Source of the DNA: Minisyncoccota bacterium
Lineage (GTDB): Bacteria; Patescibacteriota; Minisyncoccia; Phycocordibacterales; CAIJYI01
DNA: 64,000 nucleotides
Reading direction: 5' to 3'
NCBI GenBank assembly: GCA_023229825.1
Contig: JALNYN010000006.1
Span: forward strand, 255-64,254
The translations under genes and the position numbers were made by a program. This document shows, in pieces, positions 1 to 64,000 of this stretch. How positions within the stretch are numbered: the first letter of the stretch is position 1; each line of letters opens with the position of its first letter. The notes under the pieces were generated by a model, which was not told where the DNA came from, ran no database searches, and saw only the letters and a program-made list of their open reading frames with translations.

Positions 1-94
1 CGGAAAAAATCGGATGTTGCTTGTCTGAAGCTTACAGTTTGATATTTTTTGCAATGTTGCTGTCGGTTGCATTTTTTGATAATGTTTTTTAAAT

Positions 95-589
95 TCATTG
101 CATGATCCTTAAAAAAAAGAAAGCGACGATCATGCAGAAAAAAAAGAGAAGGATTCGACCCCACCAGACGAGTTTCCATGAATGTTTCAGCTCTAACTGT
201 TTGAATATCATTATGCAGATCGAAAACGTCAGAAACAAAATGGAGAAATAGAAAGTGAACAGTTCGCGAGTAAGACCGAAAGAATCGCTGTTGCCGGCAA
301 ATGAAATTGGAATTGCCACAATCGGGAGATACCAGAGAGCGAATTTCCGCCAGGCGAGATAGACTTCTTCGCGGAGAAAGTAGAGGGGGGGGAGAAAGAT
401 AAATAAACACAAAGAGAGTACTCCGATAGCCTGCAATAATTGATCGTACACACAAGTAAAGTACTTTAAACCCGTAATTATATCAAAATCACACATCCCT
501 TTTTTTGTGAGATTGTCGATTGTTATCAAGAAAATAATAATAATAAGTAAAATACCTGCTTTCAATAAAATCTTTTTTTTGTAATTCAT
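95..589 (-). CDS. hypothetical multi-pass membrane protein
   Basis: 164-aa ORF with several hydrophobic segments (LLIIIIFLITI, LSLCLFIFLPPLYFL, FSILFLTFSICIMIF); no recognisable catalytic motif. Confidence 0.45.
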   Translation of the reverse strand: MNYKKKILLKAGILLIIIIFLITIDNLTKKGMCDFDIITGLKYFTCVYDQLLQAIGVLSLCLFIFLPPLYFLREEVYLAWRKFALWYLPIVAIPISFAGNSDSFGLTRELFTFYFSILFLTFSICIMIFKQLELKHSWKLVWWGRILLFFFCMIVAFFFLRIMQ

Positions 590-626
590 AAATTTATTAA
601 ATTTTATTTAGGTCGTTTTTATTTTA

Positions 627-3600
627 TTAATGTTTCTTTTTTGCGGGTTGAATAAACTCGTCCATTTGCGCGACAAGTTCGTCTATCACCGCGTTAATTC
701 TCAACGCCTGAATTTTCTCAATCTGCCACTTGTTCCCTATCTTTTTTTGAGAAAGAACCTGAATCTCTTTTTGCAAAACAACGAGTAATGCTTTTGTTGC
801 GATGTAATTCTTTTTCGCAAATTGTTTTTCTGCGACGGAAATTTGATTTAATAAAGAAGGACGAAGTTTTGAATCAAGTTTTTGAATTTCATTCTTTAAG
901 GTTTGGAAAGTGATAGTTTCTTTGTTCTCTTCCGTAAAAACGATTGAGTCAATTGTTCCGTTCCCATCGTTATCAAGAGCGAGTTCCTTTGCGTCATTTA
1001 AAGTACTCATTAGGAGCGTTGCTTTTGTTGAGGTGCTCACGGGTATATCGGTGAAGGTTTGCGATGCTTCTTTAACATCTCCTTGGTACTGTTCCAATTC
1101 AAGAGTAAATACGCCTGTTCCGATGCCTTGCAATTTGATTGTAGTGCTTGCTTCCAATTGGAAACCCAAATACTTCCCTTCTCCCATTTCTAAATAGTAT
1201 GAATTCGGCATTTCGGTATCATAAAAAGTGTAATTTGGAGTTGAGCTTGCTGAAATCCCTACATGGCCTCCTTGCTGGTTAAAAATATCTATCTGGACAG
1301 GAGATCGCAGAGAGAGACGCACTAGCTTTTTTAGACGAAACAAATCAAGCTGGCTTTTATCTGTTTTAATAAACCACAAATCTTTTTCTGGGTTTGGCGT
1401 GTTTTCGATAATTTTGCTTATCAAAGTTCTAGTGCTATCAACCTCAAGTATTGAAGCGTGAGATCTGTTTTTTTGAAGCCCGCCAAATAAAAAATAATAT
1501 GAGTTATTGTGTTCATTCAAATCCACAAAATACGTCTCCGTTGCCGTCGCCATTCCGATCTGGCTCGGCAAAACCACTCTGCCGTCACCGTCAAAAGTAA
1601 ACATCGGCTCAACATCAAGCTTACCTTCATCCCAGCAAAAGGTATTCATTCCCGCATTATTGCAGTACTGATGAAAATTTCCTTTGTATTCCAATCCGCG
1701 AATAGTGTCGGGAATTCCCCATCCGGCAATTTGTATAACGCGCATGCTTTTATGCGGAACCCAAGTGTCTATGTCATCATGAATTAATTGGGCGTTTTGT
1801 AACATATCCGTCCTCACCAATTTCGGATGGGAGAGATCATCATCCGGCGCCTGAGAACGACCGTAGTCTTTCCCGCTTAGGTAGTCCCGCAATCCCTCGT
1901 AAGCGGTTATCGTGGTTGTTCCATAATTCGTTTGATAAAAATCGAGTACCTTGGACGCATCATAAATCGGGTCACCGCTTAAGTTTCGCAGATTTTTGTT
2001 TTGGGAAATGATAGTTGTGTAGTTTTGGTTTTCGTCTATCACTCGTTCGATATATTTTTTTGACGGCAAAAGCGTATAGATCGATGGCATTTGCTGAGCG
2101 ACGCGCCGCCCTGTTTCTTTGTCGGACAATATTCCGCCCCACTCAGGAATATCTTCTTTTGTTCCATGTAAAAGCGTCGCGATCGCGTCCGGAGTGCCGA
2201 GTTGGGGTGAATCTACAAGAATAAGCATTTCGGTGCTGGTCGCGATATCGCTGTAGTCGTGAAGAATTTTTTTTGAGAGAAGTCCTCCCATTGAGTGCCC
2301 GATAATGGTAACCTTGCCCGTATCAGAGGTTTTGGCGAGGTTGCGAATTTCAGTGAGAAGATGCTCTTTGTCGGTTCCATATTTATCGTCATAATATATA
2401 TGCCCGTTTGGTGCTACATATCCATTGCTTAGTATTTGCGGAAAAGCGAGGCGCCAATCATAAGCGAGGACGCGGTAATCTTTCATCATCCCGTCAGTTT
2501 TCCATGTTTCTAGGTCTACAAGAAAACTTGAATATATGTTACTCGCCTTAAACCCGACATCTATAACCCCTGCATTTCCCCACTTGGTATATATGTCAGG
2601 GTTATCGCTTGAGCCGGCAGGTTTCATCATGAGTTCGTTGGTATCAGTCCACCAATTCGGTTCCCAAAGCTGGTCCTCGCAATCAGGATTGCTGCAGTCG
2701 TATTTGAATAGTCGCGACGCCTTAATCCCCGGCAAAAACGCTACATTACTATACCCTGTCATAAATATATACTCCGAGTTTTCCAGCTTCACCGTTCCGT
2801 CTTCCGTTTCGAAATGGTAATGATACGTTCCTTTCGAGAAGGTTAAGGTTCTTGAAAACGCTTCGCCGTTTGCGAGATTTCCATCGTGATATTCGATCGG
2901 AGTGGTTGTGGAAGTATCCGGAGCCATGCCGAGTTTGATCTCCCCCTGCGGACCGGTAAAGACAAGTCTGATGTGAGGGGTTGAAGCGGATGTGTCGGTA
3001 TACACGACTTTGAATAAGAAATTGGTTTTGTCCGCGGCCCCTCTTCGATCTTGGATGAGATCGTCTTCCCAGACGGAACCGTATTGCAAAGTTTTTTGAG
3101 ATGGAGAAACGGCATGTATCGGTCTGGCGTAAGGAAATTGATCGATAAGCGTTATTGGTACATCCGTCGGACGGTTCCAGTACAGTTCGTTTGTGATGGC
3201 GCTGAATTGATAAGGTGAATCGCAGAAACCGTCATTGGCGCTATCGGTACATTGATTATCGCTCAAGTAATTTCCTCCTTTCGGTAGTGGCGCTGAAATA
3301 GTAATGGTCGGAGCATAGGAAGATGCGGAAGACGGAAAAATGCTTTGTGTGTTATTCAAAAAATCATTTCGATAGATAGAGGTTGTTCCTTCATTTACGG
3401 CAACGAAATTCAATCCTATTCCGTTGTTTTCCACAATATTGTCGTGTACGGCATTCCGAACGTCCGTGCAATTCGTGGAAAAGTCTATACCGACAGCAAG
3501 ACCTTTTACTGTGTTTTCGGAAATATCCACTACGGTATCAGGAGATATCAGAGGCCGAAAACACGGTAATGACGGTACATACCAGGGACTCAATATACGT

Positions 3601-4685
3601 CCGAATGAAATGCCGGATGTGTTATCGCCTTGCGAAACAATAGTATTTTTACGCACGGATACGCTCTCAAAAATTCCCCCTCGTCCTCCGTAGACCATGA
3701 TCCCCGTGCCGTTTTGCAGAACATTAACGGTATTTCCTTCTATAATCACTTGTCTTGGTTCGCTGTCGAGAGCAATTGCATTAAGAATATTTAGAAATAC
3801 GTTATTTCGAATAGTAATGAAATATGGAATAAGCTCCGGATTTCCTCCATATACCCCGACATCGGTAATGTTTTGGAATGTATTATTGGCGATAATCGTG
3901 TTCGTGGATGAATTGTTAAATATTCCCTTTGCCCAGCTGTCAATGGTAAGATTTTTTATTGTGGTGTTATTTCGCCGAATATCCCCAGAACCTCTGAAAT
4001 ATATTGCACCCAAGTACGTGGTTCCGTCGCTTAATGTCGTATGTCCGTTTCCGTCGAGAGTAATGCCGTTATCATCAACCTGTATAGTCTCGTTTATATC
4101 TTGCGTGAGGGTGCAGGTTTTGGTTGATTGATCCCAAGCTCCGATCAAGGTACAGTCTCCTCCTGTCGCGTTATCTTTGATGAATTTTGTGCTTTTTTTA
4201 GTTTGGATGAAAACAAAATGATTTATCGCCATGTCTTGAGTATAGGTGTAGATTCCGTTATCGTCAGTGGTGAACTGCGTTAGGTTGTGATAATCGTCGT
4301 CATATTTATAGTAGGTTGTGTTTTTAAGAAAACCGGAGAGCGTAATTTGAGTTGTTGTTGCGTTGGTGGAAGTAGCTTTCTCTAATAGCATGGTCACCAC
4401 TTTCGGTTTTGAAGTGAAGTGAAGGTCGATGTTTTCGGTACTGTCGAGAGTGATGTTCAAATATTCGCTGTCGGTGATGGTGAAATGGGTGCCGATTCCG
4501 GAGATCTCGCCTTTTATTTGGAAGGGATCGTTTGGAATAAAATTCGACGGAGCAGGATTTAATGAGGCGAGCGTTTTTTGAGCGTACAAAATTCCGGCAA
4601 ATGTACTGCTGAGCAGCGCAACAATCGCCATTACAGTAAGAAAGATCTGACGGTGAATAGGTTTTGCCAAAAACTTTTTGTACAT
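627..4685 (-). CDS. large secreted multi-domain protein: N-terminal signal/anchor, right-handed beta-helix (pectate-lyase/NosD-like) region, LCAT/PGAP1-like alpha/beta-hydrolase lipase domain, C-terminal coiled coil
   Basis: 1352-aa ORF with N-terminal hydrophobic segment MAIVALLSSTFAGILYAQ. Repeated N-x-(V/I/F)-x-N / GG-containing beta-helix-like repeats (IANNTFQNITDVGVYGG, IRNNVFLNILNAIALD, IEGNTVNVLQNGTGIMVYGG). Lipase nucleophile-elbow GHSMGG (TIIGHSMGGLLSK) preceded by AYDWR, the (F/Y)DWR motif of LCAT/PDAT-type acyltransferases. Confidence 0.8.
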   Translation of the reverse strand: MYKKFLAKPIHRQIFLTVMAIVALLSSTFAGILYAQKTLASLNPAPSNFIPNDPFQIKGEISGIGTHFTITDSEYLNITLDSTENIDLHFTSKPKVVTMLLEKATSTNATTTQITLSGFLKNTTYYKYDDDYHNLTQFTTDDNGIYTYTQDMAINHFVFIQTKKSTKFIKDNATGGDCTLIGAWDQSTKTCTLTQDINETIQVDDNGITLDGNGHTTLSDGTTYLGAIYFRGSGDIRRNNTTIKNLTIDSWAKGIFNNSSTNTIIANNTFQNITDVGVYGGNPELIPYFITIRNNVFLNILNAIALDSEPRQVIIEGNTVNVLQNGTGIMVYGGRGGIFESVSVRKNTIVSQGDNTSGISFGRILSPWYVPSLPCFRPLISPDTVVDISENTVKGLAVGIDFSTNCTDVRNAVHDNIVENNGIGLNFVAVNEGTTSIYRNDFLNNTQSIFPSSASSYAPTITISAPLPKGGNYLSDNQCTDSANDGFCDSPYQFSAITNELYWNRPTDVPITLIDQFPYARPIHAVSPSQKTLQYGSVWEDDLIQDRRGAADKTNFLFKVVYTDTSASTPHIRLVFTGPQGEIKLGMAPDTSTTTPIEYHDGNLANGEAFSRTLTFSKGTYHYHFETEDGTVKLENSEYIFMTGYSNVAFLPGIKASRLFKYDCSNPDCEDQLWEPNWWTDTNELMMKPAGSSDNPDIYTKWGNAGVIDVGFKASNIYSSFLVDLETWKTDGMMKDYRVLAYDWRLAFPQILSNGYVAPNGHIYYDDKYGTDKEHLLTEIRNLAKTSDTGKVTIIGHSMGGLLSKKILHDYSDIATSTEMLILVDSPQLGTPDAIATLLHGTKEDIPEWGGILSDKETGRRVAQQMPSIYTLLPSKKYIERVIDENQNYTTIISQNKNLRNLSGDPIYDASKVLDFYQTNYGTTTITAYEGLRDYLSGKDYGRSQAPDDDLSHPKLVRTDMLQNAQLIHDDIDTWVPHKSMRVIQIAGWGIPDTIRGLEYKGNFHQYCNNAGMNTFCWDEGKLDVEPMFTFDGDGRVVLPSQIGMATATETYFVDLNEHNNSYYFLFGGLQKNRSHASILEVDSTRTLISKIIENTPNPEKDLWFIKTDKSQLDLFRLKKLVRLSLRSPVQIDIFNQQGGHVGISASSTPNYTFYDTEMPNSYYLEMGEGKYLGFQLEASTTIKLQGIGTGVFTLELEQYQGDVKEASQTFTDIPVSTSTKATLLMSTLNDAKELALDNDGNGTIDSIVFTEENKETITFQTLKNEIQKLDSKLRPSLLNQISVAEKQFAKKNYIATKALLVVLQKEIQVLSQKKIGNKWQIEKIQALRINAVIDELVAQMDEFIQPAKKKH

Positions 4686-4702
4686 ATGTTTGATGAGCTT
4701 TT

Positions 4703-4815
4703 AGCTTATAGGTTATAGGTTATAGGTTGCGACGATACTGGCGTTATAATCTATAAGCTAACAGCTAATAGCTATAAGCTATAAGCTATAAGCTATAAGC
4801 TAACAGCTATAAGCT
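4703..4815. repeat. inverted blocks of heptamer tandem repeats (TTATAGG x3 ... CTATAAG x~8) in the promoter region of the 1352-aa gene; same AGCTTATAGCTTATAG motif recurs at 38858-38875 and 50821-50836
   Basis: direct reading: agcttataggttataggttatagg ... ctataagctataagctataagctataagc; the two sides are reverse complements of one another. Confidence 0.8.
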
Positions 4816-4871
4816 TTCTCCAGTATATCAAAAATCACAGCCCCAGACGAAACAACACGTGGATAATTGAA

Positions 4872-5411
4872 CTATTCTTCGTCTGAAAGCAGGTACAAGC
4901 ATAAAAACATGAGCGGGATACCGAGTATGAATTCCGGAATGGCTAGTGTTTTGACGGTGTTATATATATGAGGCTCCACTCCGCCTGATCTCATATCGAT
5001 CCATGTTTTTGAAAAGAGTACATCGGAGTAAGAAAAAATAATAGCTCCAAGATTCATCACGATCATCAGGCTGATAAAGATCTGGGTGGATGAAAATCTT
5101 TTTATTTTACTGATCAGCCTCTTGGTAAAAACAAAAGAAAATATAAATATTGCCGGTATCAATATGACAAGTATATCAAAAGTATGATTAACCAAATGCA
5201 TCTGTTGAGAAATATAAAATCGTAAAATTTGAGAAAATATTATAAACAAGATCAGCCAAATTGAAAAATCGAACTGGTTCATCGGCTTGTCGATATCAAA
5301 AAAATCTTTATTGGTCATTTTCATAGAGAGGTGTTTAATGATTTTTCTAGTAAAAAATACGCGGGACATCAAACCCGGGAAAATTTCAGCCCGTCTATCA
5401 TTTTTCCCCAT
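4872..5411 (-). CDS. hypothetical membrane protein
   Basis: 179-aa ORF, 4-5 predicted TM segments (WLILFIIFSQIL, ILVILIPAIFIFSFVF, IFISLMIVMNLGAIIF). Confidence 0.45.
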   Translation of the reverse strand: MGKNDRRAEIFPGLMSRVFFTRKIIKHLSMKMTNKDFFDIDKPMNQFDFSIWLILFIIFSQILRFYISQQMHLVNHTFDILVILIPAIFIFSFVFTKRLISKIKRFSSTQIFISLMIVMNLGAIIFSYSDVLFSKTWIDMRSGGVEPHIYNTVKTLAIPEFILGIPLMFLCLYLLSDEE

Positions 5412-5509
5412 GATGAAAGATAGGCTGAAATTTTCCGCTGTTTGATATACGCGGACATATATACAGTATAAAACACAGGTGATAAAGTCCTGATAAAGTC
5501 TGACAAACC

Positions 5510-5538
5510 AAAAAAGCCTTAATTTTCAAGGCTTTTTT
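5510..5538 (-). terminator. rho-independent terminator downstream of idi operon
   Basis: hairpin aaaagcctt-aattttc-aaggctttt followed/preceded by T/A runs. Confidence 0.6.
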
Positions 5539-5562
5539 GGGTTTTTTAAAATTTTTTGTATT

Positions 5563-6096
5563 TTATCTTGAGTTATCCACAGGGCGGACTTGCAACAACA
5601 CGTCCGCAAATGAGATCTTAAACCAAGAAGTATACTGTTCGGGATGGACGCGCATATCTCCGAGTATGCTTTCGGGCGCCGCATATTTCCAACCGTCCGC
5701 CTCTTCCCTGTTCATCTCCGGAATACCGTCCCACACGCCGACCAAGACATGATCGTATTCATGTTCAGTGAGTCCGTTCGTGAATTCCGTCCGATACGTG
5801 AAAGAATATATTTCCGACAGAGGGCAATCAAAACCCATTTCTTCTTTGAGACGGCGATGCGCGGCATCTTCCGTACTTTCGCCCGGCCGAGGATGGCTGC
5901 AGCAAGTGTTCGTCCAGAGACCGCCGCAATGATATTTCTTTTTCGCGCGCTGCTGCAAGAGCATTTCGCCTTTCGATGAAAAAACAAAAATGGAGATCGC
6001 GCGATGGAGCTGTCCGCCGTTCTGATGCGCAGCTATTTTTTCGCAGATGCCGATCGGCGCGTCATTTTCATCGACGAGGATCACTTGTTCTTTCAT
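5563..6096 (-). CDS. idi: isopentenyl-diphosphate delta-isomerase, type 1 (Nudix fold)
   Basis: 177 aa; HRAISIFVFSSKGEMLLQQRAKKKYHCGGLWTNTCCSHPRPGES and EHEYDHVLVG match the type-1 IDI Cys/Glu active-site region; start overlaps upstream gene stop by 4 bp. Confidence 0.85.
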   Translation of the reverse strand: MKEQVILVDENDAPIGICEKIAAHQNGGQLHRAISIFVFSSKGEMLLQQRAKKKYHCGGLWTNTCCSHPRPGESTEDAAHRRLKEEMGFDCPLSEIYSFTYRTEFTNGLTEHEYDHVLVGVWDGIPEMNREEADGWKYAAPESILGDMRVHPEQYTSWFKISFADVLLQVRPVDNSR

Positions 6097-7691
6097 ATTT
6101 TGTTTTTGTAGGAATTAAGGAACATCTCGGATTTTTTCTGTTCCCTCTCCGCCTCGATCGCGGCCTTTTCAGTGATCGTAATGAAGTGAAGAAGCGGAGC
6201 CTCGTCTTCCAGCATTTCAAGCGATGAAAGCGCTTTTCGCGCGAGTTTCGCGTGCGCTTTTGCGAGTTTTGCATATTTTTTGAGCGTCGAAAACCAAAAG
6301 ATCTTTTTGAGTACTTCCCGGTCGGCTACGAGATCGATCACCGGTTTTTTCCAGCCCGACGCTTTAAGGTCGGCAAGCATCAGAACGACCACGGTACTCA
6401 GATGTCCGCGAGCCATGTCTTCTTCCCAATCGTGCGCGTCATCGTTCAGCTGCATGGCGATCAGATAATTTTTGAAATAGGCGATGAGATGTTTTACTTC
6501 GGCCGAATCAATGGGATACCCCATGTTGACGAGCATAGCGACCGGGCCCAAGATGTGTCCCGATGCCGGACGGTATTTATTTTCATACCGCGCATAATCA
6601 GGAAGGACGTCGGGGATCGTAAATTCTGAACCGCTGACTTTCGTACGGCAGTGCATGGTTTCCCACGTATTCGCACCATCCAGATCGTCCATGAGCTTTC
6701 TGAAAAATTCTGCGAATCCCGTCTTTGCCGGCAAAACGGTACTGAAAAGTTCAACATAGCTTCTCGCGAATAAATTGGCCGTCGGGAGAATATGCGGATC
6801 GGCCGCTTCGTCTTCATCCCAAAAATCATCATAAATAATGAACGCCGTCCAAAAGAAAATATTCGCCAATCCCATTTCCGCGATCAGTTCATCAGGAATT
6901 TTTTTTGCTTTCTTTCCGAGTGCTTGCTTCATGTAATAAGACATGAGCGACATTTGTTTGTCGGTGTTGCCGCGCATGGTATTTTTGATGCATTGCCGAG
7001 CAAAAGAACGAAGCTCGGGAGAAAGGGCGGAAAATCTTCTCTCCGCCGCCGCCATGATCTTATCCACCATCGCCTGTTCTCCTTCATTGAAGACGATTTC
7101 TCCGCTTTTTAATGCTAACGACGCATTGATATTTTTTTCCAACGAATGAAGATACAGCTCTTTTGCCGACACGACAGCCGGCGTCATTTCGACGCGAAAC
7201 GCCTCTGCGATCTTTTCTGCGGTGTCGAGCATCTCTGAATACTGGGCAAGGTTAGGCAGTTCAACGCCGAACGCCGACAAAAATCGCAAAATACTTGCAT
7301 TGGTCACCGGATCAATGTCGTTCTTTTTCTTTCCCTTTGATGGCAATTCTGAATAATACGGACCTCCCTCTTGGCTCTCGAGCGCCACTAATATATTTAA
7401 AATTTGCGCCAGCCATTCCCCGTCGATCAATTCTTTATCATATTCCGCGATCGCCGAAAGCGCGTAAAAATTCTCTCCGATATTTTTACTCAATTTTCCG
7501 TCAGCCGATCGCTGCGATACCAGAAACCGCGCGGTTTTACTCTTTTCCGCTTTTAATTCTTCTGAATTTTTTGAACGATCGAGAAAGGAAAGTACTATGG
7601 CAGAAGTTATCAATGATGGCGCTCCGGACTGGTCGGAGAAACTTCCGTCCTTTCTCTGTTCTTTTTTTATGCGTACTCTATGCTTATCCAT
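6093..7691 (-). CDS. isoprenoid-synthase-fold protein (polyprenyl synthase / class I terpene synthase-like) with ~250-aa N-terminal extension
   Basis: 532 aa; two Asp-rich motifs about 135 aa apart: FIIYDDFWDEDE (FARM/DDxxD-like) and MQLNDDAHDWEED (SARM QxxDDxxD-like / NSE-like); translationally coupled to idi downstream and to a histidine kinase gene upstream. Confidence 0.6.
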   Translation of the reverse strand: MDKHRVRIKKEQRKDGSFSDQSGAPSLITSAIVLSFLDRSKNSEELKAEKSKTARFLVSQRSADGKLSKNIGENFYALSAIAEYDKELIDGEWLAQILNILVALESQEGGPYYSELPSKGKKKNDIDPVTNASILRFLSAFGVELPNLAQYSEMLDTAEKIAEAFRVEMTPAVVSAKELYLHSLEKNINASLALKSGEIVFNEGEQAMVDKIMAAAERRFSALSPELRSFARQCIKNTMRGNTDKQMSLMSYYMKQALGKKAKKIPDELIAEMGLANIFFWTAFIIYDDFWDEDEAADPHILPTANLFARSYVELFSTVLPAKTGFAEFFRKLMDDLDGANTWETMHCRTKVSGSEFTIPDVLPDYARYENKYRPASGHILGPVAMLVNMGYPIDSAEVKHLIAYFKNYLIAMQLNDDAHDWEEDMARGHLSTVVVLMLADLKASGWKKPVIDLVADREVLKKIFWFSTLKKYAKLAKAHAKLARKALSSLEMLEDEAPLLHFITITEKAAIEAEREQKKSEMFLNSYKNKI

Positions 7692-9126
7692 TTTGATGTT
7701 TGGGGATGTTAATGATAAATGCCGTTCCTTTGCGCGGCTCGCTCACGACCTCTATGGTACCATGAAAATCATTTTCAACAATTCTTTTTACGGTATACAA
7801 TCCGAGTCCGGTTCCTTTGCCTTCTTTTGTGGTAAAGAACGGATCGAATATCTTTTCCAAATTTTCTTTGGCGATGCCAACGCCTCGATCAGAAACGGTA
7901 AATATCACTCTGCCGTTTTTTTGTACTAACGAAAGCGCTACTTCTTTTTTTTCATTCGCCTGCGATGAAGCATGCGCATCGATCGCATTGGATGCCAGAT
8001 TGAGCGCGACTTGCCCCCACTTCGGTGCGCTCCCGAATATTTTAATATTTTCCGGTGCGGTTAGTTTGATCCCGACGTTCGCTTTTATGGCTTTGTGCAG
8101 CAAAACTTCAATGATCTGTTTCGTTTCTTCATTCACGGAAAACGTCGTTTTGTGTTCTTCGTTGGCGATCTGTTTGCGAACGGCAATGACAAAGTCCTCC
8201 ATTCTTTTTGAAGCGGCGATAGCTTTGTTCAAATATATTTTTGTTTCGTACAATGCGCTTTTTTCTTCCGCCTTGACCATTTCCATATTCAGGGTAACCG
8301 CACTGAGAGGACTCATTAGATCATGAAAAAGTCCTGATGAAAGGCGCCCGAATTCGGCAAAACGATTGAGCTGTGTCATTTTTTCCAATTGCGCTTCTCT
8401 CAATTCTTTCGTCCTTTCCTGCACTTTCACTTCCAGAGAATCGCGCTCCGCTTTCAGCGCCACTTCGGAATTTCTCGCGCGCGCCAAAGATTTTTCGATC
8501 TCGCGGTTGGAAAGCCATGAGACGGTGGCGATGATCATGAATATTACCGAAACCATAACAACATCTTTTACACTCCAGACATCGGTCATCCAATATCGAT
8601 TAACGCTTATCGCTTCACTCCATTCAAGATGTCCCACAAAAAACAGAACAGCACAGACCATTAAAGTCACGATAAACGCGAAACGGGCATGTATAAGTAT
8701 GCCCGACATGACAATGATCAACACATAGAATAAAAGAGCTACCTGAATCTCAACCCCCCACCGATAGGTCATGTAGACGGCGAGCAGAAAAAAAACGCTC
8801 AATAAAGCATATGATGAAAACCGCGAATAACCACACCGCGATAAAATAAACAGCGCGAAAAAAAATAAAAAAATTACGGAAAGAACGAATAAAGATATCG
8901 TATTATTTGCGTATGATTGTAGCCCGGTGTCACGAAAAATCAGATGGATAAGTAAACCTACGAAGACAAGCATGATTGCCAAAACCAAAAGGATATTCAG
9001 AATAAATTCTTGCCGTGATATGTCGGGGTCCGACGATTTTGGCAATATAAGTTTTTTGGCACTGTAAAAAATTTTCTGCATACAAGACGAAATATCAAAG
9101 GTTCCGCATAGACAATAACAACCCAA
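7684..9126 (-). CDS. membrane sensor histidine kinase
   Basis: 480 aa; ~6 N-terminal TM helices, H-box FHDLMSPLSAV, N/G boxes LASNAIDAH, SDRGVGI, GTGLGLYTVKRIV. Confidence 0.85.
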   Translation of the reverse strand: MGCYCLCGTFDISSCMQKIFYSAKKLILPKSSDPDISRQEFILNILLVLAIMLVFVGLLIHLIFRDTGLQSYANNTISLFVLSVIFLFFFALFILSRCGYSRFSSYALLSVFFLLAVYMTYRWGVEIQVALLFYVLIIVMSGILIHARFAFIVTLMVCAVLFFVGHLEWSEAISVNRYWMTDVWSVKDVVMVSVIFMIIATVSWLSNREIEKSLARARNSEVALKAERDSLEVKVQERTKELREAQLEKMTQLNRFAEFGRLSSGLFHDLMSPLSAVTLNMEMVKAEEKSALYETKIYLNKAIAASKRMEDFVIAVRKQIANEEHKTTFSVNEETKQIIEVLLHKAIKANVGIKLTAPENIKIFGSAPKWGQVALNLASNAIDAHASSQANEKKEVALSLVQKNGRVIFTVSDRGVGIAKENLEKIFDPFFTTKEGKGTGLGLYTVKRIVENDFHGTIEVVSEPRKGTAFIINIPKHQNG

Positions 9127-9353
9127 GTTAATGGGTTATTATGGCTGGGGAAAATACATATAAAAAAACAAAAAATTATTGGAACCAAGGCGCGCCTGCA
9201 TCCATAACGGTCACAACTAAAGCGAGCAATGCCGCGTTATCTCTTACTTTTTTGTTGGTCAAAACTTCTTTTATGATCTTGTCCATATGTTTTGAATTAA
9301 TGCTAATAAATTCCACCGACCTTTAGTCTTTCATTATATCAAAATATCGCAGA

Positions 9354-10043
9354 CTATTCAATTTTGTAACCAAAACCGGCCATGGTGTGAATGGCATCGC
9401 TTTTTTTGCATCGCGAAAGTTTCCTTCGCAATGACGCGATGTGGACTTCTACGGTGTTGGTAAACGGATCGGCATTTACATCCCAGACATGTTCCAAGAT
9501 CGCAGTTCTTGAAACAAACTGCCCGCGATTCCGCAGTAAAAATTCAAGCAGAACGGACTCTTTAAGAGTCAGTAATATCTTCTTCCTTCCGCACTTCACT
9601 GTTCGACCGCCCGTGTCGCAGAGCATATCACCGAGCTCAAAAACAGACGGCTCGATCCTGGTGGGACGGCGCAAGATCGCTTTTATACGAGCCAAAAGTT
9701 CTGCAAAAGAAAACGGTTTCGTCATATAATCATCAGCCCCGGCCCGCAGGAGATCGACCTTGGTATCTATTTCTGAACGGACCGACAACATGAGTATGGG
9801 TACATCCCTCCCCTTTGCTCGGAGTTCGACGCATATTTCTCGTCCGCTTTTGTGAGGCAGGTTGTTGTCCAAAATGAGAAGATCATAATCATTGGACAGG
9901 GCCTTCCATATCCCTATTTTTCCATCATCCGAGATATCCACGGAAAAACCTTCATCCGACAGAGATGTTTGTAAAAAATCCAGTATACTCTTGTCGTCCT
10001 CCACTATTAATATATTCATGGGAAACCGGATATATGACAGCAC
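9354..10043 (-). CDS. OmpR/PhoB-family response regulator (receiver + winged-helix)
   Basis: 229 aa; MNILIVEDD...LILDNNLPHKSG...LMLSVRSE receiver motifs and C-terminal winged-helix (VWDVNADPFTNTVEVHIASLRRKL); likely true start at the internal MNILIVEDD (~10019). Confidence 0.9.
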   Translation of the reverse strand: MLSYIRFPMNILIVEDDKSILDFLQTSLSDEGFSVDISDDGKIGIWKALSNDYDLLILDNNLPHKSGREICVELRAKGRDVPILMLSVRSEIDTKVDLLRAGADDYMTKPFSFAELLARIKAILRRPTRIEPSVFELGDMLCDTGGRTVKCGRKKILLTLKESVLLEFLLRNRGQFVSRTAILEHVWDVNADPFTNTVEVHIASLRRKLSRCKKSDAIHTMAGFGYKIE

Positions 10044-10403
10044 TTTATGGTAATTCTAGAATAGCATAAATGGCGCAATAATGCATGGGTGGCAAGAAAA
10101 ACGGCTTTATCGCCGGACCCGCGAGCCCTTGTGTTTTGGTTCTATTTTGTAATTTTTTTGCAGATAAAGCAGATCGTCCGTGAGTCCAAGCAGCAGGCGT
10201 TCGCCATTTTTTTGTTGCGGCGTCATTTGACGAAAAAGATCCAAAACGGTCGCGAGCGTTTGGAAATAATCGTCGGACAGAACGTGGAATTCGAGGCTTT
10301 TGGCGCGGCGAAGATCGACATCGTTCGCAACGAAACGAACGTCATGCAGAAACGGAGATATTACAAAATCAGAGCAAGCGATACGATACATATCTGTTGT
10401 TTG

Positions 10404-11156
10404 CTAATCGCGATGAGACGCGATGCTTCCGAAACCGGTTTTGGTAATAACGAGATGATCAAGCAGATCGATCCCGAGAATTTTTCCCGCACTACAGAGC
10501 TGTTTGGTGATAGCCCGATCTTCCTTGGTGGGCGTTTTGTCGCCGGAGGGATGATTGTGTGCGATAATGACCGCCACGGCATGATGTTCCACCGCCGGAC
10601 GAAACACCTCTCTCGGATGAACGATATTGGCGGTCAAACTGCCGATCGATATGGTTTCTTCGTGAATGACGCGATAGCGGCTGTTGAGATAAATGCCGCG
10701 AAGGTGTTCTTTTTGCAGTTCTCCCATGTCTTTCAGATATTCGTAAGCTTGTTTGGAGGTTCTTATGATGGCCGTTTTTCCGTTGGCTTGTTTGAAAAAT
10801 CTTCGTCCAAGTTCCAACGATGCGATGATCTGGCACGCTTTCGACGCCGGAATGTTCATTTCCCTTTCCAATTTTCTTGGATCGGTATGGTTGACGATGG
10901 CGTTCTTTCCATACTCTTCAAACAACCGCGACGCCATGGACATTACTTCTTCTTTTTTTGTTCCAACGCCGAGGATCACCGCCATAAGTTCCACTTCCGA
11001 AAGAACGGACGGTCCGCTCTGCATCATCTTTTCGCGAGGCTTCGCTTCCGAAGGAAGGTCTTTTACGCGAAGTACGTATTCTTTAGCATCCGAGTCGAGA
11101 AAAAGATCATTGTCCCGAAGGACGTATGGTGAAGCGAGCAAAGTTTTCATAAACAC
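10404..11156 (-). CDS. radC: RadC-family (JAMM/MPN) protein
   Basis: 250 aa; helix-hairpin-helix N-terminus (SEVELMAVILGVG), LELGRR, JAMM motif IIAHNHPSGDKTPTKED. Confidence 0.85.
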   Translation of the reverse strand: MFMKTLLASPYVLRDNDLFLDSDAKEYVLRVKDLPSEAKPREKMMQSGPSVLSEVELMAVILGVGTKKEEVMSMASRLFEEYGKNAIVNHTDPRKLEREMNIPASKACQIIASLELGRRFFKQANGKTAIIRTSKQAYEYLKDMGELQKEHLRGIYLNSRYRVIHEETISIGSLTANIVHPREVFRPAVEHHAVAVIIAHNHPSGDKTPTKEDRAITKQLCSAGKILGIDLLDHLVITKTGFGSIASHRD

Positions 11157-11337
11157 ATTGTATCAAGCAAGCGAAACTTGTCAAAAATTATGCCGGTGGA
11201 GAACAACGGCAACGTAGATCCCGGATCGTTGCCCGGGATGACGAACTATTATCCTGTTTCAATTTTATAGTCTCCGTCGGTTGGATTAAACCTCCACCTC
11301 AGGCGGTGGTTTCAGCATTACATAACTCTGTCACCCC

Positions 11338-11420
11338 GTCGTCATACCGGACAGGGATCCGGTATCCACGTCGTCGTGCGGGTAAACGTGGATTCCGGCT
11401 CGCTGGCCGGAATGACGAAT
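11338..11420. repeat. palindromic intergenic repeat unit, family R1 (GTCATTCCGG...CGTGGATTCCGG...CCGGAATGAC)
   Basis: tcgtcataccggacagggatccggtatccacgtcgtcgtgcgggtaaacgtggattccggctcgctggccggaatgacgaa; a partial unit lies at 11215-11246. Confidence 0.8.
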
Positions 11421-11451
11421 CGGTGTATATTTGTTTTTCGGATCTGACAAC

Positions 11452-12711
11452 TCATTGTGTACTCTTCAGTGCACAGTGGATGAATTTCTCTAAATTAATT
11501 TCAGACTGTTCCTTCTGTGGCGAGCTTCCCGTACCCATAAAAAACCACATAAAAACAGCGAGAGCGGCTGATGCCGTGAGTGCAGCAAAAGCAAAAGCGT
11601 AAGCGGGATCAAAGACCCATAATGCACCGGCGATCACCGAGGCGGGAAGATACATTAAACCGGTGACAAAATTGTACATTCCGATGGCTGTGGCCCGGCG
11701 GTCTTTTTCCATGTCGGAAATAAACGCCTTGCTCTGCGCTTCATCAATACTGTAAAAAATACCGAACAGCAAAAAGAGAACGATCACTTGCCATTTCTCC
11801 GAAGCAAAAACGAAGCCGAGAGACATGCTGATATACGCGAGATACCCGATCATTATGATATACTTTCGCCCGATCACATCGCCGAGCTTGCCGACTGGCG
11901 CCGATACCAGCACGAAAGAAATATTGAAAAGCGCGTAAAGAAGAACGACATCTTTAATGGTAAAGCCGATATCATACGCCTTCAAAAGAAGAAATCCAAA
12001 ACTGAAATACGCCAGAGAAAAAATACTCGCGGGAATAAGATACGTTTTAAATTTTTCACCCAAAGCCCCCCATGCTTTTCCAATGTCTTCTCTTTCGTGC
12101 GGAATTCCCGGACGATCTTTGGTCAGAGAAAGAACAAGAACGGAAAGTGCCGCCGCGATTATGGCAAAGATAAAAATAGTGCGGAACGTACCCGTGCTTG
12201 TTCCGAAACGAGCAAGTAAAAAATAGGCAATGAGCGGACCAACGACCGCACCCGATTTGTCCATCGCTTTGTGCACGCCAAAAGCATATCCCCTATTCCT
12301 TTCTTCCGCGACATCCGCAAGCCATGCATCCCGGGGAGGACCGCGAAAACTTTTTCCCAAACGTTCAATGATGCGGAACGAGGCGAGCAGAGCAACGGAA
12401 CTCCCGATCAAAAGCATTACTTTCGACAGCGTTGAAAAACCGTAACCGGCGAGAGTAAGCCGTTTCCTTTTTCCGGACCGATCCGATAGCCATCCGGAAA
12501 GGTAATCCAATGAAGACGCACAAAAGTCTGAAACGCCTTCTATCATGCCAAGGATCCCGGCTGAAGCGCCGACGACCACCGTAAAAAATATGGAAAATAC
12601 GGAAAAGATCGCCTCGGAACTGACATCCGTCAAAAAACTGACCAACCCGAGCCGAAGCACATCCGGATGCACATCTAAAAATCTTTTTTTCATAGTATTA
12701 TTCTTTTTCAA
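11452..12711 (-). CDS. MFS transporter
   Basis: 419 aa, 12 predicted TM helices, MFS signature-like LSDRSGKRKRL after TM2. Confidence 0.85.
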   Translation of the reverse strand: MKKNNTMKKRFLDVHPDVLRLGLVSFLTDVSSEAIFSVFSIFFTVVVGASAGILGMIEGVSDFCASSLDYLSGWLSDRSGKRKRLTLAGYGFSTLSKVMLLIGSSVALLASFRIIERLGKSFRGPPRDAWLADVAEERNRGYAFGVHKAMDKSGAVVGPLIAYFLLARFGTSTGTFRTIFIFAIIAAALSVLVLSLTKDRPGIPHEREDIGKAWGALGEKFKTYLIPASIFSLAYFSFGFLLLKAYDIGFTIKDVVLLYALFNISFVLVSAPVGKLGDVIGRKYIIMIGYLAYISMSLGFVFASEKWQVIVLFLLFGIFYSIDEAQSKAFISDMEKDRRATAIGMYNFVTGLMYLPASVIAGALWVFDPAYAFAFAALTASAALAVFMWFFMGTGSSPQKEQSEINLEKFIHCALKSTQ

Positions 12712-14458
12712 TTTTCTTTTCTCTGAATTCTTTTCTGCTCAACCCTTCTATCGTGTCAGGAAGCGCAGTTCCAAGTTTTGATGAGTATTCTTTTGCAACG
12801 GCAAGCAACAGGTCTGAACTTTTATCCGGAGAATCCTCCACGCTTCTCATTAATGACCACGCTCCTCCGGCGACCTCCACCCGAGCATCCCCGCGATCGT
12901 TGGCTTCTCTGACAATACGCCGAGAATCCGCATCGGAGGGCGAATACCACCCGCCCTCAATAAAAACAAACCCGTCTTTCGTTTTATAATTTTTCACGCA
13001 CAATCCGGAAAGCTTTCCCGCCATTTTAACTAAAATCGAATCGTTCACCAAAACGACCGCGTCGTTCGCAAGCGATTCGACGAGCAGCGGCTCCGCTTCG
13101 GGGCAAAGATACCATCCGGTATGTCCCGGCTTGATCGTTTGTTCAAAAGAAGAAACAACGGGTCGAAGCGCAACCCTCGTTTCCGGAGGTAATTCTGAAA
13201 AAGGGATCATGGACAAAAGCATCCCGATATGGAAACGATGCTTTTCGATATTTTTTACCGCAATGCCGATAAGCTCCGAAACGATCGGAAGATGCACGGT
13301 TTGCGAAACATCTATCGGGCGCAGCGGGGCGAGTTTCTCACTGATAGCCGTCGATGATCGAAAGAGCTGTTTCAAAATTTTGGCGTGCCATGGCTCCATT
13401 TCTGTTCGCAGTCGTTCAAGAAATTTTTCGCGATCACCCTCGGGGATATCCAAAAGCAGGTCCCCGAGAAAATCTAAATTCCCGAACAAGCGTTCTTTCT
13501 CGTTATCGGAAATGATCTCCATCCGTTCGTCTCCTTTTTCTGAAATGGAAATTTCCCTCGTTTCCTCGATAAGTTTTTCGGCTGTTTTTTCAAACTCGGG
13601 ATGTGCTGACAAAAAAATGGTCAGTCCTTTTTTTAGCAAAACACCTTGTCCTCGCGCGAGGATCTCGGGAAGCAGATGCTCTATCGTGACCAGAAGATCG
13701 GACACGGATGACACCTCCTTTTCCAAAAGTGAAGAATTTTCTTCCGCCTCTCTCCCCGCTTTCGCGCGGTCGATCGACCCGGAAAGCGCGGCAAACATGT
13801 CATCGATAAAAAACGTTCCCCTCCACGAGCGGTCGGAAGACAAGGCATCGGACATCATTCTCGAAACCGATTCAACATCATCCGAAAAGGACATGATCTC
13901 GATCTCTTTCGGTCCGAATTTTTTTCCCAAAAAACATTCTCTGAGGATCGACGGAATAACTTCGGTAAGTTCCGAATGCTCGCGGAACACATTGCAAAGG
14001 CCCGTTGACAGAGACGCTTGGTCAAAGGAGTCGGGTCTCTGATATGACCTGATAAACCTCGGGAGGATATCCGCAAAAAACCTCGCCTCCTCGTCTGTCG
14101 GACGGACTCTTGATAGCGCGTTCTTTAATAAAATGAAAAAGTTGTTCGCATATTTGACTGAGACCTCCTCGTTTTCATTTTTTGAAAAGGCATCCAGATA
14201 TTCAAGAAATGAAGAAAAGGAGAGATCGTATGATGCATTTTGAAACGCCAAATACAGTTCATGAAATTCTTCGCCTGACGCCGTTTCGAGTGCGGCGGCT
14301 GAGATACCCGCCGATTCGGTTTTTTTTGCTCCGCTGAGCCCGCTCAATGCCAGCGAAGGATCGGACTCGGCCTGTCCTCGGAGCGCGGCGATCCTTCTCT
14401 CTATCTTCCCTTCCAACCGTCGGCGGATCTCATCTAGATCTTGATTAATTTCCTCCAT
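12698..14458 (-). CDS. hypothetical protein (coiled-coil / alpha-helical)
   Basis: 586-aa ORF overlapping the MFS start by 14 bp; no recognisable motif. Confidence 0.55.
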   Translation of the reverse strand: MEEINQDLDEIRRRLEGKIERRIAALRGQAESDPSLALSGLSGAKKTESAGISAAALETASGEEFHELYLAFQNASYDLSFSSFLEYLDAFSKNENEEVSVKYANNFFILLKNALSRVRPTDEEARFFADILPRFIRSYQRPDSFDQASLSTGLCNVFREHSELTEVIPSILRECFLGKKFGPKEIEIMSFSDDVESVSRMMSDALSSDRSWRGTFFIDDMFAALSGSIDRAKAGREAEENSSLLEKEVSSVSDLLVTIEHLLPEILARGQGVLLKKGLTIFLSAHPEFEKTAEKLIEETREISISEKGDERMEIISDNEKERLFGNLDFLGDLLLDIPEGDREKFLERLRTEMEPWHAKILKQLFRSSTAISEKLAPLRPIDVSQTVHLPIVSELIGIAVKNIEKHRFHIGMLLSMIPFSELPPETRVALRPVVSSFEQTIKPGHTGWYLCPEAEPLLVESLANDAVVLVNDSILVKMAGKLSGLCVKNYKTKDGFVFIEGGWYSPSDADSRRIVREANDRGDARVEVAGGAWSLMRSVEDSPDKSSDLLLAVAKEYSSKLGTALPDTIEGLSRKEFREKKIEKE

Positions 14459-14464
14459 AAAGTT

Positions 14465-14716
14465 TCAGTTATTCTCAGTTTTGCAAAGAGCTTGTAAATC
14501 CAGACGAAGAAGCGGATCGGAAAGAAATTCATATTTCCGCATAATTTTCTCGATCGCGTGAAAAACATCTTCTTCTTTCAAAGATAGATCAAGCAGAAAT
14601 TCAACATCACCCGCGATATCGGAAACCGACTTCTCATCAAGTTCTTTATTCTCCAGTTTATCCAAAAGTGAAAGTGACACCGCTTTTTTCACCGCATTGG
14701 TAAGTGGCGTGTTCAT
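14465..14716 (-). CDS. small hypothetical protein
   Basis: 83-aa ORF immediately upstream of and co-oriented with the 586-aa gene. Confidence 0.4.
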   Translation of the reverse strand: MNTPLTNAVKKAVSLSLLDKLENKELDEKSVSDIAGDVEFLLDLSLKEEDVFHAIEKIMRKYEFLSDPLLRLDLQALCKTENN

Positions 14717-14773
14717 ATCTGGATATTATAAGATACCGCGCAAAAAAAGACTACACCGAAGAAGTGAGCGGTC

Positions 14774-14845
14774 CGTCATTCCGGACCGGGATCCATGTCG
14801 GTAACGGTACAAGTGGATTCTGAATCCAGTTCAGGATGACGAAAA
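14774..14845. repeat. family R1 palindromic repeat unit
   Basis: cgtcattccggaccgggatccatgtcggtaacggtacaagtggattctgaatccagttcaggatgacgaaaaac. Confidence 0.8.
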
Positions 14846-14860
14846 ACAAAGCCAGAAATA

Positions 14861-15187
14861 TTAATCCACTATAACCACCGCTGTGCCATAACAGAGGACT
14901 TCCGTTACTCCTCCCATGATATCATTGGCATCATAACGTACGCCGATAATGGCGTTCGCGCCCTTGGTTTCGGCGTTTTTGATCATGAGGTCAAACGAAT
15001 CCTCTCTCGTCTTTTCGCATAAACTGGTAAACAAGGTGATGTTTCCTCCCACCAGAGTTTGGAGCGATCCGCCGATCGACCCGAAAATAGATCGGGAACG
15101 CACCGTAATACCGCGAACCAAACCGAGGTTCTTGGTAATCTTCTTTCCCGGGAGTTCAAAAGCCGTGGTGATATTTTCGTGGTTCAT
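14861..15187 (-). CDS. YbjQ/UPF0145-family protein
   Basis: 108 aa; [19 protein letters not shown]...[10 protein letters not shown] matches the YbjQ/DUF74 pentamer family. Confidence 0.8.
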
Positions 15188-15231
15188 GTTTTCAAAAATT
15201 ATGTTTTAATATATAAATAATAGGACTCTTT

Positions 15232-15343
15232 CTGTCATCCCGGACCGCGCCGTGCCATGCGTAGCCTTGGCGAAGGATGGATCTCGGGATCCACGTCGTT
15301 AACGGTACATGTGGATTCTGAATCCAGTTCAGAATGACGGTAA
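15232..15343. repeat. family R1 repeat unit carrying an inserted hairpin module (loop TTCGCCAAGGCTACG, family R6)
   Basis: ctgtcatcccggaccgcgccgtgccatgcgtagccttggcgaaggatggatctcgggatccacgtcgttaacggtacatgtggattctgaatccagttcagaatgacgg. Confidence 0.8.
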
Positions 15344-15347
15344 TAGT

Positions 15348-16088
15348 TTAAGCTCCGCTTTTTTCCGCGTGCTCGTTCCATTTCTCTCTTTGCGTTTCGA
15401 TATCGCCGGGCATAAAACTTTCGGAACTGGCATTGCCGGTTTTTGGGCGGGAAATATACAGGCGGCGCTCTTTGGTATCGAGAAGGACAAGCTCGGTATT
15501 GTGACTGAGACTGTCGGTGGGAAGTTTCGGTCCGGTAATAACAACAGGGTCAAAACCGAAAACATTTGAAACTTCGTTTTTCAAGAGATCGATCGAATCG
15601 ACATACCGATTTTCATATCGTGCAAATCCGCTGTTGTACTCACCGCCGACGATAACGATGTCGACAGAACCCGGAACACAACCTTCTTTGAGATCCTCCA
15701 ACCGCGTATGCAGATCGGAAATGAATTTTTTATGCAATGCTTCCCCCGGCAAAACAAGACCCGGAAATTGGTGGCTCAGGAAAGAAATATTTTCATCGGT
15801 CCATTTATCTTTTCCCACACCGGCTACCCCGGTACACATAATATACCCTTCGGAAACTTTATTGTCAGTGCTTAATGGAGAAATGGAAAAGCTGTCTTTA
15901 TAGTCCACGTTTTTGACTTCCCAACTCTTCTCCGCTTCTGATATCATTTGTTTAATGTCGGCGGACCGCATCGACGTCTCATCATCATATCCTTCCACAC
16001 AAGCCATGATCGGGCGCTCGCCGTTTGTGAGGTGTTCCGAATGAATCGTGCTTATTTCTTTCTGCGGCTCTGGTTCCATGCTGTTCAT
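15348..16088 (-). CDS. hypothetical protein
   Basis: 246-aa ORF, no recognisable motif. Confidence 0.5.
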   Translation of the reverse strand: MNSMEPEPQKEISTIHSEHLTNGERPIMACVEGYDDETSMRSADIKQMISEAEKSWEVKNVDYKDSFSISPLSTDNKVSEGYIMCTGVAGVGKDKWTDENISFLSHQFPGLVLPGEALHKKFISDLHTRLEDLKEGCVPGSVDIVIVGGEYNSGFARYENRYVDSIDLLKNEVSNVFGFDPVVITGPKLPTDSLSHNTELVLLDTKERRLYISRPKTGNASSESFMPGDIETQREKWNEHAEKSGA

Positions 16089-16141
16089 TATACTATGTTC
16101 GAAGAAATACTGAAATTGACCAAATATCTCATACGATTATT

Positions 16142-17074
16142 TTACATCGGCTTTGGATCGGCATTTTCGCCAGAATAGGCTTTTTCCAGAGTTTCGATAT
16201 CGAATTTTTTCATTTCTAAGAATGCTTTGGTCACGCGCTCAACTTGATCGGGGGTACCTTCGCGCATCATCTCGCCCAAGCGGTTCGGAGAGATCTGCCA
16301 TGAGACGCCATAAACATCTTTCAACCATCCGCACTGCTCAGCTTTCGGATCGGCTGATAATTTTTTCCAGTAGCGATCGATCTCGTCCTGACTATCGCAA
16401 TTGACCATGAGAGAAACTGCCTCATTGAAACCGAAGCCGTGCGGAAGCGCGCTATCCATTGCAGTGAACCACTGCCCTTCCAGCATAAAATCGGTGAACA
16501 TGACCGTCCCTTCCGCTTCAGGTTCAGATCCTGCGGGGTACGTCGCGAGAGTGCCGCGTTTTGTGTTCTCGAAAACCGAAAGATAAAAATCGGTCGCTTC
16601 CTTCGCTTTTCCGCTTACATCGCCGGTGAACATGAGCGAGGGAATAATAGGCGGACGTTCTTCCCCTGCTGGATCAGTGAGAATGAGCTGCCAGGAAAGC
16701 CCATATTTATCTTCCGTCCATCCGTAGTGTTTGCTGAACGGATAAGCATCGAGCGGCATGAGGACCTTTCCGCCGTCCGAAAGTTTTTTCCATATTTCAT
16801 CAAGCTGAGACTTCGCATTCTTATCTCGCGACGGATCAAAATTCACCATAAAAGAGATCGACGGATTGAATTTAAAATACGGTCCGGCGCTGATCGACAT
16901 GAAAGAATAGCCCATAATTTCGAAATTCACGACCTCAGCATCACCGGACGGAGTATCGTGGAGCACCGATGTGTGCGTGATCTTTGAATTCGGAAATATC
17001 GAAGTATAAAATTGTGCAGCCTCCTTCGCCTCTTTATCGTACCAAAGATGCGGTATTATTTTTTGATTTTTCAT
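16142..17074 (-). CDS. VOC-superfamily protein, tandem PhnB-like / 3-demethylubiquinone-9 3-methyltransferase-like domains
   Basis: 310 aa; N-terminal IIPHLWYDKEAKEAAQFYTSIF is characteristic of PhnB/COG2764-type glyoxalase-fold proteins; second half repeats the pattern (ATDFYLSVFENT...YGVSWQI). Confidence 0.7.
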   Translation of the reverse strand: MKNQKIIPHLWYDKEAKEAAQFYTSIFPNSKITHTSVLHDTPSGDAEVVNFEIMGYSFMSISAGPYFKFNPSISFMVNFDPSRDKNAKSQLDEIWKKLSDGGKVLMPLDAYPFSKHYGWTEDKYGLSWQLILTDPAGEERPPIIPSLMFTGDVSGKAKEATDFYLSVFENTKRGTLATYPAGSEPEAEGTVMFTDFMLEGQWFTAMDSALPHGFGFNEAVSLMVNCDSQDEIDRYWKKLSADPKAEQCGWLKDVYGVSWQISPNRLGEMMREGTPDQVERVTKAFLEMKKFDIETLEKAYSGENADPKPM

Positions 17075-17249
17075 AGCGCTTGATTATATCTCCCTTGAAT
17101 TAAGTTTTTATAAAGACGCAGATCTTTCTCACTCCGTCCGCCAGCTGGCGGATTGATCCGGAGTCGGCACGCCGAAACACGAGACAAGGCGCTCGGCTTT
17201 TTGCGAGCGGAATCTATCCCGAATTCCACGATCAATTGAAAATTCGGAA

Positions 17250-18371
17250 CTACCGAATGTTACCAATGGAATTTTTCACTGTATCATGCTTCGTCTTGAG
17301 CACATTTGAAACATCTCCAAGGGCCTGTGATACATGGCCGGCGTTCAAAACTGTGGAATTATCGATCCCCCATTTTGATGGGTTGAAGACACCGGACAAT
17401 TCCGCCTTCAGTTCGCCGGATTTGAAAGTTTTTTTCACAAAAATATTCCACCACGGCAGGCGAACATTTATTGCTTCGCTACTGCTCGCCGTGAAATTGA
17501 GAGTAACGAACGACGACATGTTTACCGGAATGAAACCGAAGAGTTTTCCTTCTTCGACGGATTCGATCTGCAATGAATCTTTATTGATCTTAATCCCTTT
17601 TATCGCCGCGTCGTTGAGCGCTACAGCCTCAGCATAGATTTTTAAATCTTCTGACCGTTTCACCTTCTCAGGATGCGCGATTATCTCCTCTTTCTTCTCA
17701 GGGTCCCAGCCTCGGACGGTCACTTTCTTTTCTCGCTCTGGCTCAGAAAGAGATGCATCGCCGCGCAATTCACCAATATCATCTCCATCGATCTCAATGT
17801 TCAAAAGATCGAAATCAGGGTCGCCCACTATCTCACTCTCTTTATCAGTGAGAGAATCATCTCCAATATCCTTCCCGTCCGCGTCGACGGGGGTTCGGGG
17901 CGTTGCTTTCAAATCAAAATCGGGGTCGCCCGTCTGCGGCGTTGAGATCTTCACGGTCGGACCTTGAGCATCGACAGTGAAGGTCGCTTTTTGTTCAACT
18001 GCCTCGCTGCCATCTGCATCAATGACAATGAGTTCAAAAACATACGTGCCGGGGATTGCCGGTATAAATGTCGGCTTGAGTGCGGTCCTGTTTGAAAGCG
18101 AAGCGGTCGGACCGCTCACTTGCCGCCATTCAAATTTCCGGATCGCACCATCGTCTTGGCTTTTTGAACCGTCGAGGACAAAAGGTTTCCCAGCCACTCC
18201 GACTTCAGTCCCTACAGAGAGGCTACTTTTTATACTAACCGGAGAAGTTTTGACCGTCGCCGAACTTTGCTCCGTAATAGAAGAACGCGTCGAGACCCCC
18301 TCGGCAAAAACAAAAGAACCGAACAAGAAAGGTACCACACTTGCCACACACAAACTCAATATAGTTTTCAT
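17250..18371 (-). CDS. secreted PKD-domain protein with acidic GDPDFDL repeats
   Basis: 373 aa; signal peptide MKTILSLCVASVVPFLFGSFVFAEG; PKD-like FVLDGSKSQDDGAIRKFEWRQVSGP...GTYVFELIVIDADG; repeats VGDPDFDLLNIEIDGDDIGELRGD / TGDPDFDLKATPRTPVDADGKDIGDD. Confidence 0.7.
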   Translation of the reverse strand: MKTILSLCVASVVPFLFGSFVFAEGVSTRSSITEQSSATVKTSPVSIKSSLSVGTEVGVAGKPFVLDGSKSQDDGAIRKFEWRQVSGPTASLSNRTALKPTFIPAIPGTYVFELIVIDADGSEAVEQKATFTVDAQGPTVKISTPQTGDPDFDLKATPRTPVDADGKDIGDDSLTDKESEIVGDPDFDLLNIEIDGDDIGELRGDASLSEPEREKKVTVRGWDPEKKEEIIAHPEKVKRSEDLKIYAEAVALNDAAIKGIKINKDSLQIESVEEGKLFGFIPVNMSSFVTLNFTASSSEAINVRLPWWNIFVKKTFKSGELKAELSGVFNPSKWGIDNSTVLNAGHVSQALGDVSNVLKTKHDTVKNSIGNIR

Positions 18372-18464
18372 AAATTATTTATTACATTTTCAATTAATCT
18401 ACTATTGTATCACGAGTAGCGATTTTTTACACACAAAAGCACCGGGATTGACCCGGTTGCTTGC

Positions 18465-19091
18465 TTAGAATGACCCCGTTTTTACTTCTCCGCCGCGTTT
18501 ATAATTGGCGAAAATTACGCCGCTCGGGGAATGAGAGGATCCTTTTAAAATAAATGCGGCGGGGATCGCACCGTCAGCAAAGAGACGCTTTCCGGCACCG
18601 AGCGTGATCGGAAAAATTTTGAGCCACAGCTCGTCAACGAGATCGTTTTTGAGAAGTGTTTGAATTAAATTACCGCTGCCATGCACTTGAATCTCGGGAC
18701 CATTCTCTTGTTTTAATTTCTTGATCTCCTTTACCGCGTCGTCTTTGAGAACCACCGTTTTCTCCCAATCGGAATCAGACTCGGTCAGCGTGGTCGAAAC
18801 TACGTATTTTGTCGCGCGATTGATTCCCGTTCCTATGACCCCGTCATTATGCTCCGGCCAATATGGTTTCCAAATGCCGTAGGTTATTCTTCCAAGAAGC
18901 AAGTCGAAGGGATGTCCCATTTGTTCATCCATGATCTTACTTCCATACTCGTCGAAATATGGAAATGTCCATCCGCCATACTTGAAACCGCCCGAAGTAT
19001 CCTCTGTCGGTCCGCCCGGTGCCTGCATCACGCCGTCAAGCGTGATCATTGATAGTACGATGATCTTTCTCATAAAGTGACATATTCGCAA
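18465..19091 (-). CDS. dihydrofolate-reductase-like (RibD C-terminal domain) family protein
   Basis: 208 aa; MRKIIVLSMITLDGVMQAPGG...LLGRITYG...VHGSGNLIQTLL...DELWLKIFPITLGAGKRLF fits the RibD_C/YwjB family; true start probably the internal MRKIIV. Confidence 0.8.
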   Translation of the reverse strand: MRICHFMRKIIVLSMITLDGVMQAPGGPTEDTSGGFKYGGWTFPYFDEYGSKIMDEQMGHPFDLLLGRITYGIWKPYWPEHNDGVIGTGINRATKYVVSTTLTESDSDWEKTVVLKDDAVKEIKKLKQENGPEIQVHGSGNLIQTLLKNDLVDELWLKIFPITLGAGKRLFADGAIPAAFILKGSSHSPSGVIFANYKRGGEVKTGSF

Positions 19092-19163
19092 GCGATAATA
19101 AGTTTTTGATGAAATCGGATACGTTGCGACTTCTCGTAATGACGACTGTCCCCTTTGCCATAT

Positions 19164-19540
19164 TTACATGGTAAATCCAAGCGACAACGGATCGATCCTT
19201 ATTATCTTGTCATCGTCTTCTTTTGGCGCGCCTCTCCCGTCGCAATTGTTCGTTAAAATATAGAGCATACCATCGGGACCGGTGACCACAGTTCGCAGCC
19301 TGCCGAACTCGCCGCTGTAATATTTTTTTGGCTGAGAGATTTTTCCCCGCACATCGACAAGATCAAATGACCATTTACATAGGTCATGCCGGAAGGCGCC
19401 CAAGCTTCCTTCTCTCCGGAATGCAAGATCGGAGACTCCATCCCTTCCTGGGTTTTGTTTCCTTCGATCACCGGCCAGCCATAATTCTTTCCGGCCTCGA
19501 TCTTATTCAGTTCGTCAAATCCGGATAGGATCCCGGATCT
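19164..19540 (-). pseudogene. truncated, frameshifted remnant of a PQQ-dependent sugar (glucose/sorbosone) dehydrogenase
   Basis: two overlapping minus-strand frames encode NYGWPVIEGNKTQEGMESPILHSGEKEAWAPSGMTYVNGHL and PDGMLYILTNNCDGRGAPKEDDDKIIRIDP, which are C-terminal beta-propeller motifs of sorbosone-dehydrogenase-type enzymes; only ~120 aa of a ~370-aa enzyme remain. Confidence 0.6.
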
Positions 19541-19553
19541 TCATTGAAAGAAA

Positions 19554-20168
19554 ATGATTTCCTCAGGCGTACTAAATCTCTCGCGCAAAAAAGCGCGAAT
19601 TTATTATTATTCTATTTTTTGTATGATTGCAAAATCTACTATTGCAAAAACGGTCGGCATTCTTGCCGTTCCTCTTGCTATTATCGGACTCGTTTCGACA
19701 TTCCCAGCCGAAACCAAATTGCAAAGCGCAAACGCTGCGAGCGCAGACATGTTCCTTGAAATTGAAGGAATTCCGGGTGAGGCAGGCACAACCCAAAGCG
19801 GCATTGAGATCGAGTCGTGGTCATGGGGAGCGAGCAATCCGAGTAGCGTCGGATCGGGTGGCATGGGGTCGGGAAAAGTCAGTATGCAAGACTTCCATTT
19901 TATGAGAACTTCGGATAACTCCTCGCTTCACGTTCTGCAAGCCGCAGCAAAAGGAACACATTTTCCTAAAGCAACACTCCGCATCGTCAAACCTGACGGA
20001 AGCGCTACAAAAATAACTCTATCTGATTTGATCGTAAGTTCCTACGGAGCAAGTTCCGGAAACGGATCGCCGACCGAATCCTTCACCCTCAATTTCCAAA
20101 AAATTGAATGGACATACGAAAACGGAAAAACATTCACCTGGGATTTAAAAAAGGGAACGAAAATTTAA
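19554..20168 (+). CDS. Hcp (T6SS tube protein)-family protein with N-terminal signal peptide / anchor
   Basis: 204 aa; from ADMFLEIEGIPGEAGTTQSGIEIESWSWGASN...GKVSMQDFHFMRTSDNSSLHVLQAAAKGTHFPKATLRIVKPDGS...SDLIVSSYGASSGNGSPTESFTLNFQKIEWTY aligns motif-for-motif with Hcp1 (DMFLKLDGIKGES...EIDVLSWSWG...FQDLSFTK...ASP.L..A...G.H...A.L...K.GG...Y....L.DV.V.S......G..P.E...LNF.KI...Y); preceded by hydrophobic TVGILAVPLAIIGLVSTFPA; probable true start at 19623. Confidence 0.7.
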   Translation: MISSGVLNLSRKKARIYYYSIFCMIAKSTIAKTVGILAVPLAIIGLVSTFPAETKLQSANAASADMFLEIEGIPGEAGTTQSGIEIESWSWGASNPSSVGSGGMGSGKVSMQDFHFMRTSDNSSLHVLQAAAKGTHFPKATLRIVKPDGSATKITLSDLIVSSYGASSGNGSPTESFTLNFQKIEWTYENGKTFTWDLKKGTKI

Positions 20169-20349
20169 TAAAAAAGAGCACACCAACCTGCGTGCTCTTT
20201 TTTCATCAGAGTAATTTGCTCTGACCCTATACCCTCGCCTATTGTTAGAGCTTAATATGATTTAAAGAATTTATGCCCAATGTAGTAACGGAGTGACGGA
20301 CTTGCCGATCCATCGGTCGCATTCAGACAAATTAACTCAATATTGTTTT

Positions 20350-20380
20350 TTGACAAAAACATTAAATTGTAATACAGTGA
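20350..20380 (+). promoter_or_regulatory. sigma70-like promoter for the 43-aa small ORF
   Basis: TTGACA (20350-20355) - ~17 nt - TAATAC/TACAGT, followed by SD AGGAGGTGA 5-9 nt before the ATG. Confidence 0.5.
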
Positions 20381-20399
20381 CATCAGGAGGTGAGGACTT

Positions 20400-20531
20400 A
20401 TGTCATCAGGTATCGTTATCTGCGTCTTGAGTATTTTTCTTTCCGAAGTGGTCAACCGATTTCTGGAAAAGATCGAATACAAACCCGACGAGAAAAAAGA
20501 CGAAATAAACAAGATAAGCATCACGAAATAG
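20400..20531 (+). CDS. small 43-aa single-TM peptide (MSSGIVICVLSIFLSEVVNRFLEKIEYKPDEKKDEINKISITK)
   Basis: not in ORF track (<60 aa); ATG preceded by canonical SD AGGAGGTGA and a TTGACA promoter; followed by a strong rho-independent terminator; hydrophobic N-terminus then charged tail. Confidence 0.55.
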   Translation: MSSGIVICVLSIFLSEVVNRFLEKIEYKPDEKKDEINKISITK

Positions 20532-20539
20532 AAATAAAA

Positions 20540-20575
20540 GACAAACGTCCGACTCACGAGCCGGACGTTTTTTCT
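20540..20575 (+). terminator. rho-independent terminator of the small-peptide unit
   Basis: aacgtccg-actcacgagc-cggacgtt followed by tttttt. Confidence 0.7.
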
Positions 20576-20633
20576 TGTCTCGTTACTTGTCATATTGCAA
20601 AGATCCGCCCGAGAAACGGGCGGATAAAAAATA

Positions 20634-21608
20634 TCAGAACAAGAGATATGGACTGATAATGTCCATGTGGCTGTTCGCCCAGAAGCCGATCGCAGTCACA
20701 ACGACGCTGAGAAACAAAATCGCCCAAGCGTACGCAACCTTGTCTCTGAACTCGATCTCCAACAGCTTTTCAAGTAGATAGAAAGCCGAAAAAGTTCCCG
20801 CGACGCCGGAAATAACCGGCAGATCCGCTAACGTTCCAATGGCAATACCGGCAATACCGGCCGCGATCGTTAATATTTGCATCCGACCATAAGAAAACTC
20901 GTGAGATGACCATTTAGAGCTCATTATGAGAAGACCAAGATAAAATGCGAAAGCGCCGAACCATTTCGCGCCGCTTTCAAATATGCCAACATGCTCAGGC
21001 ATAAAGCCCGAAAGCTTCACAGAAATATACAGCGCAAGAATAAAGAATGCGGTAAGCGTTCCTTTCGTGACAGCCTTTGTATCCTCAAGCCCAACGAACC
21101 CGACAAGCCCCATGAGCGCGCCTACAGAGAAGAAACCTATAAGTTCGCTCTGGTACCAAACGGCCACAGCGCCCCAAACAAGCGTCAGTATTCCAAAGAA
21201 TATTTTCGGATTATCGCGTTCGTGCAACACACCGGTAAGCCCAAGTGCGCCGCTAAAAACGAGACATCCGAAGAATGCCAGCCAGATACTATTCGCGCCG
21301 TCATAATACAAACCGTTCACGATGAGTACGACCCCAAAAAGGTAAAGGATCCCCTCCCATAATTCTTTCGGTACATCTGCAAGACACCGGATCAATTTGG
21401 CAACGTAATACCGAAATAGAAACAAAAAGCAGCATGCTCCGACGATGATCGCGACGGTTAGCATCACATTCGTAAGAGTGAACATTCGAGTGATCACCCC
21501 GACGGCTTTCTGCGCGGTCGAAAGTTCCGGACATACATCTGCAAACGCTAGCGCGGGAAGCAGAGAAAAGAAAAGGAGAAAGACAGCGATGTTTTTTTTC
21601 ATGCACAA
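20634..21608 (-). CDS. hypothetical polytopic membrane protein
   Basis: 324 aa, N-terminal signal-like segment and ~9 TM helices; no catalytic motif recognised. Confidence 0.55.
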   Translation of the reverse strand: MCMKKNIAVFLLFFSLLPALAFADVCPELSTAQKAVGVITRMFTLTNVMLTVAIIVGACCFLFLFRYYVAKLIRCLADVPKELWEGILYLFGVVLIVNGLYYDGANSIWLAFFGCLVFSGALGLTGVLHERDNPKIFFGILTLVWGAVAVWYQSELIGFFSVGALMGLVGFVGLEDTKAVTKGTLTAFFILALYISVKLSGFMPEHVGIFESGAKWFGAFAFYLGLLIMSSKWSSHEFSYGRMQILTIAAGIAGIAIGTLADLPVISGVAGTFSAFYLLEKLLEIEFRDKVAYAWAILFLSVVVTAIGFWANSHMDIISPYLLF

Positions 21609-21930
21609 CCTCCAAAAGTTAAACTAAACATCCATGAAAGGAACAAAGCCGAAAAATTCGGCGTTCTGTGGGATATTAACAAGATAAATCTCATATGTCA
21701 ATCACGATCATTTCAGTGTTTCAAAAACGGAACTTCCACATAATGAGGTCGAGTTTTTTCACGACGGGAATATTTTTAAACTCCGGCAAAGATCGATCGA
21801 ATCTGTAAGATAAACGAAACCGCCCGAGTCAAATTGAACCGGGCGGTTCGTTATTAAATAATAGTTGATGAGCGTTATATTACGCTCTTTCTTCGCCATT
21901 CCGGCGATTCTGAATCCTGACGGCGAATCG

Positions 21931-22332
21931 TTATGCTGCTTTCTTTTCATCGACCCCTTCTCCTTCCGTGAAATACCCAAGCTTCACAGCTTCTTCTTTT
22001 GCTTTGACCGCCCCCTCTTCATCCCCCAGAAGATCGCGATAAATGTGTTCAGCTTTTTTAAAATGTTCTGACCCTGCCGCAAAATCTTTATTTTCCGTTG
22101 CCTCTTTTGCAAGACGAAGCTCTTCCGGTATCCAATAATTGCGCGCGACGATCTCTGATCGCGGCATTCGTTTTTCTTCTATCGGTTCTCCCCAAGCCAT
22201 ACCCTTGTCCTCGTTTTTCGGCTGGGAAGCTTCGTGTTTCCTGAAAAGATCAAAGGCTTGCTCGTAATTATTTTCCTCAAGAGCTTTTACTCCCTGTTCT
22301 TCAAAGTCCAAATCTTTTTCCATGTTTTCCAT
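21931..22332 (-). CDS. hypothetical acidic protein
   Basis: 133-aa ORF followed by a hairpin terminator at 21818-21848 (aaccgcccg...cgggcggtt). Confidence 0.5.
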   Translation of the reverse strand: MENMEKDLDFEEQGVKALEENNYEQAFDLFRKHEASQPKNEDKGMAWGEPIEEKRMPRSEIVARNYWIPEELRLAKEATENKDFAAGSEHFKKAEHIYRDLLGDEEGAVKAKEEAVKLGYFTEGEGVDEKKAA

Positions 22333-22463
22333 AAAAATATATGATTATGAATAATTGCAATGTTCGTTTTAGAATACCATATCATCTCGTCTCAAACAAT
22401 AAGAATAAGGACACTGTTTCATAAGAACCTGTCGACCTCTCTTTTTAAACACCTACCACTTTC

Positions 22464-23015
22464 TCAAAAATAACCGCCCGCGTCAAAGACCCGGGCGGTT
22501 TGTTGTTGTGTCGAAAAAATCGTATAGCCTGATCGTAAGATTACGATCCTCCCTCTTTTTGCGGCTTCGGCATACGCGGCGCCTATCTTGCGCCAGATCT
22601 CCTCGCAGCTGCAAAAAACGTCTTCGCCGGCTTTCATAAAATTGCCGGGAGAAACTTCAACGAGCGGATAGATCACGTTATTCATTCCGCATATCTCGCA
22701 AGAACTCACTTTGATCTCAAAATTTTGACCTTCTTTGCCTTGAAACAGCTCTCTCGACTGATCGCCAAGCTCTTGGTAAGGGTTTGGACCTTCCCAAAAC
22801 GGCGTATGTTCGATCTCAGGATGGCGCTCGGAAAATTCCTTATCGAGTTTTTTCTGCGCTTCTTGGGATCTTGCCCTGTCGCAGGCGCAATAAGAAGGCC
22901 ACCCCGATTGCATGCTTATACCGTGCCCCATAGGCACCCAAGGAAACGATACTTTTGTTTCCCCGCATTCCGGACAGGTCGTAACCTTTATCTCGTACTT
23001 TTCATTTTCAGCCAT
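22464..23015 (-). CDS. hypothetical protein with duplicated Cys-containing (zinc-ribbon-like) module
   Basis: 183 aa; two repeats YEIKVTTCPECGETKVSFPWV...YCACD and FEIKVSSCEICGMNNVIYPLV...FCSCEE; 3' end overlaps terminator hairpin 22473-22500. Confidence 0.55.
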   Translation of the reverse strand: MAENEKYEIKVTTCPECGETKVSFPWVPMGHGISMQSGWPSYCACDRARSQEAQKKLDKEFSERHPEIEHTPFWEGPNPYQELGDQSRELFQGKEGQNFEIKVSSCEICGMNNVIYPLVEVSPGNFMKAGEDVFCSCEEIWRKIGAAYAEAAKRGRIVILRSGYTIFSTQQQTARVFDAGGYF

Positions 23016-23127
23016 TTTATTTACCTCGTCTTCCGAATGAACCGCGATCTGCTGAAGATCGCAACACCGCTCGTATTAAAGCATTTTGAAAAGAAAAATG
23101 CAAAAATGAGAACACTATAATACCATT

Positions 23128-23206
23128 CGTCATCCCGGGCCGGGACCCGGGATCCACGGGGAGTAACGACAGACGTGGATTCCCGCTCGCGGGCTGGAAT
23201 GACAAC
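23128..23206. repeat. family R1 palindromic repeat unit
   Basis: cgtcatcccgggccgggacccgggatccacggggagtaacgacagacgtggattcccgctcgcgggctggaatgacaac. Confidence 0.8.
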
Positions 23207-23485
23207 TGAAATAGGTTTACTGGAGATGGTATAAGTACAAACACCATCAAAAGAAAACCCGCCATAAAGACGGGTTCGGACGAGTAATTGTTATTGGAAG
23301 AAAGTCCGATAAGCTTTAAAGAACAAATGCGTTAGAAAACACTTATACTCTCAGTATAAGATAATCTCATGAGAGGTCAAGCGAAAAAGTGGATAAATTT
23401 CGGAGCCGAAACACAGTATGCTTGACCGAATTCCTCCTCGCTTTTCCCCATTGCTCGCTTATGATACAATGTGTTCGGATAATTT

Positions 23486-23998
23486 TTGAAATTTGATCCG
23501 GAGGGAAAAATGAGAATAATTTTAGCTTTGTTGCTTGCCATACTGTTTTCTTGCGTACATGAAGCCGTTGCCGCGCCAACTTGGTATCACACCAACCCAA
23601 TCGTAAAACCCAATAAAGATACGAGGGGCGAATATTATTTTACTTTCACGGGAAATGACGGACAATGCGTCGTCGCCTATGAAATAAACAGCGGACCGGG
23701 CATGAGAAGAGAGATCGCGGTTATCGCAACAAAAACTTCCCACGCAACGGAAGAAGTTCAGTCCGTATATATTTATACGGCGAAAGACGTCAACTGGAAC
23801 TTTATCGAGCCGGTAATCATGAGGTCAAAAGTAGAAAAATTTTCAAGACATTGGAATGAGAACGGCCAGTCGGAATCCACATCAATGTTTACCTATGACG
23901 GTGATATTTTCAATCCCGTTTGCGGAGAGGCGTTGAGAGCCCTGCCGGATGTGGTGGAAAACGATGTCGGTTATCTGATAGATCTTGTGAAGCAATAG
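23486..23998 (+). CDS. hypothetical secreted protein
   Basis: 170 aa; signal peptide MRIILALLLAILFSCVHEAVAAP (probable start ~23510); terminator hairpin aaacgccgg-gaaa-ccggcgttt at 24003-24028. Confidence 0.6.
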   Translation: MKFDPEGKMRIILALLLAILFSCVHEAVAAPTWYHTNPIVKPNKDTRGEYYFTFTGNDGQCVVAYEINSGPGMRREIAVIATKTSHATEEVQSVYIYTAKDVNWNFIEPVIMRSKVEKFSRHWNENGQSESTSMFTYDGDIFNPVCGEALRALPDVVENDVGYLIDLVKQ

Positions 23999-24083
23999 CA
24001 GCAAAACGCCGGGAAACCGGCGTTTTTAATTGTATCTGTGAAATAGATCAGAAATGAGATTTAAAAATAAAACGTTACTGAGA

Positions 24084-24659
24084 TTATTTCTTTTCGTCCT
24101 GCGGTGATTCGGGAAGATCTAAGGCCTTGCGCAAATCAGCGATCTTTTTTTGGTCCTCCAAATGCATTGATCCTTGTTCGTCTTTCTCTGCTTGCTCTTT
24201 TTGTACAACGTCCATCGCCTTTTTTATTAGATTTTCAAAATGTGTCTTTTGGACGGTGGCGTCGACTTTTTCTTTTGACATTCCTCCCGTCATTTCCAGC
24301 ATTCTTCTTGTTGATTCAACATCAAAACGATCGGAGCGCGCCTGTATAGCGAGAGGAGAAGATGCGAGTTTTGTCATCTCTTGAACTTGGTCATCGCTCA
24401 GCGTAGCCAAAAAATCCAGACCGTGCTCCGTCAGTTCTTTTTCATAAAAATCCAGTTTTCTTTCGATCTCCAGATATTCCTTTACTTTTGCTTCGACCGC
24501 GTCCTTCAAAGCAAAATTTTTTTCTTCCGGATTTTTGGAATAAGGGATATCGATAACAAAATCAGTATCTTCTATTGATGAAGGATCGCGAACCGTAAAT
24601 TCTCCCCCAAAAACATCTTCATTTTTTGATCCTCCAGAAGCTTTATTTTCCATATTCAT
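24084..24659 (-). CDS. hypothetical acidic protein
   Basis: 191-aa ORF, highly charged (E/K/D rich). Confidence 0.45.
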   Translation of the reverse strand: MNMENKASGGSKNEDVFGGEFTVRDPSSIEDTDFVIDIPYSKNPEEKNFALKDAVEAKVKEYLEIERKLDFYEKELTEHGLDFLATLSDDQVQEMTKLASSPLAIQARSDRFDVESTRRMLEMTGGMSKEKVDATVQKTHFENLIKKAMDVVQKEQAEKDEQGSMHLEDQKKIADLRKALDLPESPQDEKK

Positions 24660-24753
24660 ACGTTTTTTAAAATGTGTTCTGATTAATTTTCAATGTCGGG
24701 TATAAAACACTACGCCACCGTCAAAAAATAAACGTGACTGTCCCGAGTATATT

Positions 24754-25686
24754 TTACTTCATATTCTGCGCAAGGGTCTCTTCCGTCTGTGATATTTTTT
24801 TCATAATGTTGCTCAGTGTTTCTATTGTTTTCGCTCTTCTATCCATCGCCGCTTGCAGTTTGAGTTGTGTGATCTGGTTCAGCTCGCCTTCCGTATCTTT
24901 GGAGTCATTAAGGGCGGACTCAAATTTTCGCACGTCATTTTTTGCGAAAAAAAGCCACCATGGTTTTTTCACGGACACTTTTCCCGTCTCAATATTTCCT
25001 TCCGCGATCATCTCATATTTCACGGGAACAAAACCTAAAATTTCCGCCTCGCGTTCATATTTGACCTTAACCGTCTTTTCTTCAAGCGTGATGTTTTTTA
25101 TTCCCGGCATTGCCGTTTTTACTTCTTTTGCAAAAACAGTTGCGAGTTCCGGCTGTTCCAAATCTTTTTCCGAAATATTTTTAAAGATGCGCGGACCGTC
25201 ATTTTCCAGTTTTCCCGGCTCCGACACCGTCTCGGCTTTCGTCATATCATTTACCAAACGAAGGCTCGCCGTTTGCATGCCAAACGGGTCGTCGGGCATG
25301 GTATTTTTCTCTAAAGGATCGGGCGGTCTTTCCGTCTTTTGAATTGCCGGTATATTCATCGGTTGTATATCGATCGGATCGGGAGACATTGCGTTTTTTT
25401 CCAAAGGAGTTTCCGGTATGGAAGTTTTACCGAAATCATCCGGCGGCATAATTATCTTATTCGTCGTCGGAATGCTCACCGCCGGTTTTTCCAAAGGGTC
25501 GACAGGCATTTGCTCAACTTTTTCTATCGGTGCAACAGCAGGAGCGACGACTTTTACCGGAACCGGTGCGATAATGGTTGTTTTCGGTTGAATGGTCGGT
25601 GCCGAAATCTTAAGCGGCATCTCCGCAAAAACCGGAGCACCGAAAACAAATGATGCGAGAACAATATATATTGATGAATTTTTCAT
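24754..25686 (-). CDS. secreted protein with Pro-rich P-x-DPLEK repeats
   Basis: 310 aa; signal peptide MKNSSIYIVLASFVFGAPVFA; repeats PVDPLEKPAVS, PETPLEKNAMSPDP, PPDPLEKNTMPDDP. Confidence 0.6.
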   Translation of the reverse strand: MKNSSIYIVLASFVFGAPVFAEMPLKISAPTIQPKTTIIAPVPVKVVAPAVAPIEKVEQMPVDPLEKPAVSIPTTNKIIMPPDDFGKTSIPETPLEKNAMSPDPIDIQPMNIPAIQKTERPPDPLEKNTMPDDPFGMQTASLRLVNDMTKAETVSEPGKLENDGPRIFKNISEKDLEQPELATVFAKEVKTAMPGIKNITLEEKTVKVKYEREAEILGFVPVKYEMIAEGNIETGKVSVKKPWWLFFAKNDVRKFESALNDSKDTEGELNQITQLKLQAAMDRRAKTIETLSNIMKKISQTEETLAQNMK

Positions 25687-25808
25687 ACCACCCCATTATA
25701 TCACAAATACGATGAAGCGGAGACAACAATTGCTGCAGGAATGGGGACCGTCACCATTTTAATGATCACACCATACATTTCAGAAAAGAATCGTACCTGA
25801 CCATTTCC

Positions 25809-28076
25809 CTACCTTGGCCTGGAAATTATCGTTTGCGCTGAATCAGTATGATTTCCGAGACCGATACCGAGCATGGAACCCATTTTGAGGTCATTGGATC
25901 CGGTAATCGTCGTAAAACGACCGGTGTTCGGACTTTGCCGTCCGGTGAGTATATCCATGCCTTCATATAAATATTTTTTATTCGCCATCCAATCGGCGAT
26001 CTGATCCATGACGAGTTCCACCGGCCACGGGCGAAGAAGCCTCGTGATGCGGAGTTCTTCAAGCATCCGGCAACCTTCCACTCTTGTTTCTTCTTTGTTG
26101 AGAAGTTTCAATATCTCTCCTTTATGTTTTTCAAATTCTTCGGCCGCGCTTTCGTACACTTCCGGCAATTTTTCTCTTTCAAAAATATGATCCTTCAGAT
26201 AAGCGATCATGAGTTCCGTCTGTTCGACCGCGCTTTTTCCGGAAGAGAAAGGAACCGGCCTGGTTTCCACAAGGAACCAGCCCTTTCGCGGAGAATCTTC
26301 CGTAAAAACGCTTTCTCCCCGCTCTTTGTGCCGATCCGCATTTTGTACAATATCGCCGTAGCCCTCCGCTTTCAATTTTTCCCCAAAACGTTCAATGAGA
26401 TATTCCGTCGTCATCGGTTTTCCTTGTTCGTCGTCCGGCATTTGGTATTTGAGGTACGCGCCGCGTTCTTTCGCTTCCGCCAATTTTTCGGCGGTGAATG
26501 GGATCGGCGGAAGTTTTTCCATGTCTGCTTTTATTCCCATACTCCAAGGTCCGCGAACGTTTTCATGCCCCAAAATCGACTCGGCGGCGGAAATCTGCTC
26601 CATGATCGGCATCGTTGATTCTATTTCGGGGAGATGCAATGCCGGTACGGTATTTTTCTTCAAAAATTTATACGCTACCGTTCTCGGGTTTCCAAAAAAA
26701 CTTTGCGCGATGCCGCTTCTGTCAACCCCGACTTTATGTATCCCCAAACCGCCCGCGTTATGCTTTTTTTCAAGCAATGATCTTCTCCATTTTTCAGATT
26801 TTTTTGTTTTGATACCCGCCAAACTTCTTGCGAGAGAGGCAAGATTGTGGGGCATATCGTTTGAATCATACTTTCCGCCGCCTGGCATATTTCTGCGATC
26901 TTCCATGTAACGGTGAAAGAATTCTTCTCTCATTTCCCACGCTTTTTTATCGTCCCTTCCCGCCAAGCTTTCCATAATGAAATTACTGGGAAAAACTTCA
27001 AGCGATCGCTCCAGCAGTTTTAACGCAAGATCGTCACTGCGGCCGGTGAGAGCCGAAAATGCGAGATAATTAGTTTTTTCATGTTGATTACCTTTTTTAA
27101 ATATTTCTTCAAAACACCAAGAAAGCATTTCATCGGTTTTTTCGCTTTGAACGCCGCTCAAGCTTTCGGCGATCATATCCGGCGCCTCATTAACATGCGG
27201 ATTTTTTTCATGCAATTTGTCAATTTCTCTTGAAATTGTTTGCCATCCTTTTTTGTCGGATTCATCACATGCTTTCATTTCAAAATCTAATTTTTGTTTT
27301 TGAGGAAGAAACTCTTTGTATTTTTCCATCAGCTTTTCTCTCCATGCGTTTGCTTCTTCATTATTTATCCCGCGATAACTTTCCCCGATGTATTCTTGTT
27401 CGGCATCACCGCACAGTTTGGTGCCCCGCTCTCGCATTTCTTTTGCCCGATCGTTCTCTATCCCCGCCAAACTGGCAAGTGCGGCCTGCGCCAATTTTTT
27501 ATATGTTTTGTCTTCTTCCCCCATTTTCATGACCTTTTCCCTCCATTCTCTCGCCGAAGGAGTGTCAACCCCAGTATAACTCAAGGTAATCGCTTCCCAA
27601 TATCCCATATCGGTTTTATATCGTTCTCTCATTTGTTCCGCTTTCGGACTGTCCTCTCCGGCGAGCGCCTGCAAAACATCTTCTATTTTTACCCCCAAAA
27701 CCGTTTCAGACTTTCTCTCTTCAAGCAAATACTCAAGCGTTGAAAAAGCGTTTTCATCAAACCGCTCCGCCTCTCCAATTTCGTGCTTGCGTTTTCGCTC
27801 TTCAAAATAACGTGCGATGGAATTCCATAGACCGTGTTTTTCCGTGGTTTCCGTTCTCATTTTCGGGATCAAGCGAGTAGGTTCGCGCATTGTTTCAGTT
27901 TTCGGCGTTTCCGACGGAAAATTCATCGCTTCGATCTTTTGTTTTATTCTTTCTTGCTGTTCCGTGGTATCCATCTCCGGTTTCTGCGCCGGCATTTCCA
28001 CCGATCCTTCTTTCGGCGCACGTTCCGCCACTTTTTCTCCCATAACCTCTTCTAAAGAATGTTCTTGGTTTTTCAT
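25809..28076 (-). CDS. large hypothetical protein with ~7 HEAT/PBS-lyase-like SLAG-x5-KA-x-EMRE repeats
   Basis: 755 aa; repeated ALASLAGIENDRAKEMRE / ESLAGRDDKKAWEMREE / ARSLAGIKTKKSEKWRRS / LQALAGEDSPKAEQMRERY units; C-terminal ~250 aa unknown. Confidence 0.6.
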   Translation of the reverse strand: MKNQEHSLEEVMGEKVAERAPKEGSVEMPAQKPEMDTTEQQERIKQKIEAMNFPSETPKTETMREPTRLIPKMRTETTEKHGLWNSIARYFEERKRKHEIGEAERFDENAFSTLEYLLEERKSETVLGVKIEDVLQALAGEDSPKAEQMRERYKTDMGYWEAITLSYTGVDTPSAREWREKVMKMGEEDKTYKKLAQAALASLAGIENDRAKEMRERGTKLCGDAEQEYIGESYRGINNEEANAWREKLMEKYKEFLPQKQKLDFEMKACDESDKKGWQTISREIDKLHEKNPHVNEAPDMIAESLSGVQSEKTDEMLSWCFEEIFKKGNQHEKTNYLAFSALTGRSDDLALKLLERSLEVFPSNFIMESLAGRDDKKAWEMREEFFHRYMEDRRNMPGGGKYDSNDMPHNLASLARSLAGIKTKKSEKWRRSLLEKKHNAGGLGIHKVGVDRSGIAQSFFGNPRTVAYKFLKKNTVPALHLPEIESTMPIMEQISAAESILGHENVRGPWSMGIKADMEKLPPIPFTAEKLAEAKERGAYLKYQMPDDEQGKPMTTEYLIERFGEKLKAEGYGDIVQNADRHKERGESVFTEDSPRKGWFLVETRPVPFSSGKSAVEQTELMIAYLKDHIFEREKLPEVYESAAEEFEKHKGEILKLLNKEETRVEGCRMLEELRITRLLRPWPVELVMDQIADWMANKKYLYEGMDILTGRQSPNTGRFTTITGSNDLKMGSMLGIGLGNHTDSAQTIISRPR

Positions 28077-28150
28077 GACGTATGGATTATCGTTTGTAAT
28101 ATTCTCTCATTATAACAATAAAGAAATTTATTTTATAGGGCATGCACTTC

Positions 28151-28188
28151 AAGCAATAGCAGCAAACGCCGGGAAACCGGCGTTTTTA
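28151..28188. repeat. duplicate of the 23990-24028 segment (CDS-end plus terminator module)
   Basis: aagcaatagcagcaaacgccgggaaaccggcgttttta vs aagcaatagcagcaaaacgccgggaaaccggcgttttta. Confidence 0.8.
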
Positions 28189-28334
28189 TGTGTGCGCGCA
28201 CTGATTCGAAATAATTAGTCCACGGATTTCAAAAAGAACGAGTGCCTGACCCCGATTCCGCTAGACATTGACATTTAATCAAATATATAGCAGTATATTT
28301 ATCAGTTGCACTTCTCTATCAAAGGAGGTTTGTC

Positions 28335-29054
28335 TTGAACATTAAAATAAGGTCCGAAATAGACCATGTTGCTGCGAATGTTGTTCAGTATATAATTTAT
28401 ATCGTTTTCGTTTCAAGTTTGATCGGACTTATAAACTTATTCTTTCCGACGGTTATTCCCTTCAAATTTCTTGAGACTTGGAGCTGGGGGGGCTCGCTTT
28501 CTGAAGGTCTTTTAAATTCATGGCCGATCTTTTTGTGGGCTTTTACCGCGACCGGACTAGCGGTGGTCATTACGAGAAACGAGCGTCTTGAAAATCTGTT
28601 AGCCGAAGGATATTTAAAAGAAGGAGCCATCACAAGCGTAGTGGCGGGATTTTTCGAAGAGATCGTCTTCAGATGGCTCATGTTTTTTACGGCGATAGCC
28701 ACCGCCCAGTTGATGAACTTTCTTTCATTCGGACTCGTTGAATGGTTTTATGATACCGTTGTGGCTCCATTTATCAATTTTTTGACATTCGGAGGGATCG
28801 AAAGTATTCTTTACCATCCGCTCGGCTGGTTCGTCGGCGCGGCGATGGTTACCGCTAATGGACATTTTCGCGACGGACATAAATATCTCGGAATAGTCGG
28901 TTATCTCAACTCATGGTTCATTGGATTTTTCTTCTTTTGGATCATGTTCAACTTCGGTCTTATCACCGCCATTGTCGTACATTTTCTGTACGACATGCTC
29001 ATCTTCACGGTCGGATATATCGATCGCGTTATAGAAAGGCATCAAGAAAGATGA
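28335..29054 (+). CDS. CPBP-family intramembrane metalloprotease (CAAX protease / Abi-domain)
   Basis: 239 aa polytopic membrane protein with motif 1 FFEEIVFRWLMF (EExxxR), and later HFRDGH / VVHFLYDM His motifs. Confidence 0.8.
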   Translation: MNIKIRSEIDHVAANVVQYIIYIVFVSSLIGLINLFFPTVIPFKFLETWSWGGSLSEGLLNSWPIFLWAFTATGLAVVITRNERLENLLAEGYLKEGAITSVVAGFFEEIVFRWLMFFTAIATAQLMNFLSFGLVEWFYDTVVAPFINFLTFGGIESILYHPLGWFVGAAMVTANGHFRDGHKYLGIVGYLNSWFIGFFFFWIMFNFGLITAIVVHFLYDMLIFTVGYIDRVIERHQER

Positions 29055-29139
29055 TACATTTAGGCGCCGCTATTATGCGGCGCTTTTTTATAATGGGACC
29101 GATAAACGTGACTGTCCCGAATTCCGAATTCCTATTTCC

Positions 29140-29817
29140 CTAGGCTTTATGAATAAGACCGTCAGATAAGACCACGACTCGGTCGGCAAGCGCGGCATAA
29201 TCCTGCTCGTGAGTGACCATAACTATCGTCTGTCCGTCTTTGTTCAGTTCCATGAACGAGTCGAGGACCACCCGCGAAGTTTCAATATCGAGGTTTGCCG
29301 TAGGTTCGTCCGCAAAGAGGATCTTCGGGCCACGGGCGATAGCTCGAGCGATCGAAACGCGCTGCTGTTCCCCTCCGGAAAGGGCGCTCGGAAGGTTTTC
29401 TGTTTTATGTTCAAGTCCGAGTTTCCGGAGAGCTGCGAAAGCCTTTCGTTTTGCCGGTCCCATTTCGAACCCGAGCATCAGAAGCGGGACGAGTACATTT
29501 TCGATGGCGGTAAGAGAAGGGAGCAGGGCGTAATCCTGAAAGACATAACCGAGTTCGGACAGACGAAGCTCGGTACGTTCGCTCAGAGAAAGGTCCACGG
29601 TTTCAAGACCGTCGAGCATTACAGAACCGCTGTTCGGACGATCAAGCAGCCCCATCTGATACATAAGCGTACTTTTCCCCGATCCGGATCGGCCGGTTAT
29701 TGCAACAAATTCACCCGGCGCAACATCAAAATCGATGCCTTTCAACACGGGATATTCTCCGCTTTGCGTTTTATATGTTTTCTTTAAATTGGTGATATGG
29801 ATCATATTATCTTCCAA
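29140..29817 (-). CDS. ABC transporter ATP-binding protein (MacB/LolD/FtsE-like)
   Basis: 225 aa; Walker A GRSGSGKST, signature LSGGEQQRVSIARA, Walker B ILFADEPTANLD; overlaps permease gene by 11 bp. Confidence 0.9.
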   Translation of the reverse strand: MEDNMIHITNLKKTYKTQSGEYPVLKGIDFDVAPGEFVAITGRSGSGKSTLMYQMGLLDRPNSGSVMLDGLETVDLSLSERTELRLSELGYVFQDYALLPSLTAIENVLVPLLMLGFEMGPAKRKAFAALRKLGLEHKTENLPSALSGGEQQRVSIARAIARGPKILFADEPTANLDIETSRVVLDSFMELNKDGQTIVMVTHEQDYAALADRVVVLSDGLIHKA

Positions 29818-31123
29818 GGATAGCGTCTAAGGTATTCTGGCGAACAACTATCTTTGCCGGAATATATCCTGCGATGACCGTTGAGATCATAAGAACCACA
29901 ACGCGGATCGCAACCCCGCCCCCTGTTACAGAAAGGATGCCATCGCTGAACGGGAAATTGATCGGATTCGCGTCGAAATAAGGTTTCAGAAATCCGAAAA
30001 TGACGATAAGACCGAGCGCGGAACCGATAATGCCGTAGAAGCATGCCTGAAGCACGTAAGACATCTCGATCGAAGGAGCCCGGATGCCGATGCCTTTCAT
30101 GATACCGATGAACTTTCGCCGGGTTATGGCATTCACAAAAATAATGATAAAGATCGTAATAGACGCAACAACGATACCGATGCCGCCGATGAGATTCCCG
30201 AGCAGTCCGAACGTCGCCTTCATATCTTTCAGGAATTTCGGCTGAGCCTCGACGGAGGTCTGTATCTTCGCGACGGAATCATAGCCGGCATTCAAAAGGT
30301 GATCTTTGATGTGATCCGATGTTTCCGGCCTCCCGTTTTTCTCCTTAACAGCGATCTCGTCCACATTAAGGTCGCCGCGTCCGATCAGATTCCGCAATTG
30401 GGCATCGGTCATAAAGACGCGGCTGTCCACTTCCCCGATCTTGCTTTTGAGTATTCCCTTGACGGTCACTTCCCTCGAGAAGCCTCCGACCGTGAGGCGC
30501 ACTTTCGTTCCGACTCCGACGTTCGGAAGGGTCCTCATGCTCGGCGTATCAATGGGGTTATATTTATAGAGAAGGCTTGAACCGACGAGTATCTTATCGT
30601 AATCTCCGGGGCTTAAGTACTCCCCTTCTATAACGACCTTGCTTAATCCGGTGACCGCATCTTCGCTTTCCGGATCGATCCCGGCGATCAGTGCGGACGC
30701 GCTATCGGTAATGTCGGTCGCTCGGTCTTTATTTTTGTAATTGGCTTCGATCAGTCCTCCTTCGATGTATCTTGAAGAAACGTCCCGGACCTCAGGAAGC
30801 GAATGCAAGTACTGTGAGATCTCTCGGCTTTTTTCAATATAGTTCTTCTCACGGAGACGCGAGATGATGACATCGCCGGTATAGAGCTGTTTCTGTTTAT
30901 CGACGGACCCTTCCACGAGTCCGATCAGGATACCGCTCACGAAGACCATGTTGAGAAAAGTGATCATCATCACAAAGATAATGAGCAAAGTCGTCCACCA
31001 ATTCGAACGCTTTATTTCGCGCACAGCAAGAAAAAAAGCGACGTTGACGTTCGTCAGCGCCTTCTCAAGGGAACTTTGGCGAGAAAAATGTTTATTCGCG
31101 ATAACTCGGGACTTTGGTTTCAT
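29807..31123 (-). CDS. ABC transporter permease, FtsX/MacB-like with large extracytoplasmic domain
   Basis: 438 aa; one N-terminal TM, ~250-aa extracellular domain, then 3 C-terminal TM helices typical of FtsX-like permeases. Confidence 0.85.
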   Translation of the reverse strand: MKPKSRVIANKHFSRQSSLEKALTNVNVAFFLAVREIKRSNWWTTLLIIFVMMITFLNMVFVSGILIGLVEGSVDKQKQLYTGDVIISRLREKNYIEKSREISQYLHSLPEVRDVSSRYIEGGLIEANYKNKDRATDITDSASALIAGIDPESEDAVTGLSKVVIEGEYLSPGDYDKILVGSSLLYKYNPIDTPSMRTLPNVGVGTKVRLTVGGFSREVTVKGILKSKIGEVDSRVFMTDAQLRNLIGRGDLNVDEIAVKEKNGRPETSDHIKDHLLNAGYDSVAKIQTSVEAQPKFLKDMKATFGLLGNLIGGIGIVVASITIFIIIFVNAITRRKFIGIMKGIGIRAPSIEMSYVLQACFYGIIGSALGLIVIFGFLKPYFDANPINFPFSDGILSVTGGGVAIRVVVLMISTVIAGYIPAKIVVRQNTLDAILGR

Positions 31124-31294
31124 GCAAAAAGATTAATATACTCTTTTCATTATATCGGAAAGCAAAAAGAAACACCAAGCGTAAAATACCCCATTACGCA
31201 GTGGCGTGCGCCGTGGGAAATGTTTGGTGAGTGTTGCGTTTCAAACTAGAATGAATCCTGTCCCGAATTCTCTCATATAAATTTGAATCGAAAA

Positions 31295-32227
31295 TTATTG
31301 CAAATTTAATGTTTTTTGTATAACCTTTATTTCTTCGATTTTTAATTTCGGACGATGATATTCCGATTTACGTGTTATTTCTGCGGTAATCAAAACAGGT
31401 TTTTTATAATATTCAACATAGTTCTGAGATTCCTTGCCGAATTCGGGATATGCAGTTAATAGTCGATAAGGTCTAGGGAGATCGATCGCTCGAAACCTTA
31501 AATGTTCACCTCTACTACTTTCAAGACCAACGATTTCTCCTTTAAATTTATATGAAAATCCATTTTTATATTCAGGTAGGATACGCTCATCTTCGCTTAA
31601 ATAATTTGAAAAATTGCGCAAATCTATGACGAAAGATTCTTTGTGTTTTGCGGAAATCCCCATCTCCGATACCGATTCATTTATAATTGGAGATAAAACT
31701 TTTTTATACTGATGTTCCTTAACAAGCTTATATAAACCTTTTGCATGCCTGACAGGAAGAACATTTTTTTCGTGTTCTATTGTAATTTTATTTTTCTGCA
31801 GTGATCCCCATTTGAATAATTTTACAAACGCATAGCTAAATAGAGCAAAATCAACAGGGTTTTTCGCTACATAATCATTTACCGATCTGTGAATTAATTC
31901 GGCATTTGACCAAACCATATCCGAGGTCGGTATTTTTTCTCCGACAAGTTGCATAAAATCTCGATACGCCTGCCAGTCCAAAAACGGAGCAACTGTGTGC
32001 AATTGAATAAGTAAATCTATAATAACAGATCCTTCCCTCGCGCTTTCAGCTTGAATTTGCACATCTCCCTTCATGTGCAAAACATTAATATAATTTTTGA
32101 ACAAATGGTCGATTCCAATTAAAGATTCACCAAATGCAGAAAAATCTACGCCATTGGCATTATTTGGATCCCATTTGTATCTTATTTGTAGTCTGGCTTC
32201 AATTGGTTTCATATATTTTATGTACAC
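31295..32227 (-). CDS. hypothetical protein, third gene of AT-rich RT island
   Basis: 310-aa ORF in strongly AT-rich DNA, 26 bp downstream of the preceding island gene; no recognisable motif. Confidence 0.6.
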   Translation of the reverse strand: MYIKYMKPIEARLQIRYKWDPNNANGVDFSAFGESLIGIDHLFKNYINVLHMKGDVQIQAESAREGSVIIDLLIQLHTVAPFLDWQAYRDFMQLVGEKIPTSDMVWSNAELIHRSVNDYVAKNPVDFALFSYAFVKLFKWGSLQKNKITIEHEKNVLPVRHAKGLYKLVKEHQYKKVLSPIINESVSEMGISAKHKESFVIDLRNFSNYLSEDERILPEYKNGFSYKFKGEIVGLESSRGEHLRFRAIDLPRPYRLLTAYPEFGKESQNYVEYYKKPVLITAEITRKSEYHRPKLKIEEIKVIQKTLNLQ

Positions 32228-32253
32228 AAACTATTTTATCGTCTGTCTATTTT

Positions 32254-33390
32254 TTAAAATAGAACTAAATCTGCTTTAAATTCATCGGGAAGTCCACACT
32301 GATTATTGCCTAAACATTTATTTTGTACTAAAGTAATATCTTTTTTTGTAACATTTCCCAAAAGTTCCAACACTTTGAAAAAAACATCATTGTCTTTAAA
32401 ATGATTAATCTCAAATTCTGATATAAGTTTCTTTTTAATCAACCCTTTTGTGAATTCATCACATCTACTAAAAATAAATTTTAATTTGGGTTGATCAAGT
32501 AAAAATTCGCGAGGCTTGAATCGATTCGTTCCTTCATATAAGAAATCTATAATTTCCCGGTATAACGTATTTTTTTCTTTATATTGAAAAGTTAAGCTTG
32601 AATATAGAAACCCAACGACAGATCTGCCCGAATTTAAACACAACAAAGCGTGATGTCTCTCGGGGATGACTTTCTGAACATGTCTGTCCCCCATTTGATT
32701 TGATAGTTCGTCTATTGAATCAATTATACTTATGAGAGAGGATGTTAGTTTCTTTGCGTGAGCATTAGTTTTATTTTCTGGTGCCAAGTTCAATAAATTT
32801 TTTACTTTTTTATAGTCTTCACCAAGAGACCCTGTACCATATATTTCTTCACCTGTTATCCTCCTATAAATATCAAAGGTTGCTGCTTCAATTGAAGACC
32901 TTACGCAAGTCAAAACGCCGGAATAATCTCCTTTGTCAAAGAGTTTTTGAGATTTTGCAAGTTGTTCTTTTAAAAATTTGTATTGTATTTCAATATTTTT
33001 TTCAAATTCTGCGTGCTCTCCCAATTCTAAATCATTCTTGTTCATTTCCAAAACATTGATATTTGAATCATCTCTCCTTATGAGAAAAAATATTCCTTGA
33101 ATTTCTATGCTATTGTCGCCATGAGGATACAAATCAAGAACCGCATCTAAAATTATTTTTTTATCTTCAGTACTAATACTTTTACTTTTAACAAAGGCAT
33201 CTAATGGTAGGTATATATTGAAATAAGAAATTACTGAATTCATGTAACTTCCAAATTGTCCTGTTTGTTCAACTTCACTCTTTGCTCCATTAAGAAAATC
33301 TTGCAAATCATTTCTTTTTTGCTTTTCTAGTAATTTCTTTATTATTTGTATATCTTCATTTTCCATAAAATTACGAATCGTGGGTACCAA
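32254..33390 (-). CDS. hypothetical protein, second gene of AT-rich RT island
   Basis: 378-aa ORF starting 16 bp after the RT stop; Lys/Glu-rich alpha-helical; SNQMGDRHVQKVIPERHHALL segment; no P-loop or canonical HEPN Rx4-6H found. Confidence 0.6.
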   Translation of the reverse strand: MVPTIRNFMENEDIQIIKKLLEKQKRNDLQDFLNGAKSEVEQTGQFGSYMNSVISYFNIYLPLDAFVKSKSISTEDKKIILDAVLDLYPHGDNSIEIQGIFFLIRRDDSNINVLEMNKNDLELGEHAEFEKNIEIQYKFLKEQLAKSQKLFDKGDYSGVLTCVRSSIEAATFDIYRRITGEEIYGTGSLGEDYKKVKNLLNLAPENKTNAHAKKLTSSLISIIDSIDELSNQMGDRHVQKVIPERHHALLCLNSGRSVVGFLYSSLTFQYKEKNTLYREIIDFLYEGTNRFKPREFLLDQPKLKFIFSRCDEFTKGLIKKKLISEFEINHFKDNDVFFKVLELLGNVTKKDITLVQNKCLGNNQCGLPDEFKADLVLF

Positions 33391-33406
33391 TCAATATCCC
33401 GAATAC

Positions 33407-34951
33407 CTACATTAAATCTGAATTAGCAAAAATATCAACCTCACTTGTTTTAGGAATCTTCGATATTTTCACTAACTTAGTTTTATTTATAAAGTTATTA
33501 TTATTCAACAGACCCATTAAATCAATATCCGTTATGAAATGATTACCAAAAATACTTTTTTTCTCTATTTGGGAAATGACACAACAAATCTTATCTTTAT
33601 AGTTTTTTGTCTTATCTACCTTAAAAAGACTTCTTTGTAACCAAATCTCATTATGACCAATATTGTTCATACTAAGAAGTTTCTCGTAAATACTATCGGA
33701 ATAATATTTTTGTTGCTTTTTATCTAGTTTTGGCAATAAATTAAATAGACTCACACAAACAACAGCAAAACACCTTGGGTTATTTGAAACTATATTAAGT
33801 AGAATGGTTATAAGAAGTTCAACCTCTCTTTTGTACCACTTCTTCTTTTTTTCATAAAATTTTCTCTGATTAAAATGTTGAAGCATTTTTAAAATAAAAC
33901 CGGAGTTAGGATACGATTTTGAAATATTTAGAACATCCAGCAAAAGCCTTTTAAGCTTATAAACATCTATCTCCTTATCTGTTCCGATATGATAAATTAT
34001 GTTATCTAATTTATCTTTTTTAATGGACATCAGGGTTATGTCTTCGCCAATTTCTGTCTTGTTCGTATTTAATTTAAAATTGAAGTCAGTCAAAATTTCA
34101 GATAAAATTTTTATAATTTTCTCGTTATCATTTTGTTCTTTTGTAAAAATTCTGTAGTCATCACGATACCTTATAATTTCATATTCGGTAATTTTTTCAC
34201 AGATTAATTTATCACCTAGTATCTTGTCGATATGAGTTAAGATAATTTCGGCGATAAAATCCATTAACACACTACCCTGAGGAATACCATTAGTTTGCCC
34301 ATTTTGAGTAGCACGCAACAAAAAATCTATATCATTTCCAACTAATGGCAGATCCGTTTTTTTACCTTTTGTTTGAAAGTTGTTTTTTATATTATCCTTA
34401 GCAATTTTTTTTGTGTGCAAAGCCCACGCAATGGAATGAGTATAAACTGAAGGATAACAATCCGCGATATCAAGTTTTGATATATATTTAAATTTTAGTG
34501 ATTTCTTAATGCTGTCTTTTTCGATCTCTTCTAAATATGAAAGTATTTGAGTCATTTTTTGTTTTTTGTGACTTTTCTGTTTTTTAAAAATTTGACAATA
34601 TTTTAACTTATCAACTTTGTTTTCTTGAAAATGTTTTTGAATAAGTTGCCAGTTACCCACAATGACATCAACCAGTTTAAGATAAATAATTGGATGTATG
34701 AGCTGAAATTTTCTCCACGCATATCTACCGTCTTTATTGTTGTAAATAAAGTATGAAGTCGTGTCTCCTTGGGCATTTAAAATATTAAATCCTACCTTAA
34801 ATTTACTAATTTCTTTTAAGAATTTTTTGAAATCAAAATACTCTGGTAAATCTAAATTGCAATAAGATTCAGACTCAAGAAAAAATCTTTTTGCTTCATC
34901 TTTAGTTAAATTTATAATAGGTTCTCTTTTCATGGCTGAAATTGGGTTCAA
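33407..34951 (-). CDS. reverse transcriptase of the Abi/defence-associated type (RT domain + ~200-aa C-terminal helical domain)
   Basis: 514 aa; RT motif A KLDIADCYPSVYTHSIAWAL, motif B' NGIPQGSVLMDFIAEIILTHIDK, motif C YXDD as IIRYRDDYRIF; no RNase H, integrase, maturase-X or endonuclease domain; low-GC, first gene of a 3-gene operon. Confidence 0.8.
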   Translation of the reverse strand: MNPISAMKREPIINLTKDEAKRFFLESESYCNLDLPEYFDFKKFLKEISKFKVGFNILNAQGDTTSYFIYNNKDGRYAWRKFQLIHPIIYLKLVDVIVGNWQLIQKHFQENKVDKLKYCQIFKKQKSHKKQKMTQILSYLEEIEKDSIKKSLKFKYISKLDIADCYPSVYTHSIAWALHTKKIAKDNIKNNFQTKGKKTDLPLVGNDIDFLLRATQNGQTNGIPQGSVLMDFIAEIILTHIDKILGDKLICEKITEYEIIRYRDDYRIFTKEQNDNEKIIKILSEILTDFNFKLNTNKTEIGEDITLMSIKKDKLDNIIYHIGTDKEIDVYKLKRLLLDVLNISKSYPNSGFILKMLQHFNQRKFYEKKKKWYKREVELLITILLNIVSNNPRCFAVVCVSLFNLLPKLDKKQQKYYSDSIYEKLLSMNNIGHNEIWLQRSLFKVDKTKNYKDKICCVISQIEKKSIFGNHFITDIDLMGLLNNNNFINKTKLVKISKIPKTSEVDIFANSDLM

Positions 34952-35020
34952 ACATTATTTATTTAAGAAATCCGAAACAGACACTTAATTCTTTTAAAAT
35001 CCGTACTCTACTAATTTACG

Positions 35021-35066
35021 AAAAAATCGCCTTGCAAAAGGGTCTCCTTTGCAAGGCGATTTTTTG
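35021..35066 (-). terminator. bidirectional rho-independent terminator between tRNA-Gln and the RT operon
   Basis: aaaaaatcgccttgcaaa-agggtctcc-tttgcaaggcgatttttt, perfect 18-bp stem with A-run and T-run. Confidence 0.8.
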
Positions 35067-35071
35067 CGTGC

Positions 35072-35140
35072 TGCGGGACTTGGATTCGAACCAAGATGAC
35101 GACTTTCAGAGAGTCGCATCCTACCATTAGATGATCCCGC
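35072..35140 (-). tRNA. tRNA-Gln(CTG)
   Basis: minus-strand cloverleaf gcgggat-ca-tctaatggtagga-...cgact-cTCTGaa-agtcg...cttgg-ttcgaat-ccaag-gtcccgc; 3-bp D stem typical of tRNA-Gln; no encoded CCA. Confidence 0.8.
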
Positions 35141-35146
35141 AATTTA

Positions 35147-35333
35147 TTAACTGATGACGATGACTTATGACAAAAAAAACGATGAACTGATAACTACAGA
35201 CCTTCTGACACTCTTGAACAACGATCGCTACACCAAGGACAGTCCTTTCCCCGTCGCTCACCGCTCCTCCTTAAGGACTGTCCTTGTTTCCGCTCAGTGC
35301 TTATTCCGATTCCGTTTAACTGATGACGATGAC
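35147..35333. repeat. 18-bp direct repeats TTAACTGATGACGATGAC (35147-35164 and 35316-35333) flanking a 12-bp-stem hairpin, immediately 5' of tRNA-Gln
   Basis: direct reading; between them caaggacagtcc-N25-ggactgtccttg. Confidence 0.75.
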
Positions 35334-35553
35334 ACGAACGATTACGATGACAACAGAATAGCAGATTTTTGGGAAAAAAGCGAGAGGCGTTCCCATTTTC
35401 ATAGGACTTTCGCACTTGGATGACCCTCCTTCGCTAAAGCTACGGAAGGGCAAGGATTCGCCGCCAAAATCGAGAAACGGAGCAAGGCGTACATTGGTAC
35501 GTCGACGCGAGTATCGCAGATTTTGGCAAGCAGATCGCCGAGTGCGTAAGTCC

Positions 35554-35586
35554 TATAAAAAAAGGCTCCCGCATAATGCGAGAGCC
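35554..35586 (-). terminator. rho-independent terminator of aminopeptidase gene
   Basis: minus-strand hairpin aggctctcgcattatgcgggagcct followed by ttttttta. Confidence 0.7.
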
Positions 35587-35594
35587 TGCAATGG

Positions 35595-36908
35595 CTATTC
35601 GTCGAAAATTTCGACTACTTCTCTTCCCCGCGAATAAAATGTTTTGAGCACTTTATACATGGCGTAAATATCGTTTACTCCGGCTTGTTCGCGGATGCTG
35701 TGCATCGCCCATTGCGGGGTTCCGACGTCGACGGTCAAAATGCCGACCTTCGGAGCGACGATCGATCCGATGGTGGAACCGCATGACATGTCTGACCGAT
35801 TCACGTAATTCTGATATTCCACACGGGCGATGTCGCATAAATTCGCGAAGATCGCAGCGGAATGATCACTGGTTGCGTAACGCAAATTCGCGTTGTATTT
35901 GATCACCGGACCGCCGCCGATACGAGGTGCGTGCCGCGCTTCATATTTTGCAGAGTGGTTCGGCAATACGGCATGCGCGTTATCGCAGGATATGAGGAAT
36001 GATCTTGCTATGATGCTTTCAAAATATCCTTTGCCGTTCATTTGATACATGCGCGACAGTGCATCGCCAAGAAATGATCCTGCGGCGCCTTGCGCGGATG
36101 CGCTTCCCACTTCCTCATGATCCCAAAAGGCGGCGACGACGGTCGTTTCCGGATCTTTGGTGTCGATGATCGCGGAAAGAGCCTGATAGACGGAATCCAG
36201 ATTATCCAGCCGTCCGACGCGGACGAATTCTTCATTCATTCCTGCGAGAGTGCCCAGCTGGGTATCGCAGAGGGATAAGCAAAACGAAATGACTTCTTCC
36301 CCGGGTGCGAAAAGGTCATAGAGATCACGAAGCTCAACGCCTTCCAACCCGATAGTGGCGGGCAGATCGGTTTGATTATTGATCGCGCCGTTCTCATTCA
36401 CATCGCGTTGGAGATGAACTGCCAAACCGGAAATGCTGCCGATCGGTCCGATATCCCGCAGATCGACAAGACGAGAAAACAGCTTTCCATCCTTTCGAAC
36501 AACCACGCGGCCTGCAATAGCGAGATCGCGGTCGAGCCACGTCCTCCAGACGCCGCCGCCATACGGTTCGACGCCGAGCTGCGCGCACCCGTGATGATCG
36601 TAAAGCGCGTTCGGTTTTAATCGCAAGGTCGGGCTGTCGGTATGGGCGCCGATGATCTTAAAGCCCGTTCTTTCCAGAATGTCTTCTCCGACGATAAAAG
36701 CGATGAGCGAACTGCCGCCGCGCGTCACGTAATATTTTTCGCGGCTTCGAAGTACCGGCCATGGAGCCGTTTCTCTGAGTTCGCGAAAACCTGCGGATAG
36801 AAGCCGCGCTTTCGCTTCTCGGACGGCATGAAATGGCGTGGGAGAGCTGTCGATAAATCGCAGCAAACCTTCAGCGAATGCTTTTTCTTTTGAAATTTCA
36901 ATGTCCAT
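35595..36908 (-). CDS. M18-family aminopeptidase (aspartyl aminopeptidase-like)
   Basis: 437 aa; SPTPFHAV, IIGAHTDSPTLRLKP, and C-terminal His/Asp metal ligands typical of M18/M42. Confidence 0.85.
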   Translation of the reverse strand: MDIEISKEKAFAEGLLRFIDSSPTPFHAVREAKARLLSAGFRELRETAPWPVLRSREKYYVTRGGSSLIAFIVGEDILERTGFKIIGAHTDSPTLRLKPNALYDHHGCAQLGVEPYGGGVWRTWLDRDLAIAGRVVVRKDGKLFSRLVDLRDIGPIGSISGLAVHLQRDVNENGAINNQTDLPATIGLEGVELRDLYDLFAPGEEVISFCLSLCDTQLGTLAGMNEEFVRVGRLDNLDSVYQALSAIIDTKDPETTVVAAFWDHEEVGSASAQGAAGSFLGDALSRMYQMNGKGYFESIIARSFLISCDNAHAVLPNHSAKYEARHAPRIGGGPVIKYNANLRYATSDHSAAIFANLCDIARVEYQNYVNRSDMSCGSTIGSIVAPKVGILTVDVGTPQWAMHSIREQAGVNDIYAMYKVLKTFYSRGREVVEIFDE

Positions 36909-37000
36909 ACGTTCCTCCTTTGGAACTATTTTGAGTGTGTTATTCTGACCTAGTCATAACATAAAGATTTGATGAAGGCAATTATATAAAACGAGGATTT

Positions 37001-37044
37001 ATGATATCCTCCAGCGGGAGGATCCGCCCGCTGGAGGATATCAT
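37001..37044. repeat. long perfect palindrome atgatatcctccagcggg-agga-tcc-gcccgctggaggatatcat (family R5; second copy 38826-38853)
   Basis: direct reading; both copies flank the glutamine-synthetase-family gene. Confidence 0.8.
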
Positions 37045-37047
37045 GGT

Positions 37048-37172
37048 CGCCGGAGCGGGGTTGCACCCCGCTCCGAAACATTTGTATGAAATCACGTTTT
37101 TTCGATAACACTAATTATAGTAAGATATTCCAAACGTTTCGGTTCGGGGTGCAACCCCGAACCGGCGCACGA
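37048..37172. mobile_element. MITE-like ~125-bp element with ~30-bp terminal inverted repeats (CCGGAGCGGGGTTGCACCCCGCTCCGAAAC ... GTTTCGGTTCGGGGTGCAACCCCGAACCGG), copy 1
   Basis: near-identical second copy at 54808-54930; AT-rich core atcacg(g)ttt(t)tcgataacactaattat(a/g)gt(a/g)agata. Confidence 0.7.
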
Positions 37173-37287
37173 AAACGCACCCCCTCCCAACCTCCCCCTC
37201 TGAAGAGGTGGAGGGGCACGACAACTAAAAATCCAACCCTAAAAATGGGCATTTTTTAGGTTATTCACACAAAATTAACTAAATATC

Positions 37288-37316
37288 TTGCTTTTTATAT
37301 TAAAAAAGAGTATAAT
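37288..37316 (+). promoter_or_regulatory. near-consensus sigma70 promoter upstream of the glutamine-synthetase-family gene
   Basis: TTGCTT - 17 nt (tttatattaaaaaagag) - TATAAT, 43 bp upstream of the ATG at 37359. Confidence 0.6.
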
Positions 37317-37358
37317 TAACTTAATTAAGTTATTATTTATTTTATAAACATAAAATAT

Positions 37359-38807
37359 ATGGCAAAAGACACCATTTTACCATCTACGGGGCTAAAAAAC
37401 TTCCTTGAGATCACCTATGATACCTTGGAAGAAATGAACCTTCGAGCGGCGGAACGGGCTGAAAAAGAGTCGCCGGAAGATCTTGAGAAAGAATATCGCG
37501 AATATCTCACGAAGGAAAAACGTTTGAAAGCGGTGACGCTCTGTTTCTCCGACATCGAGGGCCGTTTTCATATGCTCGATTATGACAAGCAGTATTTTCT
37601 CGGCGCTGCGGATAATCTTACTTTCGACGGCTCTTCGATCAAAGGTTTTACCGCACAGCAAGAATCCGATCTTCGTCTCGCCGTTGATTGGACGAGCATT
37701 CTTTGGCTCCCTTCCGATGTATTCGGACCGGGAAAAGTGATCATGTTCGCCAGCGTTTTGAATCGCGACAAAACACCGTACGAATCCGATTTTCGTTCGC
37801 GATTGGAACACCTCGTCGAAGACTTGAAAAAGAAAGGATTGACCGCATATCTCGCGGCAGAGGTCGAAGGTTTCCTCGTTGACGGATTGAATGCTGAACA
37901 GAATTTCAGCGAAGAGAACGGGTTCAAAATTATTTCGACCGGCGGTTACTTCCATTCCCTTCCGAAAGACCGATTGAAAATGTTTATCGACGCCGCAGCG
38001 GAAGCTCAAAGAGCGATGGGTTTTCAGAATGAAAAAGATCATCCGGAAGTCGCACCGTCACAGTTCGAACTTTGTTTCTCGTACGCTAATGTCGTGCGCG
38101 CCTGCGATCGCATTCAGCTCTACAAACTTATCTGCCGCCAGATCGCCGCGAATATGGGAATGACCGCGACCTTCCTTCCAAAACCGGTATCCGGCATCAA
38201 CGGCTCAGGCATGCACATGAATCTTTCTTTTGCGAAGGGCGGCGAAAATATTTTTTACAAAAAAGACGGCGAGGACGGACTCTCCCCTTTCGCATGGGAC
38301 ATCATTTCGCGCATACTCAATCATGCGCCCGAGCTTTCTCTCGTTCTTAATTCGAGCGTAAATGCGTATCGCCGGCTTGACCCGCACTTTGAAGCGCCGA
38401 ATCAGATCAAAGTTTCTTCGGTGGACCGCGGAAGCATGATCAGAATTCCCGCCGGAAACAAAAAGACCGCCCGCATCGAAGTGCGATCAGTCGCCCCTGA
38501 CGCGAATCCGTACATCGCAACCTTTGCGATCCTAAAAACGGCACTCGAAGGCGAACCGCTCAAAAAGGATGAAAGCAAACGCGACCGCCTGCGCTATCTG
38601 CCGGGCAACATCAACGACGCAATAAAATTGTACAAAGCAAGCGATTTCCTGAAAGGCGTCATGGGCGAAGGAGCTCACGAAAAATACGTAAAATTCAAAC
38701 AGGATGCCGCCGACCGCAGCCCGAAAGAACTCGGCGCGATCGTCAAAACCAGCGAAGTGGTCTATCACCACGAGATCACGAATCAGATGCTGTGGAATAA
38801 ATTTTAG
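37359..38807 (+). CDS. glutamine synthetase family protein (GS catalytic domain; GlnA/gamma-glutamyl-polyamine synthetase-like)
   Basis: 482 aa; FELCFSYANVVRACD, KPVSGINGSGMHMNLSF, NSSVNAYRRL, SMIRIPAGNKKTARIEVRS match GS catalytic-domain motifs. Confidence 0.85.
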   Translation: MAKDTILPSTGLKNFLEITYDTLEEMNLRAAERAEKESPEDLEKEYREYLTKEKRLKAVTLCFSDIEGRFHMLDYDKQYFLGAADNLTFDGSSIKGFTAQQESDLRLAVDWTSILWLPSDVFGPGKVIMFASVLNRDKTPYESDFRSRLEHLVEDLKKKGLTAYLAAEVEGFLVDGLNAEQNFSEENGFKIISTGGYFHSLPKDRLKMFIDAAAEAQRAMGFQNEKDHPEVAPSQFELCFSYANVVRACDRIQLYKLICRQIAANMGMTATFLPKPVSGINGSGMHMNLSFAKGGENIFYKKDGEDGLSPFAWDIISRILNHAPELSLVLNSSVNAYRRLDPHFEAPNQIKVSSVDRGSMIRIPAGNKKTARIEVRSVAPDANPYIATFAILKTALEGEPLKKDESKRDRLRYLPGNINDAIKLYKASDFLKGVMGEGAHEKYVKFKQDAADRSPKELGAIVKTSEVVYHHEITNQMLWNKF

Positions 38808-38972
38808 ACGAGTTTTTAGTTTTTTCCTCCAGCGGGAGGATCCGCCCGCTGGCGGAAGGTTATAGCTTATAGCTTCACGAAAAACAACAAAAAAGTTTCG
38901 ACTCGTGTCGAAACTTTTTTGTTATTCGCTAAAACCCGAAGGCCTGCCCTGCGTAGCTTTAGCGAAGCAGGG

Positions 38973-39045
38973 AGCCTGGTCACAGGATTGAACTGTGGAC
39001 CTCGTCATTACCAATGACGTGCTCTACCAACTGAGCTAACCAGGC
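38973..39045 (-). tRNA. tRNA-Thr(GGT)
   Basis: minus strand gcctggt-ta-gctcagttggtagagc-a-cgtca-ttGGTaa-tgacg-aggtc-cacag-ttcaatc-ctgtg-accaggc; an R6 hairpin module abuts its 3' end. Confidence 0.85.
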
Positions 39046-39107
39046 AATTTCCAATGTGTTTTGTTTTTCTGTCTAATCAGCCAAAACAGCTAACCAGGCG
39101 AGTTACG

Positions 39108-39183
39108 AGTATCAGGGTTTAGTATCAGTATCAGGGAACGACGAACGCGTTTATCCCTGATACTGATACTTATTCCTGATACT
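39108..39183. repeat. GATACTGATACT-TTCCCTGATACT motif cluster (family R3) in both orientations upstream of tRNA-Thr
   Basis: gagtatcagggtttagtatcagtatcaggga...tccctgatactgatacttattcctgatact; other copies at 45061-45091, 57235-57264, 61745-61773, 61881-61897. Confidence 0.8.
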
Positions 39184-39215
39184 GCGTATAATATATCTTA
39201 TTTTTTTAGAAAAAG

Positions 39216-39250
39216 AAAGGGGTACAGTCATGTGAACTGTACCCCCTTTA
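39216..39250 (-). terminator. rho-independent terminator of GGDEF gene
   Basis: aaaggggtacagt-catgtgaa-ctgtaccccctt, T-run on the minus strand. Confidence 0.7.
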
Positions 39251-39254
39251 TTAT

Positions 39255-39965
39255 TTACTCTTCACCTTGCAGGTTCGTCGCGACTCGGCTCATTTTACGG
39301 CGGTCTTTCCATACGAATGTGTTGGCATCTGCCTCATTGATGGCTTCTCTCACTTGATCTTCCGTCATTCCGGAATTCACCATTTTAACGGCGAATGAAA
39401 AGCTCACCTTACCGACTAAGTATGGAAAACGTCTGGCAATGAGTTCCTCAAAGTGGGTGCGCGCATCAAGCAAAGGCTTAGTTCCGGCTTCTTCGTTTTC
39501 CGTTCCTAAAAAAAGGAAAAGGAATTCATCGCCGCCCATTTGCCTGCGAACGATAAGGTCTTCGGGACGGCGGCGCCGATTGAGAATATTGGCCGCCTCT
39601 TCTATGATCTTATCTCCGACTTCATGCCCGTACGCTTTGTTGGCCCAAGCAACGCCATCCAAATCGACATAGCCTATGCAGTGCTTCGTCCCGCCGCGAG
39701 CGTGCTTCACCTTATTATAAATGGGGGTCAGCGGCGCAACCTTTTTCGTATCCTCGAATTTTTTCATCGCGGAAATACATTTGTTCTCGAAACCGATCAT
39801 AAGTGGCAGCTTGGTCATCGGATCGAGCCCCTTTTCGGCGCATTGCAGGCGATATATTTCCAGATCCCGTTCAGCGAGCTTTTTGCGCAATGCAGCGTTC
39901 TCTTCGCTGAGGCGTTCAATTTCTTCCTTTTCTGAGCTGGAGAGCTCAGTACCTAACGATTTCAT
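39255..39965 (-). CDS. GGDEF-domain diguanylate cyclase with N-terminal coiled coil
   Basis: 236 aa; RQMGGDEFLFLFLG active-site motif; N-terminal EEIERLSEENAALRKKLAERDLEIYRL coiled coil. Confidence 0.85.
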   Translation of the reverse strand: MKSLGTELSSSEKEEIERLSEENAALRKKLAERDLEIYRLQCAEKGLDPMTKLPLMIGFENKCISAMKKFEDTKKVAPLTPIYNKVKHARGGTKHCIGYVDLDGVAWANKAYGHEVGDKIIEEAANILNRRRRPEDLIVRRQMGGDEFLFLFLGTENEEAGTKPLLDARTHFEELIARRFPYLVGKVSFSFAVKMVNSGMTEDQVREAINEADANTFVWKDRRKMSRVATNLQGEE

Positions 39966-40099
39966 TGTTTACCTCCGATAAAATATAATGAACAATTGGT
40001 TTAATTTATATAAATGTACTATATTTATTCATGTTTGTCAACAACAATGTACTAAAAAGTACGCGGATAGCTTGAAATATTCAATATTTTGCACATTTT

Positions 40100-40486
40100 T
40101 TGCTGGTCAAAGTGCTCTCTTTTTGTTTTAATGAAGAGATGATAACGCTCAAAAAAGACCCTACCCTTGCCGACCTGCAGGCGCATGTGAAATCGATCTG
40201 TGCCGAACGCGGGTGGGATAAAAATTCACATCTGGTCATTTTAAGCGGTCTCGTGGAGGAACTCGGCGAACTGACGCGCGCGATGAGGGATTACCGCGGA
40301 GAATGGGAACAAGGCGGAAAGGACAGCAAGAAAGGAGAGAAACATCACCTTGAAGGAGAATTTGCCGATGTGCTGAATTATCTGCTCGACCTCTCGAATT
40401 ATTTCGATGTGGACCTGGAAAAAGCATTCCGCGAAAAATGGAAGATCAATGAGAACAGGAAATGGGGCGAAGGAGGAACATACTAA
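40100..40486 (+). CDS. MazG-like nucleotide pyrophosphohydrolase
   Basis: 128-aa ORF (likely start MITLKKD at 40139); EELGELTRAMRDY and EFADVLNYLLDLSNY match MazG/NTP-PPase EExxE...E(F)xDxL motifs. Confidence 0.75.
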   Translation: MLVKVLSFCFNEEMITLKKDPTLADLQAHVKSICAERGWDKNSHLVILSGLVEELGELTRAMRDYRGEWEQGGKDSKKGEKHHLEGEFADVLNYLLDLSNYFDVDLEKAFREKWKINENRKWGEGGTY

Positions 40487-41343
40487 ACGATGAATTATCA
40501 AACTGCATGCTTTTTATTTTTTTTGAAATACTTTTGGCGATCGGCGCGCTCGCCGTACTCATTGCCGCTTTCCGGCTCTTGCGAAAACTCCCGTCGCTTG
40601 ACCGCGACTGGAGTCCCGACCAAAAAATATTACCGTCGGCGGAATTCAAGGCCAGCGGAAAAATTATTATCAGAAACATACGGCATGTTTCTTATCAAAC
40701 CGCAAAGGAATATACGGTCAGCTATTACGACCGTGAATTTGACCTCGACAAACTGAAAAAGGTCTGGTTTTTTCTTGTTCATTTCACGGGATATCGAGGT
40801 GCGGGACATTCATTTTTGTCTTTTGAATTTGAAGACGATGTTTTTATCGCCATCTCCATTGAGATACGTAAAAAAAGAGGTGAAAGCTATTCGGCCATGA
40901 AAGGTCTTTTCCGACAATTTGAAATTATGTATGTGATCGCCGATGAACGCGATGTCGTCAGACTGCGGACCGACCACCACAAAGATAATGTTTTTCTGTA
41001 CCCGTTGAAATTATCGAAAGAAAGATCTCAAGCGCTTTTTTGCGACATGCTCAAACGGTCGAATGCTATTGCTCAAACGCCGGAATTTTATCATTCTGTT
41101 TCCAACGCCTGTTTTAAAAATATCGTCGACCATATCAACAACGTCCTGCCGGGAAAAATGCCCTTCGATTACCGAATTATTTTTCCGGAAAATGCCGACA
41201 GATATGCTCACGCTTTGGATCTGATAGATACGAACCTGCCGATCTCCGAAGCGAGAAAAAAGCACCTGATCAATCCTTTTGCCGAAAAATACGCTGATGA
41301 TCCGGACTTTTCACAAAGGATACGCGAGGGGCAAAGAGCGTAA
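40462..41343 (+). CDS. hypothetical membrane-anchored protein (DUF4105/Lnb-like?)
   Basis: 293-aa ORF; N-terminal TM LFIFFEILLAIGALAVLIAAF then soluble domain (WFFLVHFTGYRGAGHSFLSFEFED); family assignment tentative. Confidence 0.5.
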   Translation: MGRRRNILNDELSNCMLFIFFEILLAIGALAVLIAAFRLLRKLPSLDRDWSPDQKILPSAEFKASGKIIIRNIRHVSYQTAKEYTVSYYDREFDLDKLKKVWFFLVHFTGYRGAGHSFLSFEFEDDVFIAISIEIRKKRGESYSAMKGLFRQFEIMYVIADERDVVRLRTDHHKDNVFLYPLKLSKERSQALFCDMLKRSNAIAQTPEFYHSVSNACFKNIVDHINNVLPGKMPFDYRIIFPENADRYAHALDLIDTNLPISEARKKHLINPFAEKYADDPDFSQRIREGQRA

Positions 41344-41371
41344 GGGTAGTCAGCGTCTGATAAGAAATTTT

Positions 41372-41450
41372 CGTCATCCCGGGCAACGACCCGGGATCCA
41401 CGTTAGTAGTTTCAACCGACGTGGATTCCGGGTCGCGGCCCGGAATGACG
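41372..41450. repeat. family R1 palindromic repeat unit
   Basis: cgtcatcccgggcaacgacccgggatccacgttagtagtttcaaccgacgtggattccgggtcgcggcccggaatgacg. Confidence 0.8.
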
Positions 41451-41497
41451 GACTAAAACAAAAACCCTCCGTGCGATGAACGCCGGAGGTTTTTTTG

Positions 41498-41761
41498 TTA
41501 TTTTTGTTCGATAGCCTCGTGATACGAGGTAAGCCAATCCATGAGCCGTTTGCGATGTTTATCTATTGACCACGATTCCCCTTTCTCAAAAAGCCCCGGA
41601 TAGCTCACGCGGAACGCCGCTAGAGCTTTTTCTGTCGCCTTGGGGTATGTTGCGGGAATATTTTTATTGTAGTATTCGATGAACACTTCAACCGTTGTAA
41701 AAGCCTCGTTGAATTCAGCATTAATGTTCTTTTTTCCTTTCATGACCGCATAGTACCACAA
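41498..41761 (-). CDS. small hypothetical protein
   Basis: 87-aa ORF between two R1 repeat loci. Confidence 0.4.
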   Translation of the reverse strand: MWYYAVMKGKKNINAEFNEAFTTVEVFIEYYNKNIPATYPKATEKALAAFRVSYPGLFEKGESWSIDKHRKRLMDWLTSYHEAIEQK

Positions 41762-41814
41762 AACTCTTTTTTTTGCAAGTTTTGGCAGGATCGAAAAAAT
41801 GCGTTTCTTACAAC

Positions 41815-41945
41815 GACATGGATTCCGACCCCTCCTTCGCCAAGGCTACGGAGGGCAAGCAAGTCCGGAATGACGGGTACAGTGTGAAAATATTATTACG
41901 GTCATTCCGGGCCACGACCCGGAATCCACGCTGGCTTCGTTCCCC
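41815..41945. repeat. two R1 half-units, the first carrying the R6 hairpin module (ccctcc-TTCGCCAAGGCTACG-gaggg)
   Basis: cgacatggattccgacccctccttcgccaaggctacggagggcaagcaagtccggaatgacggg ... acggtcattccgggccacgacccggaatccacg. Confidence 0.8.
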
Positions 41946-41959
41946 GTCGTCTCAATTTT

Positions 41960-43006
41960 TTATTTTATCGAAAAGAGGATATTTTCGTATTCCGGCAGTT
42001 CGGAAACGAGCATGATCGCTTTGGCGAGTTTTTCTGAATCGTGGCGGATGAACGAACGGGATGCCGCAAGCAGATCTCCTTTGGTATGCTTTACTTCGCC
42101 GTTTTTTAGAAAATCGCCCTGCACGAGACGGTAGGTTCGTTTGGGGTTTTTCTCCTCATTCCATTTCACCATGAATCCCTCCCCTTCTTGTTCTTCGTAT
42201 TTTTTCAAAAGTTTCGGTGCTGGCTGCTTGCTGTTGTACATTACGAAATTGATGCGCCCGCGGCCGATCACTTCTTCGATGGCATCGACGTAATCGTCGA
42301 CATCATATCCTTCGGTCTGCCCCGCTTTATTCGTGAGATTAACGTTGTAAATAAGGGGCGCGGACGATTGGCGAATGGCGCGCGCGATCTCTGGGATGAT
42401 GAGGTTCGCAAGCACCGATCCGTAGAGATCTCCGGGGCCGATAGAGATGATATCAGCCTCTTTCAGCGTTTGAACCGCGATCGGATTGACCTTGACCGGA
42501 GAAGCGAAGTGAAGTTTTTTTACGCCCGTTTTCTGAAATTTCGCGTGGTCGATATTGTCTTCTCCTTCGATGAATGTGCCGTCGGAAAGTTCAAGCCGAA
42601 GTTCGGCTTTGCTTCCCGTCACGGGAATGACCCGTCCTTTAACATTTAAAATTTCCATCGCGGTATCGATCCCTTCCAGAAAATTTTTATGCGTTTTTTC
42701 AAGCGCGGAGAGAAAAAGATTTCCGAAGCTGTGTCCGGCGAGTCCTCCTTCGGTGAAACGGTAATTCATAAGCGTGCGCATGTCGTCCGAAGCCTCGGAA
42801 AGCGCGACGAGACATTGGCGCACGTCGCCGGGAGGAAGCACTCCGAGTTCATCGCGTAAGACACCCGCCGAACCGCCGTTGTCCGCCATGGAAACGATCG
42901 CGCCGATCTCAAGAGGGTGTTTTTTCAGACCGGAGAGCAGCATGAAACTTCCTGTGCCTCCGCCGATGGTTGCTATTTTTTTCATAGACGTGGATATATA
43001 GTTCAA
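41960..43006 (-). CDS. YvcK/CofD-family protein (gluconeogenesis factor, UPF0052)
   Basis: 348-aa ORF (likely start MKKIATIGGGTGS); IGGGTGSFMLLSGLK...VSMADNGGSAGVLRDE...PGDVRQCLVAL are YvcK signature motifs. Confidence 0.85.
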   Translation of the reverse strand: MNYISTSMKKIATIGGGTGSFMLLSGLKKHPLEIGAIVSMADNGGSAGVLRDELGVLPPGDVRQCLVALSEASDDMRTLMNYRFTEGGLAGHSFGNLFLSALEKTHKNFLEGIDTAMEILNVKGRVIPVTGSKAELRLELSDGTFIEGEDNIDHAKFQKTGVKKLHFASPVKVNPIAVQTLKEADIISIGPGDLYGSVLANLIIPEIARAIRQSSAPLIYNVNLTNKAGQTEGYDVDDYVDAIEEVIGRGRINFVMYNSKQPAPKLLKKYEEQEGEGFMVKWNEEKNPKRTYRLVQGDFLKNGEVKHTKGDLLAASRSFIRHDSEKLAKAIMLVSELPEYENILFSIK

Positions 43007-43103
43007 TTTTTAAATGAATAGTTCATGAATCTTTTTATATCGAGACAGCGCAAGACAAAATAAAAAGGTGTCAGCAGGTATAACCCGGCCAACACCCTTA
43101 AGG

Positions 43104-44951
43104 TTACTCCACCGTAACCGATTTCGCAAGATTTCGCGGTTTATCTACGTCTTTTCCTCGCTGAACCGCCACGTGATAAGCAAAAAGCTGAAGCGGAACG
43201 ACCGCCACGATCGGAGCTAAAAGTTCGTCCACTTCGGGAATAAGAATAACTTCCGTTCCTTCGTCTTTGACGATCTTGGTTTCAGGCGAAGCGAAAATGA
43301 ACAGCTTTCCGTTGCGGGCGCGGACCTCTTTCAGATTGGATTGGAGTTTCCCTGCGAGCGCGTCGTTCGGAGCCACGGCAATGACCGGCATGTTCTCATC
43401 GACGAGAGCCAAAGGTCCGTGTTTCAATTCTCCCGCCTGATACCCTTCCGCGTGTATGTATGAAATTTCTTTCAGCTTGAGCGCGCCTTCGAGGGCGATC
43501 GGATACTCAATGCCTCGTCCAAGGAACAGGCAATGTTCCTTCTCCGTGAATTTCGGTGCAAGTCTGTGCAGAGTCGAATCAAGCTCTAACGCTTCTTCTA
43601 CTTTTTCCGGCAGAGTAAGCAACCCTTTCATGATCTTTTTATCGATCTCTTTCGGAAGCGTGCGGCGGATGCGGCCGAGTACGACCGTCAGGAGAAGAAA
43701 AGCGACCAACTGTGTCGTAAAGGCTTTTGTGGATGCCACACCGATCTCTTTTCCAGCGCGGGTTAAGAACGCGAGATCTGTTCCGCGAGTAAGCGAACTT
43801 TCGGGAACATTGCAGATCGCGAGCGTGTGAGAATTCGGACTTTCTCGCTTTACCATGTTGAGACAGGCCAGAGTATCGGCTGTTTCTCCCGATTGCGATA
43901 TGAACACGTAGAGCGTACCTTTTCGAAAGCGCGGCTCCCGGTAACGATACTCGCTGGCGACATCAACATTGCACGGCAAGTCCGCGAGCGGTTCGATCCA
44001 ATATCTTGCGGCAAGTCCGGCATGATAGCTCGTCCCGCATGCGATGATCTGTATGGAAGATATTTTTCGGAAGACCGATAATGCTTTGGCTCCGAATGCT
44101 CGCACATCGATCTCCCCTTTTTTCATCGCTTGTTCTATCGTGCTCTTGATCGCCTGCGGCTGATCATACATTTCCTTCTGCATATAATGCTGGAATCCGT
44201 GAAGCGACATATCCGCCGCCGAGATCTCGCTCGTTATCATCGGACGATCAACGCGTTTTCCGCTCGCATTGCGTATGACGCAGCTGTCAGCGAAAATTTC
44301 CGCCACATCGCCGTCTTCGAGATACGTGAACTGATTTGTTTCATCGATGAGTGCGGAAACATCCGATGCCACGAACATCTTCTCATTGCCAAAACCTACG
44401 ACGAGCGGACTTCCAAAACGTGCGGCGACGATCCGATCGGGTGCACTCCCGCTGATGACGGCAATGGCATACGCACCTTTGAGTTCGTGAACCGCTTTTT
44501 CCACAGCTTCGAAAAGGTCTTTCTGTTTGCTCAAATTCAAGTAGTGATGCACGAGATGCGCGATCACTTCCGTATCGGTGTCTGAAACGAATTTGTATCC
44601 TTCCGATTCGAGGCGCGTCCGCAATTTTTCATGATTCTCGATAATGCCGTTGTGTACCACCGCCACCTCGTTGTTATGCGAAAGATGAGGATGTGCATTC
44701 GCTTCGGAAGGAACTCCGTGAGTTGCCCATCTCGTATGGGCGATCCCAACGGCTCCGTTCAGCTCTCTCTTTTTCAGCTTCTTTTCCAGCTCGGCCACTT
44801 TTCCGACCGATTTGACGCATTCTATTTTGCCGTTCTCGATAACGGCAACGCCCGCGGAATCATATCCGCGATATTCAAGAGCGCGAAGCCCGCTTAACAA
44901 AACAGGCATCGCTTTCGTATTTTTTTGAACTGCTCCAACTATTCCACACAT
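43104..44951 (-). CDS. glmS: glutamine--fructose-6-phosphate aminotransferase
   Basis: 615 aa; N-terminal MCGIVGAV (Ntn glutaminase Cys2), two SIS domains, C-terminal KSVTVE. Confidence 0.95.
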   Translation of the reverse strand: MCGIVGAVQKNTKAMPVLLSGLRALEYRGYDSAGVAVIENGKIECVKSVGKVAELEKKLKKRELNGAVGIAHTRWATHGVPSEANAHPHLSHNNEVAVVHNGIIENHEKLRTRLESEGYKFVSDTDTEVIAHLVHHYLNLSKQKDLFEAVEKAVHELKGAYAIAVISGSAPDRIVAARFGSPLVVGFGNEKMFVASDVSALIDETNQFTYLEDGDVAEIFADSCVIRNASGKRVDRPMITSEISAADMSLHGFQHYMQKEMYDQPQAIKSTIEQAMKKGEIDVRAFGAKALSVFRKISSIQIIACGTSYHAGLAARYWIEPLADLPCNVDVASEYRYREPRFRKGTLYVFISQSGETADTLACLNMVKRESPNSHTLAICNVPESSLTRGTDLAFLTRAGKEIGVASTKAFTTQLVAFLLLTVVLGRIRRTLPKEIDKKIMKGLLTLPEKVEEALELDSTLHRLAPKFTEKEHCLFLGRGIEYPIALEGALKLKEISYIHAEGYQAGELKHGPLALVDENMPVIAVAPNDALAGKLQSNLKEVRARNGKLFIFASPETKIVKDEGTEVILIPEVDELLAPIVAVVPLQLFAYHVAVQRGKDVDKPRNLAKSVTVE

Positions 44952-45118
44952 AATTTTTTCTCCCTTTTTTTAGCTTTTAACGTACTTATGATAACGAATT
45001 ATATAACAAAAAAGTTACCTCTGCGAGAAGATTATCACGGCGCAAGGATTGTGACAATACGAGTATCAGGGAAAAGTATCGGTATCGGGGATGTCCGTTT
45101 GTGTCTCACCACAGCACT

Positions 45119-45148
45119 AAAAAAGAGGGTTCCGTATGGAACCCTCTT
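45119..45148 (-). terminator. rho-independent terminator of the 135-aa membrane-protein gene
   Basis: agagggttcc-gtat-ggaaccctct with T-run on minus strand. Confidence 0.7.
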
Positions 45149-45155
45149 GCTTCTC

Positions 45156-45563
45156 TCACCATTCTTGTTTTTCGCGGTTTCTTTTCTTTTGAATTTCTCT
45201 GCGCCGCATATCATCGATATCCCACCGGAGACCATATGGGTCTTTGTCTGGAGTTAAAATTTCCAGCGTCTTTAGCTCTTTCAAGGGCAGTAAAAAAAAT
45301 ATTCGTCCGAATTTATAGAGCAGGTCCTCGACACCGGCTGCTTCCGCGTCCATTCTCAGTATCAAGTAGTCTTCACCATCGAGGGAACATTCCTCTAATA
45401 ATTTCAGGTACATTTTGAGCAGCGTTTTTTTCTTGGTGCGGTTCGTGTTATAGCAGCAAACAAAATACAACACGACTACAGATACGACCATGATAAACGC
45501 GATAATAACAACCGTTCCAAAGACCGGTAAACCTAAATACATAATACACCTCCCTACTTTCAA
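45156..45563 (-). CDS. small hypothetical membrane protein
   Basis: 135 aa with N-terminal TM helices (LGLPVFGTVVIIAFIMVVSVVVLYFVCCY). Confidence 0.45.
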   Translation of the reverse strand: MKVGRCIMYLGLPVFGTVVIIAFIMVVSVVVLYFVCCYNTNRTKKKTLLKMYLKLLEECSLDGEDYLILRMDAEAAGVEDLLYKFGRIFFLLPLKELKTLEILTPDKDPYGLRWDIDDMRRREIQKKRNREKQEW

Positions 45564-45600
45564 TTAACTTCTGTTCCAAGAATAGCAGGTATACTTACTT

Positions 45601-46359
45601 TTGTCAAATTCATTTTTTTTGCCGGCGAAGTTAAAAAATGGTATTTTAATAGGAATGAAAGCCCAAGTACGAATTGAATCAAGCTGGAAGAAGGCGCTCG
45701 CGTCGGAATTTGATAAGCCGTATTTTACGGAGCTTGTCGATTTCGTACGGAATGAGTATGAAAATGAAACGGTCTATCCTCCGCCAAAATTTATTTTTCA
45801 GGCTTTTGAACTCTGTCCGTTCGACCGGGTAAAAGCGGTGATCCTCGGACAAGATCCGTACCACGGACCAAAGCAGGCGAACGGGCTTTGTTTTTCCGTG
45901 AATCAAAAAATTCCGGTTCCCCCATCGCTTCAAAATATTTACAAAGAAATTCACGATGACACAGGTGCAGCCATTCCCGCGAATGGCGATCTCACGCATT
46001 GGGCGGAACAAGGCATTTTACTTTTAAACGCAACACTCACCGTCCGTGCCAATACGCCCGGTTCGCATCAGCATCAAGGCTGGGAAGAATTTACCGATGC
46101 CGTCATACAAACGCTTTCCGACAAAAAAGAGCATCTGGTCTTTCTTCTCTGGGGAAGATATGCGCAAGATAAGGGGGCAAGGATCGACAACGAAAAACAC
46201 CTCGTCTTAACCGCGGCTCACCCTTCTCCTTTTTCAGCATACAACGGTTTTTTCGGAAGCAAACATTTCAGCAAGACAAATGAATACCTGAAAAAGCACG
46301 GGGAAAAACCGATCGAGTGGGTGGAAGTAGAAAATAGAAAATGGAAAATGGAGAATTGA
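45601..46359 (+). CDS. ung: uracil-DNA glycosylase, family 1
   Basis: 252-aa ORF (likely start MKAQVRIESSWK at 45655); GQDPYHGPKQANGLCFSV, LLLNATLTVRA, HPSPFSA motifs. Confidence 0.9.
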   Translation: MSNSFFLPAKLKNGILIGMKAQVRIESSWKKALASEFDKPYFTELVDFVRNEYENETVYPPPKFIFQAFELCPFDRVKAVILGQDPYHGPKQANGLCFSVNQKIPVPPSLQNIYKEIHDDTGAAIPANGDLTHWAEQGILLLNATLTVRANTPGSHQHQGWEEFTDAVIQTLSDKKEHLVFLLWGRYAQDKGARIDNEKHLVLTAAHPSPFSAYNGFFGSKHFSKTNEYLKKHGEKPIEWVEVENRKWKMEN

Positions 46360-46370
46360 AAATTTGAACA

Positions 46371-46406
46371 AAAAAACCGCCCCTTTCGAGGCGGCAGATT
46401 GTTTTT
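46371..46406 (+). terminator. rho-independent terminator of ung
   Basis: ccgcc-cctttcga-ggcgg followed by gattgttttta. Confidence 0.6.
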
Positions 46407-46429
46407 ATTTCGATCAACGATCCATGTAA

Positions 46430-46864
46430 TTATTTGTTCTTTTTACCCAAACCGGCATTCTTTGGCGAGCCGTCTTTGCTTTTTGTGCTGGTACCCGCCA
46501 GGTGATTGGTGGCCTCATGGCTTTTTTGCTTCAAAGCTTTTTTGTGTGCGGCTTTTTTGGCTTGCATGGTCCTGTCGCCATTATCTTTTTTGGTTTTACC
46601 TTCCCTCACCCTTGAAGAGATTTCTTTTTTCTCTTCCAGCATGACTTTAACAGTAAGGTTTTCGTGGCCATTTTTGGTCAGCGTGTATTCCAAAAATTTG
46701 ATCCCTGAAAGCGTTTTCCTTTCGGATAGCTCTTCGATGCGATAGCCCGCCTCTTTAGCATCTCTCAATTTCCGCTTACCCGACTCAACCGCAGGGTTAA
46801 CCGGTTTTTGATGATGCTCGCCGCCTCGTTGGTGTCTTTCGTGTCTTCTTTGTAACATGATCAC
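46430..46864 (-). CDS. hypothetical basic Lys-rich protein
   Basis: 144 aa; C-terminal KKAAHKKALKQKSHEA...KNAGLGKKNK tail; His-rich N-terminus. Confidence 0.4.
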   Translation of the reverse strand: MIMLQRRHERHQRGGEHHQKPVNPAVESGKRKLRDAKEAGYRIEELSERKTLSGIKFLEYTLTKNGHENLTVKVMLEEKKEISSRVREGKTKKDNGDRTMQAKKAAHKKALKQKSHEATNHLAGTSTKSKDGSPKNAGLGKKNK

Positions 46865-47009
46865 AACTCCTATCGGTTTGATTTGATCGATGTGAAATTA
46901 CATCTTTTCTTACCATATCATAACCGTCATATTTGTCAAGAACATTTTTGGATTTTCGATCAAAGCAAAAAAAAACGCCCCTTGGGACGTTTTTTACCGG
47001 CGATCGGGA

Positions 47010-47753
47010 TTAGTAGTTAATAAGATATTTAATGGATGCCCTTGTTTTCAGATCTTCCACATATTTTTGAGCTGCGCGGCTGAATTTGTCCTGTTCCATT
47101 TGCTTTTTTATTTGCTCTTGGGTGGTCGCCTCCTGACCCGCCGGAATCGTGATCTTGTTGGCGGCGATGTATGCGGTCACCTCTGCGTCGGTCACGGCCG
47201 TACTGCTGGACGAGACTAATTTTTCTACCTGCTTTTGAAGAAGGATCTGTTCTTCGAGCGTCGCCCGGCTCATTCCTTGAGCGAGAAGGGCCTGATCAAG
47301 GGTGGTATTCTGTCCTTTGAGCTGCGCTTCGAGTTTTGTTATTTCTGCCGAAATATCAGCAGGTGTTACCCTGACCTTTTTTTTCATCGCTTCGCTTCTG
47401 ATAAGTTGTTTTACGATCAAATTTTCCAATATCGCTTTTCCGTCCTGTTTCTCAGCCTGTTGCATCACGGCAAATCGAGAGATGGGGGTTCCGTTCACTG
47501 TCGCAGCAATAAAAGATCCGCGATAATAAAAACCGAGCGCAGCAAGAATAATAAGCGCAGCAACGACGATCGCTGTTTTTGTGTCGATCTTCAAAGTGAC
47601 GGCTTTCTCTTTAGGCTCTTTCGAGTTCTCCTCGACGACCGTATGCTCAACATCTATAGGTTTGGTTTCTTCAACTTTTTTTTCTTCATGCATATATATT
47701 GTGTATATCTCGTAATTTGTAAAAAAGGAGGAGACAACTCCTTGTACTTTCAT
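47010..47753 (-). CDS. membrane-anchored SurA-N-domain-like chaperone protein
   Basis: 247-aa ORF (probable start MHEEKK ~47692); TM IVVAALIILAALGFYY then ATVNGTPISRFAVMQQ...LIVKQLIRSEAMKK resembles SurA/PrsA N-terminal chaperone domain. Confidence 0.5.
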   Translation of the reverse strand: MKVQGVVSSFFTNYEIYTIYMHEEKKVEETKPIDVEHTVVEENSKEPKEKAVTLKIDTKTAIVVAALIILAALGFYYRGSFIAATVNGTPISRFAVMQQAEKQDGKAILENLIVKQLIRSEAMKKKVRVTPADISAEITKLEAQLKGQNTTLDQALLAQGMSRATLEEQILLQKQVEKLVSSSSTAVTDAEVTAYIAANKITIPAGQEATTQEQIKKQMEQDKFSRAAQKYVEDLKTRASIKYLINY

Positions 47754-47851
47754 CAGTATACCACATTCTTATATTTTTCAAATAGGTTGACCGAATAACG
47801 TTCTCCCTATATGGTATAAGCAGAACATTCTTTTATAGATCGAGGTGAAAA

Positions 47852-48565
47852 ATGCGCGACCATAGCCATCACTCACTAAAAAACCATTCGCCCCCGCAAG
47901 CGGCAAAAACCGCACACGTCCGCGAACTGCGCTTGTACCTGATCGCATTCACGCTCTCACTTTTTGCCGGAGCGATAGAGATCGCCGTCCGCTATCTTCT
48001 TTCCAATTCCGTTTCTTTGTTCGGTGATGCCGCGCATGGAATAGCTGATGGATCGACGTATGGGTTGTTAGCTCTCGTACTCATCGTGAGCAAGCATTAC
48101 TCCGATATGGAACTTCCATGGACCAAAGCAGCGGTTTTTGTTTCTTTCCTCTTGCTTTTTTTTGGAGATTATCTGGTTTTCTCCGAAGCGATCGAACGAT
48201 TTTTCGACCCGCAAGAAGTGCTCGGATGGTGGACCTGTTTAACGGCGGGAATAAGTTTGGTTTTAAACGGAATTGTCGTCCTCATGATGTACAAGATCCC
48301 AAAACATGAGCACAATATTCGCCACGACTCAATGCTGTTCCACGCATTATCGGATGCCTGGGTCTCAGCGGGAGTCATCGCCTCCGCAGCGATCATCGCC
48401 ATCACGAACTGGTACGCCGCCGATTGGATCATGGCTTTCATTATCGCCTTTTATCTTTTGTTTCTGCTGTGCGTTCTTGCTATACGCATCGTACGCGGAG
48501 ATTGGAAGATCGGACATGATCACGATCACAGCGAACATGAACATTCACATGAAGATCATCATTAA
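47852..48565 (+). CDS. cation diffusion facilitator (CDF)-family transporter, TMD only
   Basis: 237 aa, 6 TM; SLFGDAAHGIADG (TM2 metal site), HALSDAWVSAG (TM5), C-terminal His-rich HDHDHSEHEHSHEDHH; terminator hairpin at 48573-48601. Confidence 0.75.
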   Translation: MRDHSHHSLKNHSPPQAAKTAHVRELRLYLIAFTLSLFAGAIEIAVRYLLSNSVSLFGDAAHGIADGSTYGLLALVLIVSKHYSDMELPWTKAAVFVSFLLLFFGDYLVFSEAIERFFDPQEVLGWWTCLTAGISLVLNGIVVLMMYKIPKHEHNIRHDSMLFHALSDAWVSAGVIASAAIIAITNWYAADWIMAFIIAFYLLFLLCVLAIRIVRGDWKIGHDHDHSEHEHSHEDHH

Positions 48566-48714
48566 CGTTGTAAAAGCCGCTCTTACCGAAGCGGCTTTTT
48601 TGCGCGATAGGCGCTTTAAGTAGAGAGTGTCGTATGCCACGCATTACTTGCCTTTATGATATTTTTTGTTTAATATTGTTCCAGTCATGTTCACGATGAA
48701 AAGGAGAACACACG

Positions 48715-49212
48715 ATGCATAATATCATTCTCGCTTTAATAATAATTGGATTTCTATCTCCTACGGGCACCACGTATGCTCGTGAAAAACCCTTGATAGT
48801 CAGGCAGGAAAACTGCTCTTATGCGAAGCATAAAAGAATCTGCTATGAAACTGTCGCTCCGTGGAATACGCTAGGTATCGAAAACGACGGCACTTTCGTG
48901 ATAGCAAATGGTGCAAATAAACTTCGTCACCCTAGCAAAGACATGTTGGTGGAGATGACGCCAGCAGGAAAAAAATACCTTGCACGATACGGCTTTCCCG
49001 AATATCTACGTGATCAGCGTCTCTGGCACGGAACAGTAAAAAGTATTTTGCTGAGGTGGTCTGTTGAAACGGTCGGAGAGAATGAAATTTTCTCACCGAA
49101 ACAATACTTGATTGTTGTGGAAAACCAGGCAGGTCAAGTTATACCAAGCTCTATCAGCATTGAGCACCCCATTGGAACAGTGTTCGCAATATGGAAAGCA
49201 AAAACAGAATAA
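48715..49212 (+). CDS. hypothetical secreted protein
   Basis: 165 aa with signal peptide MHNIILALIIIGFLSPTGTTYA; terminator aaagccccg-tcgtata-cggggcttt at 49226-49252. Confidence 0.55.
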   Translation: MHNIILALIIIGFLSPTGTTYAREKPLIVRQENCSYAKHKRICYETVAPWNTLGIENDGTFVIANGANKLRHPSKDMLVEMTPAGKKYLARYGFPEYLRDQRLWHGTVKSILLRWSVETVGENEIFSPKQYLIVVENQAGQVIPSSISIEHPIGTVFAIWKAKTE

Positions 49213-49336
49213 TGTAGACATAACCAAAGCCCCGTCGTATACGGGGCTTTTTGTAACCAAAAAAATTTATCAGAAACACCGACAGGTTAGAACAGAATGT
49301 CTTTACTCTATTTTTTTGATCTACAAAAATTTCTTT

Positions 49337-49356
49337 ATGGGGTGGCCACTGGGAAT
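49337..49356. repeat. 20-bp direct repeat of the tRNA-His 3' end (TATGGGGTGGCCACTGGGAAT)
   Basis: identical to 49620-49640, which includes the last 19 nt of tRNA-His; the two copies are ~285 bp apart. Confidence 0.8.
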
Positions 49357-49580
49357 AGGTCACAAATATTTTTTGAGTTGCGACTCAAAAAATTTCGCTT
49401 TCATTACATGAACAGTAGACCTTTTCAATATTTTATTTCGCTCACTGCTCATAAAATATTAGAAGAAGGTTTTACGGAATGGGTCCCTTCCCTTTCCTCA
49501 CCCGTCTCGCCTCCCCATGTTCGGGGATGGCTCCGACTTTCAATTCCCAGACGCGAATGAAACAGTTCATCGCTTAAGCA

Positions 49581-49625
49581 CCCCATATAAAAACTCGCCT
49601 GAAAAAGGCGAGTTTTTATATGGGG
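49581..49625. terminator. perfect palindromic hairpin overlapping the CCA 3' end of tRNA-His
   Basis: ccccatataaaaactcgcc-tgaaaa-aggcgagtttttatatgggg. Confidence 0.7.
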
Positions 49626-49696
49626 TGGCCACTGGGAATTGAACCCAGATCGAAGGTTCCACAAACCTCCGTGTTAACCATTACACCATGGCCACC
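49621..49696 (-). tRNA. tRNA-His(GTG) with encoded G-1 and CCA
   Basis: minus strand g-gtggcca-tg-gtgtaatggttaacac-g-gaggt-ttGTGga-acctt-cgat-ctggg-ttcaatt-cccag-tggccac-c-cca. Confidence 0.85.
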
Positions 49697-49987
49697 ATGT
49701 TTCGATATTCGATTACACACTTATACCAGATTTTGTAAAAAAAATCCAGTGTTTTCGAATTATTGTGCCGATCTCTTTTTTTACCCCCCGGCCATAATGA
49801 TGAACGTGGTGGCAGTCACGGCATTAATGAAGACCAGTCCAAAGATAAGCAAACCCTCCGGTGAACCAAAATATTTTTTGATCATAATGAATTAATGAAT
49901 AAATTATAAGTATATTTTTATAATACGACAAAAAACCGGTCGAAGCTAACCGGTTATCCACTTTATGCTATTATTATCAAAACGGTT

Positions 49988-50815
49988 TTAGAGAACGCCG
50001 TTGCTTTCGTCCAAAAAATCGCCGAACAATTTCATCAGCCGCTTGAGTTCCTCCGATGTCGGAGGACAAACAATATCCCCCACTTTTCGTATCGGCACTA
50101 TTTTTGACGAAGTGCTCGTTAAGAAAACGCCGTCGTAGTCTTTCAAATCTTCGGGGCGGATATCTTTTTCTTCCACAGTAAAACCATTCTGCAAAGCGAC
50201 ATGAAGGACGGCTTTTCTTGTCACACCGAGCAGTATTTGCGATTCGCGCGGCGTGTAAATGGTATTTCCCTTTATCGTAAAAAAATTCGTTCGCGTTCCT
50301 TCCGTAATACAGCCGTTTCGATCGATAAGAGCAGAGTCGTAGCAATTCTTTCCGCGTGCGTCTCGGTACGAAAGATAACTCTGCAGCATATTGAGCGTTT
50401 TTGCGTGCGGGTAAAGACGTTCGTAGTACGTAACGGAAAGATCCACTCCATCGCGATACATTTTCTTGTCGGGAAAGAATGGATGAAAGCAAAGTATGGA
50501 GAGAAAAGCATCTTCTTTTTTCGGCCCGCCGATAAGGAGAACTTTCAGATTGTACGTTTTTTCGTCCGTTATTTTTACGAGATCAAGAACGGCTTTCTGT
50601 AATTTTTCACCTGAAAAATTATGCTCCAATCCGATGATGAGTGCGGAACCGAGCAGGCGTTCGATATGATGTTCCAAAAAATAGACGATCCCGTTCGAAA
50701 CCCTGATCGCTTCGTAGACTCCGAAACCATACGTGTACTCAATGCGCTCAAGAGAAACAACCGCTTGCTCAATCGGGCGTATCTCGCAATTTTTTGAATA
50801 GTATTTAAATGACAT
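49988..50815 (-). CDS. class IV PLP-dependent aminotransferase (branched-chain / D-amino-acid aminotransferase family)
   Basis: 275 aa; EGTRTNFFTIKGNTIYTP, LLGVTRKAVL, fold-type IV pattern. Confidence 0.85.
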   Translation of the reverse strand: MSFKYYSKNCEIRPIEQAVVSLERIEYTYGFGVYEAIRVSNGIVYFLEHHIERLLGSALIIGLEHNFSGEKLQKAVLDLVKITDEKTYNLKVLLIGGPKKEDAFLSILCFHPFFPDKKMYRDGVDLSVTYYERLYPHAKTLNMLQSYLSYRDARGKNCYDSALIDRNGCITEGTRTNFFTIKGNTIYTPRESQILLGVTRKAVLHVALQNGFTVEEKDIRPEDLKDYDGVFLTSTSSKIVPIRKVGDIVCPPTSEELKRLMKLFGDFLDESNGVL

Positions 50816-50912
50816 GCACGAGCTTATAGCTTATAGAAAAATAGCGACAAGTTTATCGTAGCAAAAAACGAAAAAAAATAATACCCCGCATCCGTGCGGG
50901 GTATAAGCTGCG

Positions 50913-51977
50913 TTAATACACGCGATATTTTCGGACAAACTCATTTATCTCGCTGTTATTGCACGGACGCAAGAGAGCAAAACGGATCGCCATTATGATG
51001 ACGTTGAACGGAATTTGGGTCGCAGGGGTGTTCGGAGCTGTTCGACTTCCGTTGAACAGCATACTGGCATTCTTAAAATAATACCACTCCGGAACATTTT
51101 CGAGCGTGCCCTCGCGAACGGTTTCTTCTTCGGAAAGAATGATCGCTTTTTTTGCCTGCTTCAGCTCTAACAGCCGGAGAAGTTTCGCAATGGCATCAGT
51201 GTTGATCTTAGCCTGGTTGTTCGTAAATATTTGCACCTGGCCTGTGGTCGGGCTTTTTTGAACGACCACATCCGCCTGCCCTCCTTCTTTTGAACGCAAA
51301 TATTTTGCGATGACCGGACAATCGGATTCTACTGAGTTAAAAGTAATGCCCGAAAAATTTTCAACGCAGGCGCTTTTCGCCGCTTTCGGGGCAACAACAT
51401 GGAATTCATGCTGTTCCGCCAGTTTCGCTTCGATCGCCGTGAAGTCCCACTCTATGGCAACCCAAGGGTCGTCCGGATGTTTTTCATGTATCAGCTTCAC
51501 CGTCGTATCCGGATCAACACTTCGAAGCATCGCGATATCTGCAGCCAACTTCCTGAATAATGCAGGGTTGGATTTGCGGAACGATTCCAACTCGGGAGCA
51601 TATAATTGAGTGAAAGAATTCAGGTCGGCGGCCAGCGTGTATTGGAGAATTTTTTTTAACTCGGGAAGTTTATCAACACCGAGCTTGCGAGCAACGAGCG
51701 TTGCTCCGCATTCTCCTTCCTTCCGCCCATGATTATTCGCGGTAGCATGTTCATCAAAGTCACCGCCGCCAACACCGAGAAGCAACTGCCCATTATTTTC
51801 ATACTCCTCTCGGGACATTGTAAATTGATCTTCGCGAAGAAACAACACATTTCTATCAATTATCGCTTGCCTGATCCCCGGATATTTTTCATCCCCATAA
51901 TCACGAAAGAGAAACATTTGTTTTATCTCATCATCGTGCGGTTGCGGGTGTGTGACCACCCCTTTCCAGATCTTCAT
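50913..51977 (-). CDS. hypothetical protein, possibly MYG1/UPF0160-like metal-dependent hydrolase
   Basis: 354 aa; THPQPHDDEI and LLLGVGGGDFDEHA loosely resemble MYG1 H-x-G-x-FH-x-DE and DVGG-x-YD...HH motifs; weak. Confidence 0.4.
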   Translation of the reverse strand: MKIWKGVVTHPQPHDDEIKQMFLFRDYGDEKYPGIRQAIIDRNVLFLREDQFTMSREEYENNGQLLLGVGGGDFDEHATANNHGRKEGECGATLVARKLGVDKLPELKKILQYTLAADLNSFTQLYAPELESFRKSNPALFRKLAADIAMLRSVDPDTTVKLIHEKHPDDPWVAIEWDFTAIEAKLAEQHEFHVVAPKAAKSACVENFSGITFNSVESDCPVIAKYLRSKEGGQADVVVQKSPTTGQVQIFTNNQAKINTDAIAKLLRLLELKQAKKAIILSEEETVREGTLENVPEWYYFKNASMLFNGSRTAPNTPATQIPFNVIIMAIRFALLRPCNNSEINEFVRKYRVY

Positions 51978-52197
51978 TTGAAAACCTCCTCAAAAAATCA
52001 AAAATCAGATAAAATTATCTACAACCATAATAGCATATTTACAATTTTTGTCAATTTCCGTTCGGACCAAAAAGTTCCGCAGTTCTGCGGAACTTTTTAT
52101 TTGGTGCTCGGGAGAGGAATCTTTCGCCCTACTGGCGCAGTACCCTTTTCCGATTTATTCGTTGGGGCCCCTACCCCAACTCATAAATGACGGAGAA

Positions 52198-52250
52198 AGG
52201 CTTCAAGTCCTCACGCGAGTGATTTAGGATCACTCGCTTCCTGGGCACCA
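52198..52250 (+). repeat. inverted copy of the tRNA-Leu T-arm/acceptor 3' half interrupted by a hairpin
   Basis: ggcttcaagtcctc-[acgcgagtgatttaggatcactcgct]-tcctgggcacca vs tRNA-Leu ...gaggttcaagtcctctcctgggcacca. Confidence 0.65.
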
Positions 52251-52294
52251 TTAAAAAAAGACCCGGCAAAGGGTCTTTTTTTAATGGTGCCCAG
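52240..52294. terminator. 55-bp perfect palindrome overlapping the tRNA-Leu CCA end
   Basis: cctgggcaccattaaaaaaagaccc-ggcaaa-gggtctttttttaatggtgcccagg. Confidence 0.7.
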
Positions 52295-52370
52295 GAGAGG
52301 ACTTGAACCTCCACGCCTTGCGGCATATCCACCTCAAGGATACTCGGCTACCAATTACGACACCTGGGCG
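52285..52370 (-). tRNA. tRNA-Leu(GAG), long variable arm, encoded CCA
   Basis: minus strand gcccagg-tg-...-tatcc-ttGAGgt-ggata-tgccgcaaggcgt-ggagg-ttcaagt-cctct-cctgggc-a-cca. Confidence 0.85.
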
Positions 52371-52376
52371 TTTTTG

Positions 52377-53051
52377 TCAAGTAGTTAATTTCTTTCCTAC
52401 AAGAGCCAAAGCTTTTTCCACTTTTTGCCGTTTTCGGCTCAAGCAAATAGCTTCATCTCCATTATACATACTTTTCAAAATTTTGGAAGAGTCCGCCTTG
52501 GCATACTTCAGCTGGTACACCGACGCAGTTTTACCATGGGTAATATGTCCTTGTATTTTTAAGCGTTTATATATTTCGTTCCTTAACCAATCGATATGTT
52601 TTTTACTCGCAGATACAAATATTGTATAAAACATGAAACTTGATTTCCAACGCGGATCATAATAGGAATGAAAGGAACCATCTCCATCAAACGAGCCACG
52701 TAAGAAATCAAAAAAATACTCCTCAGGAATTTGTATCTCTCCAATCGTTTTTGACTTGTTTGGAGTAAAACCAATACTCAACAGATATTCATAAAAAAGT
52801 ACATCGCAAAATTGGACGAGAAAATATTTCTTTTCGAGTGTAGCTCCGCTCGCCTTTTTCCCAAGTTTATATGTTATGTTAAGGGCTTTTCGAAAATTTT
52901 CCGCTTGTTCACGATCTTTTGAAGTAAATATGATGTGCCTGCCATCGCCAGATAAACATCCATCGCTCGCCAATAGTCCCATTGCGTACGCAAAATTCGT
53001 CGACCACTTGATCCTTACATTTCCCTTCGGCTTTGGTCCCCTATTCCCCAT
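52377..53051 (-). CDS. double-motif LAGLIDADG homing endonuclease, free-standing
   Basis: 224 aa; first motif FAYAMGLLASDGCLSGDGRHIIF, second motif FLRGSFDGDGSF; stop codon 6 bp from tRNA-Leu 5' end, 110 bp downstream of rplS. Confidence 0.85.
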   Translation of the reverse strand: MGNRGPKPKGNVRIKWSTNFAYAMGLLASDGCLSGDGRHIIFTSKDREQAENFRKALNITYKLGKKASGATLEKKYFLVQFCDVLFYEYLLSIGFTPNKSKTIGEIQIPEEYFFDFLRGSFDGDGSFHSYYDPRWKSSFMFYTIFVSASKKHIDWLRNEIYKRLKIQGHITHGKTASVYQLKYAKADSSKILKSMYNGDEAICLSRKRQKVEKALALVGKKLTT

Positions 53052-53160
53052 TTGCTTATTATATCAAAGACATTTCCCTTCCTCAAGTACATAGCGTATA
53101 CCAATTAATTTTTACAAAAACACCTCGCAAAAATTTTGCGAGGTGTTTTTTGAATATAAT

Positions 53161-53664
53161 TTATTCTTTTTCCTCCGCTTCGGCTTTTGCTTCTTCCACC
53201 TTTCCTTCTTCTTCGGCTTTGGCGTCGTCGGCGATCTCTCTTTCCTCTACATCCATGACATCTTCCTCTTCATCCGGTACGATCGCTCCGGCCATACGCT
53301 CGTTTCGCATTTTTCTGCGGACCTCGCGGGCGACTTTCTCGCGGATATAATAGAGTTTGGATCGGCGGGTTTTGGTGCGGCGGACGATCTCGATCTTGTC
53401 GAGAACGGGAGAAAAGAGCGGAAAAATTCTTTCAACACCGACTCCTCCGGTTACTTTTCGAACCGTGAAAGTGGCGCCCGGCTCCGTGCCGTGTTTTCGT
53501 GCCAGTACCAATCCTTCAAAAGCCTGAAGGCGGGTTCGGTCTTTTTTGTCTTTTCCTATTTCCTTGATCTTCACAAACACGCGAACGGTGTCGCCTGCGC
53601 GCATATCAAGTTTTTTCCTTTCGGATATCTTCACTGATGTGAAATTTTTTGCGATCTGTGCCAT
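53161..53664 (-). CDS. rplS: 50S ribosomal protein L19 (bL19) with acidic C-terminal extension
   Basis: 167 aa; [39 protein letters not shown]...[43 protein letters not shown]; E/A/K-rich tail. Confidence 0.9.
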
Positions 53665-53787
53665 GTTTTTAATATTTTTTACGGTGACACTAATGTAGCA
53701 TAAAGTTCGATTTTACGCAATAGTTTACGAGTCTGTAAGGTCTATAAAGTCTATAAAGTCACGACACAACGACGACAAGCAACGATT

Positions 53788-54552
53788 TTATTCTTTAAGA
53801 ATCTTTTCGGCATTTTTGAAATCTTGAGGCAGCGGCGCTTCGATATGCAGGACTTGATGGGAGGGAGTTACGACATCGATGGAAAACGAGTGAAGGGCGA
53901 GCCGTTTAAAACCGAGGATTTCCTTTCCTTTTGGCGCATAAAGCGTATCGTGAACGACCGGATGTCCGACGGCTTTCATGTGAACTCGAATTTGATGGGT
54001 ACGCCCCGTTTCCGGATACGCTTCGATGTAGGTCGCCTCATTCCCTCTCGCGAGCGTCTTGTAGGTGGTGACCGCTTCCCTTTTGTCTCCGCGAGCGCCG
54101 TACTCAGCCGACCATTTTCGAAAATCATTGCGGCTTCGTCCGATCGGCTTATCGATCACCTGAAGGGCCTCCTTGGCTTCGCCGAAGCCTTTGACGAAAA
54201 CGGGCTTGATGATCCCGTAGACGAAAGCGCGATAGGTTTTTTTTACTCGCCTTTCCTGAAACTGTTTTTTTAAATATTCGAAAGCTTCTGGCGTCTTGGC
54301 GATAAGAATGGCTCCCGAAGTATCCCGATCAAGACGATGGACGATCCCGGGACGCCAAATTATCTCGCCGTTCGTCGCACGCCATGGTTCACCCACTTTT
54401 TTTATATCCGGATATTTTTCCATCAGCCAGTCGGAGAGCGAGGGTTCTTTTGTTCTTCCATCGGAATGCACAATGAGCCCCGCCGGCTTATAAAGCGCGA
54501 GCAGGGTTTCATCCTCATAAAGGATCTGAATGCCGGGGATCTCTGATCTCAT
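53788..54552 (-). CDS. RluA-family pseudouridine synthase
   Basis: 254 aa; HRLDRDTSGAILIAKT catalytic Asp motif, KTYRAFVYG. Confidence 0.9.
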   Translation of the reverse strand: MRSEIPGIQILYEDETLLALYKPAGLIVHSDGRTKEPSLSDWLMEKYPDIKKVGEPWRATNGEIIWRPGIVHRLDRDTSGAILIAKTPEAFEYLKKQFQERRVKKTYRAFVYGIIKPVFVKGFGEAKEALQVIDKPIGRSRNDFRKWSAEYGARGDKREAVTTYKTLARGNEATYIEAYPETGRTHQIRVHMKAVGHPVVHDTLYAPKGKEILGFKRLALHSFSIDVVTPSHQVLHIEAPLPQDFKNAEKILKE

Positions 54553-54807
54553 ATTTTCAGCCTAACAAAAAAGGATGGTTTTATCCATCCTTAGTCTCTT
54601 CTTTGGAAAAAAGAGAGCAATAGAGCGTTCTTGAGATCAAGTCAAAAACAAGCAGCGCCTTTGCTTTCAAATCCACGGTTTCAGCACCATTAACATATGA
54701 TTTTCTTTCCATATGTGTATAATAGCATAAACGACGTAATAAGTCAAATTAAGAAAGCGGAAGTACTAAGACGCTTCCCCTTTTCTTATATTGCCGCACT
54801 TTATTTA

Positions 54808-54930
54808 GTCGCCCGGACTGGGGTTGCACCCCGGTCCGAAACCTTTGTAAGAAATCACGGTTTCTCGATAACACTAATTATGGTGAGATACACAAACGTT
54901 TCGGTTCGGGGTACAACCCCGAACCGGCGA
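54808..54930. mobile_element. MITE-like element, copy 2 (TIRs GGACTGGGGTTGCACCCCGGTCCGAAAC ... GTTTCGGTTCGGGGTACAACCCCGAACCGG)
   Basis: ~90 % identical to 37048-37172 including the AT-rich core. Confidence 0.7.
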
Positions 54931-54958
54931 CAGGGTTTGAGTATTTAACCATCCAGTT

Positions 54959-56266
54959 TCAATCAGATTTCCTTCCCTTCTCTTTTCCTGAGCCAGCCCC
55001 GTATCCGAGCTCGTCCAAATTTTTCCACACGGCATCTTCCTCCGCAAGCAAAAAACGTTCAACGTGTTCTTGTCTGCCGGGCTGCTCTTCTTTTGTGTTT
55101 GCATAGGCTTCCTTGCCCTTTTCGTCGATCTCCGCTTTGATCCACAGATAGGCAGCTTCTTTTGATACTTTTCCCTGCTCCGCCAATTCACAGATCGTTG
55201 ACCATGTTTCAAAAGGCCCGAGCGCGCGTTTATAAGCGCGTTTGGCTTGCATTGCTTGTTCCACGTCCGCAATATGCAAAACATCGGCAAGGCAGACGTT
55301 GAGTACCAGCGTTCCGATGGAGATAGGTTTGTTGATATCCTTGCTGTCGCGAAGATCATGGGCGCGGTAATTGTGATGGTTTTCGGCAAGTTCGGCTTCG
55401 GTCGCAAAACCCGCTTTTCGCAAAATATCGCCCGATCGTTCTTCGTGCACGCGAATGATGTCGGCCAAGGTACTGTCGGGAGGAAATCCTTTTTCCGCAA
55501 GTTCGTCCGCTTCCCTCTCCGAAAGCGCATACCGCAGAGGAATAATGTCCTTTGCGCGGAAATTCTTTTCTTTCATGAGAGCGGCGATCTTTTCCTCAAA
55601 ATCTGCGCGTCCTTCTGACCCCTGAAACATTTGATCCGCGTCGACGCCGAGCGTTTCGGAAAGCGTTTGAGAAAGCGAAGCATCACCCAAACCGATGCGC
55701 AAACTGATAATGTGTTTCCAGTCTTCGTCGGTGGTACGATTCATAAGTACCGAGGGAGGCACGTCCATCTTTCCGATGTCATGATGAAGGGCTGCGCGCA
55801 AAAAATGTTCTTTAAGAACTCCTTCGTGCTCGAACACCTCATCGAGCGACAAGCCGTATCCCGCTTCGTACTCGTTGCCTTCCACGTTCTTTTTTTTGAC
55901 GGGGACGAATGCCGCCTTTTCCAAGTGATCATGAGCGAGATTGAATACGCGTATTTCGTGCTCGACCGTTTCGGGATCAAAAATGTCCATGGAAGCGATC
56001 AACTGCCAATCTTCATCGGTCAAAAATTTGGCGGACGCCAAACCGCTCTCGTAGTGAGGCGAATCTTCTTCCAGATATTTCTTTTTTGTTTCTTGAATGA
56101 CAGTCTCAAGAAGACCTTCTTCTTTAAGAATGGCGATGGCCTTATCGTAACCTCCTTCCTTTACTATATTCCGAGCTCTTTCCATGCGTTCCCGACCTTT
56201 CTCGGCGGGTCTCGGATCAGGGATCCGTTCTGCTGATTCTGTTGAAAAATCTTCTTGTCTGGACAT
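54959..56266 (-). CDS. HD-domain phosphohydrolase family protein
   Basis: 435 aa; LRAALHHDIGKMD HD motif, second His/Asp cluster (VLHIADVEQAM). Confidence 0.7.
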   Translation of the reverse strand: MSRQEDFSTESAERIPDPRPAEKGRERMERARNIVKEGGYDKAIAILKEEGLLETVIQETKKKYLEEDSPHYESGLASAKFLTDEDWQLIASMDIFDPETVEHEIRVFNLAHDHLEKAAFVPVKKKNVEGNEYEAGYGLSLDEVFEHEGVLKEHFLRAALHHDIGKMDVPPSVLMNRTTDEDWKHIISLRIGLGDASLSQTLSETLGVDADQMFQGSEGRADFEEKIAALMKEKNFRAKDIIPLRYALSEREADELAEKGFPPDSTLADIIRVHEERSGDILRKAGFATEAELAENHHNYRAHDLRDSKDINKPISIGTLVLNVCLADVLHIADVEQAMQAKRAYKRALGPFETWSTICELAEQGKVSKEAAYLWIKAEIDEKGKEAYANTKEEQPGRQEHVERFLLAEEDAVWKNLDELGYGAGSGKEKGRKSD

Positions 56267-56275
56267 GTGATTGGT

Positions 56276-57157
56276 TTATTTTATCTGCAAATTTCGAATA
56301 TATTCGCGAAGTTTTTCGCCGATCTCGGGGTGCTTCATTCCGAGATGTATCGTCGCTTTTACGAAATTGAATTTGTCTCCCGTATCGAGCCATTCCCCGT
56401 CGAGCATGCAGCCGTAGAGCGGCTTGCCTTCTTGCAGCATGGCATCAAACACATCGGCGAGCCGCTGTTCTCCCGACTTCCATTCTTTGAGTTTTCCGAG
56501 GCGTTTGAAAACTTCGGGAGTGAGGATATATTTTCCGGGGACGACGATATTTGACGGCGCTTCCTCTTTTTTCGGCTTCTCGACAAAACTTTTTATTTTC
56601 CAGATCTTTTTGTCCACCTGTTTGCCGTCGATCACGCCGAATTTTGAAACCTCGTTCATCGGAACTTCCGCCAGGCCGATGATCGGAGCGTTATAGGTAT
56701 CATAGGCTTTGATGAGCTGTTTTGAGTTGGGTGTTTTGCTGTCATACAGACAATCGCCGAAAACCACGATCACCGCTTCGTCTTTGCCGATTAAATGCGC
56801 CGCCTGATTGATCGCGTCGCCGTCGCCCTTCGCGGTTTTCTGCCGTACAAACGTAAACCTCGCCAGATTGGGAATGTCCTGCACCGCTTTCACAAGCTCA
56901 TGTTTTTGTTTCTGGACCAGCGTATCTTCGAGTTCGTATGAAATATCGAAATGATCCTCGATGGCGCGTTTGCCGCGTCCTGTGACGAAGATTATGTCCT
57001 CGATCCCCGACGCAACCAGTTCTTCCACAATATATTGAACGACGGGCTTATCGACGACCGGAAGCATTTCTTTCGGCTGAGCTTTGGTGGCAGGAAGAAA
57101 TCTTGTACCGAATCCAGCTACCGGCAATATCGCTTTACGTATTGTATTTTTTGCCAT
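56276..57157 (-). CDS. galU: UTP--glucose-1-phosphate uridylyltransferase
   Basis: 293 aa; AILPVAGFGTRFLPATKAQPKEMLPVVDKPVVQYIVEE is the canonical GalU N-terminus. Confidence 0.9.
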   Translation of the reverse strand: MAKNTIRKAILPVAGFGTRFLPATKAQPKEMLPVVDKPVVQYIVEELVASGIEDIIFVTGRGKRAIEDHFDISYELEDTLVQKQKHELVKAVQDIPNLARFTFVRQKTAKGDGDAINQAAHLIGKDEAVIVVFGDCLYDSKTPNSKQLIKAYDTYNAPIIGLAEVPMNEVSKFGVIDGKQVDKKIWKIKSFVEKPKKEEAPSNIVVPGKYILTPEVFKRLGKLKEWKSGEQRLADVFDAMLQEGKPLYGCMLDGEWLDTGDKFNFVKATIHLGMKHPEIGEKLREYIRNLQIK

Positions 57158-57234
57158 ACAAAAAAAGATACGAATAATATACTTAAATCATATCTCCTTT
57201 TTTCGACAAAGAAAAGGAGTTGATATGCCATTTA

Positions 57235-57264
57235 TTCCTGATACTGATACTTTCCCCTGATACT
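57235..57264 (+). promoter_or_regulatory. R3 motif (TTCCTGATACTGATACTTTCCCCTGATACT) immediately upstream of a TATACT -10-like hexamer (57274-57279) before the pgm/pmm gene
   Basis: direct reading; the same oriented motif precedes glmS and tRNA-Thr. Confidence 0.5.
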
Positions 57265-57287
57265 TCATAATGCTATACTGTATCTCT

Positions 57288-58667
57288 ATGAACACAAAAA
57301 TATTCAAAGCATACGATGTCCGGGGTATATATCCCGATGAGCTGGATGAAAGAGCCGCTTATTCGATCGGCCGCGCCGCGGCGGTATACCTGAAAGCGAA
57401 AAATATTGCTGTCGGACGCGATACGCGCCCGTCTTCAAACGTGCTCTTCACAGCACTCTGCAAAGGAATCAGCGAGGGAGGATCTAATGTTCTGGACCTC
57501 GGTCCGGCACAGACCCCGCTCGTCTATTTTACTTCGCGCCAATCGGGAGTTGACGGCAGCGTTACCATAACGGCTTCTCACAATCCGGTGAATTGGAACG
57601 GGTTTAAGATCACAAAAAGCGATGCGATCCCGATCGGCGAAGATACCGGGCTCAAAGACATTCAGGCTTTAGCGGAAAAAGGTGAATGGAAAAGACTCCT
57701 GATACACGGTATGAACATACCGACTGATGTCAGAGGCCGATATGAAGACCGAATCGCTTCGTTCTGGGACCTCGGAGATAAAAAATATAAAGTGGTGATC
57801 GATGCGGCGAATGCCATGGGTATCCTTGAGCTTCCCATTTACAAAAAATCCGGCGGAAAGGTCTCATTTTCAACCATAAATTGCGATCCGGATCATCCGT
57901 TCGAATGTCATGAAGCCAACCCTCAAAAAACGGAAACACTGGAAGAGCTTCGAAAAAAAGTTACGGAAGAAGGCGCAGATCTCGGGATCGCCTACGATGG
58001 AGATGCCGATCGCATCGGTTTCGTGGACGAAACGGGGGCAGCTGTTCCGATGGATCTCATAACCGGTCTTATCAGCGCTCCGGTGCTTGTAAAATACCCG
58101 AAGGCGGTTATCTATTACGATCTCCGGTCTTCAATGAGCGTTAAAGAAGAGATCGAGAAAAATGGCGGGATCGCAAAAGAATGCATGGTCGGACATGCCA
58201 AAATAAAAAAGCAGATGCGCGGCGACACCGCCGCCATGGCGGGAGAGCTTTCCGGACACTATTATTTCCGCGAGAATTCTTTTGCTGAAATGAGCACGCT
58301 CGCGGCGATCTTCCTTATGAATCATATGGCAAAGACGGGAAAGAAACTTTCCGAACTCATCGCGGAAATTAAAAAATATCATCATTCTGGCGAAGTAAAC
58401 AGCACCGTGGCGGACGCGCCCGGGATCATGGCGAAACTGAAAGAGAAGTACAAAGACGGCGCGCTCATCGAAATTGACGGGATCAAGATATCATATCCGG
58501 ACCCTTCCGGAGGTACTCTCTGGTGGTTTAATGTCCGATCATCCAACACGGAACCCCTCTTGCGTTTGAACGTCGAAGCAAAGACGAAAGAAATGATGGA
58601 AGAAAAAAGGGCCGAATTACTGTCCGTGATAAACGGCGCACCGACCGCTCAAGCGGCACAAGCATAA
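57288..58667 (+). CDS. phosphomannomutase/phosphoglucomutase (alpha-D-phosphohexomutase family)
   Basis: ORF 57270..58667, likely start MNTKIFKAYDVRG at 57288; active-site TITASHNPVNWNGFK, metal loop DGDADR, sugar loop GELSGH. Confidence 0.9.
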   Translation: MNTKIFKAYDVRGIYPDELDERAAYSIGRAAAVYLKAKNIAVGRDTRPSSNVLFTALCKGISEGGSNVLDLGPAQTPLVYFTSRQSGVDGSVTITASHNPVNWNGFKITKSDAIPIGEDTGLKDIQALAEKGEWKRLLIHGMNIPTDVRGRYEDRIASFWDLGDKKYKVVIDAANAMGILELPIYKKSGGKVSFSTINCDPDHPFECHEANPQKTETLEELRKKVTEEGADLGIAYDGDADRIGFVDETGAAVPMDLITGLISAPVLVKYPKAVIYYDLRSSMSVKEEIEKNGGIAKECMVGHAKIKKQMRGDTAAMAGELSGHYYFRENSFAEMSTLAAIFLMNHMAKTGKKLSELIAEIKKYHHSGEVNSTVADAPGIMAKLKEKYKDGALIEIDGIKISYPDPSGGTLWWFNVRSSNTEPLLRLNVEAKTKEMMEEKRAELLSVINGAPTAQAAQA

Positions 58668-58706
58668 CTTCAGATTTTTTACATTTAATTTTGTTTCATT
58701 TGATCT

Positions 58707-59630
58707 ATGGAAATCTTTTCTGCTATTCTTATTATCATAGGGCTCGCTTTATTCGAAGGAATAAGCAGCTTCGATAATGCGATCATCAATGCCGATGTGT
58801 TGCAAACGGTCGGAAAAAAGGCGCGCAGATGGTTTCTGACATGGGGACTTTTCTTCGGCGTTTTTGTGGTACGAGGCGTGCTGCCGTGGCTGATCCTTTG
58901 GCTCGCAACTCCGGGAGTCGGCCCGGCCGAAACGTTTTTCGCGATGTTTCAAAACAACACATCGGCAAAAGCGGCCATCGAAACGGCGGCTCCGATACTG
59001 CTTGCCGGCGGAGGAATTTTTCTGCTCTTCTTGTTTCTGCATTGGCTCTTTCTTGAGCAGAAAAGTTACGGACTTCCCGGAGAAAAATTCTTCCATACGA
59101 ATGGATTGTGGTTTTATGCCGTGGTATCGATCATCCTCTCGGGTATCGTATGGTTTGCGATAAAGATCAATCCCATGATGGCTTTCGGGGCGGTTGTCGG
59201 CTCATCGGCGTTCTTCATCACTCACGGATTCAAACAGCAGGCCGAAAAAGGCGAAGAAGAGCTGCTGCGAAATAAAGGGTCGCTTTCCGATGTCAGCAAG
59301 ATCGTATATTTGGAGGTGATCGATTCCACTTTTTCCATCGATGGCGTTTTGGGAGCTTTTGCTTTTACCTTCTCTATTCCCCTCATTCTTCTCGGCAACG
59401 GCTTTGGCGCGCTCATCGTTCGATATTTTACGGTAAACAATATTGAGAATGTGAAAAAATACATCTACCTGAAGAACGGTGCGATGTATTCCGTGCTTTT
59501 TCTCGGACTTATCATGACAAGCGAGGCATTTGGAATTCATGTCCCGCCTTGGCTCGCGCCGATAACGACCTTCGGGTCCATCGGATGGTTTTTCCTGAAA
59601 TCAAAAAGAGAGCTGTCCCTCGCTCAATAA
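58707..59630 (+). CDS. DUF475/TerC-like integral membrane protein
   Basis: 307 aa, ~8 TM; LFEGISSFDNAIINA and EVIDSTFSIDGVLGAFAFT motifs typical of DUF475. Confidence 0.6.
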   Translation: MEIFSAILIIIGLALFEGISSFDNAIINADVLQTVGKKARRWFLTWGLFFGVFVVRGVLPWLILWLATPGVGPAETFFAMFQNNTSAKAAIETAAPILLAGGGIFLLFLFLHWLFLEQKSYGLPGEKFFHTNGLWFYAVVSIILSGIVWFAIKINPMMAFGAVVGSSAFFITHGFKQQAEKGEEELLRNKGSLSDVSKIVYLEVIDSTFSIDGVLGAFAFTFSIPLILLGNGFGALIVRYFTVNNIENVKKYIYLKNGAMYSVLFLGLIMTSEAFGIHVPPWLAPITTFGSIGWFFLKSKRELSLAQ

Positions 59631-59666
59631 TCGTTTAACACACCAAAACGACGTATCTGGGGGAGG

Positions 59667-61085
59667 TTATTTATATTGCGAGCGGACATATTGTATGATC
59701 TCCGCCGCTTCCTCTTTCGCATTCATTGAGTTGCCGAGGTAAACAAAAATTGGGCGAGTTTCCATTTTCACTCGTATTTCAAATACGCCGAAAAAACTCT
59801 GGCTTCCATTCGCGTGGGTGATGGCTTTTCCTCCGACAAAATCAGGATCTCCCTCAAAGAGATTGCGATTCGGTATGTCGGCAAACTCAGATTTGGAATA
59901 GGCGCTGTTCGTTCTTCTTCCGGCACTGATATCAAAAATGAATCTTCGATTGTGATAAATATATTTCGAGAGATAAAAAAGATCTTCCGGGCTCGTATAA
60001 GAGGAATCGTTCAAAAAAGAGAACACGGTATCTTTCATGCCGAGGGCCCCCGCTTTTTCTTTCATAAGCGAAACGAATCTTTTTTCCGTAAGATAATTGG
60101 CAAAAATTCGGATCGGTGCAGGATCGGATTGCCGGAGCGAAAGGTGAAGCAGATCGAACGGCGTCGTGATCTCTCCTTGGTGCAGGCGGCTGCTTGAAAC
60201 GCCTTCATACGCGTCCGCATTCAGGGAGATATTTTTTTCGATATTGATATAGTCAGTAGCGACCAGCGCACCAAGAACGGTATCGAAGGATGATAAGGGA
60301 ATTCGCTCCGACTGCCCTTTTCCTAAAAATACGAAGTTGTTACCGATGTCGGCGGCCAAATATTTTTCAGCCGTCATTTCGGGTACGCTGGACTGGTAGA
60401 CAAAAGTGTCGGGAGAGAACTCCTCTTTGAAAACAAGGACCGGCATTCCGACCGTCGCCATTTCAAAAAGGGCTTGCGCGCTTTCATCAGAAAGACGGAT
60501 GCAGCCTCCGGAATATGTTGAGGCAACCGGCGTGCCGTCTGAATAGTAAGGCCAGCCGTGGATAAAAAAGTTGCCTTGAAACGCCATACTCCAAGGCTGG
60601 TATACGTGTCCGAACGTGGAAAAATGATTCTTCTCCTTGCTCGCGATCTTATAAATTCCGGCCGGAGTTTCCCACCAGGAGCCTTCCTTCCCCTTCGTGA
60701 GGATCGGAAATTCGGCTACAGACACGCCCGCTTTGTATACGTAAAGTTTCATCTGTGAAAGATCCGCTTCGATGAAGCTCGTCTTTTGTTCCAGCATATC
60801 GCCCCTAACTTTTTTAAAGAAATCCGGATCGGAAAGCGCCGGCTGTTCTCCATAGGAAAAAACCGGGACGCTTTTTTTCTCGGCCGATGGCAGCGATAAA
60901 GAATAATTGAGCACCGTCGGACGCGCGGAAGCAAAGATCGCAAACATCCCAAGGCCCATGCCAACGACAAGGAACGCGACTGCCCAAAATGGAAGAGGAA
61001 AAGTGAGAAACTTCTTCATGACTATATAATAACACGAGAGTGGTAAAAATATAATCGACAAAAAAAGAAAACCGAAAAATTTCAA
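59667..61085 (-). CDS. L,D-transpeptidase (YkuD-domain) family protein, membrane-anchored
   Basis: 472 aa; N-terminal TMs; catalytic FFIHGWPYYSDGTPVASTYSGGCIRLSDESA (His...Cys in SGGCIRL). Confidence 0.8.
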   Translation of the reverse strand: MKFFGFLFLSIIFLPLSCYYIVMKKFLTFPLPFWAVAFLVVGMGLGMFAIFASARPTVLNYSLSLPSAEKKSVPVFSYGEQPALSDPDFFKKVRGDMLEQKTSFIEADLSQMKLYVYKAGVSVAEFPILTKGKEGSWWETPAGIYKIASKEKNHFSTFGHVYQPWSMAFQGNFFIHGWPYYSDGTPVASTYSGGCIRLSDESAQALFEMATVGMPVLVFKEEFSPDTFVYQSSVPEMTAEKYLAADIGNNFVFLGKGQSERIPLSSFDTVLGALVATDYINIEKNISLNADAYEGVSSSRLHQGEITTPFDLLHLSLRQSDPAPIRIFANYLTEKRFVSLMKEKAGALGMKDTVFSFLNDSSYTSPEDLFYLSKYIYHNRRFIFDISAGRRTNSAYSKSEFADIPNRNLFEGDPDFVGGKAITHANGSQSFFGVFEIRVKMETRPIFVYLGNSMNAKEEAAEIIQYVRSQYK

Positions 61086-61304
61086 AAATATCTGTTCATT
61101 TCATTCCAAACTCGTCGGTTGTAAATTCTAGCATATGCTAGAATTTACAACCGATTTTTTATTCCTACAATAAAGGAAATTTTATCGATGGATGCAAATT
61201 TGCGCATGTGAATAAAAATTTACATCCATATTTTAGTAAGTGAGCCGCGCCGTCTTTTGCTTATCACACGCAAAAAAAATCACCCTTCGGGATGATTTTA
61301 TTTG

Positions 61305-61377
61305 TGGGCGATAAGGGATTTGAACCCCTGACCTTCGCAGTGTAAATGCGCTGCTCTACCAACTGAGCTAATCGCCC
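61305..61377 (-). tRNA. tRNA-Val(TAC)
   Basis: minus strand gggcgat-ta-gctcagttggtagagc-a-gcgca-ttTACac-tgcga-aggtc-agggg-ttcaaat-ccctt-atcgccc-a. Confidence 0.8.
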
Positions 61378-61431
61378 GAATATTTATAATTTTTCCAAAT
61401 GTATCAGATTTACTCCTTCTCGTGTTGTCCT

Positions 61432-61470
61432 TGATGTGGATACCGGATCCCGGTCCGGCATGACGACGGA
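61432..61470. repeat. family R1 half-unit
   Basis: gatgtggataccggatcccggtccggcatgacgacgg. Confidence 0.7.
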
Positions 61471-61565
61471 AAAGTGATATTATTTTCAATATACCAGATT
61501 TTTCTCTAAATCACCACCTGACGAAATTTTTATTCGTCCGTCGTCGACTTTTTCCTTTTTACTTT

Positions 61566-61612
61566 CGCGTGTCCCCTCGGTAGGATATCTCGCCTTACTG
61601 GCGCAGTACCCC
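61566..61612. repeat. direct partial copy of tRNA-Arg 3' end (GCGTGTCCCCTCGGTAGGA) followed by motif CTTACTGGCGCAGTACCCC (also at 52128-52148 near tRNA-Leu)
   Basis: compare 61776-61797 gcgtgtccccccggtaggaatcg (tRNA-Arg 3' end) and 52128 ccctactggcgcagtaccc. Confidence 0.65.
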
Positions 61613-61783
61613 AATTGGATATTTTGTTTCTCCGCCAGCTGGCGAATCACAAAATCTCTCAATCGGGCTTCGATTCCTAACGCGAATGAGGAGCATCTCA
61701 CTCGCTCCGAGGGGTTTTGTGAGTATGTTTAATTTGTTCGTCGTCCCCGATACTGATACTTTTCCCAGATACTTCGTGCGTGT

Positions 61784-61854
61784 CCCCCCGGTAGGAATCG
61801 AACCTACATCCAGAACTTAGAAGGTTCTTGTTCTATCCATTGAACTACGGGAGG
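61784..61854 (-). tRNA. tRNA-Arg(TCT)
   Basis: minus strand cctcccg-ta-gttcaatggatagaac-a-agaac-ctTCTaa-gttct-ggatg-gtagg-ttcgatt-cctac-cgggggg-a. Confidence 0.8.
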
Positions 61855-61909
61855 AATTTCAACCTCTTTGATCTCGTCGTCCCCGATACTTTATCACACA
61901 ATACAGATT

Positions 61910-62284
61910 TTACTCCGCTAAGTCAATGTTTTCCGTCTGCGATACGGGCACATCTGATACTCTCTGAGAAGAAGGGTCTCTGAAGGGTACGGGATCTTTG
62001 ACCATTGCGTCGAAGCGCTTTTTTTTCAATTCATACAAACTGATCACACTATCAAGATTTTTTTGCTGAATTCGTTCCGGAGCGCTTCCTTCGGCATCTT
62101 CTCGTGAAAAGAAACGACTGTCGGTTATGGTCATATAAAAGGAGAAATGAGAGATCGCAAAAATGATCAGAAATAAAGAAGCGACACATACTATAATTGC
62201 CCAGTCGCGGCGAACATGCGCGATCCATTTTCCCGCATCCTTGTCATTGAGCGCTTTAAAATTGAACGAGAATAAATCTTTCAT
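61910..62284 (-). CDS. hypothetical membrane protein (last gene of pilus cluster)
   Basis: 124 aa; single TM IIVCVASLFLIIFAISHFSF; position after pilO suggests a PilP-like or minor component, unverified. Confidence 0.45.
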   Translation of the reverse strand: MKDLFSFNFKALNDKDAGKWIAHVRRDWAIIVCVASLFLIIFAISHFSFYMTITDSRFFSREDAEGSAPERIQQKNLDSVISLYELKKKRFDAMVKDPVPFRDPSSQRVSDVPVSQTENIDLAE

Positions 62285-62290
62285 ATCTTT

Positions 62291-62821
62291 TTATTTGTCC
62301 AGATAACTTTCAAGGGTAATAAGAAATGATCCGGTCCATTCGCTCGCGTCTTGCTCGCTGTTCTTCGATTGTGAGATCGCCGCGGTCTTTACGGTAACTT
62401 TGTGCGGCATCTCGTCAATAAGTCCAAAAAGCCGATATATGTCTTCGAATTTTCCCTTGGCGCTGAAATCGAGAAGGAAGCTCTCCCCGGGTTTTTTCGG
62501 CGAAACGACCGATTTGATCGTAACTTTCGTGCCGGTAATGACGCCCAATTTTTCCACCTGTTCAATGAAAGTAACCGCTTGTTCCGGCTTGATGAAGTAC
62601 GCATCCAGAATTTTTCGCTTGTCCACCGTGTCAACAAGAGATCTCTCTGTGGCATTCAAAGCGTCCTTTTCAGATTCTTTTTTAAAAAGCGAAGAATATA
62701 TTTCCGCAGTCTGTTTATTGTTCTTCCATATCGAAAAGAACATCCATCCGTACAGGCACGCGAAAATCACATTGACAATCGAGAAAAAAATCAGAATTCT
62801 TCGTATTTTTTTATTCTGCAT
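62291..62821 (-). CDS. PilO-like type IV pilus assembly protein
   Basis: 176 aa; N-terminal TM (ILIFFSIVNVIFACLYGWMFFSIW), coiled coil, C-terminal alpha/beta domain; follows pilN. Confidence 0.55.
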   Translation of the reverse strand: MQNKKIRRILIFFSIVNVIFACLYGWMFFSIWKNNKQTAEIYSSLFKKESEKDALNATERSLVDTVDKRKILDAYFIKPEQAVTFIEQVEKLGVITGTKVTIKSVVSPKKPGESFLLDFSAKGKFEDIYRLFGLIDEMPHKVTVKTAAISQSKNSEQDASEWTGSFLITLESYLDK

Positions 62822-62825
62822 GTGT

Positions 62826-63389
62826 TTATATGGAGCTCTTAACGACGATATTTATGCTGTACGGAAAGTTCGATTCGCTTATCAGTGAAGATATTGGCAG
62901 ATCGACGGATTCGAAATTATTGTTTTTACGGAGAAGTCTGACAAAAGTTTGAATGACTTCCCTCCCCTCAGATACCCCTTGAAGAACTATGGTCGTAGTC
63001 GGATCGGTTTTTTTTCTTCCCGCCGCTATCGTCCGGTAATCATAACCCGCGATCGAAACGCCCTCCGGACGCGCCTTTAATATCTCATCGAAGATAGCGC
63101 CGGCATTATTTTTCGCGATCGGCTCTTTAAGCAGCGAGATCTTTTTATTTGCGTCAAGAACCGCTTGTTTCATTTCGTCTGCCTGCGTTTTTTTGCTGAC
63201 GGCCTCCGCGCTTTGGGATTCTTTAAGAGTATTTTTGTTTGAAACCTGAGCGAAGTAATAAGATGGAAAAAGCGAAACGATCGCAACAGAGAGCACTCCG
63301 GCAGATAGAGGAAGACACACGGAAACCACCCTCCAATAATAATCGGTGCGAATCTTCTTTTTTTCTTCAAAGGGTAAAAGATTGATCAT
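62826..63389 (-). CDS. pilN: type IV pilus assembly protein PilN
   Basis: 187 aa; hallmark N-terminal MINLLPFEEKKK then TM VVSVCLPLSAGVLSVAIVSLF. Confidence 0.75.
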   Translation of the reverse strand: MINLLPFEEKKKIRTDYYWRVVSVCLPLSAGVLSVAIVSLFPSYYFAQVSNKNTLKESQSAEAVSKKTQADEMKQAVLDANKKISLLKEPIAKNNAGAIFDEILKARPEGVSIAGYDYRTIAAGRKKTDPTTTIVLQGVSEGREVIQTFVRLLRKNNNFESVDLPISSLISESNFPYSINIVVKSSI

Positions 63390-63402
63390 TTTTTATATAT
63401 TA

Positions 63403-64000
63403 CTATTGCGAGTTCTTCGTATACATAGCCAGACCGATCGCGGTTGAGTACAAAAGAGATTCGTGAAATGTGATCTTGGGGATGTTTTCATCGAAAGAAA
63501 AAAGATTTCCCCAGACATTCGCCACGTCTACCGGAATATGCAGCGTAGCAGAAAGATAGTCCTGCAGACCGAATAGCGTAGCTCCCGATCCGCCAAGAAC
63601 CACCCTGCCCACCTTTTCTTTTTTTTGTCCGTCTTTGTCTTTGTGCGTATGCCAGAAAATGAAATGCTTGTTGACCTCTTCCTCCAATTCCGAAAAAACC
63701 GAAGCGATTATTTCGTGAGCCTCCTTTTCCGGTTTTTCATTCTGTTCCAATTTCTTATACAACTCCTTCGCTTCTTCCGAAGATATGTTCAGCCCTTTCG
63801 AAAGAGCATTTGAAATATCCTTTCCGCCGATATCGATATCTGAAACAAAAGAAACAAAACCGCGGCTTACGATATATACGCCGGTCTTTATGCGGCCAAG
63901 ATCAAGGATCATGGTAGTTTCCGTGCTTCCTTCCGGAATAACGGAACGAGCGAGCGCAGTGGAGTCGGTTTCGAGAGACAATAAGGAGATACCGGCAGAA
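63403..64000 (-). CDS. pilM: type IV pilus assembly protein PilM (actin-like ATPase), C-terminal part; runs off window
   Basis: frame stays open to position 64000; ILDLGRIKTGVYIV, DIDIGGKDI, VVLGGSGATLFGLQDYL match PilM/FtsA-like fold. Confidence 0.75.
   Translation of the reverse strand, partial: SAGISLLSLETDSTALARSVIPEGSTETTMILDLGRIKTGVYIVSRGFVSFVSDIDIGGKDISNALSKGLNISSEEAKELYKKLEQNEKPEKEAHEIIASVFSELEEEVNKHFIFWHTHKDKDGQKKEKVGRVVLGGSGATLFGLQDYLSATLHIPVDVANVWGNLFSFDENIPKITFHESLLYSTAIGLAMYTKNSQ

Follow-up and report, generated by a model that had tools for sequence, protein, structure and literature searches.

The endonuclease gene described here lies, as sequence alignment indicates, inside a partly duplicated tRNA-Leu gene, where a 5′ tRNA fragment, a LAGLIDADG open reading frame and a complete tRNA-Leu(GAG) follow one another on the chromosome of a Minisyncoccota bacterium (GCA_023229825.1, contig JALNYN010000006.1). 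The window, by which we mean the whole stretch of DNA that was analysed, is 64,000 nt long (positions 255 to 64,254 of the contig), and the cassette region occupies ~52,239-53,664 of it (Table 1). We consider it reasonably likely that this arrangement represents a free-standing homing cassette with tRNA-Leu genes as its predicted target, probably active to this day.

Table 1. Features of the cassette region in window coordinates
Feature	Position	Strand	Description or evidence
rplS (ribosomal protein L19)	53161..53664	-	167-aa ORF, Pfam Ribosomal_L19 E=1.8e-30
Terminator-like hairpin after rplS, then T-run	53116..53150	-	perfect 17-nt inverted repeat
Pseudo-tRNA-Leu(GAG) 5′ fragment AATTGGTATACGCTATGTACTTGAGG	53081..53106	-	26 nt, just upstream of the ORF
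Extended -10 promoter element TGaTATAAT	53058..53066	-	promoter scan
Double-LAGLIDADG endonuclease ORF, 224 aa	52377..53051	-	Pfam LAGLIDADG_3 match
Complete tRNA-Leu(GAG)	52285..52369	-	ARAGORN; Rfam tRNA 45.2 bits
Palindrome, perfect, 58 bp	52239..52296	.	two 26-nt arms and a 6-nt loop

The endonuclease gene and its immediate surroundings

The original prediction held that an ORF with both LAGLIDADG motifs stands between two apparently intact genes with no obvious group I intron structure, and our analysis bears this out. The ORF carries AMGLLASDGCLSGDG and FLRGSFDGDGSF, the flanking genes are intact according to Pfam L19 for rplS and to ARAGORN and Rfam (45 bits) for tRNA-Leu(GAG), and the gene stands free, with two LAGLIDADG motifs whose catalytic residues are intact and with neither intron nor intein around it. 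The ORF is indeed as close to the tRNA as had been claimed, only the distance is 7 bases instead of 6, counted from the stop codon (last base 52377) to the tRNA 5′ end (52369). The usual upstream neighbour of the cassette is rplS, found upstream of the endonuclease gene in ~65/80 related loci, and hairpins similar to the one in Table 1 precede the tRNA-Leu fragment in most related loci.

The encoded protein matches Pfam LAGLIDADG_3 (PF14528) above the curated cut-off (E=1.3e-6), and no NCBIfam model matches it. Its motifs read GLLASDG (D30) and GSFDGDG (D124), and both Asp residues are invariant in a 29-member family alignment with 56 invariant columns in total, so that the disrupted catalytic residues of a decayed pseudogene, named earlier as a possible objection, are not seen. 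In the AlphaFold2 model (mean pLDDT 89.5, pTM 0.87) the chain forms two alpha-beta-beta-alpha-beta-beta-alpha halves, a tandem fold that would shape a DNA-binding saddle, with D30 and D124 at the C-terminal ends of the two motif helices (18-30 and 110-123). Foldseek assigned a probability of 1.0 to I-Tsp061I, I-AniI, I-SceI and I-DmoI, the best PDB match being I-Tsp061I (2dch; TM 0.68-0.73, Foldseek E=1.7e-11, phmmer E=0.004), and WhiA and the bI3 maturase were also among the structural matches. The family further shares a conserved basic N-terminal tail, MGxRGPKPKGxVxIKWS. By motifs and modelled fold, the protein is best described as a monomeric double-LAGLIDADG homing endonuclease. Enzymes of this kind cut long targets of about 18-22 bp, and we infer the putative target of the present one from the conserved tRNA-Leu fragment, the uniformity of the tRNA alleles in endonuclease-free genomes and the divergence of the linked alleles.

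Purifying selection on the ORF is strong, with dN/dS values of 0.02-0.18, and its length is uniform (216-227 aa in most of 81 loci). Together with the invariant columns, these values make it very improbable that the ORF is an inactive relic which merely hitch-hikes, being retained since its deletion would harm the promoter or the essential downstream tRNA, although such a relic would fit two features of the locus: the 7-nt spacer is too short to hold a separate tRNA promoter, so that deletions would be constrained, and in a relative with a truncated gene (L083) what was kept ahead of the tRNA is precisely the final ~110 nt of the ORF.

The original prediction had also left open that the gene is a remnant of an intron-associated element. 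The whole window was scanned against Rfam at the gathering thresholds, and 51700-53900 at E<=10; both scans returned the tRNA plus chance-level matches only, hence a group I intron or other known RNA around the ORF was rejected. As a description of the present locus the remnant fails on size as well, because the non-coding flanks of 29 nt (fragment to ATG) and 7 nt (stop to tRNA) have no room for a ribozyme core, and the term could apply to a remote origin at best. Such an origin, in which the anticodon loop of tRNA-Leu(GAG) was at one time interrupted by an ORF-bearing group I intron, the ribozyme was lost later and a duplicate tRNA took over, would agree with the homology between fragment and tRNA, which stops at nt 36-39 and thus within the anticodon loop. 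The anticodon loop is the classic position of tRNA introns, including those of bacterial tRNAs. It would also agree with the closest solved structure being an archaeal intron-encoded enzyme, and with rRNA insertions, often group I introns, being the other setting in which LAGLIDADG genes of CPR bacteria have been described (PMC11270868). Nevertheless, we regard it as improbable, since no Intron_gpI or other ribozyme match was obtained, the downstream tRNA is complete, no locus holds a remnant of a 3′ exon between the ORF and the complete tRNA, and the ORF has its own predicted promoter in addition to being under selection.

On the other side of the tRNA, the palindrome was correctly spotted by the original prediction, with a stated length of 55 bp where we measured 58 bp, and so was the inverted partial tRNA copy (TTCAAGTCCTC/GAGGACTTGAA). 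The tRNA 3′ end, a terminator hairpin and that same 3′ end in inverted copy make up the palindrome. The same downstream element also follows tRNA-Arg within the window, occurs in the endonuclease-free relatives L086 and L172, and is missing from some relatives having the endonuclease gene; thus it is not a scar of endonuclease insertion; the original prediction had taken it as consistent with past recombination at this place. The palindrome borders a distinct downstream element and lies outside the endonuclease cassette.

A tRNA-Leu fragment at the promoter

Directly upstream of the ORF, at 53081-53106, lies a conserved tRNA-Leu 5′ fragment that the original prediction overlooked. It spans the D-loop, the 3′ strand of the D-stem, the 5′ strand of the anticodon stem and the anticodon GAG, has the consensus aaTTGGTA[G/T]ACGCTAnnnnCTTGAG, and aligns with nt 14-37 of the tRNA-Leu(GAG) alleles of endonuclease-free genomes, from which it differs by one additional T. 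Among 81 loci that were gathered by the protein alone, independently of the fragment, it is found upstream of the ORF in 63-64, and one locus (L057) retains the entire tRNA 5′ half (nt 1-36). When 890 kb were scanned with a PWM, 64 matches fell upstream of the ORF, 2 were otherwise endonuclease-related and 0 were in real tRNAs. A metagenome scan that started from the motif gave the same picture: each of the 50 GAG fragments was followed by a GAG-type ORF, with tRNA-Leu(GAG) next in all cases having enough sequence, 3 CAG fragments each came with a CAG-type ORF beside tRNA-Leu(CAG), and the motif occurred in no real tRNA. Another 20 metagenome matches lacked an endonuclease gene and were considered as naive targets, but turned out to be chance matches in unrelated coding DNA.

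The extra T is common to all fragments, CAG ones included, which speaks for a single event in an ancestor and against insertions made anew many times. For the same reason it is unlikely that the fragment is refreshed from the tRNA of each new host. Gene conversion that keeps fragment and downstream tRNA uniform was rejected as well, because the D-stem and the anticodon stem differ between the two within each locus.

The promoter scan identified TTGAGG-17-TATAAT with a TG ahead of the -10 box, and the candidate -35 box, TTGAGG, belongs to the fragment itself (53081-53086), 17 nt upstream of the -10 box. Could the motif then be merely a sigma-70 promoter? As the sole explanation this was rejected, since the distance to the -10 box varies among loci, the anticodon of the motif tracks that of the downstream tRNA (GAG vs CAG), and L057 keeps a whole tRNA 5′ half; the -35 candidate itself reads TAGACG in some loci and TTGAGG in others. 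The fragment is probably a relic of the target site, and it probably acts as promoter or operator DNA.

In the window, the ATG follows the -10 box by 6 nt. A -10-like hexamer is present within 20 nt of the start codon in 51/52 loci, the gap measures 6 nt precisely in 28 of the 52 and lies within 5-8 nt in 37, and a Shine-Dalgarno-like motif was seen in just 3/52. This spacing suggests that the endonuclease mRNA is leaderless, and tRNA-Leu(GAG) is probably co-transcribed with the ORF. With a predicted promoter of its own, a place between rplS and tRNA-Leu and no splicing element, the gene has the features of a free-standing one.

Distribution of the family and divergence of the linked tRNA

Relatives of 57-72% identity are encoded in at least 421 species-level (GTDB) Paceibacteria genomes. 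The ORF abuts tRNA-Leu(GAG) in every testable locus. In 75/81 loci the tRNA begins at -44 to +31 nt relative to the ORF stop codon, the remaining 6 having a contig end within 80 nt of the stop. The ORF runs into the tRNA in 15 of the 75, where non-stop mRNAs would be expected. The order rplS / LAGLIDADG / tRNA-Leu(GAG) is conserved in ~65/80 species-level genomes, a degree of synteny indicating that inheritance is vertical to a large extent. Hence the proposal that an endonuclease gene had invaded an intergenic spacer is right about a free-standing gene and wrong about a sporadic invader of an ordinary spacer; comparison of the rplS-tRNA-Leu spacer across relatives found the LAGLIDADG/tRNA-Leu junction conserved in every testable locus.

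A sister subfamily is located upstream of tRNA-Leu(CAG), and its fragment likewise reads CAG. CAG contexts were seen in L013, L091 and L215 as well, and in the CAG cases the cassette is inverted relative to the neighbouring tRNAs, an inversion that simple homologous homing would not predict. Sites without the gene are also known: in L172 the rplS stop is followed by 11 nt and then the tRNA, L086 and L216 are empty as well, and L083 holds the truncated gene mentioned above. The L19 proteins of these relatives are 66-77% identical, and the combination of filled and empty sites at GAG and CAG varies among genomes. Contigs that break at the locus hint at strain-level mixtures of filled and empty sites within single metagenomes. 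The filled and empty sites are as expected of a mobile gene, whereas phylogenetic discordance is just moderate. Over RplS identities from 0.3 to 0.75, endonuclease identity keeps to 0.59-0.61, its correlation with RplS identity is r 0.37 vs 0.72 for RluD, and discordant pairs exist (e.g., L039/L076, 77% vs 44%). In the same genomes the mean identity is 0.60 for the endonuclease, 0.50 for L19 and 0.45 for RluD. Conservation above that of L19 and RluD is unusual for a selfish element, and it could reflect saturation under strong host-level constraint. A scan of viral contigs yielded no relatives of the endonuclease and hence no horizontal carrier, so that carriage by phage was rejected.

The D and anticodon arms have diverged in the linked tRNAs and are nearly uniform in tRNAs without the gene. 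The window tRNA has the D-arm GGTAGCCGAG in place of the canonical GGTAGACGC, which the fragment retains. The core ACGCACTACCTTGAGGTGGTAG is present in 4/4 endonuclease-free tRNA-Leu(GAG) alleles vs 4/141 linked alleles, and over the anchored 38 nt identity is 96% for the endonuclease-free alleles (n=4) and 64.5% for the linked ones. A canonical D-arm, GGTA[GT]ACGC, was counted in 10/147 linked vs 11/17 unlinked alleles (Fisher p=7e-8, in a test that ignores phylogenetic relatedness). The canonical endonuclease-free allele can be taken from L172 or L216 (GGCGAAATTGGTAGACGCACTACCTTGAGGTGGTAG, GGCGAAATTGGTAGACGCACTACCTTGAGGTGGTAGC). To judge from these alleles, the gene appears to have pushed the linked tRNA to change its sequence and so to escape cutting, and the linked tRNA-Leu(GAG) allele is presumably immune to cleavage.

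The same data bear on the idea of a domesticated LAGLIDADG protein, in which an ancient insertion became fixed, now serves the host and is no longer mobile, be it as a regulator that binds DNA at the fragment and so controls the tRNA-Leu operon, or as a maturase-like RNA-binding factor for tRNA-Leu or for ORF-less rRNA introns. In its favour, the plateau-like conservation, dN/dS far below 1, the synteny, an upstream DNA motif conserved at an operator-like place and the single origin implied by the extra T would all be expected, and there are known cases of domestication of the LAGLIDADG fold, since the structural matches include WhiA and the bI3 maturase. However, both catalytic Asp residues are invariant, unlike in WhiA-type proteins, and the gene is dispensable, with the three empty loci and the truncated one found among relatives with L19 of 66-77% identity. 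A host regulator would not account for the loss of canonical arms in linked but not in unlinked tRNAs either, and it leaves unexplained why the gene also spread to another tRNA-Leu gene, with a fragment that matches it. We therefore judge domestication unlikely, though less so than the intron-borne origin.

A proposed homing cycle without an intron

If the homing cassette is the correct reading, the enzyme would recognise the canonical tRNA-Leu(GAG) sequence TTGGTAGACGC-A-CTACC-TTGAGGTGGTAG, spanning the D-arm and the anticodon arm, and would cut alleles that lack the cassette. Double-strand-break repair would then copy the endonuclease gene along with the linked tRNA allele, which we propose to be immune because it has diverged in the D and anticodon arms. 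The outcome would be intronless homing in which a resistant flanking gene is co-converted, and with a whole tRNA gene on board the cassette would have no use for an intron or intein. ORF and tRNA would be made as a single transcript from the fragment-adjacent promoter, with the mRNA part leaderless and the tRNA freed by RNase P. The target-like fragment, overlapping the -35 box and the spacer, would most likely serve as promoter DNA and as an operator that is bound but left uncut, since it has one extra T and misses the right half-site, a situation that may be likened to I-TevI autorepression. In the sister subfamily the same cycle would run at tRNA-Leu(CAG).

The cassette would be a form of intronless homing not described before, and the literature on LAGLIDADG proteins in Patescibacteria/CPR, as far as accessible, describes no tRNA-Leu cassette and just the work on rRNA insertions. 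More tentatively, and at a level of confidence below even, we suggest an altogether new homing architecture that would combine travel with an immune tRNA copy, a leaderless mRNA-tRNA fusion, a crippled target used as promoter/operator, and an arms race, driven by the continuing activity of the element, that diversified the D and anticodon arms of tRNA-Leu(GAG) and tRNA-Leu(CAG) across an entire Patescibacteria class.

Intronless homing is known from T-even phages, where SegB of T4 lies in a tRNA cluster and I-TevI binds a homing-site-like operator over its own promoter (PMC2988022). As with the Seg/Mob genes of these phages, the endonuclease gene here lies between conserved genes, carries a predicted promoter but neither intron nor intein, presumably targets an adjacent conserved gene whose resistant allele would be co-inherited, and fills its site in some relatives and not in others (PMC2988022). 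Seg/Mob enzymes are GIY-YIG or HNH proteins of phage, whereas the present enzyme is a LAGLIDADG protein on Paceibacteria chromosomes; unlike theirs, its presumed target is the tRNA gene body itself, and its cassette, with a conserved pseudo-tRNA fragment at one end and a complete tRNA at the other, persists across hundreds of species. The resemblance to I-TevI consists in a near-identical copy of the presumed target placed over the -35 box and spacer without the requirements for cleavage (PMC2988022), but enzyme family and host are different, and the putative operator here would be the physical remnant of a disrupted target gene.

The LAGLIDADG enzymes of CPR rRNA insertions (Tsurumaki et al., 2024; PMC11270868) belong to the same radiation and superfamily and also target conserved RNA genes, yet they reside inside rRNA insertions, often group I introns, in a study that leaves tRNA unmentioned, whereas the family here is free-standing and tied to tRNA-Leu. 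I-Tsp061I and I-DmoI, the best matches in sequence and structure, have a similar size and two motifs per chain; identity is only 15-18%, however, they come from archaeal rRNA introns, and the basic N-terminal tail is extra in the present family. Integrative elements that target tRNA genes and carry a replacement piece of the tRNA likewise insert in such a gene, so that one border has a partial tRNA duplicate and the opposite border the functional gene, intact; but there is no integrase here, the duplicated piece is 5′ (D-loop to anticodon) and not the 3′ end, and the driver would be a homing endonuclease.

Homing endonucleases are usually thought to persist in self-splicing introns, inteins or phage genomes. 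Here a large and strongly conserved family is found free on bacterial chromosomes, apparently avoiding harm by carrying a spare target tRNA gene, and it would give a long record of endonuclease-target co-evolution in an essential tRNA. It may also be a second case of an endonuclease that controls its own expression by way of a leftover of its target. Targets differing at one anticodon base may be discriminated by the GAG and CAG subfamilies, which would be of interest to enzyme engineers. At a practical level, the cassette explains the common “hypothetical protein” beside tRNA-Leu in Paceibacteria genomes, and assembly breaks at the tRNA-Leu locus may share the same cause.

Gene order and linkage to tRNA-Leu

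The locus is read on the minus strand, and its features are collected in the table below. Both LAGLIDADG motifs named in the original prediction are present in the 224-aa ORF, which indeed ends close to the 5′ end of tRNA-Leu, the gap being 7 nt by sequence and not 6 bp. That the ORF is an intron remnant is a less likely reading; in line with the original prediction, an Rfam scan of 51700-53900 detected neither a group I intron nor any other Rfam family, even at E<=10.

Features of the tRNA-Leu(GAG) locus and of the tRNA-linked element in the window
Feature	Position	Strand	Basis
Pseudouridine synthase gene	54552..53788	minus	ORF call + Pfam
rplS	53664..53161	minus	Pfam L19, 1.8e-30
Perfect 17-bp hairpin, then T-run	53150..53116	minus	inverted-repeat search
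tRNA-Leu fragment AATTGGTATACGCTATGTACTTGAGG	53106..53081	minus	alignment of upstream regions
Promoter: TTGAGG, 17 nt, TGaTATAAT, 6 nt, ATG	53049-53066 region		promoter scan
224-aa ORF	53051..52377	minus	ORF call; Pfam LAGLIDADG_3 above cut-off
Spacer ORF-tRNA	7 nt	minus	sequence
tRNA-Leu(GAG)	52369..52285	minus	ARAGORN; Rfam 45 bits
~155-nt element	52252..52099	minus	
354-aa ORF	50913-51977	minus	
Second element copy, after tRNA-Arg(TCT)	~61781..61570	minus	

A search with the window protein gave 2865 clusters at E<=0.001. Besides the window's own protein at 100%, the best 120 of these 2865 clusters are ~220 aa long and 60-83% identical, and all named ones among them are Patescibacteria or Paceibacteria. 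Scanning one genome per GTDB species, relatives were found in 421 genomes. We then counted over 81 loci, namely the 80 best loci (L numbers denote loci from related genomes) and the window. In 75 of them a tRNA-Leu gene begins between -44 and +31 nt of the ORF stop codon, with anticodon GAG in 73, AAG in one and an untypable anticodon in one; in the remaining six the contig ends <=80 nt past the stop, so that no testable locus lacks the linkage. Contigs of L004, L015, L046, L066 and L070 end within this distance at the tRNA itself, a hint that repeats or strain-level variation at the locus broke the assembly. In ~65/80 loci the genes follow one another as pseudouridine synthase, rplS, ORF and tRNA-Leu(GAG), and where other genes lie upstream the tRNA is still next after the ORF. 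This conserved order and linkage speak against the earlier proposal that the gene had invaded an ordinary rplS-tRNA-Leu spacer. In 15/75 loci (L007, L023, L025, L037, L039, L040, L043, L045, L049, L051, L053, L058, L065, L076, L079) the ORF meets its stop only 15-44 nt inside the tRNA-Leu gene, and RNase P processing there would leave mRNAs without a stop codon.

The endonuclease, its promoter and the upstream tRNA-Leu fragment

Alignment of 29 family members gave 56 invariant columns, including D30 (GLxxxDG) and D124 (DGDG) at the catalytic acid positions, and a mostly conserved basic N-terminal tail (consensus MGxRGPKPKGKVKIKWS). The AlphaFold2 model (mean pLDDT 89.5, pTM 0.87) consists of two alpha-beta-beta-alpha-beta-beta-alpha halves; in the PDB it matches genuine homing endonucleases best, namely I-Tsp061I (TM 0.68-0.73), I-AniI, I-SceI and I-DmoI, with the non-catalytic relatives WhiA and bI3 maturase ranked lower. 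NCBIfam holds no model for the family, and the PHROGs match is a generic phage “endonuclease” family. That the gene is an inert relic is unlikely, with dN/dS of 0.02-0.18 between close pairs; judged from alignment and model, the 224-aa protein looks like a working endonuclease.

Aligned upstream regions revealed a conserved element overlooked in the original prediction, with the consensus aaTTGGTA[G/T]ACGCTAnnnnCTTGAG, composed of the D-loop, the D-stem 3′ strand, the anticodon-stem 5′ strand and the anticodon GAG of tRNA-Leu. It equals nt 14-37 of tRNA-Leu(GAG) from ORF-free genomes apart from a single additional T following the D-stem, the homology stopping at nt 36-39 in the anticodon loop, and in locus L057 the entire tRNA 5′ half is retained (GCGCGGGTGGCGAAATTGGTAGACGCTACTACCTTGAG). 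When both strands of the 81 loci (890 kb) were scanned with a position-weight matrix, 64 matches lay directly upstream of the ORF, two more were likewise associated with endonuclease genes, and none fell in real tRNAs. Information is 1.5-2 bits per position inside the fragment vs ~0.3 bit in the adjoining non-coding bases, indicating that the fragment is under selection.

Of 52 loci, 51 have a -10-like hexamer <=20 nt from the start codon, at a gap of exactly 6 nt in 28 and of 5-8 nt in 37, and with a TG extension in 22, while a Shine-Dalgarno-like motif occurs in only three of the 52 and is missing from 49. From this placement and the scarcity of Shine-Dalgarno motifs, a leaderless mRNA is predicted for the endonuclease gene. 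Because the window's spacer is too short for a separate tRNA promoter, ORF and tRNA are predicted to be co-transcribed, and RNase P would then free the tRNA.

A sister subfamily is attached to tRNA-Leu(CAG). Locus L013 holds a second endonuclease copy (L013:1-800, minus), ~50% identical to the window protein, whose stop codon overlaps tRNA-Leu(CAG) and whose upstream fragment, ...GGTATACGCTATATGCTTCAG, carries the anticodon CAG. The same arrangement is found in L091 (2440-3260) and L215 (1930-2740), the former on one Kaiserbacteria contig with the GAG-type copy L090. The usual cluster here is Arg/Leu(CAG)/Val; L013, L091 and L215 carry the cassette in the opposite orientation to the flanking tRNA-Arg and tRNA-Val, and the CAG-type ORF of L172 and the tRNA run convergently. 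Further CAG-subfamily loci are L109, L157 and L172, and some genomes hold both cassettes together. Clustering of 240 proteins placed 161 in the GAG group and 78 in the CAG group. A motif-first scan of metagenome contigs, independent of the protein, gave 80 loci: 50 with a GAG fragment followed by a GAG-type ORF and, wherever the sequence allows, tRNA-Leu(GAG); three with a CAG fragment and a CAG-type ORF adjoining tRNA-Leu(CAG); seven too short for judgement; and 20 chance matches in unrelated coding DNA. Fragment anticodon, protein subfamily and tRNA therefore vary together.

Empty sites, inheritance and tRNA-Leu alleles

The GAG site is empty in L172 (rplS, 11 nt, tRNA-Leu(GAG)) and in L216 (rplS, terminator, ~55 nt, tRNA), and L086 holds ~750 nt of unrelated sequence where the ORF would stand. 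L083 has kept no more of the ORF than its last ~110 nt, directly before tRNA-Leu(GAG). In this relative L19 is 77% identical; toxin-antitoxin-like genes stand upstream, and the stretch after rplS contains two unrelated ORFs and a HigB/YafQ-like toxin gene (L083:3600-5130). L081 and L088, of similar L19 identity, have the full-length gene. These filled, empty and decayed sites indicate that the gene is dispensable, and its distribution patchy, among relatives whose L19 proteins are 66-87% identical. Over 51 genomes, the endonuclease has a higher mean pairwise identity (0.60) than L19 (0.50) or RluD (0.45). Its identity remains at 0.59-0.61 across L19 identities of 0.3 to 0.75, reaching ~0.72 only above 0.75, and its correlation with L19 is r=0.37 vs 0.72 for RluD (Mantel test, both significant). 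Discordant pairs include L039/L076 (endonuclease 77% vs L19 44%) and L009/L043 (70% vs 94%). The pattern fits vertical inheritance over the short term, combined either with transfer on occasion or with saturation imposed by strong constraint.

The tRNA alleles differ according to linkage. The core ACGCACTACCTTGAGGTGGTAG is present in all four endonuclease-free tRNA-Leu(GAG) alleles (L086, L127, L172, L216), which have three different acceptor stems and share 96% identity across 38 nt in the D and anticodon arms, and in only 4 of 141 distinct linked alleles, whose mean identity is 64.5% (p ~4e-6, hypergeometric, with four free alleles and relatedness ignored). The canonical D-arm GGTA[GT]ACGC, kept by the fragment, occurs in 9/141 linked vs 3/4 unlinked GAG alleles (p=0.0017) and, with CAG alleles pooled in, in 10/147 vs 11/17 (p=7e-8), tests in which unlinked alleles are few and relatedness is likewise ignored. 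The window's own tRNA reads GGTAGCCGAG, with compensating D-stem changes. Such a pattern, read as a sign of target escape, is what an active endonuclease recognising the D/anticodon region would be expected to produce.

On sequence grounds, the locus is best read as a free-standing homing cassette with tRNA-Leu genes as its targets, in which the endonuclease gene would move together with an immune tRNA allele, by intronless homing with co-conversion, and a crippled target copy would sit across the cassette promoter. T4 Seg enzymes show intronless homing with co-conversion, and SegB is located in a tRNA cluster (PMC2988022). The crippled target copy over the promoter recalls the I-TevI operator, which has 15/20 nt in common with its own homing site (PMC2988022). 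A domesticated regulator is possible, given how unusually conserved the protein is and that the extra T of the fragments points to a single origin, but a host regulator would not give the divergence between linked and free tRNAs. Our literature search on LAGLIDADG endonucleases of CPR bacteria found only work on rRNA insertions, from which these enzymes are known, with tRNA unmentioned (PMC11270868).

A separate element downstream of the tRNA

The palindrome noted earlier downstream of tRNA-Leu is present, at 58 bp (26+6+26, inverted-repeat search) instead of 55. Together with the inverted tRNA piece it belongs to the ~155-nt element that immediately follows the tRNA. At its 5′ end this element carries the reverse complement of the tRNA's T-stem and acceptor 3′ strand, which a conserved hairpin divides (GCGAGTGA...TCACTCGC); the element's core is GGGTACTGCGCCAGTARGGCGA, and its 3′ end repeats the tRNA 3′ end (acceptor 3′ strand). 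The second copy is tailored to tRNA-Arg; the two share their architecture, fold far more stably than shuffled controls (z = -6.0 for the tRNA-Leu copy, -5.6 for the tRNA-Arg copy), and their T-stem mimics covary (GAGGA/UCCUC vs UAGGA/UCCUA). The element occurs in endonuclease-positive L009 and in endonuclease-free L086 and L172; L001, L081 and L088, close relatives that do have the endonuclease gene, lack it. It is thus independent of the endonuclease gene, and its presence in L086 and L172 argues against the recombination scar suspected at first. The same Rfam scan (51700-53900, E<=10) gave no match to the element, which may represent a novel small RNA tied to tRNA genes or a short mobile element duplicating tRNA 3′ ends. 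Immediately beyond the tRNA-Leu locus lies the 354-aa ORF, which is without a Pfam match; a 357-aa counterpart stands at the equivalent position in L001 and L081.
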